Origin: Flavobacteriales bacterium
GTDB taxonomy: Bacteria > Bacteroidota > Bacteroidia > CAIKAF01
DNA: 42,843 bases
NCBI GenBank assembly: GCA_044345355.1
Contig: JBIJBG010000002.1
Span: 1 to 42,843 of the forward strand
Direction: 5' to 3'
In this document: positions 1-42,843 of the stretch, piece by piece
Numbering within the stretch: the stretch's first letter is position 1
Layout: every line of letters begins with the position of its first letter
Notes under the pieces: generated by a model
Databases searched by the model: none
Told to the model about the DNA's origin: nothing
What the model saw: the letters and a program-made list of their open reading frames with translations, nothing else
Translations under genes and position numbers: made by a program

Positions 1-127
1 AAAACGAACGGCAGTACAAAGGGGTGAAACGCCCCTTGATTACATTAAACGCACGGCCGTAACCCATCATGCCGAAGCCCTCGCCTTCGAACTGTATTTC
101 CACTTTGGCCACGCCTACTTTATACAT
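1..127 (-). CDS. 5' end (42 codons) of a gene that continues beyond the window. The N-terminus resembles neutral/alkaline ceramidase-family proteins (tentative).
   Basis: ATG at 125-127 (minus strand) opens a frame with no stop down to position 1: MYKVGVAKVEIQFEGEGFGMMGYGRAFNVIKGRFTPLYCRSF. It is missing from the ORF track only because it is truncated. It starts 22 nt after the stop of the 149-1141 gene on the same strand. The GxAKVxI...GMMGYG...PLYxR pattern recalls ceramidase N-terminal domains (from memory). Confidence 0.4.
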   Translation of the reverse strand, partial: MYKVGVAKVEIQFEGEGFGMMGYGRAFNVIKGRFTPLYCRSF

Positions 128-148
128 AAAATACGGTTTGTCTTTTAT

Positions 149-1141
149 TTAAATTCCCCTCAAATCACGGATCATGCCGGCCACATCGGTATTGCTCCCC
201 GAATAGCCGGAAACAAAATTTTGCCGCACGATATGACCCGGCCCCGCTACGAAACAAAAAATCTGCGCGGTAAGAGGATCATCCATCCCATGGTCGCATC
301 CGGGACTACCGAATTCATCCAACAAGGAATTGGAATATCCGTTTCTTCCGAAATCGGGAATAACCACCATAGCTGTTTCATCCCTGAGGACGTCATTATT
401 TTGAATCGTTTTCCATAAAAAATGCACGGAGAGGCTCATGGCCGTCAGATTCTCCAAATACTTGGAAAAACTTCCGTGCGCCTCATCAGCCCCAAAAAAA
501 GTGACACATAAAAACTCCGGATTTTCCAAGAGCAGCTCATGGGCCGCCGTTTCCGCCAGACGGATATCCTCGTAATTTTCCCTGAGTTCGGGTGAAAAAT
601 CCGAAAACCCGGTTTGATTTTCACAAGACGCAGATCCACGGATGTGTTTCCGAAAGGCTCCCCGGAAACCATAGGAAGCATAGAAGGGTCGGTCAGGGGT
701 CACTAAAATGGCCTTACCGCGGGTTTCACGAAACAGTGCCGTGTCCGAAAAATCTTTTGTGCGCACGGTTTCCTCATCCAAAACACGCCCGTCCAGCAGA
801 TTCATAAGCGCCATCCGGTGACCTGCCGCGGTTCCCCTGTAGGTAAATTCGGGGAAAAAGGTGGCCCCGTGAGACAACGGAATTACTCCTGCACAGGCAT
901 CTTTCAACCGACCGGGAACGGCGGAACTTAAAGGCCCTTCAAACAATCCGGGCATCAGATTTCCGAAACGCATGCCGGCTGCTTCGCTATGGCGGACCCC
1001 GCCACCGGCCACACACAAAACCACACGCTTCACGGTTTTGGAAGCGTATGCAGAATTGCTCTGAAAACCTGCCCGGACGGGAATAACCGCCATCCCCGCG
1101 GATAGCACCGATGCGTTTTTCAGAAAAAGCCTGCGATTCAT
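149..1141 (-). CDS. Tat-signal secreted protein of unknown function, possibly DUF1501 / alkaline-phosphatase-superfamily-like
   Basis: Long ORF. The track start at 1150 is TTG and the first ATG is at 1141, giving MNRRLFLKNASVLSAGMAV, a textbook twin-arginine motif (RRxFLK). The C-terminal DFGRNG...GCDHG resembles the metal-site motifs of DUF1501/sulfatase-like proteins. Confidence 0.6.
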   Translation of the reverse strand: MNRRLFLKNASVLSAGMAVIPVRAGFQSNSAYASKTVKRVVLCVAGGGVRHSEAAGMRFGNLMPGLFEGPLSSAVPGRLKDACAGVIPLSHGATFFPEFTYRGTAAGHRMALMNLLDGRVLDEETVRTKDFSDTALFRETRGKAILVTPDRPFYASYGFRGAFRKHIRGSASCENQTGFSDFSPELRENYEDIRLAETAAHELLLENPEFLCVTFFGADEAHGSFSKYLENLTAMSLSVHFLWKTIQNNDVLRDETAMVVIPDFGRNGYSNSLLDEFGSPGCDHGMDDPLTAQIFCFVAGPGHIVRQNFVSGYSGSNTDVAGMIRDLRGI

Positions 1142-1282
1142 GGGAGCCAAAATTGGTGAAAATATTTGGCATTATCAATCATCCTGCCTGCTTCCGTGTT
1201 TTTTATTTTTCGCTTATTTTCCGGGTACAGACGCCCAAAAATGTTTTAGGAAAATTGGCCGCAAGTGCATTACATTTGAACC

Positions 1283-2191
1283 ATGATTATCAGACAGCCC
1301 GTTTTTATTTTGTTGTTGATTCTCTTTTTAAGCCCCTCGGTAGCTTCGGGTCAAAAGAAAGAGAAGGAGGAACCGCGCGACAGGAACTTCGTATCCTTCG
1401 GGTTGGAGGTAAGTCCGATTATTCCCACGGGCCTGTTCAACCGGTCGCTTTCCCGGGTTGAAAACCAGAGTGAACAATTGACATTTTCATTAGATCCTTT
1501 GCTGAGTTACCGGTTCGGAGGCGCCCTCCGTTTTGACGTGTTTAATTTCCGCCGCCTTAAACTGGGTAACATGTTTACCTTCAATACGGGCATTTTTTAC
1601 AACCGGCGGGCGTTCCGGGTTGAGGTGCGGGATGTATCCAACCCGGTGGAAGACCAACTGCTCATTTCGGACCGTTTCCGCTACATTTCCTACGAAATAC
1701 CACTCATGCTGCAACTGCACCTGCAGGCCTCGGAAAAAATTTGGGTAAATTTTGCCGTGGGTACCGGATTGGAATTTTTCCCGAGTAAAGTAAGCACCTC
1801 TACGGAGGATAATCCAGACGGACCGAAGAAAGGCGAAGCCGGTTATTACCTGCAATACACCACCGATAAATTTAAAGTCTTGGCTCCGTTAAAAGCCTCA
1901 TTCGGGGCAGAATACAGGACCGAAAAATCGGGCTATTTCGGGTTAGGCGTTTCCATCAGCCGGCCCATGCCGTATATGGCCGATACCTACCTGGAATACT
2001 GGAAAAATAGTGGGCAGGAAACTTACGCGGTTTATCCCTACGGATCAAAAGCAGACGAAAACCTTCCCATTCGAAACCAAGGCATGTTTCTTTCGGTAGA
2101 TTTCCGCTATTATTTTCAGCCCTCGAGGCACGAGCGTGAAAAAGTGCCCAGCTACATCCGGGACAGACAAAAAAACAAAAACAGGAAGTAG
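1283..2191 (+). CDS. Secreted or outer-membrane beta-barrel-like hypothetical protein
   Basis: ATG start. Signal peptide MIIRQPVFILLLILFLSPSVASGQ. Alternating aromatic/hydrophilic pattern with ...LSVDFRYYF near the C-terminus, typical of OM beta-barrels. No family recognised. Confidence 0.55.
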   Translation: MIIRQPVFILLLILFLSPSVASGQKKEKEEPRDRNFVSFGLEVSPIIPTGLFNRSLSRVENQSEQLTFSLDPLLSYRFGGALRFDVFNFRRLKLGNMFTFNTGIFYNRRAFRVEVRDVSNPVEDQLLISDRFRYISYEIPLMLQLHLQASEKIWVNFAVGTGLEFFPSKVSTSTEDNPDGPKKGEAGYYLQYTTDKFKVLAPLKASFGAEYRTEKSGYFGLGVSISRPMPYMADTYLEYWKNSGQETYAVYPYGSKADENLPIRNQGMFLSVDFRYYFQPSRHEREKVPSYIRDRQKNKNRK

Positions 2192-2288
2192 GGAAACGCG
2201 AAAAAATCACCTTTTCGGGGGATACTTTCTTGAATGAAGCCTTTGCACATTTGTACCATTATTTAGAATCAGTCTAATTAAAAATAAT

Positions 2289-3341
2289 ATGATTTCCACC
2301 GCCGCCAAAAAACAAGCGCTGAGTGAGGCCTACTCCCGCTACCTGGAACAAAACCCCACGGCCCGCATCCGCAATGCTGCCGCAGATTTGGGCGTATCCG
2401 AAATGGAATTACTTTGCCTGTCCGCTCCCGAAAAAGCGGCTCCTCTCCAAAATAATTTTGAGGATTTTCTGAAAGAGGTGAAAACCTGCGGAAAAGTGAT
2501 GGCACTCACCCGGAACGAGGAGGCGGTGCATGAGCGTAAAGGATCCTACCTCAATGTTTCCTTCAACCCGCATGCCGGTTTGGTATTGGGCCTGGATATT
2601 GACTTACGCTTATTCATGGGAAAATGGAAGTTCGGGTTTGCCGTGGCAGAGCCTTTCCGCGGGGAGGAACGGTTTTCTTTTCAATTTTTCGATGCCGCCG
2701 GACAAGCGGTTCATAAAATTTACATGACGGAACATTCAGATCTGGCGGCGTATCAAATGCTTCGAGAAAAATATGCACTTGCTCCAGATCCCACCTATTT
2801 CCCCGAAGTGACGCCCGCCGCAAAACCCGTAAGAACGATTAATCCAAATCCCGATTTGCCCGGTTTTCAAAAGGCATGGACCGAGCTCAAAGACACCCAC
2901 GATTTCTACATTCTTTTGCGGAATTTCAGAATGGATCGGGTGCAGGCGTTGGAGCTTGCGCCGGAAGGGTACACCCGGAAAATGCCGGCCCATTTCTTCA
3001 AAAATATCCTTTCCGGAGCAGCGGAAAAGCAGGTTGACATCATGGTTTTCGTGGGCAATCACGGATCCATCCAGATTCATACGGGTCCGGTGCAGAAACT
3101 CCTTCAGACCGGAGAGTGGTTTAACGTGCTGGATGAGGATTTCAACCTGCACCTGAACGAAAACGGAATCAGTGCAACCTGGCTGGTGAAAAAGCCCACC
3201 ACGGACGGAATGGTCAATTCGGTGGAATGTTATGATCAAAACGGCGAATTGATTGTTCAATTCTTCGGCAAACGCAAACCGGGAAATCCGGAATCAGAAG
3301 ATTGGAGATTGCTTTTAGATGCGTGCGCCGCAGAACAATAA
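2289..3341 (+). CDS. hemS: Hemin-degrading factor / heme-binding protein, HemS/ChuS/PhuS family
   Basis: The 350-aa size fits the family. The N-terminal ...NPTARIRNAAADLGVSEMELL... and especially the GKVMALTRNEEAVHERKG block match conserved HemS/ChuS motifs. Confidence 0.75.
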   Translation: MISTAAKKQALSEAYSRYLEQNPTARIRNAAADLGVSEMELLCLSAPEKAAPLQNNFEDFLKEVKTCGKVMALTRNEEAVHERKGSYLNVSFNPHAGLVLGLDIDLRLFMGKWKFGFAVAEPFRGEERFSFQFFDAAGQAVHKIYMTEHSDLAAYQMLREKYALAPDPTYFPEVTPAAKPVRTINPNPDLPGFQKAWTELKDTHDFYILLRNFRMDRVQALELAPEGYTRKMPAHFFKNILSGAAEKQVDIMVFVGNHGSIQIHTGPVQKLLQTGEWFNVLDEDFNLHLNENGISATWLVKKPTTDGMVNSVECYDQNGELIVQFFGKRKPGNPESEDWRLLLDACAAEQ

Positions 3342-3350
3342 TCGGTAAGC

Positions 3351-3992
3351 ATGGCTAAATCGGAATTAAAAAAGAAATCACTGCTCCTGGTAGACGGAAA
3401 TTACCTGATGAGGCAGGGACTCATTTCGATTTTGCGCGAACAACCTGATTTTGATATTTTGGGAGAGACCGACTCTTTTGAGGAGGTTATCCCATTCATT
3501 ACCCTAAACAAACCAGAAGGCATACTGATCGGCCTCAACCTGCAGAGCGGTTCCGGCATCTCCCTTATCCGCGAAATCAGAAGCCGTTTCCCGAAGATGA
3601 AAATCATCGTGATTGACACCAAGGAAGATGTGAATGAAATTATTTCCATACTCAAACTGGGAGCTCAGGGGTATATTCTGAAACAGTGTGACCGGAACGA
3701 AATTTTGGACGCCTTGCGCACCGTTTTCAGCGGAAAAACCTTTTTCTGTCACAACGTGATGACGCTTAACAAAACCATCGAAAGCGAAAAACCCGTGTTG
3801 GTTTCCGAAAGAGAACTACAGGTTCTTTCCCTTATTTCCGAGGGAATGACAAATAAAGAAATTGCCGAACGCATTTTTATCAGCGAGCACACGGTAGCCT
3901 CTCATCGCAAAAATCTGATGCGGAAATTTGAGGCAGGAAATAACGTGGATTTAGTCATAAAGGCCATCAAAGAGCGGATTATCATTCCCTGA
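3351..3992 (+). CDS. NarL/LuxR-family response regulator with an atypical (Asp-less) receiver domain
   Basis: REC-like N-terminus plus a C-terminal LuxR HTH (SERELQVLSLISEGMTNKEIAERIFISEHTVASHRKNLMRKF). It starts 9 nt after the hemS stop. The phospho-acceptor position reads ILIGLNLQSGSG instead of the usual xxxDxxMPxxxG. Confidence 0.8.
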   Translation: MAKSELKKKSLLLVDGNYLMRQGLISILREQPDFDILGETDSFEEVIPFITLNKPEGILIGLNLQSGSGISLIREIRSRFPKMKIIVIDTKEDVNEIISILKLGAQGYILKQCDRNEILDALRTVFSGKTFFCHNVMTLNKTIESEKPVLVSERELQVLSLISEGMTNKEIAERIFISEHTVASHRKNLMRKFEAGNNVDLVIKAIKERIIIP

Positions 3993-4040
3993 GGCAACTT
4001 TCTGCATGTAACTTCGTTTTTCATTCCATACATTTAGGGC

Positions 4041-5879
4041 ATGATTTGCGGAATTCCGATTTATCGTTTTCTTATCCTTGCAGCGATCAGTTTGGGCAGT
4101 TTTGCGAAAACTCACGCCCAGTTTGAAGCCAACGAACGTATCGCACTGGAGTATTTTCAATCGGGAGAGTGGGAGAAGGCTGCTTTACACTACCAAAAAC
4201 TGTACGAAAAAAACCCGGCGCAAGAGCCCTTTTACCGAAACCTACTGGCCTGTTATAAAAACCTGCAGGACCTGAAAGGTGCCGAAAAACTGGCCAAAAA
4301 ACAAATTTCCCGCTTCCCTAAGGAAGCCCATTTTTGGGTAGATCTTGGAATCATTTACCGGGATCAGGGTGAAGAAAAGCAGGCCAAAAAAGCCTTTGAT
4401 CAGGCCCTGCGCGAACTTATACCCCTCCCTGACCGGGTGGCCCGTCTAGCCGCGGCTTTCGTAGCGGCAAAAGAAACCGGTTATGCCATTTCTGCCTACA
4501 ACCTGGGAGAAAGCTATTCCGGCAAAGGAATGTATGCCTTCGAAATTACAGACCTGATTCTGCAGCTGGGTAATTATACTGAAGCCTCCGAAAAAATGCT
4601 GGAACTGCTTTCGGTAAATCCTTCCCTCATCAGCCGGGTGCAAACCCTACTCGTGCGCTACCTGGAAGAAGAAGCCGAAGGACCGTTTCAAACTGCACTG
4701 AAAGCCGCTCTGCTGAAAGAGATTCAGAAAAACCCGTCCGGAAATGTATATCCCGATTTGCTGATCTGGCTTTTCGTACAGCAAAAAAATTTCGATGCTG
4801 CCATAGTACAGGCCAAAGCATTGGACAAAAGGCTCAAAGAGCAGGGAGAACGGCTCATGGAATTGGGTAATATCTGTATGGAAAACGGAGACTATGCACG
4901 CGCCGTAAGCTGCTATGAATACGTAACAGGCAAAGGATGGAATTCCTACAGTTTTCAGACGGCCAAAACCCTTTTGGTAAAAGCTTACAGACTGAAAGTG
5001 ACCGGTTCCTACCGATATGTATCCGAAGACCTGCAGAAGTTGCGCAGCCTATACGAAGAAAGCTACGCTGAAATGGGTATTACTGAAACCACGGCAGGGC
5101 TTATCATTGATTACGCGGACCTCGAGGCTTTTTATTTGGACAATCCGGAAAAGGGAAAAACGCTTTTGGAAGGACTGCTCGCTGAAAACCGCATGGCACC
5201 GCGTGTATTGGCCGAAGCCAAATTAAAACTGGCCGACATTCTCATCGTGCTGGGCGACTTATGGGAGCCCGCTCTGCTCTATGGGCAGGTAGATAAAGAA
5301 TTTAAAAACGACCTTCCCGGGCAGGAGGCCAAATTTCGTAGTGCACGGCTCGCCTTTTTCCGCGGAGATTTCGAATTGGCGCAAAGTCAGGTAAAGGTGC
5401 TTAAAGCCTCTACGTCCAAGCTTATTGCCAACGATGCGCTCTCGCTGTCCCTCATCATCATCGACAACCTGGGAAGAGATAGTGTACGTGCCCCTTTAGA
5501 GTTCTTTGCCAAAGCTGATTTGGAAGCATTCCGCAATCAGCCCCGAAAAGCCTTAGAGACCTTAGATGACCTGTTGGGATTCTACGCCACCCATCCCATT
5601 GCCGATGAAGCAATATTCAAAAAGGCCCAGATATACATCAAATTAGGAGAATTTGACCGGGCAGCACAAAACCTTGAAATTATTTATTCCACCTACCCGG
5701 ACGATAACCTTGCCGATGCTGCCCTCTTTTTGGCAGCCGACCTGCAGGAAAAGGTGTTTGAAAACCGCGAAAAAGCCATGGAATTATTCGAAAAAATCAT
5801 CACCGAACATACCTCGAGCCTATTCACGGCTGAAGCCAGAAAACGATATAGAAAACTGCGGGGCGACCAGGTAAACTGA
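4041..5879 (+). CDS. Tetratricopeptide-repeat protein with signal peptide
   Basis: 612-aa ORF. N-terminal hydrophobic signal (IYRFLILAAISLGSFAKTHAQ). Repeated helical A/Y/L-rich TPR-like units (WEKAALHYQKLYEKNP, AKKAFDQAL, DYARAVSCYEYV, EFDRAAQNLEII). Confidence 0.75.
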   Translation: MICGIPIYRFLILAAISLGSFAKTHAQFEANERIALEYFQSGEWEKAALHYQKLYEKNPAQEPFYRNLLACYKNLQDLKGAEKLAKKQISRFPKEAHFWVDLGIIYRDQGEEKQAKKAFDQALRELIPLPDRVARLAAAFVAAKETGYAISAYNLGESYSGKGMYAFEITDLILQLGNYTEASEKMLELLSVNPSLISRVQTLLVRYLEEEAEGPFQTALKAALLKEIQKNPSGNVYPDLLIWLFVQQKNFDAAIVQAKALDKRLKEQGERLMELGNICMENGDYARAVSCYEYVTGKGWNSYSFQTAKTLLVKAYRLKVTGSYRYVSEDLQKLRSLYEESYAEMGITETTAGLIIDYADLEAFYLDNPEKGKTLLEGLLAENRMAPRVLAEAKLKLADILIVLGDLWEPALLYGQVDKEFKNDLPGQEAKFRSARLAFFRGDFELAQSQVKVLKASTSKLIANDALSLSLIIIDNLGRDSVRAPLEFFAKADLEAFRNQPRKALETLDDLLGFYATHPIADEAIFKKAQIYIKLGEFDRAAQNLEIIYSTYPDDNLADAALFLAADLQEKVFENREKAMELFEKIITEHTSSLFTAEARKRYRKLRGDQVN

Positions 5880-6020
5880 AAGACTGAAAAGTAATCGGGG
5901 AGAAAATGAGAGCGAAGCGTTAAAAAGAGCCCCGGCTTAATCCGCAGTAACGGATAATCAAACCAATCCTTCATGGTTCCTTTACCGTTAGATTATCCAA
6001 TTCCTTTCTGCATAATTTTG

Positions 6021-6836
6021 CTACCAGAGAGACTTCATCACTTCGCGCGTTTTTTGCCTGATTAAATCATGACCGGCGGGAATGCTGATGTGCCGGCATC
6101 CGGGATGCAGTCCGGCAACGAACAAAGCTCCGATGCGTGGATTTAGCACCGTATCGTATTGCCCGGTGATTATGAATGCCGGTATTTTCCGTGCGTTGAT
6201 AATGTCCTTGACGGTACGCAGATGCGGCCTGAGCAGTGCATAGGAACGCCAGGTGTAATATACCAGCTTACGCTTTTGTACCGTATTCAGATTTTCCGTG
6301 GCAAATTTCACTTCCTTTTCCGACACCATGCCCACGCGCGACATACCCTTCATCAGGCTGAACAGAAAATCAGGTTTCCGGATCATCGATTTATAAATAA
6401 GTTCTCCCGCCCTATTGCGGCTTACGAATCGATACCATCCGCTTTCCACCACCCCGTCGGGAGCAAAAAGAAAAATGCGGTCTATACGGTCCGGAAACAT
6501 TTCTACGGCGGCCAAAGCGGTTTTACCACCCAAACTGTAACCCATTACTGAAAAGGTAGAAATACCGTTGGTATCCAAAAATTTTTGGATAAGTCCTCGC
6601 CAGTTTCGGGGAGAAAAAGGCGCACTTTTTCTCTTATTCGGCGGATATTGGGAAAGGCCGTGATGAAACTGATCAAAAGAATATACGGTGTATTTATTTC
6701 CCAGGTCTTCCTCAAAAACCCGAAAAATATCGGCGTGTTGCCCGAAGCCGTGAAAGGCCAACAACGCGTGCGAACCATGCCCAAAAACTCTGCAGTGCAA
6801 ACGATACCCGTTAAACTCCGTATCTGTGAAAGACAT
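6021..6836 (-). CDS. Alpha/beta-fold hydrolase
   Basis: HGFGQ oxyanion-hole region, nucleophile elbow GYSLGG, and a C-terminal GH in IPAGHDL. The start was chosen at ATG 6836 (MSFTDTEF...), 7 nt after the sigma-factor stop. The track start at 6866 would overlap the sigma gene by 23 nt. Confidence 0.75.
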   Translation of the reverse strand: MSFTDTEFNGYRLHCRVFGHGSHALLAFHGFGQHADIFRVFEEDLGNKYTVYSFDQFHHGLSQYPPNKRKSAPFSPRNWRGLIQKFLDTNGISTFSVMGYSLGGKTALAAVEMFPDRIDRIFLFAPDGVVESGWYRFVSRNRAGELIYKSMIRKPDFLFSLMKGMSRVGMVSEKEVKFATENLNTVQKRKLVYYTWRSYALLRPHLRTVKDIINARKIPAFIITGQYDTVLNPRIGALFVAGLHPGCRHISIPAGHDLIRQKTREVMKSLW

Positions 6837-6843
6837 CTTTAAA

Positions 6844-7452
6844 TTACAAGTTTTCCTTCGAGGCATGCATAACCTGAGACAACAGGTCGCGCGCGCGAAA
6901 AAGCTGGGCTTTCACCGTACCGAGCGGCAAACCGGTCTCCCCGGCAATTTCTTCATACGAAAGCTGTTTGTAATACCTGAGCTCGATCAGATTTCGATAG
7001 CGGGGCTTCAACTTTTCGACAAAAGAGCGCAGCAATTCGGCTTTTTCGGCTGTAATCATTTCCTGCTCCGGGTTTTGATCAGCCGAACGAACGTCCAAAC
7101 GAATTGCCTCCCCGTCCTTACCGGTTTTGGAGCTCTCTATTGACAAAGTCTTTAATTTTTTCTTTCTCAAAAAATCGATACCGCCGTTGGTAGCTATACG
7201 AAAAAGCCAGGTACTGAATGCATAGTCGGGACGGAAATTGGGCAGATTACGAAAGGCTTTGGCAAACGTCTCTATGGTGAGATCTTCAGCATCCTCGCGG
7301 TTGGAAACCATTTTCACCAATAAAAAATAAATCGGTTCACGGTACTGCTCAAGCAATTCGGCAAACGCCTTTTGATCATGCTCATGTACGGCCCTGCGCA
7401 CAAGATCATAATCGTACTGAACCCGGTTATTTTTATTTATTTCTCTTTCCAT
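6844..7452 (-). CDS. RNA polymerase sigma-70 family (ECF-type) sigma factor
   Basis: Region 2 (IYFLLVKMVSNREDAEDLTIETFAKAF ... FSTWLFRIATNGGIDFLRKKK) and region 4 HTH (LSYEEIAGETGLPLGTVKAQLFRARDLL). 202 aa. Confidence 0.85.
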   Translation of the reverse strand: MEREINKNNRVQYDYDLVRRAVHEHDQKAFAELLEQYREPIYFLLVKMVSNREDAEDLTIETFAKAFRNLPNFRPDYAFSTWLFRIATNGGIDFLRKKKLKTLSIESSKTGKDGEAIRLDVRSADQNPEQEMITAEKAELLRSFVEKLKPRYRNLIELRYYKQLSYEEIAGETGLPLGTVKAQLFRARDLLSQVMHASKENL

Positions 7453-8555
7453 GAAACGCGCTTCACGAATTTGGAACTAACCATCTGCAAAAACAATGCT
7501 ACAGATAAAATACCTGACAAAATGGGTATAAAAAAAACCGAAATCCTGATTTTTAGCAGCTTAAAAACTGCATTGAAGATTAAGCCCTGGTAAAGAAATA
7601 TGAAGCTTAGAAACAAAACGAACTTAATGCCCGAGGGTTGAAAAACCCACACCAGGCCGCTCAGCCAAAACAGATACAACGACAGGTATTCCGAAGCCAA
7701 ATAAACTTTCAGCCCATTGGGGTAGCGGACAGCAGTTTTAAAATGACGTTTTTTCTGCCAAAACCAGGCCTTCCAACTTTCCGCAGGAAGGGAATAGGTA
7801 AAAGCGGCCGGATCAAGACAAACGGCCGTTGACTCAAACCGCGCATGGGCAGAAACAAACAAATCATCGTCGCCGAAAGGCAGATCTTCGTGGCCCGAAA
7901 AGCCGCCCCGGGCAACCCAGAATGATTTTCGGTAGGCCAGATTCCGACCCACTCCCATGTAAGGCCGCTTCCATAAATACCAGCCTACATAGCGGGCGGC
8001 TGTGAGTCCCGTTTCCATCTGAATGAGCCGATTGAGTAATCCGCTTTTGCGCTCATAGCCTCCATAGCCCAGCACAATCTGAATACCGGGCAAAAAGCAG
8101 GAAGCCATTTCCGAAGCCCAGCGGTTGGAGGCCGGACGGCAATCGGCATCGGTAAACAGCAGCAAATCGTGTTTCGCTTCGCAGATGCCGGCAGATAGCG
8201 CATTCTTCTTTCCTACCGGCTCCGGCAAATGAATGACACGCAGGCGCTCATCCCGGGCGGCAAATACCTCCAAAACGGAGGCCGTATCATCGCTGGAGCC
8301 GTCATTCACCACGATGATTTCCAATTCATCCCGTTCCTGAGCCAGCCACAAAGGCAGATGGTTGCGCAGATTCCCGGCCTCATCACGCGCAGCGATGATT
8401 ATACTCAACGGCTCGTGATTATATGGTTTAGCTTGCTCTCTGAAGAATAAAAATCTTCCGTAAATGCCGAACAGATGCAGCGAATACACTGCAAATGCCG
8501 CCACGCAAAAAGCAGCGGGTAAAATCATCCAGAATGAAACTTCCATATTACCCAT
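7437..8555 (-). CDS. Family 2 glycosyltransferase with N- and C-terminal membrane segments
   Basis: The GT-A signature LSIIIAARDEAGNL...IIVVNDGSSDDT and a later FTDADC (DxD-like) motif. The tail is hydrophobic. The 3' end overlaps the sigma-factor start by 16 nt. Confidence 0.75.
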   Translation of the reverse strand: MGNMEVSFWMILPAAFCVAAFAVYSLHLFGIYGRFLFFREQAKPYNHEPLSIIIAARDEAGNLRNHLPLWLAQERDELEIIVVNDGSSDDTASVLEVFAARDERLRVIHLPEPVGKKNALSAGICEAKHDLLLFTDADCRPASNRWASEMASCFLPGIQIVLGYGGYERKSGLLNRLIQMETGLTAARYVGWYLWKRPYMGVGRNLAYRKSFWVARGGFSGHEDLPFGDDDLFVSAHARFESTAVCLDPAAFTYSLPAESWKAWFWQKKRHFKTAVRYPNGLKVYLASEYLSLYLFWLSGLVWVFQPSGIKFVLFLSFIFLYQGLIFNAVFKLLKIRISVFFIPILSGILSVALFLQMVSSKFVKRVSWKEK

Positions 8556-8575
8556 GTAAATTCAGCCACATGGGA

Positions 8576-8583
8576 TACCTTTG
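8576..8583 (+). promoter_or_regulatory. Candidate Bacteroidetes -7 promoter box (TACCTTTG matches TAnnTTTG) just upstream of tgt
   Basis: The motif ends 4 nt before the tgt ATG (8588). That spacing would imply a leaderless or near-leaderless transcript. It is a single-motif match only. Confidence 0.25.
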
Positions 8584-8587
8584 CCCC

Positions 8588-9718
8588 ATGTTTTTTACCA
8601 TATCGGCCAAAGATAACAATTCGCGGGCCCGGGCGGGCGTGGTGCGCACTTCGCACGGAGACATTCAGACCCCCATTTTTATGCCTGTGGGCACCGCAGC
8701 CACCGTAAAAACGGTTCCGCAAAGCGCGCTCAAAAATCAGGTGAAGGCTCAGATCATTCTGGCCAATACCTACCATTTGTATCTGCGGCCGGGAACCGCC
8801 CTGCTCGAAAAAGCCGGCGGCGTGCACCGCTTTATGGACTGGAACGGTCCCATGCTCACCGACAGCGGCGGGTTTCAGGTGTTCAGTCTGGCGGCGCAGC
8901 GCAAAATCAAAGAAGAAGGGGTGATGTTCCGTTCGCATATTGACGGATCCAAACACTTATTCACTCCCGAAAATGTGATGGACATTCAGCGCAGCATCGG
9001 GGCCGATATCATCATGGCCTTTGATGAGTGCCCGCCTTACCCATGTGAATTTGCTTATGCCCGAAACAGCATGGAACTCACCCACCGCTGGCTCAAACGA
9101 TGCATGACGCGGTTTGCCGAAACCGAACCAAAATACGGCCACGAACAGGTGTTATTTCCGATTGTGCAGGGGAGCACCTTTCCTGAACTGCGCAAACAAA
9201 GTGCAGAATTCGTGGCGGAGTGTGACCTGCCGGGAAATGCGATAGGCGGTGTTTCGGTGGGCGAGCCTTCCGAACTGATTTATGAAATCACCGATCAGGT
9301 CACCCAAATTCTGCCCGAACATAAACCCCGCTACCTGATGGGCGTGGGTACTCCCGCCAATATTTTGGAATCCATCGCCATGGGCGTGGATATGTTTGAC
9401 TGCGTGATGCCATCGCGCAACGGGCGGCATGGATTCATTTTCACCGAGGAGGGGATCATCAATATCAAAAACGAACGATGGAAGGAAGATTTTACACCGA
9501 TTCATGAAGATGAAAACCTGTTCGGCGGTTCTGTTTATACGAAAGCCTATCTGCATCATCTGTTTAAATCGGGCGAAATATTGGGGATGCACATCGCCAC
9601 CATGCAGAATCTGCGTTTTTACCTGTGGTTAGTAACCACGGCCCGCAAAAAAATCCTAAACGGTGAATTTGCCGTGTGGAAAAAGGAGATGACTGAGAAG
9701 GTGGGGAGGCGGTTGTAA
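8588..9718 (+). CDS. tgt: tRNA-guanine transglycosylase (queuine tRNA-ribosyltransferase)
   Basis: Conserved blocks RARAGVVRTSHGDIQTPIFMPVGT, LTDSGGFQVFSL, IMAFDEC, GGVSVGE, YLMGVGTP, DMFDCVMPSRNGRHG. The start was moved to ATG 8588, which aligns with the E. coli Tgt N-terminus. The track ORF starts at 8495. Confidence 0.92.
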   Translation: MFFTISAKDNNSRARAGVVRTSHGDIQTPIFMPVGTAATVKTVPQSALKNQVKAQIILANTYHLYLRPGTALLEKAGGVHRFMDWNGPMLTDSGGFQVFSLAAQRKIKEEGVMFRSHIDGSKHLFTPENVMDIQRSIGADIIMAFDECPPYPCEFAYARNSMELTHRWLKRCMTRFAETEPKYGHEQVLFPIVQGSTFPELRKQSAEFVAECDLPGNAIGGVSVGEPSELIYEITDQVTQILPEHKPRYLMGVGTPANILESIAMGVDMFDCVMPSRNGRHGFIFTEEGIINIKNERWKEDFTPIHEDENLFGGSVYTKAYLHHLFKSGEILGMHIATMQNLRFYLWLVTTARKKILNGEFAVWKKEMTEKVGRRL

Positions 9719-9720
9719 AT

Positions 9721-9747
9721 AAAAAAGCCGGATTGCTCCAGCTTTTC
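9721..9747. terminator. Possible bidirectional terminator hairpin between convergent tgt and the T9SS cargo gene
   Basis: The sequence is aaaaAGCCGGAttgcTCCAGCTtttc. It forms an imperfect 7-bp stem flanked by an A-run and a T-run. Confidence 0.4.
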
Positions 9748-9778
9748 AAAAAGTTTGATGTAGTTAAAACTTCAGGTC

Positions 9779-10618
9779 CTATTTCTTCACGAAACGTGAC
9801 GTGTACACCTGTCCGTTTTTGAGCAGTTCCACCACATAGTACCCTGCAGTGAATACCGATACGTTTAGTGTAGCTGAAGAATGATTCAACTGCTGATTCA
9901 AAACTGTTTTTCCCTGCACGTCAATCACCCGGACAGAGCTGCCGATGAGGTGATCCGGAACGGAGATATTGAGCATTTCTTCAGCCGGGTTCGGAAACAG
10001 GTTAAATGCATTGACGATGCTTTCCGTAAGTCCGGCTCCCGGCGCTTCGGAAACGGTGAGGCTGCCGGTGTAGATCTGGTCGCCTGAGTCGCTGTTATTT
10101 CCGTTGGCCGAGTTACCTGCGGCAAAGAACGTAACGTCTCCCGTGCCTGAAGCCGGAGCAGTCCACTGGAAAGAGAATGTATATGAAGAATTGGGGCCAC
10201 TGCCGGCCACGGAGGAATTATGCACAATAAACTGTCCGCCTGATTTGGCCAATGTGGTTGCATCTGACGCAGCAAAGCCATTGGTAAACGTACTTGTGCC
10301 CGATTTTACGGCAGAAGCGGAAAAACCATATTTACTGCCGTTAGAACCACCCGCCGTCACCTGCACCTGCACGGAATACGGTTGGCCGGGAACATAACCT
10401 GTCGCTGGAACGTCCGTAATTACGGTCACACTTCCGCCTCCGGAGTTGAGGGTACCTGTATGGCAACCCGAGGTGTTGCAGGTGAGCCCTCCGTTTACCG
10501 CTGAATAATTGGCGCTCAGCGATTGGCCGGAATTTTTGGCTATGAGATGCTTGGGCAAAAGCACGTATCCGCCGGAAAAAAAGATAAAACTACCTACCAA
10601 AATGTACCACTTCTTCAT
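9779..10618 (-). CDS. Secreted protein with T9SS type A C-terminal sorting domain. The N-terminal domain is tentatively Reeler / choice-of-anchor-like.
   Basis: Signal/anchor MKKWYILVGSFIFFSGG. The C-terminal ~80 aa (FNLFPNPAEEMLNISV...GYYVVELLKNGQVYTSRFVKK) matches the T9SS CTD pattern. LTCNTSGCHTG followed by an Ig-like stretch recalls choice-of-anchor domains. Confidence 0.7.
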   Translation of the reverse strand: MKKWYILVGSFIFFSGGYVLLPKHLIAKNSGQSLSANYSAVNGGLTCNTSGCHTGTLNSGGGSVTVITDVPATGYVPGQPYSVQVQVTAGGSNGSKYGFSASAVKSGTSTFTNGFAASDATTLAKSGGQFIVHNSSVAGSGPNSSYTFSFQWTAPASGTGDVTFFAAGNSANGNNSDSGDQIYTGSLTVSEAPGAGLTESIVNAFNLFPNPAEEMLNISVPDHLIGSSVRVIDVQGKTVLNQQLNHSSATLNVSVFTAGYYVVELLKNGQVYTSRFVKK

Positions 10619-10732
10619 ATTTACTTAGTTTAGGATGCATAGTTAGTGCAATTTACAAACAATCCTGCTTTTTCAAAAAAATAATTTAAACAGGCACCCT
10701 TCCATTTTGCATAAAAAGGCATAATGTATTCC

Positions 10733-10770
10733 AAAAAAACGGGGGTATTCTCTTCGGAAAATCCCCCCGT
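10733..10770 (-). terminator. Rho-independent terminator downstream of sdhB
   Basis: The minus-strand RNA reads ACGGGGGGAUUUUC-CGAA-GAGAAUACCCCCGU followed by UUUUUUU. This is a 14-bp stem with 1 mismatch and 1 G-U pair, ~25 nt after the sdhB stop. Confidence 0.75.
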
Positions 10771-10794
10771 TCAGGTATGCTTTAATATAGAAAC

Positions 10795-11556
10795 TTATTT
10801 ACCCGTCAGATTGGCCAGCAGATATTCCCGGTTCATGCGGGCTATATTTTCCAGAGAGATGCCTTTGGGGCATTCTTCGGCACAGGCTCCCGTATTGGTG
10901 CAGTTACCGAAACCTTCCTCATCCATCTTGTTTACCATGTTCAGCACCCGTTCGTGGCGCTCGGGATCGCCCTGAGGAAGCAGTGAAAACTGAGATACCT
11001 TGGCAGATACGAATAGCATGGCGGATGAATTTTTACAGGCCGCTACGCAGGCCCCGCAGCCTATACAGGCAGCAGCGGCAAAAGCAGCATCGGCATCTTC
11101 TTTGGGAATGGGCAGGCTGTTGGCATCCTGTGCATTTCCCGTGTTTACACTGATGAAACCGCCGGCAGCCATGATACGGTCAAATGACGAGCGATCCACG
11201 GCCAAATCCTTAATTACGGGGAAGGCTGCTGCACGCCAGGGCTCCACCACAATGGTATCGCCATCCTTAAAGCTGCGCATGTGAAGCTGACATGTGGTTA
11301 CTAAATCATTCGGGCCGTGTGGGCGCCCGTTGATATACATACTGCACATTCCGCAGATTCCCTCGCGGCAGTCGTGATCAAATGCTACCGGATCTTTTCC
11401 TTCATGAATAAGACCTTCGTTAAGCACGTCGAACATTTCCAGAAATGACATATCCTCTGAAATGCCCGAAACGGGATATGTTTCAAAACGGCCTCTTTCA
11501 TTTCCGTTTTTCTGACGCCATATTTTCAGCGTTAAGTTCATTCCGGTTGTACTCAT
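10795..11556 (-). CDS. sdhB: Succinate dehydrogenase / fumarate reductase iron-sulfur subunit
   Basis: A 2Fe-2S cluster motif [15 protein letters not shown]...C, plus 4Fe-4S and 3Fe-4S motifs [11 protein letters not shown] and [12 protein letters not shown]. 253 aa. It lies downstream of sdhA. Confidence 0.92.
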
Positions 11557-11583
11557 ATTGTAAATTTTTGTTGTCTGTTCATT

Positions 11584-11989
11584 GTTATCTGTTATCCGTT
11601 TGTTTCTTCTTACCGAGATAATTTATGTATCCATTTAAAAGAGCTAATGCTGCATTTATTTTTGAGTTGTATGAGATATATTCTTCATCACTTATATAAT
11701 TCTCCTCTTTTGCAATTATCAAATGGTCTTTTAACTCAAATAACGAACCTCTGCTATGCCTACAAAATTGAATGTTCTCCTGATAATGATATCTGCCATA
11801 ACCCTCAGCAATATTATTGGTTATTGATCTGGAACATCTTATCATCTGATCTGTCAATTTGTACTTTTCATCTGTCGGAAATGTTTTGACCAGTTTTGAA
11901 ATGTTTATTCTTAAGTCTCTACATTTTTTCCAAACCTCTAAATCTTCAAAAGAACGTAAACTTTCCACTATTAACAATTAACAGATAAC
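11584..11989 (-). mobile_element. 406-bp AT-rich cassette bounded by perfect 11-bp inverted repeats and a flanking CATT direct repeat. Its only cargo is a four-helix-bundle gene.
   Basis: GTTATCTGTTA at 11584-11594 and its exact reverse complement TAACAGATAAC at 11979-11989. CATT at 11580-11583 and again at 11990-11993. Hand-counted 60-nt lines give ~27% G+C inside versus ~48% in adjacent sdhA. Confidence 0.55.
11585..11977 (-). CDS. Four-helix-bundle protein (23S rRNA intervening-sequence protein family, TIGR02436; Avd-like fold)
   Basis: The family consensus is clearly present: [10 protein letters not shown]..., [61 protein letters not shown]. There is no ATG start; candidates are TTG 11977 or in-frame GTG 11968, with an in-frame stop at 11978-11980. 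The stop codon lies inside the left inverted repeat. Confidence 0.88.
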
Positions 11990-12003
11990 CATTTCTCCAT
12001 TAA

Positions 12004-14004
12004 CTATTTATAAGACCGCTGAGCGATTTTTATGTTCTCGTAAACAAGATTTTCTTTGTGAAGTTCCCAGTTGCCTACTTCTTTCATCTCCCAGGCGGAA
12101 ACAAACGAGTAATCGGCATCATCGCGGAGTGCTTCACCTTCCTCGGTCTGGTATTCCTCGCGGAAGTGACCACCGCAGGACTCATTGCGGGTAAGCGCAT
12201 CCAGACACATGAGTTCGCCCAATTCCAGGAAATCGGCCACGCGGCCTGCTTTCTCCAACTCGGGATTAAACTCATCCGCAGAACCGGGCACCCGCACATC
12301 TTTCCAAAACTCCTCGCGCAGGGCACGGATTTCGGAGATAGCCTTTTTCAATCCTTGTTCATTGCGGGCCATACCGCATTCATCCCACATGATTTTGCCC
12401 AGTTTTTTGTGGAAATAATCTACCGATTTGGACCCTTTGATGGAGAAGAATTGATTGATACGTTCGCGCACCGCATTTTCAGCTTCGGCAAAGGCCGGAT
12501 GATCAGTAGGTATGGATGCCGTTTTGATATCAGCGGAAAGATATGACCCGATAGTGTAGGGAATCACAAAGTACCCGTCGGCCAAGCCCTGCATCAGAGC
12601 AGATGCGCCGAGACGGTTGGCGCCGTGATCGGAGAAGTTGGCCTCTCCCAATGCGTATAGCCCGGGAATGGTGGTCATTAATTCATAATCGACCCACAGG
12701 CCGCCCATGGTATAATGCACAGCAGGAAATATTTTCATGGGCACTTCGTAGGGGTCTTCACCTGTGATTTGTTTATACATATCAAACAGGTTGCCATACT
12801 TTTCTTTTACTACTTCTTTGCCTAAGTTACGGATGGTATCTGCATCGGGATTGCTAAGGTTTTGCTTGGTGGCTTCGATTTTGCCGTAACGCTCAATGGC
12901 CGCTGCATAATCTAAAAACACGGCCTGACCGGTGGGATTTACTCCAAAACCGGCATCGCAGCGTTCTTTTGCAGCGCGTGAAGCCACGTCGCGGGGAACG
13001 AGGTTTCCGAATGCGGGGTATCTTCGTTCCAAGTAATAATCTCTGTCTGCCTCCGGAATATCATTTCCTTTTTTTGTGCCTTTGCGCAGGGCTTCGGCAT
13101 CTTCCTGCTTTGCGGGAACCCAGATTCGTCCATCGTTACGGAGCGACTCAGACATCAACGTAAGTTTCGACTGATGGTCTCCCGACACGGGAATACAGGT
13201 GGGGTGAATCTGCGTAAAGCAGGGATTACCGAAATACGCCCCTTTTTTGTGAGCCTTCCAGGCCGCGGTGACGTTGCTTCCCATGGCATTGGTGCTGAGG
13301 AAAAACACATTTCCGTAGCCGCCGGAGCAAAGCAAGACGGCATGGCCGAAGTGACGCTCTAACTCGCCCGTAATCAGATTTCGGGCAATGATTCCTCGGG
13401 CTTTCCCGTCAATCATGACCACATCCAACATCTCGTGGCGGGCGTACAACTGTACGTTACCCATTCCCACCTGGCGTTGAAGTGAACTGTAAGCTCCAAG
13501 CAGTAACTGCTGCCCCGTTTGGCCGGCGGCATAAAAAGTGCGTTGCACCTGTGTACCTCCGAAGGAACGGTTGGAGAGCAAACCGCCATATTCTCTGGCG
13601 AATGGAACGCCCTGGGCCACACATTGGTCAATGATGCTTCCGGAAACCTCCGCCAGGCGGTGTACGTTACCTTCCCGCGAACGGTAATCGCCTCCCTTAA
13701 TGGTATCGTAGAAAAGACGGTAGACACTATCGCCGTCGTTCTGGTAATTTTTTGCCGCATTAATGCCGCCCTGGGCCGCTATACTGTGCGCACGGCGCGG
13801 GGAATCCTGAAAACAGAACACCTTCACTTTATATCCCAGTTCGGCCAGCGAAGATGCGGCAGATGCGCCGGCCAGTCCGGTACCTACCACTACGATTTCC
13901 AACTTACGTTTGTTGGCCGGATTTACGAGAGGAACGGAAGACTTGTATTTGACCCATTTTGAGTCAATGGATCCTTCGGGAATTTTGGAATTCAATTTAT
14001 TCAT
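12004..14004 (-). CDS. sdhA: Succinate dehydrogenase / fumarate reductase flavoprotein subunit
   Basis: FAD-binding [13 protein letters not shown], the covalent-FAD His region [14 protein letters not shown], and HYTMGG and RLGASAL blocks. 666 aa, the Bacteroidetes/Bacillus-type long form. Confidence 0.93.
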
Positions 14005-14015
14005 AATGCGGATCG

Positions 14016-14744
14016 CTATTTAATAAGGTCGGCTACGCCCATGATGTTGAAATAAAACATAATCGGGAAGGAGGCAAAACCTACGGTAATGAGTGCGGAG
14101 TAGCCTACGGCCATTTTTTCGAGAAGGGGATCGTACTTGGTGTTATTCAATCCGATGGACTGAAACCCCGAACGGATGCCATGCGAAAGGTGCATACCGA
14201 TTAAAATGACAGATATCAGGTAAATTCCTGCGTACCATGGATTCTGCAGGGCAAAGGCCACCGATTTGGCCAAGGTAATTTTATCGCCTACGGGCTCTAT
14301 ACCGCCCACGGTACCTTGGATGCGGTACGGCAGAAAAAAATTGTACAGGTGCACGATGAGAAAAAACAAGATGACGCTGCCCGTAAGTCCCATGTTTTTG
14401 GAAACCCAGCTTGTTTTAGCTTTAGAACCTGACGCATATTCTACGGGGCGGGCTTTTTTATTTTCCATGGTTAAACGGACAGCCTGCACCACATGATAAA
14501 TAATGGAACCGAAAAGAAACACTTCCACAATGCGAATCAAAATACTGGTCACTAAAGCATGGGATGCTTCATTAAAGGCCTTTCCTCCGTCGGTAGGATC
14601 AAAAATCGGTTTATAAAGAAGTAAGTTGGTGTAGAGGTGGTTGGCCAGAAAGAAAGCCAGAAAAAGGCCGGTGAGGGCCATTAACACTTTCTTGCCTATG
14701 CTGGAGTTGACCACTGCTGAAATTTTTGCCGTAGATACTGCCAT
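14016..14744 (-). CDS. sdhC: Succinate dehydrogenase cytochrome b subunit (b558 family, five-TM type)
   Basis: Polytopic membrane protein directly upstream of sdhA, with [24 protein letters not shown] near the N-terminus as in the family. The start was chosen at ATG 14744 (MAVSTAK...) rather than the track ATG 14792. Confidence 0.85.
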
Positions 14745-14780
14745 AATACGATTACAATTTTCTGCGTTTTGATTAGTGAA

Positions 14781-14788
14781 CAAAAGTA
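14781..14788 (-). promoter_or_regulatory. Candidate -7 promoter box for the sdh operon (TACTTTTG on the minus strand matches TAnnTTTG)
   Basis: The motif lies 37-44 nt upstream of the preferred sdhC ATG, in an AT-rich 290-bp intergenic region. No convincing -33 TTTG was found. Confidence 0.3.
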
Positions 14789-15033
14789 ACATTTACCTTT
14801 AAAAAGTTTACCTTTCCTCAACCAATATTTCATTTATATCAACAGATTTCCGGCCATTTGGTTTTATCAAAAATAAGTTCTTTAAAAAATTTAATATCAG
14901 GCTGCAGAAATTTGGCTTACCGGGCAGCTGAAAGCAAACCCTGGTTGGTTTTGCACATTCCAAATCGAATTAACGCGGATTTGAAATTATTCTCCAAAAA
15001 GGATAATTCTTTTAAAATCAGAAAAAAACAACC

Positions 15034-15738
15034 TTAAACGCCCAGCATCCCAGGCAGTTCGCCCAAATGCTTAATTACCCGGAAACGGGAGTTTTTCGCA
15101 TGAACAGCTTCCGGATCAAACAATATGGCCTGCATGCCGGAATCTATTGCACCAAGCACATCCACGGTAGGGTCATCGCCGATCATCAGGCTCTGAAAGG
15201 GGGCCGCCCCCGATTTCTTCAATGCAAAATCAAAAATGGCCGGATCGGGTTTTTTACTTCCCGCCATTTCGCTGGTGATTACATGCTTAAAATATTTTTT
15301 AAGTCCGGTGGATGTCAGTTTCAGATGCTGCACCTCCTCAAACCCATTAGTGATGATGTGCAACTCGTATCGCTGGGAAAGGGTGACTAACGTTTCATGC
15401 GCTCCCGGAAACAGAGCGGTTTTTTGGGGGGAACACAGCACATAGGCATCACCCAGAGCCTCGGCCAGAGATTCGTCTTCCAGGTCGAACGAAGCCAGGG
15501 TGAGCGAAAAGCGTCGCGTACGCAGATCGGCTTTCGAAATCAGGTTCTTTCGGTACAAGTCCCAACACAGATCATTATTGCTGATGTAAGCCTGCAAAAA
15601 AGCCTCCAGGCTGCCCACTCCCTTTTCGGCCAATTTCCAATCCAGAAAAATTTCAGACAGCGCTTCCCGGGAATTGGTCTCAAAATCCCAAAGAGTGCGG
15701 TCTAAATCAAAAAAGATATGGCGGATATCGGAATACAC
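15034..15738 (-). CDS. HAD-superfamily hydrolase, YjjG-like noncanonical pyrimidine nucleotidase type
   Basis: HAD motif I FFDLDRTLWDF, motif II ITNG, motif III/IV K...GDD (MIGDDPTVDVLGA). GTG start at 15738 with no in-frame ATG upstream (stop at 15757-15759), 4 nt after the preceding gene. Confidence 0.75.
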   Translation of the reverse strand: MYSDIRHIFFDLDRTLWDFETNSREALSEIFLDWKLAEKGVGSLEAFLQAYISNNDLCWDLYRKNLISKADLRTRRFSLTLASFDLEDESLAEALGDAYVLCSPQKTALFPGAHETLVTLSQRYELHIITNGFEEVQHLKLTSTGLKKYFKHVITSEMAGSKKPDPAIFDFALKKSGAAPFQSLMIGDDPTVDVLGAIDSGMQAILFDPEAVHAKNSRFRVIKHLGELPGMLGV

Positions 15739-15742
15739 TTTC

Positions 15743-16195
15743 TCAGAATAAAAGATTTACGGACGAAAGTAACAAAGTCCAGATTGTGATGGATGCCATC
15801 TGATACAGCAGAATTTTTTTCTTATTATGAAAGTAACGGACGGACAGAAAAGCTCCTAACGGAATGCTCAGAAACAGGGGCGTGAGCAGGGCGATGCCCA
15901 TAAGCCCGTAACGACTTTTTACGGCTACGAGCCTCCGGGTATTTTTGGTAAATTTCTTTTTTGGTTTTTGGGCCTTTCCGCGTCGTATCCATCTACCCAT
16001 AGCGGTGAATAACCGATCCAACAGTTCGCCGGCATAAATAAAAATCAAATTACCCAAAAGGCCTGCTGCCAGACCGAAGGCAAGAGATTCCAAAAAAGTA
16101 AATTGGTGCAGGCGGACCGTGGGCAGAAAGGCAATACCAAACTTAACGGAACAAAATAAGAGCCCGGTAAGCAAACCGATCCATTTTTCTGCCAT
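15743..16195 (-). CDS. Small polytopic membrane protein (architecture like small multidrug-export / DUF-type proteins)
   Basis: 150 aa with four hydrophobic segments separated by a basic loop (RRGKAQKPKKKFTKNTRR). It is packed tightly between upp (12-nt gap) and the HAD gene (4-nt gap). Confidence 0.6.
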   Translation of the reverse strand: MAEKWIGLLTGLLFCSVKFGIAFLPTVRLHQFTFLESLAFGLAAGLLGNLIFIYAGELLDRLFTAMGRWIRRGKAQKPKKKFTKNTRRLVAVKSRYGLMGIALLTPLFLSIPLGAFLSVRYFHNKKKILLYQMASITIWTLLLSSVNLLF

Positions 16196-16207
16196 GTTGT
16201 TCCCGTT

Positions 16208-16858
16208 TTACATTTTTTCGCCGAAAGCCAAATCGCCCGCATCGCCCAGCCCGGGAACGATGTAAGACTTGGCATTGAGCTCGGGATCTATGGCTCCCAC
16301 CCAGATGGTGGTATTTTCGGGCATGTGGCGCCGGGTGTATTCTAACCCTGCTTCACTGGCTAAAGCCGCAACGGCATGAACCGCCACCGGTTTTCCGGCC
16401 CTTTCCGCTATGGCCTGATACGCCATCACCATGGACTGCCCGGTGGCCAGCATGGGATCTGAAAGTATCAATACTTTTTGGTCCAGCCGTGGACAACTCA
16501 TATACTCAATTTTAATTTCAAATGTGCCGTTTTGATGGTGCTTACGGTAAGCGGAAATAAAGCAGTTGTCTGCCGCATCGAAATAATTGAGCATTCCCTG
16601 ATGCAGTGGCAGCCCTGCACGAAGAATGGTAGCGAGCACCAGAGAATCGGCAATTTGACCGCACTCGGATACTCCTAGCGGAGTCTGTATGCTTTTGGGC
16701 GTGTAATTCAATTTCTTACTTACCTCATAGGCCATGATTTCACCGATTCTTTCCAAATTTCGGCGAAAGCGCATGCGGTCCTGATGAATTTCCACGTTGC
16801 GCATTTGAGCAATGAACTCATTAAAAACAGAATTGTATTCTCCAATATGATGAATCAT
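16208..16858 (-). CDS. upp: Uracil phosphoribosyltransferase
   Basis: The PRPP-binding loop VLILSDPMLATGQS and C-terminal YIVPGLGDAGDLAFG are diagnostic. The start was moved to ATG 16858 (MIHHIGEY...), giving ~216 aa as in Upp. Confidence 0.9.
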   Translation of the reverse strand: MIHHIGEYNSVFNEFIAQMRNVEIHQDRMRFRRNLERIGEIMAYEVSKKLNYTPKSIQTPLGVSECGQIADSLVLATILRAGLPLHQGMLNYFDAADNCFISAYRKHHQNGTFEIKIEYMSCPRLDQKVLILSDPMLATGQSMVMAYQAIAERAGKPVAVHAVAALASEAGLEYTRRHMPENTTIWVGAIDPELNAKSYIVPGLGDAGDLAFGEKM

Positions 16859-16980
16859 GGTATGATTACTTTTACGGGTTAAAAGTACGCAGTTTTCGCC
16901 AAGCCTGCAAAAACCTAGACAGATGTTCATTCATTCAGGGGTGATGACCTCCGCAATATTTGTTACCTTTATGTGCATAC

Positions 16981-18555
16981 ATGGAAGGAATGTTTATACA
17001 TAAAAAAACAGGAACGGGCATAGTATTTTTTTTGGCGGGCATGTTCACGGGTTTTGCGCAGTCGCGCATTATCTGGGGAGAAGATCAGCGACTGAAATCA
17101 AATGATTTTTATTCGGGCATCCTCTGTGAAGCGGACAGTTCTCTCTTTCTTTTGAAGGTGCGCTCCGAAATATTCGGAGGAGATGGGTTTTATGCAGAAA
17201 AATTTTCCTCGGCGGGATTACGTGCCGAAAGCTCCTTCCCGCTTTTGTTGAAAGATGCACGCATCGCATTGGATGGAAAGGAATTGATTCCCCAATTCGA
17301 AAAAGTAGTGATGTTTAACGGAGAAATTACGGTATTCCTCACCGCTTATGACAAAAGCAGTGACAACAACATCGCCTTTGCGGCTACGTTTTCTCCGGCG
17401 CGAGGGGTACAAACCGGCTTAATAGAACTGGACCGCATAGAAAATGCCCGACGGTATAACACCGGCGGATTTGAATTTATTCTCTCACCCGACAGCCTTA
17501 AATTGATGGTGCTGAGAAAAACACCTTACCGAAAAAAAGAAAACGCACGGCTAGATCTCAAACTCTTCGATACTCAATTCAATCCCCTGAGCAGTCAATC
17601 CGTTTCACTTCCTTATAAAGACAAAAACTTTGAAATAGCTCGCTATGCAACAGACAACGAAGGTGGTGCAGTTCTTTTGGCCCGCATTGAAAGGGAACAA
17701 AAAGAATTCATCACCCCGGAGCCTGATTTTTACTACACCTTAATCGATTTCCCCGGCCGGGAAGGCGCGGTACTCTCCGAATATGAAATTAAAGCGGAAA
17801 ATAAACTGCTCAGCGATGTGGATTTTATGCTTACCGCCGAAGGAAAAATATTGGTATCGGGATTTTATTCCATACAAGGTCGTGAGGGCGTTCAAGGTAC
17901 TTTTTTCATGTCAGTGGACCGTAATCAGCAACACGTGATTTCCCAATCCACAAAGCCATTTGACAAGGCTCTTGTGCTTGATTTTATTAATGAAAAAAAA
18001 TTCAGCCGGGGCAACGGACTTCCCGGCTTCAACATGGATCATACCATTCCCGCCCATGACGGGGGCTTCTATGTAATATCTGAACAATACCTCATGAGTG
18101 AGGTGTGCGGTCGGGACGGGCGCGGTTTCATCAGTTGCAATTACTACTATCATTACAACAGCATCGTGGTATTTAAAATTGCCGAAGCCGGCGAAATCTT
18201 ATGGAATACAGTCATTCCAAAATTTCAGTTCTCCATCAATGACGAAGGTTTTTTCTCCTCATACGCGCTGGCCGTTTCAGACAGCAGCCTCCACCTTGTG
18301 TACAACGACCACCCCAAAAACATCCAGCTGGATAAGCCACGTGAATTTAAAATCATGACCAGGCCCTCGGCAGCCATGGCGATTCACGTAAAACTAAACC
18401 CGGACGGAACTTATATCAAGGAACCTCTTTTTGACAATAAGGAAAGTAAGATGATTTTGCGGCCAAAATTCAATGGACAGATGCGCAATGGCGAAATCAT
18501 CATATCCGCCGTTCCAAAAAATAATTACGTAAAGTTGGGGCGTATTTTATTTTAA
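16981..18555 (+). CDS. Hypothetical secreted protein, no recognised domain
   Basis: Uninterrupted 1.6-kb ORF with host-like composition. The track start 16960 is TTG. The first ATGs at 16981/16990 give MFIHKKTGTGIVFFLAGMFTGFAQS, a plausible signal peptide. Confidence 0.6.
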   Translation: MEGMFIHKKTGTGIVFFLAGMFTGFAQSRIIWGEDQRLKSNDFYSGILCEADSSLFLLKVRSEIFGGDGFYAEKFSSAGLRAESSFPLLLKDARIALDGKELIPQFEKVVMFNGEITVFLTAYDKSSDNNIAFAATFSPARGVQTGLIELDRIENARRYNTGGFEFILSPDSLKLMVLRKTPYRKKENARLDLKLFDTQFNPLSSQSVSLPYKDKNFEIARYATDNEGGAVLLARIEREQKEFITPEPDFYYTLIDFPGREGAVLSEYEIKAENKLLSDVDFMLTAEGKILVSGFYSIQGREGVQGTFFMSVDRNQQHVISQSTKPFDKALVLDFINEKKFSRGNGLPGFNMDHTIPAHDGGFYVISEQYLMSEVCGRDGRGFISCNYYYHYNSIVVFKIAEAGEILWNTVIPKFQFSINDEGFFSSYALAVSDSSLHLVYNDHPKNIQLDKPREFKIMTRPSAAMAIHVKLNPDGTYIKEPLFDNKESKMILRPKFNGQMRNGEIIISAVPKNNYVKLGRILF

Positions 18556-18563
18556 AAAGTAGC

Positions 18564-18590
18564 CGCTTATTCCATAAGCGTTTCTCTTTC
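18564..18590 (+). terminator. Possible terminator after the 531-aa gene
   Basis: CGCTTAT-tcc-ATAAGCG forms a 7-bp stem followed by the T-rich tttctctttcttttt. It overlaps the relic ppx stop codon. Confidence 0.35.
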
Positions 18591-18648
18591 TTTTTCCACC
18601 TGCTCCCTGTAAAGCTCTTTAATGATGCCGTCGCTCAGGCCTATTTTT
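18567..18648 (-). pseudogene. Orphan 3'-terminal fragment (last 26 codons plus stop) of a ppx gene
   Basis: 69 of 82 nt are identical to 19181-19262, the 3' end of the intact ppx. It encodes KIGLSDGIIKELYREQVEKERETLME* versus KIGLSDGIIKELYREQVEKERETLTE*. Upstream of 18648 the similarity stops abruptly. Confidence 0.8.
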
Positions 18649-18864
18649 CCTGACATGTCGTCTTTAATGCAATAAACTAAAATAACCAAAAATGAACTAC
18701 GTTTATTTGACTTTAATTCATTGATACAAATTTTGAAAAATACAGACAGTAAGTACGGGAATCTAATTCCTTCGAATTTCAAATTAATGCCAACTTGGTT
18801 TTCCATAATTATCCTGTTACTGCACTGAATTATAGGTCTATTTCCTGATGGCCTCGGATTTTTT

Positions 18865-19021
18865 GGCGGGGCACCCACAAGGCGAAAAATCCGTAAAAGG
18901 ATGGGTCAAAAGGCACCGCAGGGGCCGGCTTCCCATCCTTTAGGATTTGAGACGGATGTGGGTCGCCGAAAATCCGCAGCCTTGATTTTTTTGATTCTTT
19001 TCTCATCAAGGAAAAAAGAAT
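18865..19021. repeat. GC-rich nested palindromic element inside the ppx-associated insertion
   Basis: Nested pairings are GGCG 18865-68 / CGCC 18964-67, ACCCACA 18873-79 / TGTGGGT 18957-63 and AAAGGATGGG 18896-905 / CCCATCCTTT 18932-41. A second hairpin region follows: CCTTGAT 18980-86 / ATCAAGG 19005-11 and ATTCTTTT 18994-19001 / AAAAGAAT 19014-21. Confidence 0.5.
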
Positions 19022-19180
19022 GCCTTGCGGCGAGCAATAAAGATAAACTCTTTATCCTTTTCTGCATACCCACACTACAAATAGCTTAGTGAAACAAATC
19101 TGCCACTGAAAAATTAAAATAAACTTATTATTATTATGTAAAGATGAAAAAATTAGCGGGCAAGTTGGGAGAGGGCCCTG

Positions 19181-20086
19181 CTACTCTGTGAGCGTTTCCC
19201 GTTCCTTTTCCACCTGCTCCCTGTAAAGCTCTTTGATAATGCCGTCACTCAGTCCGATTTTTGGCACCTGAATTTGTTTTATCTCGGCGTATTTTGTGAT
19301 GAACAGATAAATTTCACAGGCCGGAATAATCACATCAGCCCGATCGGTATTAAGACCAAGAATATGCGTGCGGTCATCGTAGCTCATGGAACGGAGGGTT
19401 TCATACATGTCTTTCAGCTTTTTTACGGATAGTGGCTTTCCCTCTTTCAGAGCGGCCAACTTATGCAATCGGTTGATATTGCCTCCAGACCCGATTCCGA
19501 TAAGCTCCCCATCTGTTTTTTCCCTGATTTCTTTGGCGTATCCCTTCACTTTTTTCCAAGTTTCTTCTGCCACCCGGTCGCTCAACATTCTCACGGTGCC
19601 TAAATTAAATGAAGCCGACATGATTTTTTTATTTTTGGAAAACAGGGTAAGCTCGGTACTTCCGCCTCCGACATCAATAAACAGGTACGACTTTTTGGGG
19701 TCCGGGTTTTCAGTTATTTTATTGGTAAAAATAACGTCGGCCTCCGTATTGCCATCGATGATGTTAATGACTATTCCCGTTTCAAAAAAAACCTTTTGAA
19801 TTACCTCCAGGCCATTTTCCGCCTCACGCATGGCGCTCGTGGCGTATGCCCGGTAAGCGGACACCTCATGTACATCCATGAGGGCCTTGAATGCCGCCAT
19901 GCTTCGGATGAGTTTTCTGATTTTTTTTTCTGAAATAACTCCTTCTGTAAACACATCCTCACCCAATCTTATGGGCAATCGGGTGAGGGATATTTTTTTA
20001 AATACCGGCTCTTTATCGTCTACAAACACATTGTAAAAAAGAATTCGAATGGCATTGGAACCTATATCGATGGCGGCGAACTTCAA
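19181..20086 (-). CDS. ppx: Ppx/GppA-family exopolyphosphatase (short form, actin-like ATPase domains only)
   Basis: N-terminal FAAIDIGSNAIRIL, plus DVGGGSTEL and GIGSGGN phosphate-binding motifs. 301 aa with no C-terminal HD domain. TTG start at 20086, with an in-frame stop immediately upstream and no ATG before the conserved AAIDIGSN. Confidence 0.85.
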   Translation of the reverse strand: MKFAAIDIGSNAIRILFYNVFVDDKEPVFKKISLTRLPIRLGEDVFTEGVISEKKIRKLIRSMAAFKALMDVHEVSAYRAYATSAMREAENGLEVIQKVFFETGIVINIIDGNTEADVIFTNKITENPDPKKSYLFIDVGGGSTELTLFSKNKKIMSASFNLGTVRMLSDRVAEETWKKVKGYAKEIREKTDGELIGIGSGGNINRLHKLAALKEGKPLSVKKLKDMYETLRSMSYDDRTHILGLNTDRADVIIPACEIYLFITKYAEIKQIQVPKIGLSDGIIKELYREQVEKERETLTE

Positions 20087-20153
20087 TTAATTCAGGATTA
20101 TGAATTCAACAAGCGTACAGTGAAAATGAAAAAAGCCGAAATCCCCATTACGA

Positions 20154-21239
20154 TTAACCGACCTCCGGCACCCTGTTTAAGGCATCCTCAGCCTGATTAA
20201 TCCCCTGAACCCGTTTATTCATTACGGCAAACCACAAAGGGGGCACCAAAGACATCAACATACATCCCGGATAACCCGTGGGAAGTTGGGGCGATTCATC
20301 AAAATGCCGGAGCACCTGGAATTTTCGCTGGTCTTTATAATGATGATCGCTGTGCCGGGTAAGTTCATACAGGAAAATTCGGCCCACCTCATGATCGCTG
20401 TTCCAGGAGTGAACCGGTTTTACTTTTTCGTAAACTCCCGGGGCTACCTCTCTGCGTCGTAAACCATAGTGTTCCACATAATTCACGGTTTCTAAAAGCA
20501 AAATTCCAATCAGAGAAACGGCCAGATAGCAAAGTAAACCCTTCCCTCCGAAAACCAAAAGAATCCCTGAGGCAAAAAGCAACTGAAACAAGGTAAACCG
20601 AATCATTTCATTCTTCCAAGACCACGCCGACTCGCCGGATCGTTTCATACGCATGTTTTCTAATCTCCAAGCGGAAAGATAAGACATGATGATTGTGCGG
20701 AAATAGAAAAAATAAATAACTTCATTCAGCCGTGAGGAAGCAGGATCCAGAGGAGTTGAAACGTTTTTATGATGCCCCCGGTTGTGCTCGATGATAAAAT
20801 GCATGTAATTGTTGGGCAACAGCAGCAATTTCGCCAGAACACGCTCAAACGGCTTTTTCCGGTGCCCGAGTTCATGCGCCACATTTATGCCCATAACCCC
20901 GAGACAAATGCCGACAGAGAAAATCATGCCAAGTAGTTCATGCCATGCCAACTCAACAGTGGTTATGCGCATCAGAAATAGAAAAAGAATGGAATACAGG
21001 ATGGGCACATTCAGGTATAACAAAAAATCAAAAAACCATCTACCCGACCGGCTCTGTTCCTCCGATTCGGGGTAATTGTAGGTACTGAAAGGAAGAAGCA
21101 ATTCCAGTGATGGAATGATAACAAAGCCAAGAATAAGTACTGACCAGGGCTGCCATCCGGCACCGAAAACAGCGGCAAAGGCTGCCAATGGCAACAAATA
21201 AGCAATCAAGTATTTTCCGTCGCGCCAAATTTGCTTCAT
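20154..21239 (-). CDS. alkB: Alkane 1-monooxygenase-like integral-membrane di-iron hydroxylase (AlkB / fatty-acid-desaturase superfamily)
   Basis: All four AlkB histidine boxes are present: HELGHR, EHNRGHH, NYVEHYGL and LTRHSDHH. The start was moved to ATG 21239 (MKQIWRDGKY...). Confidence 0.8.
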   Translation of the reverse strand: MKQIWRDGKYLIAYLLPLAAFAAVFGAGWQPWSVLILGFVIIPSLELLLPFSTYNYPESEEQSRSGRWFFDFLLYLNVPILYSILFLFLMRITTVELAWHELLGMIFSVGICLGVMGINVAHELGHRKKPFERVLAKLLLLPNNYMHFIIEHNRGHHKNVSTPLDPASSRLNEVIYFFYFRTIIMSYLSAWRLENMRMKRSGESAWSWKNEMIRFTLFQLLFASGILLVFGGKGLLCYLAVSLIGILLLETVNYVEHYGLRRREVAPGVYEKVKPVHSWNSDHEVGRIFLYELTRHSDHHYKDQRKFQVLRHFDESPQLPTGYPGCMLMSLVPPLWFAVMNKRVQGINQAEDALNRVPEVG

Positions 21240-21390
21240 ACTCCGTGTAATTCTCCCCAAAAATAGCCGAATCCGACTAAAAACAAAAGAGAAAATGACA
21301 AAAAAGCGTATTTGCGTTTCCAATCGATCTCATTTGCCTTTTCCGGCAGAAATTTTGTTACATTTGAAATCGTATTTTAATATTTCAAAT

Positions 21391-22125
21391 ATGAATAAAA
21401 TCATCACGGTAGTTTTTTCGCTAATGCTGTTTTCGGGAGTTAATGCCCAGAGTCTGAACATTCAGATAATCGATGAAGCAGGGAACGACGTAAACAACGG
21501 ATATTATGCCGTTCCATCCGTAAATCAGGCTGCGGGGAGCTATACAAATATTAAATTCAAACTGAAAAATAACGGCACTGAACCCCTTGATATTCGCGTT
21601 CGACGGGACAATGTGCAGATGCCCGCAGGGTATAATAATACCATCTGCATAGACGGCTTCTGTTATCCGGCTACTTCTGAAGAATCTCAATTCCCGCTCG
21701 TTTTAAACGCGGGAGCCGTGGATTCTTCCTTTTATGGTACATTTAACAACCCGGAAGGCAGCACGGGGGATTTGTGTGTAACCTATACCATTTTCAATAA
21801 CAACGATGCCAACCAGTTCGTTACCGTTCGTGCTTATTTTGGAACCTGCCTCACAGCGTCAACGGAAGACCATATGAACGAGGTTGCCCTGCTGAGTGCC
21901 TTCCCCAACCCGGCCAACGGTCAGGTTACCATTAAGCACAACCTTAAATCGGCTGGTACGTTGCTGATAACGGATATCACCGGAAAAACCGTCAAAAACC
22001 AACGCATTTTAGCGGAAAGCACCAACGCCACAGTAGATATTTCTGATTTAAAACCGGGAATTTATGTGTATTCATTGGAAAGTGGTACAAAACGAATGAT
22101 TTCCAAAAAACTGGTTGTACGCTAA
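21391..22125 (+). CDS. Small secreted protein with T9SS type A C-terminal sorting domain
   Basis: The start at ATG 21391 gives the signal peptide MNKIITVVFSLMLFSGVNAQ. The C-terminus LLSAFPNPANGQVTIKHN...PGIYVYSLESGTKRMISKKLVVR matches the T9SS CTD pattern. Confidence 0.75.
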   Translation: MNKIITVVFSLMLFSGVNAQSLNIQIIDEAGNDVNNGYYAVPSVNQAAGSYTNIKFKLKNNGTEPLDIRVRRDNVQMPAGYNNTICIDGFCYPATSEESQFPLVLNAGAVDSSFYGTFNNPEGSTGDLCVTYTIFNNNDANQFVTVRAYFGTCLTASTEDHMNEVALLSAFPNPANGQVTIKHNLKSAGTLLITDITGKTVKNQRILAESTNATVDISDLKPGIYVYSLESGTKRMISKKLVVR

Positions 22126-22145
22126 AGCCCCTGTCAATTCAATAG

Positions 22146-22176
22146 AAAAGACCGACCTCACATCGGTCTTTTTTTA
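22146..22176 (+). terminator. Rho-independent terminator
   Basis: aaaAGACCGAcctcacaTCGGTCTttttttt. This is a 7-bp GC-containing stem (extendable by A-U pairs) followed by a T-run, 20 nt after the stop at 22125. Confidence 0.7.
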
Positions 22177-22226
22177 TGTACTTACCAAGAAGAAAGCAAT
22201 TCCAAAACTTACACTAATTTTGCACC

Positions 22227-22991
22227 ATGAAGGGTTTGATGTTGCTGCAATCGGAACTTACGGGCAATTTGGAAAAAGACCGTGATTTGCTGCTGCTGGG
22301 CATGGGCGGCCTTTTGGTTTTGGCTCTTGCCTCACTCATCATTTTAATTTTTGTTCTTTTACGCAGAGGAAAAAACAGGCAGACAGCCCAAAAACCCCCG
22401 GTTAATCCTGCAGAAAAAACCATACCTGCAGAAACCACCGCACAAGAAAAAACAACCCAACCTGAAATAACCCCCATTACCGAAAAAGAGCAGCCATCTT
22501 CCGAGTCAGGCCAAAAAGAAAATCAGGAACCCGAAACAGAGCCGGTTCAGGAAATAGCAGAGCCGAAAACACCCGAAATCCAAGAACCCTCTCCGGAAGA
22601 AAAGCTGGAAGAGATACGTCGAAGACTGGAAGAAATACGTAAAAATCCGCGGAGCGGCCCCGTACCCGTTCTTCCAAAAGTTGAAGCAAAAAAAAGGGAA
22701 GCGCAGACAGCAGGTCCAACCGTTGCCGCGCAGGAAATAAAGCCGCCAATTTTCGAGGAAACAGAGCAGATAACCCATACGGAAAATAAGTACGGAGCCG
22801 AATTGCCTATCGCCGGAATAAACCCCGCAACCGCAGAAGAGGAAGCACCTGTAGAAAATCCTTCTCCCGAAAACGACAAAAAAGAAGAAAACAAGGGAAC
22901 GTTCGTCACTAATAAGAACCTGCCCATGAAAAAACTCACCTTTGCAGAATGGGTAGAACTGTTTAAAGACCAGGACAGGTTAAAACCCTAA
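22227..22991 (+). CDS. Membrane-anchored Pro/Glu/Lys-rich low-complexity protein, unknown function
   Basis: One TM segment (LLLLGMGGLLVLALASLIILIFVLL) followed by ~180 aa of E/P/K/T-rich sequence and a short C-terminal segment (LTFAEWVELFKDQ). Its coding status is supported mainly by ORF length and purine-rich periodicity. Confidence 0.5.
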   Translation: MKGLMLLQSELTGNLEKDRDLLLLGMGGLLVLALASLIILIFVLLRRGKNRQTAQKPPVNPAEKTIPAETTAQEKTTQPEITPITEKEQPSSESGQKENQEPETEPVQEIAEPKTPEIQEPSPEEKLEEIRRRLEEIRKNPRSGPVPVLPKVEAKKREAQTAGPTVAAQEIKPPIFEETEQITHTENKYGAELPIAGINPATAEEEAPVENPSPENDKKEENKGTFVTNKNLPMKKLTFAEWVELFKDQDRLKP

Positions 22992-23040
22992 ACAAATTAC
23001 CTCAAAATACGTATATTTAACTGATTTTTTTTCGGTTATC

Positions 23041-26000
23041 ATGAATTCTCCCTTAAAATCAGCGGTAAGGTCTGGGGCGTGGTTGTATATACTATTGCCT
23101 TGTCTTTCTGCTGCGCAGGGTTTTACCGAAAACAAAGGGCAGTGGCAGGAGTCGTTTTTTTTTAAAAGTACGGGCAAAGCCTCCCAAATATTTGTCGAAA
23201 AAAATGCCCTGTATTTTCATGTCTGGGATGGGGCTGAACGGGCTGCTTTTTTAGAAGCAGCGCATGAACGCAAGGAATATTCCGGACCCGACAAACTCCG
23301 GCATCACGCCTACCGCATGAAATTTACGGGTGCCGATTCCGATTCTTTCATTGAAGCCTGCGGGGCATCTCCACATTATTACAATTATTATTTGGGGAAC
23401 GACTCCTCTCGCTGGAAAAGCGGGGTGCGTGAATTTGAACAGCTTCTCATTAAATCGTTATACCCCGGCATTGATTTACGTCTGAAAAAAAGCGGAGAAA
23501 ACGTGAAATACGATTTTGTGGTAAAACCGGGAGCCGATCCTGAAAAAATCCGCTGGACCTATGAGGGGATAGATAAGGTTAAAGAAACGGCGGGATCACT
23601 GGAATTAACTACATCCCTCGGGATAGTACGGGAAATGCCGCCGGAGGTATTTCAGGAATCCGATGGAAAAATGACTGAAGTCAGTTGTCGTTATAAAGTG
23701 AGAAAAAATGAAATCCGTTTTGAATTTCCTGACGGATATGATCAAACGCGGGAATTAATCATTGACCCATTACTCATTTTTTCCACGTTCACCGGGGCCA
23801 CGTCAGACAACTGGGGGTTTACCGCCACCTACGATAATGAAGGAAACGGGTATGCCGGCGGAATCACGTTCGGTTTCGGCTATCCGCTGAGTGCGGGAGC
23901 ATTTCAAACCTCCATGGCCGGGGGAGGATTAGACATTACGGTGAGTAAATTTAACGCCAACGGAACCGCACTTCTTTTTTCCACATATTTAGGCGGAAAC
24001 GGGCCGGAGATGCCTCATTCCATGGTGGTTGACAATCAAAACAATCTTATAGTCCTGGGCAATTCCGGCTCCACTGATTTTCCAACGACTGCGGGAGCTT
24101 TTGATCCATCCTTTAACGGAGGACCGGCCCTCAGTTATTGGGGAGGGTTGGCGAATTACATCAACGGAAGCGATATGGCCTTGGCAAAATTCAATGCTGC
24201 AGGAACAGCGCTTCTGGGAGCGACCTACATAGGAGGATCTGATAATGACGGTCATAATCTCGGTGCAGGCCTAAAATTCAATTATGCGGATGAATTCCGT
24301 GGAGAAGTCATTGTGGATAATCAGGGGAATATTTTAGGAACGGGTACTACGGCGAGCTTTAATTTCCCCACACTGAATCCTTTTCAGCCAACTTACGGCG
24401 GAGGAACAACGGATGCTTGTGTTTTTCGGCTGAATCCTAACCTGAGCGCATTGCAATTCAGCAGTTATTTCGGCGGGAACCAAAATGATGCGGGATACGG
24501 AATACAAACCAACTCATCGGGAGATGTCTATTTTTGTGGAGGTACGGAAAGTGCTAATTTACCGACCACGGCGGGCGTGGTAAACCCCACTTTCGGTGGA
24601 AGCGTAGACGGCTATCTCGTTCGGCTGAATAATTCCGGTAATGCCCTGCTGGCATGCACATACCTGGGAACCCCTCAATACAACCAATGTCATTTCGTAC
24701 AGATTGATGACTTAGACAATGTATATGCCACGGGACAAAGCATAGGGGGCTATCCGATTCAGGCAGGTCCTGCCGGAACGGTATTTTCTAACCCGGGAGC
24801 CGGTCAGTTTGTGCATAAAATGAATCAGGAGCTCACCGGCACGCTGATGTCCACCTGCTTCGGCGCCAATAATGCACAGGGCTTTAACATTGTACCATCC
24901 GCTTTTTTGGTGGACGTGTGCAACTACATCTATATCTCCGGCTGGGGTGGAAGCGTCAATACCTCAGGAGGAAACGTTTCCGGAATGCCGCTCACACCCA
25001 ACGCCTACCAAACCACCACCAACGGCAGTGATTTTTACCTGATCGTATTCAAGGAAAATGCCGTGGCCCTGCATTATGCCACTTATTTCGGCGGCTCGCC
25101 TCCCGAACATGTGGATGGAGGCACCAGCCGTTTTGATAAAGACGGTATCGTATACCAGGCCATTTGTGCCGGTTGCGGAGGAAACAGCCAAGTGCCCACC
25201 ACCCCGGGCGCCTTTAGCCAAACCAACGGATCTGCCAATTGCAACCTGGCTTTAATCAAATTTGATGTATCTGATTTTACCGCGATCATTGCCCCCGATG
25301 TGCCTCCGCAGGTTTGTGTGGGAGAAGATGTGTCATTTATTAACCAAAGCACGGGAGGCACTGAATTTCAGTGGTTTTTCGGAGACGGAACAGGCTCCGC
25401 TACCTATGATGCCCAACACACCTACAATACTTCCGGAACATATACGGTAATGCTGATTGCCTCACAACAGGCAGCCTGCATACCTTCGGATACGGCATTC
25501 GCGGAAATTACCGTGATACCCCCTCCCACGGCGCAAACCGGACAAGTTCCATTAATCTGCCCCGGTGATTCCGTAACACTTTCAGCCTCTGGAGGAACTT
25601 CTTATTTTTGGCTTCCCGCAAACGGGCTTCTTCCTGAACAAAATGCCTCTCCCACGCCTACGGTTTCTCCTTCCGCTACCACCAACTACACGGTTATCGT
25701 CACCGATCAGTGCGGAATTGATACGGCACAGGTGGTTGTTCCCGTAGTGAACTTTTCCATTCAGGTAAGCCAAAACGATACCATCTGCCTGGGAAATTCA
25801 ACTGTAATTACCGCCTCAGGTGGAAATTCATATCAGTGGACGCCCCCAACGGGCCTGAGTAACCCGGGCATCGCCGACCCAACCGCCACGCCTGCGGTAA
25901 ATACAGTTTATACCGTTACCGTTACAGGACCGCAAAATTGCATCCTGCAAGACTCCGTACGCATTCAGGTGGATGTTTTCCCCGCTACCGATGCCGGACC

Positions 26001-26931
26001 CGACCTTACCATCTGCAACGGATCGTCTGCCCAGCTTCAGGCTTCAGGAGGCAGTTTTTTTACCTGGTTTCCACCTCTTGGACTCAATAACCCCAATATA
26101 CCGAACCCCATGGCCTCTCCTACCGAGACCACCGCATATATCGTAACGGGAACAAACAGCTGCGGATTTGATACGGACACCTTAACCATAAACGTAAAAA
26201 CGGTAATCACCAGTGCCGGCCCGGACACCACGTTGTGCCCGGGAGAATCTGCCGTTCTATTCGCCGGCGGCGGAGTCACTTATCTGTGGTCTCCATCCGC
26301 CTACCTGAGCAGTACTACATCTCAATTTCCGGTTTGCACGCCCGAAGGAACCATCACCTATTCCGTACTTATCACCGACAACATCGGCTGCACGGCATCC
26401 GATACGGTGCAGATTTTTCTTTTTCCGCCCCAATATCCGAGCGCAGGTCCTGATCTGGTAGTAGAATTCGGAGAAACCGAAACTCTCACCGCCTCGGGCG
26501 GATCAGGCAACTATCTTTGGGCTCCTCCTACCTATCTTTCCTGTACATTATGCCCAAATCCCACGGTTACGCCGGAACAAACCCAAGGATATACCCTCAT
26601 CCTCACCGATTCCAATAACTGCAGTTTTTCCGACACCGTTACCGTTTTTGTTCCGGGAGATATCTGGGTCCCCAACGTATTTACCCCGGGCGATGTAAAC
26701 GGATTGAACGATTTTTTTCTGAGCCTGGGAAGAGATATTGCCCGTGTGGAAATGATGATTTTTAACCGTTGGGGGGAGCTCCTTTTCCGCTCCGAAGACA
26801 AAAATTACGGATGGGACGGCACCTATCGGGGCAAAATATGTCCCGTGGGTGTTTATGTGTGGAAGATAAATTACCAAGACCTTACCGGGCTTGAAAAAAT
26901 GTTGATGGGGCACGTTACCTTGCTCAGATAA
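23041..26931 (+). CDS. Large surface protein: DUF7948-like N-terminus, SBBP beta-propeller repeats, PKD domain, five Ig-like CxGxS..L.ASGG..Y.W.P modules, and a gliding-motility-associated C-terminal domain (CHU_C / T9SS type B)
   Basis: Signal peptide. FTENKGQWQE start motif. Repeated ...STYLGG / ATYIGG / SSYFGG / ATYFGG SBBP units. PKD (FGDGTGSATYDAQHTYNTSGTYTVMLIA). Five modules, e.g. ICPGDSVTLSASGGTSYFWLP. The C-terminus PNVFTPGDVNGLNDFF...FNRWGELLF...GWDGTYRGK...GVYVWKI is the type B sorting-domain signature. Confidence 0.85.
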   Translation: MNSPLKSAVRSGAWLYILLPCLSAAQGFTENKGQWQESFFFKSTGKASQIFVEKNALYFHVWDGAERAAFLEAAHERKEYSGPDKLRHHAYRMKFTGADSDSFIEACGASPHYYNYYLGNDSSRWKSGVREFEQLLIKSLYPGIDLRLKKSGENVKYDFVVKPGADPEKIRWTYEGIDKVKETAGSLELTTSLGIVREMPPEVFQESDGKMTEVSCRYKVRKNEIRFEFPDGYDQTRELIIDPLLIFSTFTGATSDNWGFTATYDNEGNGYAGGITFGFGYPLSAGAFQTSMAGGGLDITVSKFNANGTALLFSTYLGGNGPEMPHSMVVDNQNNLIVLGNSGSTDFPTTAGAFDPSFNGGPALSYWGGLANYINGSDMALAKFNAAGTALLGATYIGGSDNDGHNLGAGLKFNYADEFRGEVIVDNQGNILGTGTTASFNFPTLNPFQPTYGGGTTDACVFRLNPNLSALQFSSYFGGNQNDAGYGIQTNSSGDVYFCGGTESANLPTTAGVVNPTFGGSVDGYLVRLNNSGNALLACTYLGTPQYNQCHFVQIDDLDNVYATGQSIGGYPIQAGPAGTVFSNPGAGQFVHKMNQELTGTLMSTCFGANNAQGFNIVPSAFLVDVCNYIYISGWGGSVNTSGGNVSGMPLTPNAYQTTTNGSDFYLIVFKENAVALHYATYFGGSPPEHVDGGTSRFDKDGIVYQAICAGCGGNSQVPTTPGAFSQTNGSANCNLALIKFDVSDFTAIIAPDVPPQVCVGEDVSFINQSTGGTEFQWFFGDGTGSATYDAQHTYNTSGTYTVMLIASQQAACIPSDTAFAEITVIPPPTAQTGQVPLICPGDSVTLSASGGTSYFWLPANGLLPEQNASPTPTVSPSATTNYTVIVTDQCGIDTAQVVVPVVNFSIQVSQNDTICLGNSTVITASGGNSYQWTPPTGLSNPGIADPTATPAVNTVYTVTVTGPQNCILQDSVRIQVDVFPATDAGPDLTICNGSSAQLQASGGSFFTWFPPLGLNNPNIPNPMASPTETTAYIVTGTNSCGFDTDTLTINVKTVITSAGPDTTLCPGESAVLFAGGGVTYLWSPSAYLSSTTSQFPVCTPEGTITYSVLITDNIGCTASDTVQIFLFPPQYPSAGPDLVVEFGETETLTASGGSGNYLWAPPTYLSCTLCPNPTVTPEQTQGYTLILTDSNNCSFSDTVTVFVPGDIWVPNVFTPGDVNGLNDFFLSLGRDIARVEMMIFNRWGELLFRSEDKNYGWDGTYRGKICPVGVYVWKINYQDLTGLEKMLMGHVTLLR

Positions 26932-26934
26932 TTT

Positions 26935-28461
26935 ATGCGGCCAAAAAAAGCAGTAATCATTGGAAGCGGTCTCGGCGGTTTAGGCGTAGGCGTCATGCTG
27001 GCCAGGCAGGGTTATCAGGTTACCTTACTCGAAAAGAACCGGCAGCCGGGCGGTGCCCTGCAAATCTTTTCCAGAGATAAAGCAATCATTGACACGGGAG
27101 TGCACTATTTGGGAAGCATGGGCCACGATGAGCTTATCGGAACCTATTTCCGCTACTGGGGCATCGGAGAAAAACTGAAGCCGGAAAAACTGGATGAAGC
27201 CTGTTTCGATTTAGTTTCAATCCCTTCCGGCGATTTTCCCTTTGCACAGGGCTTTGATCGTTTTGCCCAGACATTGGCAGAATACTTTCCGCATGAAAAA
27301 GACAATCTGGTGCGCTATGTGCGTGCACTGAAAGAGATAACCGGTCACTTCCCGGTATGCCGCATGGAGCCCGGCCTCGTGAACCCGGCAGAAAATAAAT
27401 GGCTGCAGATCAGCGCCAAGTCATGGATTGAATCTTTGGTGACAGATCCTCTTTTGCGCCATGTTTTGGCCGGCAACCACATGCTCTATGAAGGAAGGCC
27501 GGAATCTACTCCGGCTTATGTGCATGCCATGACCACCGCATCCTATATACAAAGTGCCTGGCGCCTGCCCTCCGGAGGCGGGCAGATAGCCCGCTTTCTG
27601 GTAGATGAATTAAAAAAATGCGGAGGCGAATTTCTCAACTACAAAGAAGTGATTTCCCTGAAAGGAAAAAACGGGCTGCTGCAAACCGCGCAAACAGCCG
27701 ACGGAGATACCTTTGAAGCCGATATATTTGTGGGGGGGATTCATCCGGTTTTGCTGTATGATATGCTGGAAGATGGCCTTGTTCGAAGCAGTTATAAAAA
27801 CAGGCTAAAAGCCCTCCCGAATAGCTTAGGCACCTTTACCACCCATTGTATCCTTAAACCGGGGATGGTCCCCTACCAAAACCACAACCTGTATGGATAC
27901 GTTACCGATGATGTATGGCAGGCCGCCTCTTACACCCAAAAAAACTGGCCCCTTTCCTTCTCCGCCTTTTATTCAAAAAAATCGGACGAAACCCATGCGG
28001 AATGTATCAACCTGATGACGCTGATGCGATTTGATGAGGTGGATAAATGGGGAGGCACGTTCCGCACTTACCCGCATTTTTCAGATTCACGCGGTGAAGA
28101 CTATGAGATTTGGAAGCAAAATAAAATGACCCGGATACTGGATCTGGCAGAAGAAAAAATCCCTGGGCTGAAAGAGGGAATTCAAGCGGTATATGCCTCT
28201 ACCCCGCTCAGTTACCGGGATTATCTGGGCTCTCCGAACGGGAGCATGTACGGCATACTGAAGGATGTGCGTAACCCCTATGCCTCCATATTTTCGCCCC
28301 GTACCAAAGTTTCCAACTTGTTTCTGACAGGCCAGAACCTGAATCTGCACGGCATTGCGGGGGTAACCATTTCTGCAGTAGTTACGGCAGGCGAAATAAT
28401 TGGACATGAACGCCTGATGGCCGATGTGCGCAAAGAAATGGGATTACCCGTTTTCTGCTAA
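26935..28461 (+). CDS. NAD(P)/FAD-dependent oxidoreductase, phytoene-desaturase-like (COG1233 type)
   Basis: The N-terminal Rossmann motif VIIGSGLGGLGVGVMLARQGYQVTLLEKN and a C-terminal LFLTGQ...HGIAGV block are typical of CrtI-like enzymes. It starts 4 nt after the preceding stop. Confidence 0.75.
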   Translation: MRPKKAVIIGSGLGGLGVGVMLARQGYQVTLLEKNRQPGGALQIFSRDKAIIDTGVHYLGSMGHDELIGTYFRYWGIGEKLKPEKLDEACFDLVSIPSGDFPFAQGFDRFAQTLAEYFPHEKDNLVRYVRALKEITGHFPVCRMEPGLVNPAENKWLQISAKSWIESLVTDPLLRHVLAGNHMLYEGRPESTPAYVHAMTTASYIQSAWRLPSGGGQIARFLVDELKKCGGEFLNYKEVISLKGKNGLLQTAQTADGDTFEADIFVGGIHPVLLYDMLEDGLVRSSYKNRLKALPNSLGTFTTHCILKPGMVPYQNHNLYGYVTDDVWQAASYTQKNWPLSFSAFYSKKSDETHAECINLMTLMRFDEVDKWGGTFRTYPHFSDSRGEDYEIWKQNKMTRILDLAEEKIPGLKEGIQAVYASTPLSYRDYLGSPNGSMYGILKDVRNPYASIFSPRTKVSNLFLTGQNLNLHGIAGVTISAVVTAGEIIGHERLMADVRKEMGLPVFC

Positions 28462-29079
28462 ATATTCCCTGTACCGGGCGGAAGATATAAACTCTGCTCC
28501 CATTCGCTCCAAATGTTCGGAATAAACCTGACAATCGATGAGGGTGTAAGAAAACCGGGTGCATACATGTATCAGGGCCGCCTTGGATGCGTTGGGCACT
28601 GCCGAAAACATACTTTCTCCGCAAAATACGCGGCCCGTCTTTACTCCGTAAAGCCCTCCCACCAAATCCCCGTTAACATACGTTTCTACGCTGTGGGCCA
28701 TTCCGAGCTGATGCAGCCGGATGTAGGCTTCCTTCATGTCGGAGGTAATCCAGGTGCCCTGCTGACCCGCGCGGGGTATTTTTGAACAGGCTTCAATCAC
28801 CCGTTCGAAAGCGGTGTCGGTGGTTACGGTTACTTCGGGCTTCTTCATAAACTGCCGCATGCTCCGGGTGATCTTTATCTTCTCGGGGAAAAGAACAAAC
28901 CGCTCATGCGGTGCGTACCATAAAATAGGCTGCCCTTCCGAATACCAGGGAAAAATACCCTGACGGTAAGCCGATATAAGACGCTCCGGACGCAAATCCC
29001 CACCTATGGCGAGCAGGCCGTCCTCTTCGGCCAATTCCGGATCGGGAAAAACTAACTCATCAGTAAGGGCAAAAATCAT
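28444..29079 (-). CDS. aat: Leucyl/phenylalanyl-tRNA--protein transferase
   Basis: It aligns along its length with E. coli Aat: GLLAIGGDLRPERLISAYRQGIFPWY, TRSMRQF, GTWITSDMKEAYIRLHQLGMAHSVE, LVGGLYGV..GRVFCGESMFS..NASK, LIDCQ. The start was moved to ATG 29079. The 3' end overlaps the convergent oxidoreductase gene by 18 nt. Confidence 0.9.
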   Translation of the reverse strand: MIFALTDELVFPDPELAEEDGLLAIGGDLRPERLISAYRQGIFPWYSEGQPILWYAPHERFVLFPEKIKITRSMRQFMKKPEVTVTTDTAFERVIEACSKIPRAGQQGTWITSDMKEAYIRLHQLGMAHSVETYVNGDLVGGLYGVKTGRVFCGESMFSAVPNASKAALIHVCTRFSYTLIDCQVYSEHLERMGAEFISSARYREYLAENG

Positions 29080-29432
29080 GTGGCAAAGTAACGGGTAAAA
29101 AGGTGACAGGCAGCAGGCAGAAGGGTTGTTCAAATGGTCGGCTGTTTGTTGGTTATTATTGTTTGCCAGAAAATTGTAAAAAAGCAAAACGACGTAGGGA
29201 TGCCAATGAACAATCCAACGCAAAACCATCTTTAATCCTTTTTTCTTAATCTTTCATCCGCACAAAAGCCCGACGAAAAAATCAGGGCAGGTCAGTTGCC
29301 ACCCAATAAATCAGGTCCCGGCTCGCTCGGAATAACCGAATTTTAAGCCGGCCAATCGGGTCATGCCGGGAAATATGATACATAACCCGCAAGGAAGCAG
29401 AGCCGAAATTTGACCGCCCCCCCGCGCGGGAA

Positions 29433-29466
29433 AATAAAAAAGCCGCATTCCAAAAAGAATACGGCT
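29433..29466 (-). terminator. Rho-independent terminator downstream of icd
   Basis: The minus-strand RNA reads AAGCCGUAUUC-UUUUUG-GAAUGCGGCUU followed by UUUUUAUUUU. This is an 11-bp stem including one G-U pair, ~22 nt after the icd stop. Confidence 0.75.
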
Positions 29467-29488
29467 TAAAGTGGTGGACGTTTCCCGG

Positions 29489-30718
29489 TTATTTTGCCAG
29501 GGCTGCCTTCAGGTTTATATCAAGCGCTTCTAAAAATTCTTCGGTGTATAAATAATGTTCGCCGTGGTTTACTTTGTTCCCGTGGATACAAACCGCCAAA
29601 TCTTTGGTCATTTTTCCGCTTTCTACGGTTTCCACGCATACACGCTCCAAAGTCTGACAGAAATTTATCAGTTCCTGATTACCGTCTAATTTACCGCGGA
29701 ATTCCAAACCACGGGTCCATGCAAAAATAGAAGCAATGGGGTTGGTGGATGTGGGTTTTCCTTTCTGATGGTCGCGGTAGTGACGGGTAACGGTTCCGTG
29801 TGCAGCTTCGGCCTCCATTACTTTTCCGTCAGGAGTAACCAGCGTGGAGGTCATCAGACCCAATGAACCAAAACCTTGGGCAACGGTGTCGGACTGAACG
29901 TCGCCGTCGTAGTTTTTACAGGCCCAAACAAAGTTTCCGTTCCATTTGAGGGCAGAAGCCACCATATCATCAATGAGGCGGTGCTCATACACGATGCCGG
30001 CAGCCTCAAAGCGAGCTTTGTAATCCTGCTCAAAAATTTCCTGAAAAATATCTTTGAATCGTCCGTCGTATTTTTTGAGGATGGTGTTTTTGGTGGACAA
30101 ATAAAGCGGCCATCCTTTGCTCAGTGCCTGATTGAAGCAGGAATGCGCAAAACCGCGGATACTTTCGTCGGTGTTGTACATGGTAAGGGCTACGCCGTCG
30201 CCTTTGAAGTTGTACACTTCAAATTCCTGCACGGTTCCGTCTTCGCCTTCGAATTTTACGGTCAGTTTTCCTTTTCCTTTGGTAACGAAATCGGTGGCAC
30301 GGTACTGATCGCCGAAGGCATGACGTCCTATACAGATAGGTGCGGTCCAGTTAGGCACCAGGCGCGGTACATTGCTGCACACGATGGGTTCGCGGAAAAC
30401 GGTTCCGTCCAGAATGTTACGGATGGTTCCGTTGGGTGATTTCCACATCTGTTTGAGGCCAAATTCCTGCACGCGGGCTTCATCGGGTGTGATGGTGGCG
30501 CACTTGATTCCCACTCCGTACTGTTTGATGGCGTTGGCGGCATCGATGGTAACCTGATCGTTGGTTTCGTCGCGGTATTCCATGCCCAGATCGTAGTATT
30601 TGATATCCAGATCGAGATAAGGAAGAATCAATTTGTCTTTGATAAATTTCCAGATGATGCGGGTCATTTCGTCGCCGTCGAGTTCTACTACGGGATTGGC
30701 TACCTTAATTTTACTCAT
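29489..30718 (-). CDS. icd: NADP-dependent isocitrate dehydrogenase, eukaryote-like (subfamily II) homodimeric type
   Basis: [23 protein letters not shown]..., [37 protein letters not shown] and HGTVTRHY blocks are characteristic of the IDH1/IDH2-like class. 409 aa. Confidence 0.92.
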
Positions 30719-30814
30719 GATTCGGATGTATTTAGATGCGTGATTTTACAATGGATGCAAAAGTAACCAAAACGGCGAAAAAACTCCGAACCGGAGCGAA
30801 TAATCTGCGGCAAC

Positions 30815-30907
30815 GATTGAAGCGGAAAGCCCGGAGCCCCGCCTTTCCCGATAGTTATCGGGGATGGCGGGGCGAGGATTTGCAGCGGAAAGCGTGTCTG
30901 CCGCCCC
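30815..30907. repeat. GC-rich intergenic element: two ~62-nt-spaced direct repeats flanking a compound hairpin
   Basis: GATTGAAGCGGAAAGC at 30815-30830 and GATTTGCAGCGGAAAGC at 30877-30893. Hairpin CCCCGCC 30837-43 / GGCGGGG 30866-72 encloses CCCGATA 30847-53 / TATCGGG 30856-62. It lies in the divergent icd-purK spacer. Confidence 0.5.
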
Positions 30908-30955
30908 TAAAAAAAATCGGGTACAAAAAATACCCCGCTTGATTACCTTTGTGCC

Positions 30956-32092
30956 ATGAGTGCACTGAACCGACGCATAGGCATTTTGGGCGGAGGCCAA
31001 CTGGGCCGCATGTTTCTGCAGGAAAGCTATAATTACAACGCACGGGTTTCCATTTTAGACCCGGCGGCAGATGCACCCTGCGCCGATATTGCCCCGCGTT
31101 TTGTTCAGGGCAGCTTTACCGATTACGGGACGGTGCTGGACTTTGGCCGAACCTGCGACATCGTGACCATTGAATTTGAACATGTAAATACGGAAGCTCT
31201 TCGCCAACTGGAACAAGAAGGCAAAAAAGTATATCCACAGCCCCATATATTGGAACTGATTAAAGACAAAGGCGCGCAAAAAGCGTTTTACACCGAACAC
31301 GGAATCCCCACGGGACCTTATTTTTTGGCGGAAAATGCGGAGGAAGTAAGGCAAAAAATCACGCAATTTCCGGTGTTCCAAAAGCTGCGCAAAGGCGGAT
31401 ACGACGGCTACGGGGTGAAACCCCTTCGCGTGGCGGCAGATTTGGATTCGGCCTTTGATGAACCGAGTCTGGTGGAAGAGTTTGTGGATTTTGAAAAAGA
31501 ACTTTCGGTCATCGTGGCCCGCAACGAAAAGGGGGAAACGGCGGTGTATCCGGCGGTGGAAATGGTGTTTCATCCGGTGGCCAATATGGTGGAGTTTTTG
31601 GCTTCACCGGCCCAAATCAGCCCCGAAACCGAGAAGAAAGCCCGGGAAATTGCCCGCCAGGTCATAGAAGCACTGGGCATGGTAGGTATTTTGGCGGTGG
31701 AAATGTTTCTGACCAAAACGGGAGAAATCTGGGTGAACGAGGTGGCACCCCGGCCCCACAACAGCGGCCACCAGACCATTGAAGGGAATTACTGTTCACA
31801 ATATGACATGCATTTCCGCAGCATCATGAATCTTCCGTTGGGTTGTACGGATATCGTGCAGCCTTCGGTTATGGTGAACCTGCTGGGCGACCCTGCCCAC
31901 AGCGGACCGGCGGTATATGAAGGACTGGAAGACGTGATGCGTATTCAGGGAGTTTATGTGCACCTGTACGGAAAAACCCATACAAAACCCTACCGCAAAA
32001 TGGGTCACGTGACTATATTAGATGCGGATGCAGCGCGAGCTTTGGAAAAAGCCCGCAAAGTGAAAAACACTTTGCGGGTAATCTCCCTGTAA
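30956..32092 (+). CDS. purK: 5-(carboxyamino)imidazole ribonucleotide synthase (N5-CAIR synthetase)
   Basis: N-terminal IGILGGGQLGRM, an ATP-grasp core (FPVFQKLRKGGYDGYGV, ELSVIVAR), PRPHNSGH and a C-terminal YGK...PYRKMGHVT. Confidence 0.9.
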   Translation: MSALNRRIGILGGGQLGRMFLQESYNYNARVSILDPAADAPCADIAPRFVQGSFTDYGTVLDFGRTCDIVTIEFEHVNTEALRQLEQEGKKVYPQPHILELIKDKGAQKAFYTEHGIPTGPYFLAENAEEVRQKITQFPVFQKLRKGGYDGYGVKPLRVAADLDSAFDEPSLVEEFVDFEKELSVIVARNEKGETAVYPAVEMVFHPVANMVEFLASPAQISPETEKKAREIARQVIEALGMVGILAVEMFLTKTGEIWVNEVAPRPHNSGHQTIEGNYCSQYDMHFRSIMNLPLGCTDIVQPSVMVNLLGDPAHSGPAVYEGLEDVMRIQGVYVHLYGKTHTKPYRKMGHVTILDADAARALEKARKVKNTLRVISL

Positions 32093-32105
32093 GATATTAT
32101 TATGA

Positions 32106-32129
32106 AACACAAAAAGTACTTTTTGTGTT
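32106..32129. terminator. Perfect 24-nt palindrome acting as a probable bidirectional terminator between convergent purK and the giant T9SS gene
   Basis: AACACAAAAAGT|ACTTTTTGTGTT is perfectly self-complementary. It lies 14 nt after the purK stop and overlaps the stop codon (32128-32130) of the minus-strand gene. It is followed by attctttt on the plus strand. Confidence 0.5.
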
Positions 32130-35100
32130 ATTCTTTTACAAAAAGTACCGAACGAACCGAACCTCCTTCGTTTGTTCTTATGATATACATTCCTGCGTCG
32201 CCGGTGAATTGAATAGCCAACCTTCCCGAAGCATCGGCCCGGAATTTAGCCAAAACGGTACCCCTTAAGTCGATAAGTTCCCATTCTGCGCCCGCCCGAC
32301 TGCCCGAAAGCCAGGCAATACCCTTGTTGGGATTGGGATACAATATCGGTTGAATTCCTCCCGCTTCACATTCTCCTCCCAAATGCACCGAAGGATGGGC
32401 TTCTGAATCTCCGTTGTAATCATACTGATGCAGACGGAAATATCTGCCCCGCGATTCACGGAATTCTTCCAACGTGTAGGTATAATCTGTCAGCTGATTG
32501 CTGTTTCCGTTACCCTCTATGCGGGCGGCCTTTTCCCAGGTAATCAGATCGGCCGACTGCTCCAGATCAAAATGGCTGTTGTTGATTTCGGAGGCGGTGG
32601 TCCATTCAAATCGGGGCATTCCCTCCTCACAGGTTACATCAAAACTGATCAATTTGACAGGCAGGGGACTGACCCCGCTGCCGCCGATGGCGAAAGGTGA
32701 GAAGGTACCCGTATATCCGTAAAAGGGAAGCGTTTTTATTGAATCAAGCACAACGGCTGTCTGGTTAATCGTGGTAACCGCGGGCAACTGCCACCCGGAA
32801 CCGGCCTCATAGTGATTCAGAAAATAACCTGACATGGCAGCCGATTGCTGGAGCATTCTCCAACCGAATTCAAAATCCACACCTCCCGTGTTTGCCGGAT
32901 TGGTCTTATCAATATCCCAGGTACGTTGCACATGGGGAGTCTGAATGGGCGAACCCGACGTTCCGTTCTCGAGTACCTCATCGAAAACACGCACCGAAAA
33001 CACGTCGGAATCCACATTCTTATTGGTGATTGTTACGGGATTATACGAACTTCTGCCCACCGCAAAAGTGAATAAGCCGCTGCTGCCGGGAATATTTGCT
33101 TTTAAGCGGCCCGTACCGGCCGTTTTTACATAATTCAGCGAATCGGCTCCCACGATCTGGGATACCGTGAGATTGAAGTTGCCGAGATTTATCTTCTTGG
33201 AACCAAAATTAAAGGTAAGCGTACCCACCGTTCTGTCCATGTCCAACACAGGTTCGTTCGCGGCATCGGCACTCACATCCATCGCCCGACCGGCATCTGC
33301 CGCGATGCCTGCGCACCAGTTGCCGGAATTCGTCCAGGAGCTGTTTACGGCTCCCGTCCACTGGCATATATTGGTACCGTACAGCTCCACCGCGCCCACC
33401 GAACTGGTGGCACTTCCGCAGGCCCCGTTACTTACGTTTACCCTGAATTTGGTATTGGTGGTTATGTTCTGATAGGAATATGCGGGCTGGGTTGCCGAAG
33501 AAATATTGTTCCAGGTTGTCCCGCCGTCCGTGGAACGCTGCCACTGGTAAGTGGCACCCGTGGAACCCGTGAGCTGGAGCACACCGGAATTATTGACCCC
33601 GCAGTGGTAATTGGTACTTACGGTACCGCCCGTGGGTGCTCCCCCGGCGACCACATTAACCGGGTACCAGCCCGTAAGTTTCGCCGCCGTAGAACAGGTG
33701 GCACTTCCCACCTGACAGCGGAAATAGTAAGTACCGGCGGATGTCAGTAAATTACTCAGTGATGCGGATGTTGATGCTATATCCGTAATGGTAGAGGTTG
33801 TATCTGTGGCCCGCTGCCACTTTTGCACCGAACCGGTGTATCCGCCCAGAGTAAGCTGGGCGTTGCTGTTGGCGCATACCTGGTTGCTGTTGGCTGTAAC
33901 CACTCCCGCATTGATTTCGGTAACCGCAACCGACTGAGAATTGGTGGCCAACGTACAGGCTCCGTTCACCATTATGGCACGGTAATACGCCGTGGTGCTC
34001 AGATTGCTTAATCCGAGAGAGTCAGTGGTGTTGCTTATGGTTTGTATATTTCCCGTAATCAAAAAATTATCGGGGGAACTTTCCCAGCGGGCCACACTGC
34101 CGGATGACCCATTTAACGTGAGCGTGGCATTGTCTCCCGAACACACTGTGGTGCCTCCGCTGATGTTTCCGGACGTAGATCCCAGAACTAAAACACTGCG
34201 GGAGTAATCCAAGGTGCCTGTGGGATTATCGCCCGGCATATCGCCATACTCAATGATACAGGCACGCCCGTTGTTCGGAAAATCATTCCATTTACCCGAG
34301 TTGGCCCATAAATGCCCGTAATCTTCCTGACCGGGAGTTCCAGTACTCCATACATCGTTGGGCTCATTATTGGCATATTGCCCGCCCAGATTCCAGTTCT
34401 GATACACCCCGGAAACACCACTCCCCGGTTTCTCGGCCGTGGAGGCATTCCCCGTGCGTATCTGAACCCCTTTTTCAGGCCCCGTAATCCAGTGCCAACG
34501 CCCCTCGGCATTACTCTGGCTGGAGTATTTCGTGTATCCCACGGCTCCGTTTATCTGTCCCGCGTTATCCGAACAGCCGATCCACGTATCGTGATTGATT
34601 AATGAAGATACGAAAGCATTCTCCGCAGCGGAACTGATGGTAACCAGATATCCCTGACGACCGAAAAATGTTTTAGAGGCCGCAAAAGCCTTGGCCGAAG
34701 TCCAAGACTGTACTGTCGGGTAATACTCGTAGTAATGTCCGTTGAAGTAATTGTAAAAATTCGTACTGGCCGAAAAAGTAATGCGGCGCGTTTCGGGATT
34801 GCACGTTACCGCCGAAGTTTTCAGCCTTACCGTGCGCAATAAAGCCTGCCAGTCAGCCGTACCGGCCGAACCCGTAAATACCAGGCTGCGGCTGGTGGTA
34901 TTAAAGGGAGCTGCCGTCACTCCTGACGGAAGAGCCCCCGTGTAATCCAATATATCTCCCGAGGTGTAGTTTTCCGTGATGGATACCGAAAAACCGGAGA
35001 TGGTTCCGTTTCCCGTGACGGTCAGTGCGCCGTCTACCACGGTAGCCACATTATTCGTTACGGAAAGCTGGGTTCCGGTACCGCTTATGCTCATGGTGGT

Positions 35101-36525
35101 GCCGGATACGGGAGCCGGACTCACCAGAATGGTGGCCGAAGGCGAATTTACCGACGGACAGCCTCCGTTGGTAACCACAGCACGATAGTAAGTAGTTGCC
35201 GAGAGATTAGTTGCCGTGTAGGTGGCATTTGTAGAAGTTCCCGTTGCATTGGAAAAAGAAGTGCCGTTCGCAGACGACTGCCACTGCACACTACCCGTAT
35301 GACCTGAAAGGGTGAGCAAGGTGCTGTTTGTGCCGGAAGTAACCGAATTGGCCCCGCTGATGGTGCCCGCTACGGAAGCCGTACTTACCGTTACCGCTCC
35401 GGACACATTACTGGTCTGACTTCCGTTAGAACTTGTAACAGCACAATAATAATACCTGGTCCCCGCCACATCTGTGGGCGGCGTGTAGCTTGCCGATTGC
35501 GCTCCGCTGATGAGAGTTCCACTACTGTTTGATGCCGTGATATTGCTGTACCATTGATAGGTAATGGAGGTGCCCGTAGCTGTAACGGATAATGCAGTAG
35601 ATGAACCGTTTATACAGAGATTTTGGGCGACAGTAGATGGGTGACTCGAAATTACCCCTGTGTATGTAAACGTACCCGAAGATGTAAAAGTGTGCACCCG
35701 ATATCCTCCATAAGATGTCTCATCACCTCCACTTGCCAAATCTACCGAACTTGCATAACGTATTACCACAATGCCGCTTCCTCCTGATTGGCCAGTTACT
35801 GTAGTTGAACCGGCTCCACCGCCACCGCCATTTCCAGTATTATTTGCCCCAGACGATCCTGGTGTATTGGTTCCAGAACTACTTTGAAATCCTCCTTTTC
35901 CGCCAGCACCATAAGTTTGGTTAGATCCAGTCCTAAGTGAATTAGAAATACCAGAACCACCGGACCCACCTGATGTGATACTGCCATTACCTCCATTACC
36001 TCCTGCACCTCCGCCACCACCTGCGCCAAATGAACCACCAGCACCCCCGTCATATCCTCCTCCTCCCCTGTATGCAACGCTACCACTAGTTGTATTAGTA
36101 GTATAGTGATGAGAGCCTCCCGCATATGCAGAACTATTAGGTGCTGTTAATGTTGTCCCACTCCTGTAGCCACCTCGCCCTCCGCCTACTGATTCAATGG
36201 AATTAAAACTTGAATTTCCGCCATTATTGTTTGACGAACCGCCAGAGCCTACAGTGACAGAATAATTACCAGAACTGATTGTAGTACTCCCGGTTCTTAC
36301 CTGACCACCGCTTCCTCCTCCAGAAGTTCTGTCACTTCCACCACCACCACCTCCTCCTCCTCCAACTATTAAATAGTCTACAGTTATTTGGGCCGAGGCT
36401 TCTCTGACTCCCGAACCTAACAGCAGGAAACCTAAGAGAATTACGAAAAGCTTGCGAAAAAAAGAACCTGCAGAATACAAAGAAAGTGCACGGGAACACC
36501 CATGGATAGAGACAGTCTTAAGCAT
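32128..36525 (-). CDS. Giant T9SS-sorted surface protein: glycine-rich domain, Ig-like repeats, C-type lectin domain, more Ig-like repeats, conserved pre-CTD cassette, T9SS type A C-terminal domain
   Basis: Uninterrupted 4.4-kb ORF. The signal peptide FFRKLFVILLGFLLLGSGVREASAQ is reached from ATG 36525; an alternative ATG at 36651 adds 42 aa. The Gly-rich block runs IVGGGGGGGGG...GGSGIVVIRY. Repeated modules read ...YQWQ/WES...YYR/YYC...C. The CTLD is listed separately. The C-terminus ILYPNPNKGIAWL...GMYIIRT...VLFVKE has the T9SS CTD pattern. Confidence 0.85.
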   Translation of the reverse strand: MLKTVSIHGCSRALSLYSAGSFFRKLFVILLGFLLLGSGVREASAQITVDYLIVGGGGGGGGGSDRTSGGGSGGQVRTGSTTISSGNYSVTVGSGGSSNNNGGNSSFNSIESVGGGRGGYRSGTTLTAPNSSAYAGGSHHYTTNTTSGSVAYRGGGGYDGGAGGSFGAGGGGGAGGNGGNGSITSGGSGGSGISNSLRTGSNQTYGAGGKGGFQSSSGTNTPGSSGANNTGNGGGGGAGSTTVTGQSGGSGIVVIRYASSVDLASGGDETSYGGYRVHTFTSSGTFTYTGVISSHPSTVAQNLCINGSSTALSVTATGTSITYQWYSNITASNSSGTLISGAQSASYTPPTDVAGTRYYYCAVTSSNGSQTSNVSGAVTVSTASVAGTISGANSVTSGTNSTLLTLSGHTGSVQWQSSANGTSFSNATGTSTNATYTATNLSATTYYRAVVTNGGCPSVNSPSATILVSPAPVSGTTMSISGTGTQLSVTNNVATVVDGALTVTGNGTISGFSVSITENYTSGDILDYTGALPSGVTAAPFNTTSRSLVFTGSAGTADWQALLRTVRLKTSAVTCNPETRRITFSASTNFYNYFNGHYYEYYPTVQSWTSAKAFAASKTFFGRQGYLVTISSAAENAFVSSLINHDTWIGCSDNAGQINGAVGYTKYSSQSNAEGRWHWITGPEKGVQIRTGNASTAEKPGSGVSGVYQNWNLGGQYANNEPNDVWSTGTPGQEDYGHLWANSGKWNDFPNNGRACIIEYGDMPGDNPTGTLDYSRSVLVLGSTSGNISGGTTVCSGDNATLTLNGSSGSVARWESSPDNFLITGNIQTISNTTDSLGLSNLSTTAYYRAIMVNGACTLATNSQSVAVTEINAGVVTANSNQVCANSNAQLTLGGYTGSVQKWQRATDTTSTITDIASTSASLSNLLTSAGTYYFRCQVGSATCSTAAKLTGWYPVNVVAGGAPTGGTVSTNYHCGVNNSGVLQLTGSTGATYQWQRSTDGGTTWNNISSATQPAYSYQNITTNTKFRVNVSNGACGSATSSVGAVELYGTNICQWTGAVNSSWTNSGNWCAGIAADAGRAMDVSADAANEPVLDMDRTVGTLTFNFGSKKINLGNFNLTVSQIVGADSLNYVKTAGTGRLKANIPGSSGLFTFAVGRSSYNPVTITNKNVDSDVFSVRVFDEVLENGTSGSPIQTPHVQRTWDIDKTNPANTGGVDFEFGWRMLQQSAAMSGYFLNHYEAGSGWQLPAVTTINQTAVVLDSIKTLPFYGYTGTFSPFAIGGSGVSPLPVKLISFDVTCEEGMPRFEWTTASEINNSHFDLEQSADLITWEKAARIEGNGNSNQLTDYTYTLEEFRESRGRYFRLHQYDYNGDSEAHPSVHLGGECEAGGIQPILYPNPNKGIAWLSGSRAGAEWELIDLRGTVLAKFRADASGRLAIQFTGDAGMYIIRTNEGGSVRSVLFVKE
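32406..32716 (-). repeat. Copy 1 of the high-identity paralogous segment shared by the two giant genes
   Basis: It aligns with 38433-38746 (one 3-nt indel). It includes a 37-nt identical run (32406-32442 = 38433-38469) and a ~130-nt stretch with ~11 mismatches by hand alignment. Confidence 0.85.
34235..34760 (-). other. Canonical C-type lectin-like domain within the giant protein, retaining EPN and WND Ca2+/sugar-binding motifs
   Basis: WTSAKAFAASKTFFGRQGYLVTISSAAENAFVSSL...WIGCSD...GRWHWITG...YQNWN...NNEPND...EDYGHLW..GKWNDF....RACIIEYG. EPN is encoded at 34357-34365 and WND at 34282-34290 (minus strand). Confidence 0.7.
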
Positions 36526-36752
36526 GTAGAGAAAATAAAGATTACGAACACACAAACATAACTCAGTAATCTTCCAAAACCCGCCAACCATACCCTTCAG
36601 TCTATCCACTTGTACGAAGCGGTGGACATACCGTTTGTCCAAAATAGTCATTATGAGAAAAAAATGAGATTAATATATCTTTATTATCAGATATATGAAC
36701 TATTTAAAAATAATAGTATAGTTTGGAAGAAAAGAAGATTGCCGTCGAAAAA

Positions 36753-37979
36753 TCAGGAAGAAAAATACTCCTTCGGGCTGCAGCCCTTATGCTTCCGAAA
36801 AGCCTGATAGAATCCTGATGTGGTATTAAAACCGCATTTAAATGCCTGTCCTTCAATGGTGGTAGATGAATTTAATGTAGGGTAATCGCGCAAAAAGGCC
36901 TCTACCCGGTATCCGTTTATCCAGTCGCGAAAAGATACTCCTCTGAATTTGTTCAGGCAAAAGGAAAGATGATGAACGGGAACACCCAATTCCGAAGCCA
37001 CGGATGCCACATGCACTTCCCCGCTCCGGTAAAGGGCCTTCTCCGCCATAAGGGCTTCCGCCTTGGCCAGGAGGGCTTCCGCCTGAACCACATCCATCAC
37101 CTCACGTTTTGATACTTCAGCCGTATCAGCATGTTTATAAACCTCTATTTCGGCCACATTGTCCGGAAAAGGAATACCTGCCGCCTGAAAGGAATCGGAC
37201 CGGCTTTCTGCACCATAACGATACCCCAAAACAAACGAAGAAAGAATTTCGGGATGCTGAAAAATGAAGAATAAAAACAGGGACAGCAGGAGGATGTTTA
37301 AAACCAAAATGCCCTTATACAGTACAGGACCGGGAGTGAAAACCCAATACGACAAGCCGTTTGCCGCAATCTGCACGACGACTAAAATCTGAGAGAGAAG
37401 AAACATGATCAAAATGAAAGTCACCCACATGCGGACATATTTGGTTTCCGGACGGCGGTCACGGAAAAAATCCGATTGCCTTGCCAGGATATAAATCCAG
37501 CCCAGGTAAATAAACTGCAGAACAGGCTTCACGAAATAACCGGTATAATGGGAAAGGGGGCCCGAAAAACGGGTAAAAAACAGCGAAGGCTGAAAATCAC
37601 CGATTCCCACATCCTCCAGCCAATATTGGTAACCTTTCAGGTACCAGGGAAGCACTTCAAGCAGACCCAAAAAGGCCGGTAAAAAATGAATCACATCCCT
37701 CCGGCTAAACCCTATATCAGGCCTCACCAGACTCCTCAGATAGAAAAAAAGCAACGCCGGACTTAAATAGTACAAGGGCCCGGATACTTTGAGCAGATAC
37801 GGATAGTCAACCAGCAACCCCGCAGCGGCCATCAGATAAAGCACATTGAGGCTTACCCGATTCATAATCATGATGCCGAGTATATGCTCTGAAGCACATT
37901 TAGGTCCACGCAACAGCAACACCCTCATTCCGATAAAAAAGAGGACGATGGTTATGGAAGCAAGAATGTAATGAATCAT
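36753..37979 (-). CDS. AraC-family transcriptional regulator fused to an N-terminal polytopic membrane domain
   Basis: The first ~260 aa contain ~7 hydrophobic segments. The C-terminal ~100 aa carry the AraC HTH pair (VASVASELGVPVHHLSFCLNKFRGVSFRDWINGYRVEAF...IEGQAFKCGFNTTSGFYQAFRKHKGCSPKEY). Confidence 0.8.
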   Translation of the reverse strand: MIHYILASITIVLFFIGMRVLLLRGPKCASEHILGIMIMNRVSLNVLYLMAAAGLLVDYPYLLKVSGPLYYLSPALLFFYLRSLVRPDIGFSRRDVIHFLPAFLGLLEVLPWYLKGYQYWLEDVGIGDFQPSLFFTRFSGPLSHYTGYFVKPVLQFIYLGWIYILARQSDFFRDRRPETKYVRMWVTFILIMFLLSQILVVVQIAANGLSYWVFTPGPVLYKGILVLNILLLSLFLFFIFQHPEILSSFVLGYRYGAESRSDSFQAAGIPFPDNVAEIEVYKHADTAEVSKREVMDVVQAEALLAKAEALMAEKALYRSGEVHVASVASELGVPVHHLSFCLNKFRGVSFRDWINGYRVEAFLRDYPTLNSSTTIEGQAFKCGFNTTSGFYQAFRKHKGCSPKEYFSS

Positions 37980-38034
37980 GAGAGGACCTAAATCAAAGCA
38001 AAAATAAACTTAATGGAATACAAAAGCTGTTTTA

Positions 38035-38075
38035 CGAAAAAATGAGGGGCAACCGGTCTGATGACCATTGCCCCT
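38035..38075 (-). terminator. Rho-independent terminator downstream of the second giant gene
   Basis: AGGGGCAA 38045-52 pairs with TTGCCCCT 38068-75 (8-bp stem, 15-nt loop). The minus strand continues CAUUUUUU. A T-run is also present on the plus strand. Confidence 0.55.
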
Positions 38076-38148
38076 TTTTGCATGAAAATAAGTCTTGCAG
38101 ATGCCTGCCTCAGGGCAGATAGCAAAAGTTACCGGGAACAAAAAAGCG

Positions 38149-41100
38149 TTACATCCCGCGGATGACGATTTTCTTCAGGATGGATTCTCCCTGATATACG
38201 GAACGCAGAAAATACATCCCGTCAGGCAACTCCGGCGCAAACCAGATATTTCCGTCCGAATCGGCTTTGCGGCTGAACAGGATACGACCTGAAGCATCCG
38301 TCAGGTGCCACTCCGAACCCGCTACGGCACCGGACACCGTGAACGGCCCTTCCGACGGATTGGGGTAAACGGAAACAGATCCGCCCGCACCCAGGCAATC
38401 TTCATTCAGATACACCGAAAAATGGGCCTCGGAATCTCCGTTGTAATCATACTGATGCAGACGGAAATAACGGCCTGAAGACGCTCTGAAATCTTCCAAT
38501 GTATACCCATAACTTATCAGCTGGTTGCTGTTGCCGTTGCCCTCTATACGGGCGGCTTTTTCCCAGGTAATCAGATCGGATGACTGCTCCAGATCAAAGT
38601 GGCTGTTGTTGATTTCGGAGGCGGTAGTCCATACAAATCGCGGCTTACCACCCTCCTCACAGGTTACCTCGAAATCAAGCAGAGTCACGGGTAACGGACT
38701 TACCGAGCTGTTGCCGATGGCAAAGGGTGAAAAAGTGCCCGTATATGAACTGTGGGTGAGTGTTTTGGTAACTGTACCCGTTGGGGCAGAGGAAACCCCG
38801 GCCGCAATTTCCCAGTTAGAATTCGTAAAGTGGTTCAATTGATAAACACTCATGTTATCGGTTTCCTGAGCGCTGTTCCACGTAAATTCAAAATCTACTC
38901 CCGCCCCTGCGTTGACCGTCTGTTTGTTAATAGCCCAAGTGGCATTTACGCGTGGCGTGGTCAATTCAACCCCGGAGGTACCGGTAAGGTAAACGGCATC
39001 GAGCACACGGACGTTGAATTCATCGGCGGCACCGGTATTGTTGGTAATCGTAACGGGGTTATAATTCGAATTTCCCACGGGGAAAAGAAGTGCGGCATTA
39101 TCGGATACAATTCTGCTGACGGAGCCCGTTCCATTAGTTTGGAAATAATTGGCGGGAGAGCCGAGGTTTATGGCAGAAATGGCACTGCCCAGGGTAATAT
39201 TATTTGCCCCTAAAACCGGTTTTCCGCCTAAGGTTAATTCACCCGAAGTTAGGAAGCTCATATTGTCCTGCAGGTTGAAGGCATTGGTGCTGATGGCGCC
39301 CGTCTGGCTGTTGCTTCCGATTTGGATATTGGAAAAGCCGTCGGTAAAGTTAGCCGAAAAATAGGTAGCCGGCAATTGCAGCGTTCCGGTTGCTCCGGCC
39401 ATACCGATGGTGTTTGATGGAGTTTGAGCGGTAACAATTAGTTGACCCGATGAGGAAACGGTTATTCCCGAAGAAAATGTCAGGGTGTTTGCTTGCAGGG
39501 TCATGTTTCCGCCGGTGGCCGAATTGATGCTTTGCCCTAAACTTAACGTACTTCCGTGTATGGAAACCGGGCCATTGACCGTCAAACTATTTCCCGTGTA
39601 ATTAAAAGCAGTGCTATTGCAATTAGCACATGGATTGATATCAACGACTGCCGTATTAGAAGGATTTCCGATGGTTAAGGCAGATTTGTTTTGAAACAGC
39701 GCGATCCAGCGCAGGTTTAAAGGGTGTGTTGAACTTGCACCACCACGGAAGGTCAGAGCTCCGGTGCCGTAAAATTCAGGATAAACAACACCCGAAGATG
39801 TGTTCCAGTTGAATGTGGCAGCTTCCATAGAAACATTTCCTGTGCCGCCATCAATGGTAAGCCAGTCAATATCAAGTTCCCCTACATTGTTGCCGTCGGC
39901 ATCGGCATTGATTGCAATATTGCCCCCGCCTGTAGTCATGATTCTTCCGCGGCTGGTTCCTGAATTGGCCGCGGTTGTAAAGCCGCTTTTTGCCAACAGT
40001 GAAACATTGCCACCTGCTGCCGTTGTAAACAACTCTACACCCACAGCCAGACTGATGTTTCCACCATACATGGTCATGGGTCCTGCTGTTGTGGTGGAGG
40101 CGGTAACCGAAATATTGGCCGTATTGGTGGTTTTGCCGATGGTCAGTCCGCCAATACTGGATGACACGGTGAAACCCGGAATTGGGTAACTTACGGCAGA
40201 GGTAAAGCTGCTTGAATTGGGCTGAATTACCAGCGTACCTGCACCGCTATAACTGCTGCTGGATGTGGCGGGAACATCCCGTTGCAGAATAAGCCTGCCT
40301 GCGTTGATGGTTGAAGCGCCGGTATAGGTGTTTAAGCCGGTAAGGGTAAGATCGCCACTGCCTGATTTGCTTAGGGTGCCTGTTCCACTGACAATACCGG
40401 TATAGGATGATGAATCGCTGCGGTTAAAGGAAAGGGTTCCGTAGTTGATGATATTTCCTGTCATAGAGCCGCTAGTGCTACCAGAGCCAATAATCAGACT
40501 CTTATTCAGGTCAATGGTCGTGTTTCCTGTATAAGTGTTGGTGCCGGTTAGGGTGATGGCTGCGCCTACCTGCAACACTTCTTCCGTTCCGCTCATGTTG
40601 CTGGAAATCGTGTGCGCAGTAGTGCGGTTCAAAATAACCAGGCCATTATTAACCACGGTGCTTGATGATGGGAAGCTTGAACTGGCATCGGTTATTTCCT
40701 GTGTTCCTTTGGATGTGTAGCTGTAGGTGTTTGGACTTGTGACATTCGTTATGGTATTGCTAAGGGAGGTATTGCCCGTATAGGTTAGTGCACCGGTGAA
40801 ATTTACTTTCCCTGACATGTACACTTTGCTGATGCCGTATCCGCTGCCACCTGATGAGGTTGCTAATCCCATAGCCGTGCTTCCGGTTGACATATCTGCA
40901 CCCAAAGTATTTCCATTTCTATAAGCAGCACCGCCATAAATTGATGTGTTACCCCTGATTTGTACATTGGTACCGGATTGTGTTAATTGAGCAAATACGG
41001 ATTTTGTATATGTTCCATCGTATTGTTGAAATTGAAGTGTGGCCGAATTGGTAGCAGCGTTATAGGATTTGACATACGCAGCGGCATTTAGTGTGCCTCC

Positions 41101-42843
41101 ACCAATGACATGCAATCCGTCCATTAACCCGCCTGTTATTCTGGTTAATACTTCTAAAACCGTGCTATTGGTAGCAATTGTAGCGGCAGTGCCTGTTAGG
41201 AAAGTATTGTAATATGAACCCGAAGCCCCTTTGATTTCAACACCTCCCGCACCTGAAACAGGCGCAGCAAAGACGATGTTTTCGTTTGGCGTTAATATCA
41301 GTTTACAACCACTGGCTACCGCAACCCCGGAAGTGTTGGAAATGGTACCGCTGGAAGCCTGACTCACTGATCCGCCCGTTCCTACCTGAAGATCACCCGC
41401 CGAGATGGTGGTTGCACCGGTGTAGGTATGGTCTTTGGTTAAGGTTAATAAACCGGCACCTGTCTTCGTCAAATTACTTCCCGTTCCGCTGATGATTCCG
41501 TCATAAGTAGAAGTTGATGAAAAATTCAGGGTGGCAGTGCGGTTGGATGCAATGGCTATATTGCCCGTTCCTGATAGTGTAGTACCGTTCAATGCAATGT
41601 CTCCTGTGGATGCATTTGTAGTTGTAATGTTTGCATTTAATGCAATAGTTCCTCCGTAAAAACTCAATGCACCTCCAATTTCAAATGCTGAGCCTACAGT
41701 TATATTCGATGTATTTCCAAGTAAGATAGGTGTTGATGCAGAAAACATTTCTTCATATTTTCCTACTTTTAAACCGCCTACATTTGCAATACTATTAATT
41801 TTAATTCCATTGTAATGACCTATATTGAAGGTAAAGTTACCCGAGGTTAGTGTCCCACCAATAGTCAAGGCACTTGCATAACTTCCACCATTAGGAAGCA
41901 AAGAAATCAGTCCAGTAGTTGTTAAACCAATGGTTCCTGATGTTACCGAAGATACCAATGTAATATCCCCAGACCCTGCATTAATAGTCCAAGAACCGTT
42001 TGAAGCAATCCCATTCGTTCCTCCGTTACCGGTTCCCGCCCAAGCGAAGAAATCTCCACCACCCGTTGTCACGTTATTGAAGAAATCAAATGCATTGGCA
42101 TTAGACCCACCTACAGAGGGTCCGTCACCCACGGTAAGCCCGTTCCAAGTATAACTTCCTCCGTTAGAATTTGAACCACCCATCCAAACGTGTCCACCAT
42201 TGGTTGTAACTGCTCCTGCAAAACCCGCACCTCCATCGCCGTTGTCACCATCGTAGTCAGACCAAAGAATAACATTTAACACTCCGGCCCCACTCGCTGT
42301 TATTGGTCCAGTAAAGTATATTCTACCGTTAGATTGTAAAGTTAGCGTTCCGGTTCCTGCTGTTTTTGCAATGGTCGAAGTCATTTCTATATCATTCCAA
42401 CCACTTATACCCTTTATGAATATATCTCCGTTGGCTGATGAGGTAAGGTTACCGGTTACATCGACATTCCAACCGTAGGCGCTGATTGGTCCTGCGACCG
42501 TGAAGGCAGAGTTAAGATATATATCAGCGGTATTCCCTGTTTTTCCAAATCTAAACGAACTCATCGTCTGTGAATTCTGATTGAAGGCAAATGTACTTGT
42601 GTACACAGCATCTCCAAAGCTTGTTCCATTCGATTCAATAACCACTGCGCCTGTGGTAGCAAATTTTGGAGTGTAGCCATTAAAGGCAAAACGATCAAAT
42701 TGAACAGTGATGTTGCTGCTGCTGCTCGTCACAGTTGAGGATGCCTTGGAGCCCAGGAACAGTTCGTTTGTAATATATAAATATCCATTGGTGGTTCCAC
42801 CGAATTGGCCCCCTTTTATGGCAATTGGCCCGCTGCTTGCCAG
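38149..42843 (-). CDS. Giant T9SS-sorted surface protein (5' end outside the window): beta-helical passenger with autotransporter-associated beta-strand (PATR) repeats, conserved pre-CTD cassette, T9SS type A C-terminal domain
   Basis: The track ORF begins at a GTG (42732), but the frame stays open to the window edge (I translated 42733-42843 with no stop), so the gene is 5'-truncated. PATR signatures include GAGLLTLTKDHTYTGATTISAGDLQVG, ITLTGTNTYTGNTTI and GDLTLTGLNTYTGASTINAGRLIL. The C-terminus VSVYPNPSEGPFTV...GMYFLRS...IVIRGM has the T9SS CTD pattern. Confidence 0.85.
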   Translation of the reverse strand: MASSGPIAIKGGQFGGTTNGYLYITNELFLGSKASSTVTSSSSNITVQFDRFAFNGYTPKFATTGAVVIESNGTSFGDAVYTSTFAFNQNSQTMSSFRFGKTGNTADIYLNSAFTVAGPISAYGWNVDVTGNLTSSANGDIFIKGISGWNDIEMTSTIAKTAGTGTLTLQSNGRIYFTGPITASGAGVLNVILWSDYDGDNGDGGAGFAGAVTTNGGHVWMGGSNSNGGSYTWNGLTVGDGPSVGGSNANAFDFFNNVTTGGGDFFAWAGTGNGGTNGIASNGSWTINAGSGDITLVSSVTSGTIGLTTTGLISLLPNGGSYASALTIGGTLTSGNFTFNIGHYNGIKINSIANVGGLKVGKYEEMFSASTPILLGNTSNITVGSAFEIGGALSFYGGTIALNANITTTNASTGDIALNGTTLSGTGNIAIASNRTATLNFSSTSTYDGIISGTGSNLTKTGAGLLTLTKDHTYTGATTISAGDLQVGTGGSVSQASSGTISNTSGVAVASGCKLILTPNENIVFAAPVSGAGGVEIKGASGSYYNTFLTGTAATIATNSTVLEVLTRITGGLMDGLHVIGGGTLNAAAYVKSYNAATNSATLQFQQYDGTYTKSVFAQLTQSGTNVQIRGNTSIYGGAAYRNGNTLGADMSTGSTAMGLATSSGGSGYGISKVYMSGKVNFTGALTYTGNTSLSNTITNVTSPNTYSYTSKGTQEITDASSSFPSSSTVVNNGLVILNRTTAHTISSNMSGTEEVLQVGAAITLTGTNTYTGNTTIDLNKSLIIGSGSTSGSMTGNIINYGTLSFNRSDSSSYTGIVSGTGTLSKSGSGDLTLTGLNTYTGASTINAGRLILQRDVPATSSSSYSGAGTLVIQPNSSSFTSAVSYPIPGFTVSSSIGGLTIGKTTNTANISVTASTTTAGPMTMYGGNISLAVGVELFTTAAGGNVSLLAKSGFTTAANSGTSRGRIMTTGGGNIAINADADGNNVGELDIDWLTIDGGTGNVSMEAATFNWNTSSGVVYPEFYGTGALTFRGGASSTHPLNLRWIALFQNKSALTIGNPSNTAVVDINPCANCNSTAFNYTGNSLTVNGPVSIHGSTLSLGQSINSATGGNMTLQANTLTFSSGITVSSSGQLIVTAQTPSNTIGMAGATGTLQLPATYFSANFTDGFSNIQIGSNSQTGAISTNAFNLQDNMSFLTSGELTLGGKPVLGANNITLGSAISAINLGSPANYFQTNGTGSVSRIVSDNAALLFPVGNSNYNPVTITNNTGAADEFNVRVLDAVYLTGTSGVELTTPRVNATWAINKQTVNAGAGVDFEFTWNSAQETDNMSVYQLNHFTNSNWEIAAGVSSAPTGTVTKTLTHSSYTGTFSPFAIGNSSVSPLPVTLLDFEVTCEEGGKPRFVWTTASEINNSHFDLEQSSDLITWEKAARIEGNGNSNQLISYGYTLEDFRASSGRYFRLHQYDYNGDSEAHFSVYLNEDCLGAGGSVSVYPNPSEGPFTVSGAVAGSEWHLTDASGRILFSRKADSDGNIWFAPELPDGMYFLRSVYQGESILKKIVIRGM
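38433..38746 (-). repeat. Copy 2 of the high-identity paralogous segment shared by the two giant genes
   Basis: See copy 1 (32406-32716). The protein blocks are nearly identical: WTTASEINNSHFDLEQS(A/S)DLITWEKAARIEGNGNSNQL and GRYFRLHQYDYNGDSEAH. Confidence 0.85.

Follow-up and report, generated by a model that had tools for sequence, protein, structure and literature searches.

What is a small four-helix-bundle gene, flanked by inverted repeats, doing between the coding regions of sdhA and sdhB? The gene lies in a stretch of 42,843 nucleotides from a Flavobacteriales bacterium (GCA_044345355.1, contig JBIJBG010000002.1), which was analysed at its full length and is referred to here as the window. 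An earlier note, made from this sequence without database searches, offered two answers: that the block is a non-autonomous, MITE-like mobile cassette with 11-bp terminal repeats and a CATT target-site duplication, or that it is a stem-bounded unit of the mRNA comparable to the intervening sequences (IVS) of 23S rRNA. We examined the locus, its orthologs and the wider protein family, and find that the block is an old cassette of a family-wide design and not a MITE.

Organization of the sdh locus

The operon is read from the minus strand and begins with sdhC (cytochrome b subunit; 14016-14792, Sdh_cyt match). This is followed by sdhA (flavoprotein subunit, 666 aa; 12004-14004, FAD_binding_2 and Succ_DH_flav_C matches) and, beyond the inserted block, by sdhB (iron-sulfur subunit, 253 aa; 10795-11556, Fer2_3 and Fer4 matches). 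The sdhA stop codon (12004-12006) and the ATG end of sdhB (11556) bracket the block, in agreement with the earlier description. Reading along the operon strand, sdhA is followed by three tandem heptamers, GTTATCT GTTAATT GTTAATA (11969-11989, minus strand), which form a 5' arm beginning 14 nt past the sdhA stop codon and running up to the GTG start of the small gene (127 aa; 11585-11968, minus strand). The gene runs into a 3' arm of four tandem heptamers, GGATAAC AGATAAC AATGAAC AGACAAC (11570-11597, minus strand). This second array encodes the C-terminal ...TDNR of the protein together with its stop codon, and finishes 13 nt ahead of the sdhB ATG. The G+C content of the block is 30.5%, somewhat above the hand-counted ∼27% but well below the 50-51% of sdhA and sdhB, so that the reported contrast stands.

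Two start codons had been proposed for the gene, TTG at 11977 and GTG at 11968. The minus-strand ORF that includes the upstream TTG spans 11585-11977. The start codon is GTG: the ATG of two orthologs aligns with it, and in an exact-sequence look-up the 127-aa product that starts at GTG was on record whereas the 130-aa product that starts at TTG had no match. Because Bacteroidota promoters differ, we searched for the Bacteroidetes-type -7 motif TAnnTTTG and did not rely on a sigma-70 promoter/terminator scanner. The motif occurs upstream of sdhC at 14868-14875 (minus strand), the putative promoter of the sdhC operon, and is absent from the operon strand of the sdhA-sdhB spacer.

As had been stated from the sequence, the window holds no recognizable mobility gene: Pfam searches of its 28 large ORFs returned no transposase, integrase or reverse transcriptase, and 4 of the 28 had no Pfam match of any kind. 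The remaining large ORFs encode housekeeping functions or cargo of type IX secretion. We found no second PF05635-family gene in the window. Rfam gave no family in 10500-13000 or on nine related loci, PADLOC gave no match to a family of known anti-phage defence systems, and neither an IMG/VR scan nor tblastn against phage records returned anything.

The encoded protein

The product is a clear member of the PF05635/TIGR02436 family. HMM searches bore out the earlier assignment to TIGR02436 (2.1e-32, 111.6 bits, cut-off 24) and gave a match to PF05635 that likewise clears its cut-off by far (7.9e-35, 119.7 bits, cut-off 33.8). Scores stayed below threshold for both Avd models, the equivalog NF033474 (20.1 bits, cut-off 80) and bAvd of Pfam (18 bits, cut-off 40). 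The AlphaFold2 monomer model (pLDDT 94) consists of four helices. Its closest solved relatives are 2GSC (Foldseek TM 0.85-0.96; phmmer 1.5e-12) and 2RLD (TM 0.75-0.88), the two family members with a solved structure, each of which was matched as five chains, A-E. The suggested likeness of fold to DGR Avd proteins was also recovered, with TM values of 0.72-0.75 against 4DWL and 8UB7. The 2GSC protein has been reported as a pentamer, and Avd is the pentamer of the DGR RNA-protein complex (PMC4990558). The family is still called functionally uncharacterised (PMC11270868).

The 11-bp inverted repeat and its CATT borders

The perfect inverted repeat on which the transposon proposal rested is found exactly as described, with GTTATCTGTTA at 11584-11594 and its reverse complement TAACAGATAAC at 11979-11989. 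A CATT lies outside each arm (11580-11583 and 11990-11993), and the stop codon of the gene (11585-11587) falls inside the left repeat. Taken alone, however, this repeat is no more than chance in this window. We counted about 10 inverted repeats that are perfect over at least 11 bp within 600 bp, against a chance expectation of roughly 6 by our own arithmetic (42,843 × 600 position pairs × 4^-11). The repeat is meaningful only through its placement, its conservation in orthologs and the family-wide pattern described below. Because 7-nt units make up both flanks, a second register exists, in which 11570-11587 faces 11972-11989 over 18 nt with 89% complementarity. The flanks are inverted arrays of degenerate heptamers, of the GTTATCT type upstream and of the AGATAAC type downstream, and the 11-bp repeat is one of their registers.

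The outer CATT falls inside the heptamer unit AATGAAC (operon strand), and at this position the orthologs L001 and L007 carry AATTAAC. The CATT pair is therefore a derived point change in the lineage of the window and not a target-site duplication. Further copies with the same ends were not found in the window: the only matches to GTTATCTGTTA there with at most one mismatch are the two arms themselves, and related elements have different arms.

Inheritance at the sdhA-sdhB site

The gene is present in the same spacer in all five lineages of the window's clade, in which SdhAB are 88-96% identical and the four-helix-bundle proteins 70-90% identical. Synonymous sites of the cassette gene are saturated (dS at least 1) and dN/dS is 0.05-0.07. 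Occupation of one site throughout the clade, together with saturated dS and low dN/dS, establishes that the gene is old, vertically inherited and functional; with ends that are not conserved among related elements, this is not the behaviour of the mobile MITE-like cassette that had been envisaged. A 17-nt block of the upstream arm, AATGGTTATCTGTTAAT (11977-11993), is identical in four orthologs despite the saturation of synonymous sites. The upstream arm is kept in sequence as well as in pairing, which hints at a sequence-specific partner.

In most other Bacteroidota the gene is absent and the sdhA-sdhB spacer is roughly 0-170 nt. Among gene-free genomes, even the nearest have SdhAB no more than 83% identical, and their spacers, of -3 to 86 nt, are too divergent to align; excising 11570-11989 would leave 27 nt, within this gene-free range. 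The cassette was also found between sdhA and sdhB in seven more distant lineages (L017, L041, L092, L103, L121, L125 and L151), and between sdhC and sdhA in L012. The sdh-located genes form at least two groups in a rough NJ tree, which was built on 120-aa proteins and has resolution too weak for counting insertion events.

A family-wide rule of inverted heptamer arrays

We assembled 81 distinct family genes, of which an unselected scan of metagenomes supplied 70, and aligned the 116 nt upstream of each gene to the reverse complement of the 139 nt downstream. The median inverted-repeat score of the flanks was 19, compared with 10 for direct repeats and 9 for composition-preserving shuffles. Among the 70 unselected metagenomic genes, 79% had z > 3, and the median arm length was 35 nt. 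A score of 14 was reached by 79% of the family genes but by only 11% of 300 control genes taken from the same loci (Mann-Whitney p = 3e-26). Both flanks also showed a peak of identity at a lag of 7 nt (0.39 versus about 0.28) that was nearly absent in the controls. The window is a modest representative of this rule. Its flank score is 14, the value that 11% of control genes attain, which places it at the 21st percentile of the family, and its long-flank duplex energy is no better than that of shuffles (RNAduplex, 100-nt flanks; z = -0.8), a measure too permissive to single out the window.

The sequence of the repeat unit varies from element to element (GTTAAAT, CGAAACT, GGAAAAT, GGTTATC, GAGAGTA, GGGAATT and others), but the downstream array is always complementary to the upstream unit of its own element. 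Variation extends to the sdh-located clade, with GTTATCT in the window clade, GAAAACG in L017 and GAAATAA in L092. The handedness of the arms is fixed: C is scarce in the 5' arm (7%) and G in the 3' arm (9%), 36 of 43 cassettes have the G-rich arm in first place, and the handedness is the same on either strand. A copy on a Nostoc plasmid has the same design with GGGAAAA and CCCTTTT arms, and two Nostoc plasmid copies differ in array copy number by one unit. In the literature we surveyed, in which full texts were incompletely covered, PF05635 genes and inverted heptamer arrays were nowhere linked; prior description of such a link is possible.

Genomic context and gene-less forms

The position of the cassette within an operon is also typical of the family. 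In 40 unselected genes for which both neighbours were visible, the upstream gene had the same orientation in 38 and both neighbours did so in 34, with median gaps to the neighbours of about 70 nt. Typically the cassette separates successive genes that encode one enzyme or serve one pathway. The pair sdhA|sdhB recurs repeatedly; other host pairs are trpE|trpG, trpG|trpD, trpC|trpF, nuoF|nuoG and cysD|cysN, as well as gmd with a downstream epimerase-family gene that we read as fcl-like. Carriers include Roseivirga, in which the trp operon has cassettes (L096 and L097), and Runella and Pedobacter, with cassettes or hairpins in the sdhA-sdhB spacer. The G+C content lay below that of the neighbours in all 34 family genes tested, by 8.5 points on average and in old insertions too, and the dip is therefore a trait of the family and not the mark of a recent arrival.

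In other Bacteroidota, spacers of the same kinds are occupied by mirror-image heptamer arrays that enclose a short loop and no gene. We observed such gene-less hairpins between sdhA and sdhB in many Pedobacter, in L011, in Mesoflavibacter and in Winogradskyella, between trpE and trpG in Roseivirga, and at several sites in L145, L173 and L137. Frameshifted family genes between such arms were seen in L052 and L145. Whether the gene-less hairpins use the unit of a nearby cassette gave a mixed result, with a unit clearly in common in 3 of 11 cases.

Predicted folding and the level of selection

We folded the 471-nt sense RNA of the region and found a closing helix between the two arms in both the minimum-energy and the centroid structures. 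It pairs GUUAUCUGUUA and UUGUU with AACGG and UAACAGAUAAC, and its 5' strand is the conserved 17-nt upstream block (11977-11993). Constructs consisting of the arms alone folded at -15 to -23 kcal/mol in four orthologs (z -4.8 to -6.0), the window construct giving -15.1 kcal/mol (z = -4.8). The register of arm pairing differs in each of the four orthologs, as expected if pairing is selected and the repeat units slip. The whole insert, in contrast to the arms, did not exceed shuffles in stability (z = 0.59), which is what one would expect of coding sequence. With 16-18 bp (11+5, or 18 with mismatches), the window helix is short for an RNase III substrate, and its stem is among the weakest in the family.

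These observations do not by themselves favour RNA. Mismatches in the arms had no excess of sense-strand G-U pairs (77 G-U against 96 A-C and 250 transversions), and duplex energies were equal for sense and antisense. In the absence of G-U bias, and with equal strand energies, RNA is not favoured over DNA as the level at which selection acts.

Comparison with known elements

The closest counterparts of the cassette are the 23S rRNA IVS of Coxiella burnetii and Leptospira (PMC4990558), which encode the same protein family in an ORF placed between complementary, stem-forming termini. They also share with the cassette a G+C content below that of the host, vertical upkeep after acquisition and reliance on a host transcript. 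In Coxiella the ORF is enclosed by a 28-bp terminal stem that is cut by RNase III, and has been reported as decaying and untranslated (PMC4990558). The cassette lacks the feature that defines an IVS, a position in a helix of 23S (or 16S) rRNA, and its host RNA would be the sdhCAB mRNA; its predicted stem is 16-18 bp, and its ORF is under strong purifying selection. Its arms are heptamer arrays, a feature for which we found no description in IVS.

The STRR of cyanobacteria are heptamer repeats, and a further class, the TAACTGA direct repeats, has been reported ahead of start codons in Beggiatoaceae, in Cyanobacteria and in a few members of the Bacteroidetes (MacGregor 2015, PMC4679880). Like the arrays of the window, these are tandem and intergenic and built of 7-nt units; the 3' array of the window is TAACAGA-type, a single base from TAACTGA, and similarly stands in forward orientation close upstream of a start codon. 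The TAACTGA repeats, however, have been described as direct arrays with no partner array or linked gene, whereas the window arrays form a mirror-image pair around a PF05635 gene, and arrays of PF05635 elements use many different unit sequences. Bacterial heptamer repeats are without an accepted role, and that study makes no mention of four-helix bundles or of the 23S intervening-sequence protein (PMC4679880).

Resemblance to other elements is more partial. MITEs, like the cassette, are AT-rich intergenic inserts that end in short inverted repeats and have gene-less beside gene-bearing forms. The cassette, unlike MITEs, lacks a target-site duplication and a linked transposase, and has unconserved ends, a single copy in the window, vertical inheritance and a strong orientation bias relative to its host genes. 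The DGR Avd proteins share the four-helix-bundle fold, but the Avd models score below cut-off and the window contains neither a reverse transcriptase nor template/variable repeats. By analogy, integron attC sites and REP/REPIN elements are likewise imperfect inverted repeats whose structure is kept while the sequence varies, and are tied to promoterless genes in transcribed arrays. An attC site, however, lies on one side of its cassette and needs an integrase, and REPINs are linked to RAYT transposases; the cassette is built from heptamer arrays, with neither an integrase nor a RAYT present.

Interpretation and alternatives

Our preferred reading is that the insert is an old, vertically inherited, promoterless, stem-bracketed PF05635 cassette that is to mRNA what the intervening sequences are to rRNA, and we give this an even chance of being correct. 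An IVS-like, transcript-level role is favoured because the architecture is the same as that of the rRNA IVS cut by RNase III (PMC4990558). The cassette would be transcribed within the sdhCAB mRNA, and its two arrays would pair into a closing helix of 16-18 bp that loops out the whole ORF. Selection would keep the pairing while the sequence of the arms was free to drift, slipping by whole units. The helix is likely what makes an insertion inside a host transcript tolerable, and this could come about through excision, presumably by RNase III, through setting the output of the cassette protein, or both. The 3' array, poor in G, would in that case act as the leader of sdhB, where it might affect expression of that gene. 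Of the IVS-like unit put forward in the earlier note, the anatomy is supported by the pairing of the arms in the predicted fold and by the family-wide complementarity; co-transcription, pairing in vivo, cleavage by RNase III and the uncoupling of sdhB are inferred.

We weighed this reading against four others. A classical MITE-like transposon with 11-bp terminal repeats, a CATT duplication and a transposase encoded elsewhere would account for the perfect repeat abutted by CATT on both sides, for the AT-rich cargo and for the short spacer at the site in most relatives. We nevertheless regard it as very unlikely, and as largely refuted: the AATT that L001 and L007 carry in place of the window's AATG makes CATT a derived change within a repeat unit, the 11-bp repeat is at chance level in the window, and ends that differ across related elements leave no conserved end for a transposase to recognize. 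Low G+C is a family-wide property, and a single copy in the window, vertically inherited under strong purifying selection, is equally hard to reconcile with transposition. We give almost no credence to the proposal that the gene is nothing more than a common small accessory gene, with flanks that happen to be complementary because the spacers are AT-rich and of low complexity. The scores of the window alone would allow it, but it is refuted at the level of the family by the contrast of the flank-complementarity statistics with the direct-repeat, shuffle and control-gene baselines, and it is at odds with the conservation of the arms in orthologs and with the stability of the arm-only folds (z -4.8 to -6.0).

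The two other alternatives take the arrays seriously but interpret them differently. The heptamers may be primarily tandem protein-binding sites, their complementarity being secondary. Candidate binders are the four-helix-bundle protein of the cassette, as a pentamer, and host proteins, for instance a cold-shock protein or ribosomal protein S1. Binding would control how the cassette gene and sdhB are translated, and would act in trans on gene-less arrays elsewhere. The 7-nt periodicity of both flanks fits this, as do conservation of the upstream block in sequence beyond pairing, the matching of 2GSC and 2RLD as five chains each, the pentameric state of Avd in the DGR RNA-protein complex (PMC4990558) and the strong sharing of a unit by 3 of 11 gene-less hairpins with a nearby cassette. 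We consider it unlikely, however, since it leaves the mirror-image arrays of about 79% of the elements unexplained, units differ between proteins that are 60-70% identical, and most gene-less hairpins lack the unit of the neighbouring cassette. Quite improbable, in our estimate, is an element that works as a DNA hairpin, in which a cruciform or single-strand hairpin recognized by its structure would serve in insertion, excision or copy-number slippage, and a single mobile family would include the cassettes as its autonomous form and the gene-less hairpins as its derived form. Several results are as this would predict: the arms keep their structure as their sequence changes, mismatches show no G-U signal and strand energies are equal, arm handedness is fixed on either strand (G-rich first in 36 of 43 cassettes), and two Nostoc plasmid copies differ by one array unit. 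The distribution is also patchy, taking in sdhA|sdhB (at least two separate protein groups), sdhC|sdhA and the trp, nuo and cys operons, and the same spacers hold gene-less hairpins. On the other hand, we saw no near-identical copies at different loci in Bacteroidota, the cassette has no linked recombinase, the window copy has long been immobile, and selection would have to be invoked in addition to explain why 95% of the genes are co-oriented with the one upstream.

Returning to the cassette as an mRNA counterpart of the IVS, a wider and rather doubtful proposition is that PF05635 genes and inverted heptamer arrays make up one widespread element class. The gene-bearing form would be autonomous, gene-less hairpins and orphan arrays would be its derivatives or targets, and the pentameric protein would bind, maintain or spread the arrays. 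On such a scheme the cassette and the rRNA intervening sequences are gene-bearing forms, and the TAACTGA repeats and cyanobacterial STRR are the orphan arrays.

Implications

The interest of these results rests on the family-wide rule more than on the copy in the window. The strong genomic link between the PF05635 family and heptamer repeats gives a handle on both, and if the two do belong to one class, this would provide a function for a protein family and a class of repeats that have each gone unexplained for about 30 years. For annotation, many oversized spacers and AT-rich dips in Bacteroidota operons would be explained without recourse to recent horizontal transfer. For the organism, the cassette raises the physiological question of its effect on the balance of SdhA and SdhB synthesis. 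The intervening sequences themselves would no longer be an oddity of rRNA but one of the settings of an element that also resides in the mRNAs of core operons such as sdh, trp, nuo and cys.

Gene-less hairpins and other occupants of the sdhA-sdhB spacer

In many Pedobacter, as in other Bacteroidota, mirror-image heptamer arrays between sdhA and sdhB make up short hairpins without the family gene. Such gene-less hairpins were located among the related loci in L030 (3349-3370 / 3464-3493), L037 (3427-3442 / 3460-3485), L043, L060, L031, L033, L086 (3480-3502) and L011. They could be the leftovers of lost cassettes, or they could represent a version of the element that stands alone.

An unrelated ORF of ∼300 amino acids takes the place of the cassette in this spacer in some Chitinophagaceae and Ferruginibacter (L021, 1973-2868; L032, 2603-3501; L087, 2556-3501), and the spacer of a Flavipsychrobacter (L036, 2801-3501) holds a 237-amino acid ORF whose product looks like a lipoprotein. 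The spacer seems to tolerate repeated insertions. At about 3400-3485 in L065 it contains a G+C-rich palindrome, GAGCCTGTCGAAG ... CTTCGACAAGCTC, which is REP-like and of another kind than the heptamer hairpins. In the window itself, a cluster of short perfect palindromes (32052-32148; arms of 11-12 bp, loops of 0-11 nt) lies between a purK-like gene and a convergent 1513-amino acid ORF; these are probably terminators.

Variant copies of the cassette

Several family genes are damaged or extended. The second family gene of L145 (561-846, minus strand) is frameshifted and lies between GTAGAAA / TTTCTAC arms (514-547 / 852-881); at the same locus a 584-amino acid ORF (2928-4682) reads through heptamer arrays at 3130-3221 and 3867-3957, which become low-complexity peptide segments. 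In a Flavipsychrobacter MAG, the divergent family gene between sdhA and sdhB (L052, 1033-1449) encodes 78 amino acids before a stop, apparently because of a frameshift, and arrays of the GGCAATT / ATTGTCA type persist on both sides of it. The orthologue in L088 (2501-2980) has an ORF lengthened to 159 amino acids, which runs through the 3' array and stops 15 nt ahead of sdhB.

One Roseivirga trp operon (L097) carries two different cassettes, at trpG|trpD (2501-2872) and trpC|trpF (4862-5239), and its trpE-trpG spacer holds a gene-less heptamer hairpin (L096/L097, 1815-1870). In Nostoc sp. PCC 7120, one four-helix-bundle protein accession is annotated on both plasmid gamma (L178, 1504-1854) and plasmid alpha (L179, 1498-1848), and the DNA of the two copies differs at scattered positions. 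On plasmid gamma, a gene annotated as an ISL3 transposase lies directly upstream of the family gene, and this upstream sequence is also present at the alpha copy. The two copies differ by one unit in the downstream array of CTTCTGC / CCTCTGC heptamers, to which the upstream array is not complementary.

Base composition of the family genes

The G+C content of the family genes was lower than that of their neighbours in 34 of 34 cases (the window gene, 11585-11968, and 34 related loci); at the window the values were 31% and 51%, respectively. This difference holds even after very long residence; the AT-richness of the family genes is maintained by something other than recent transfer.
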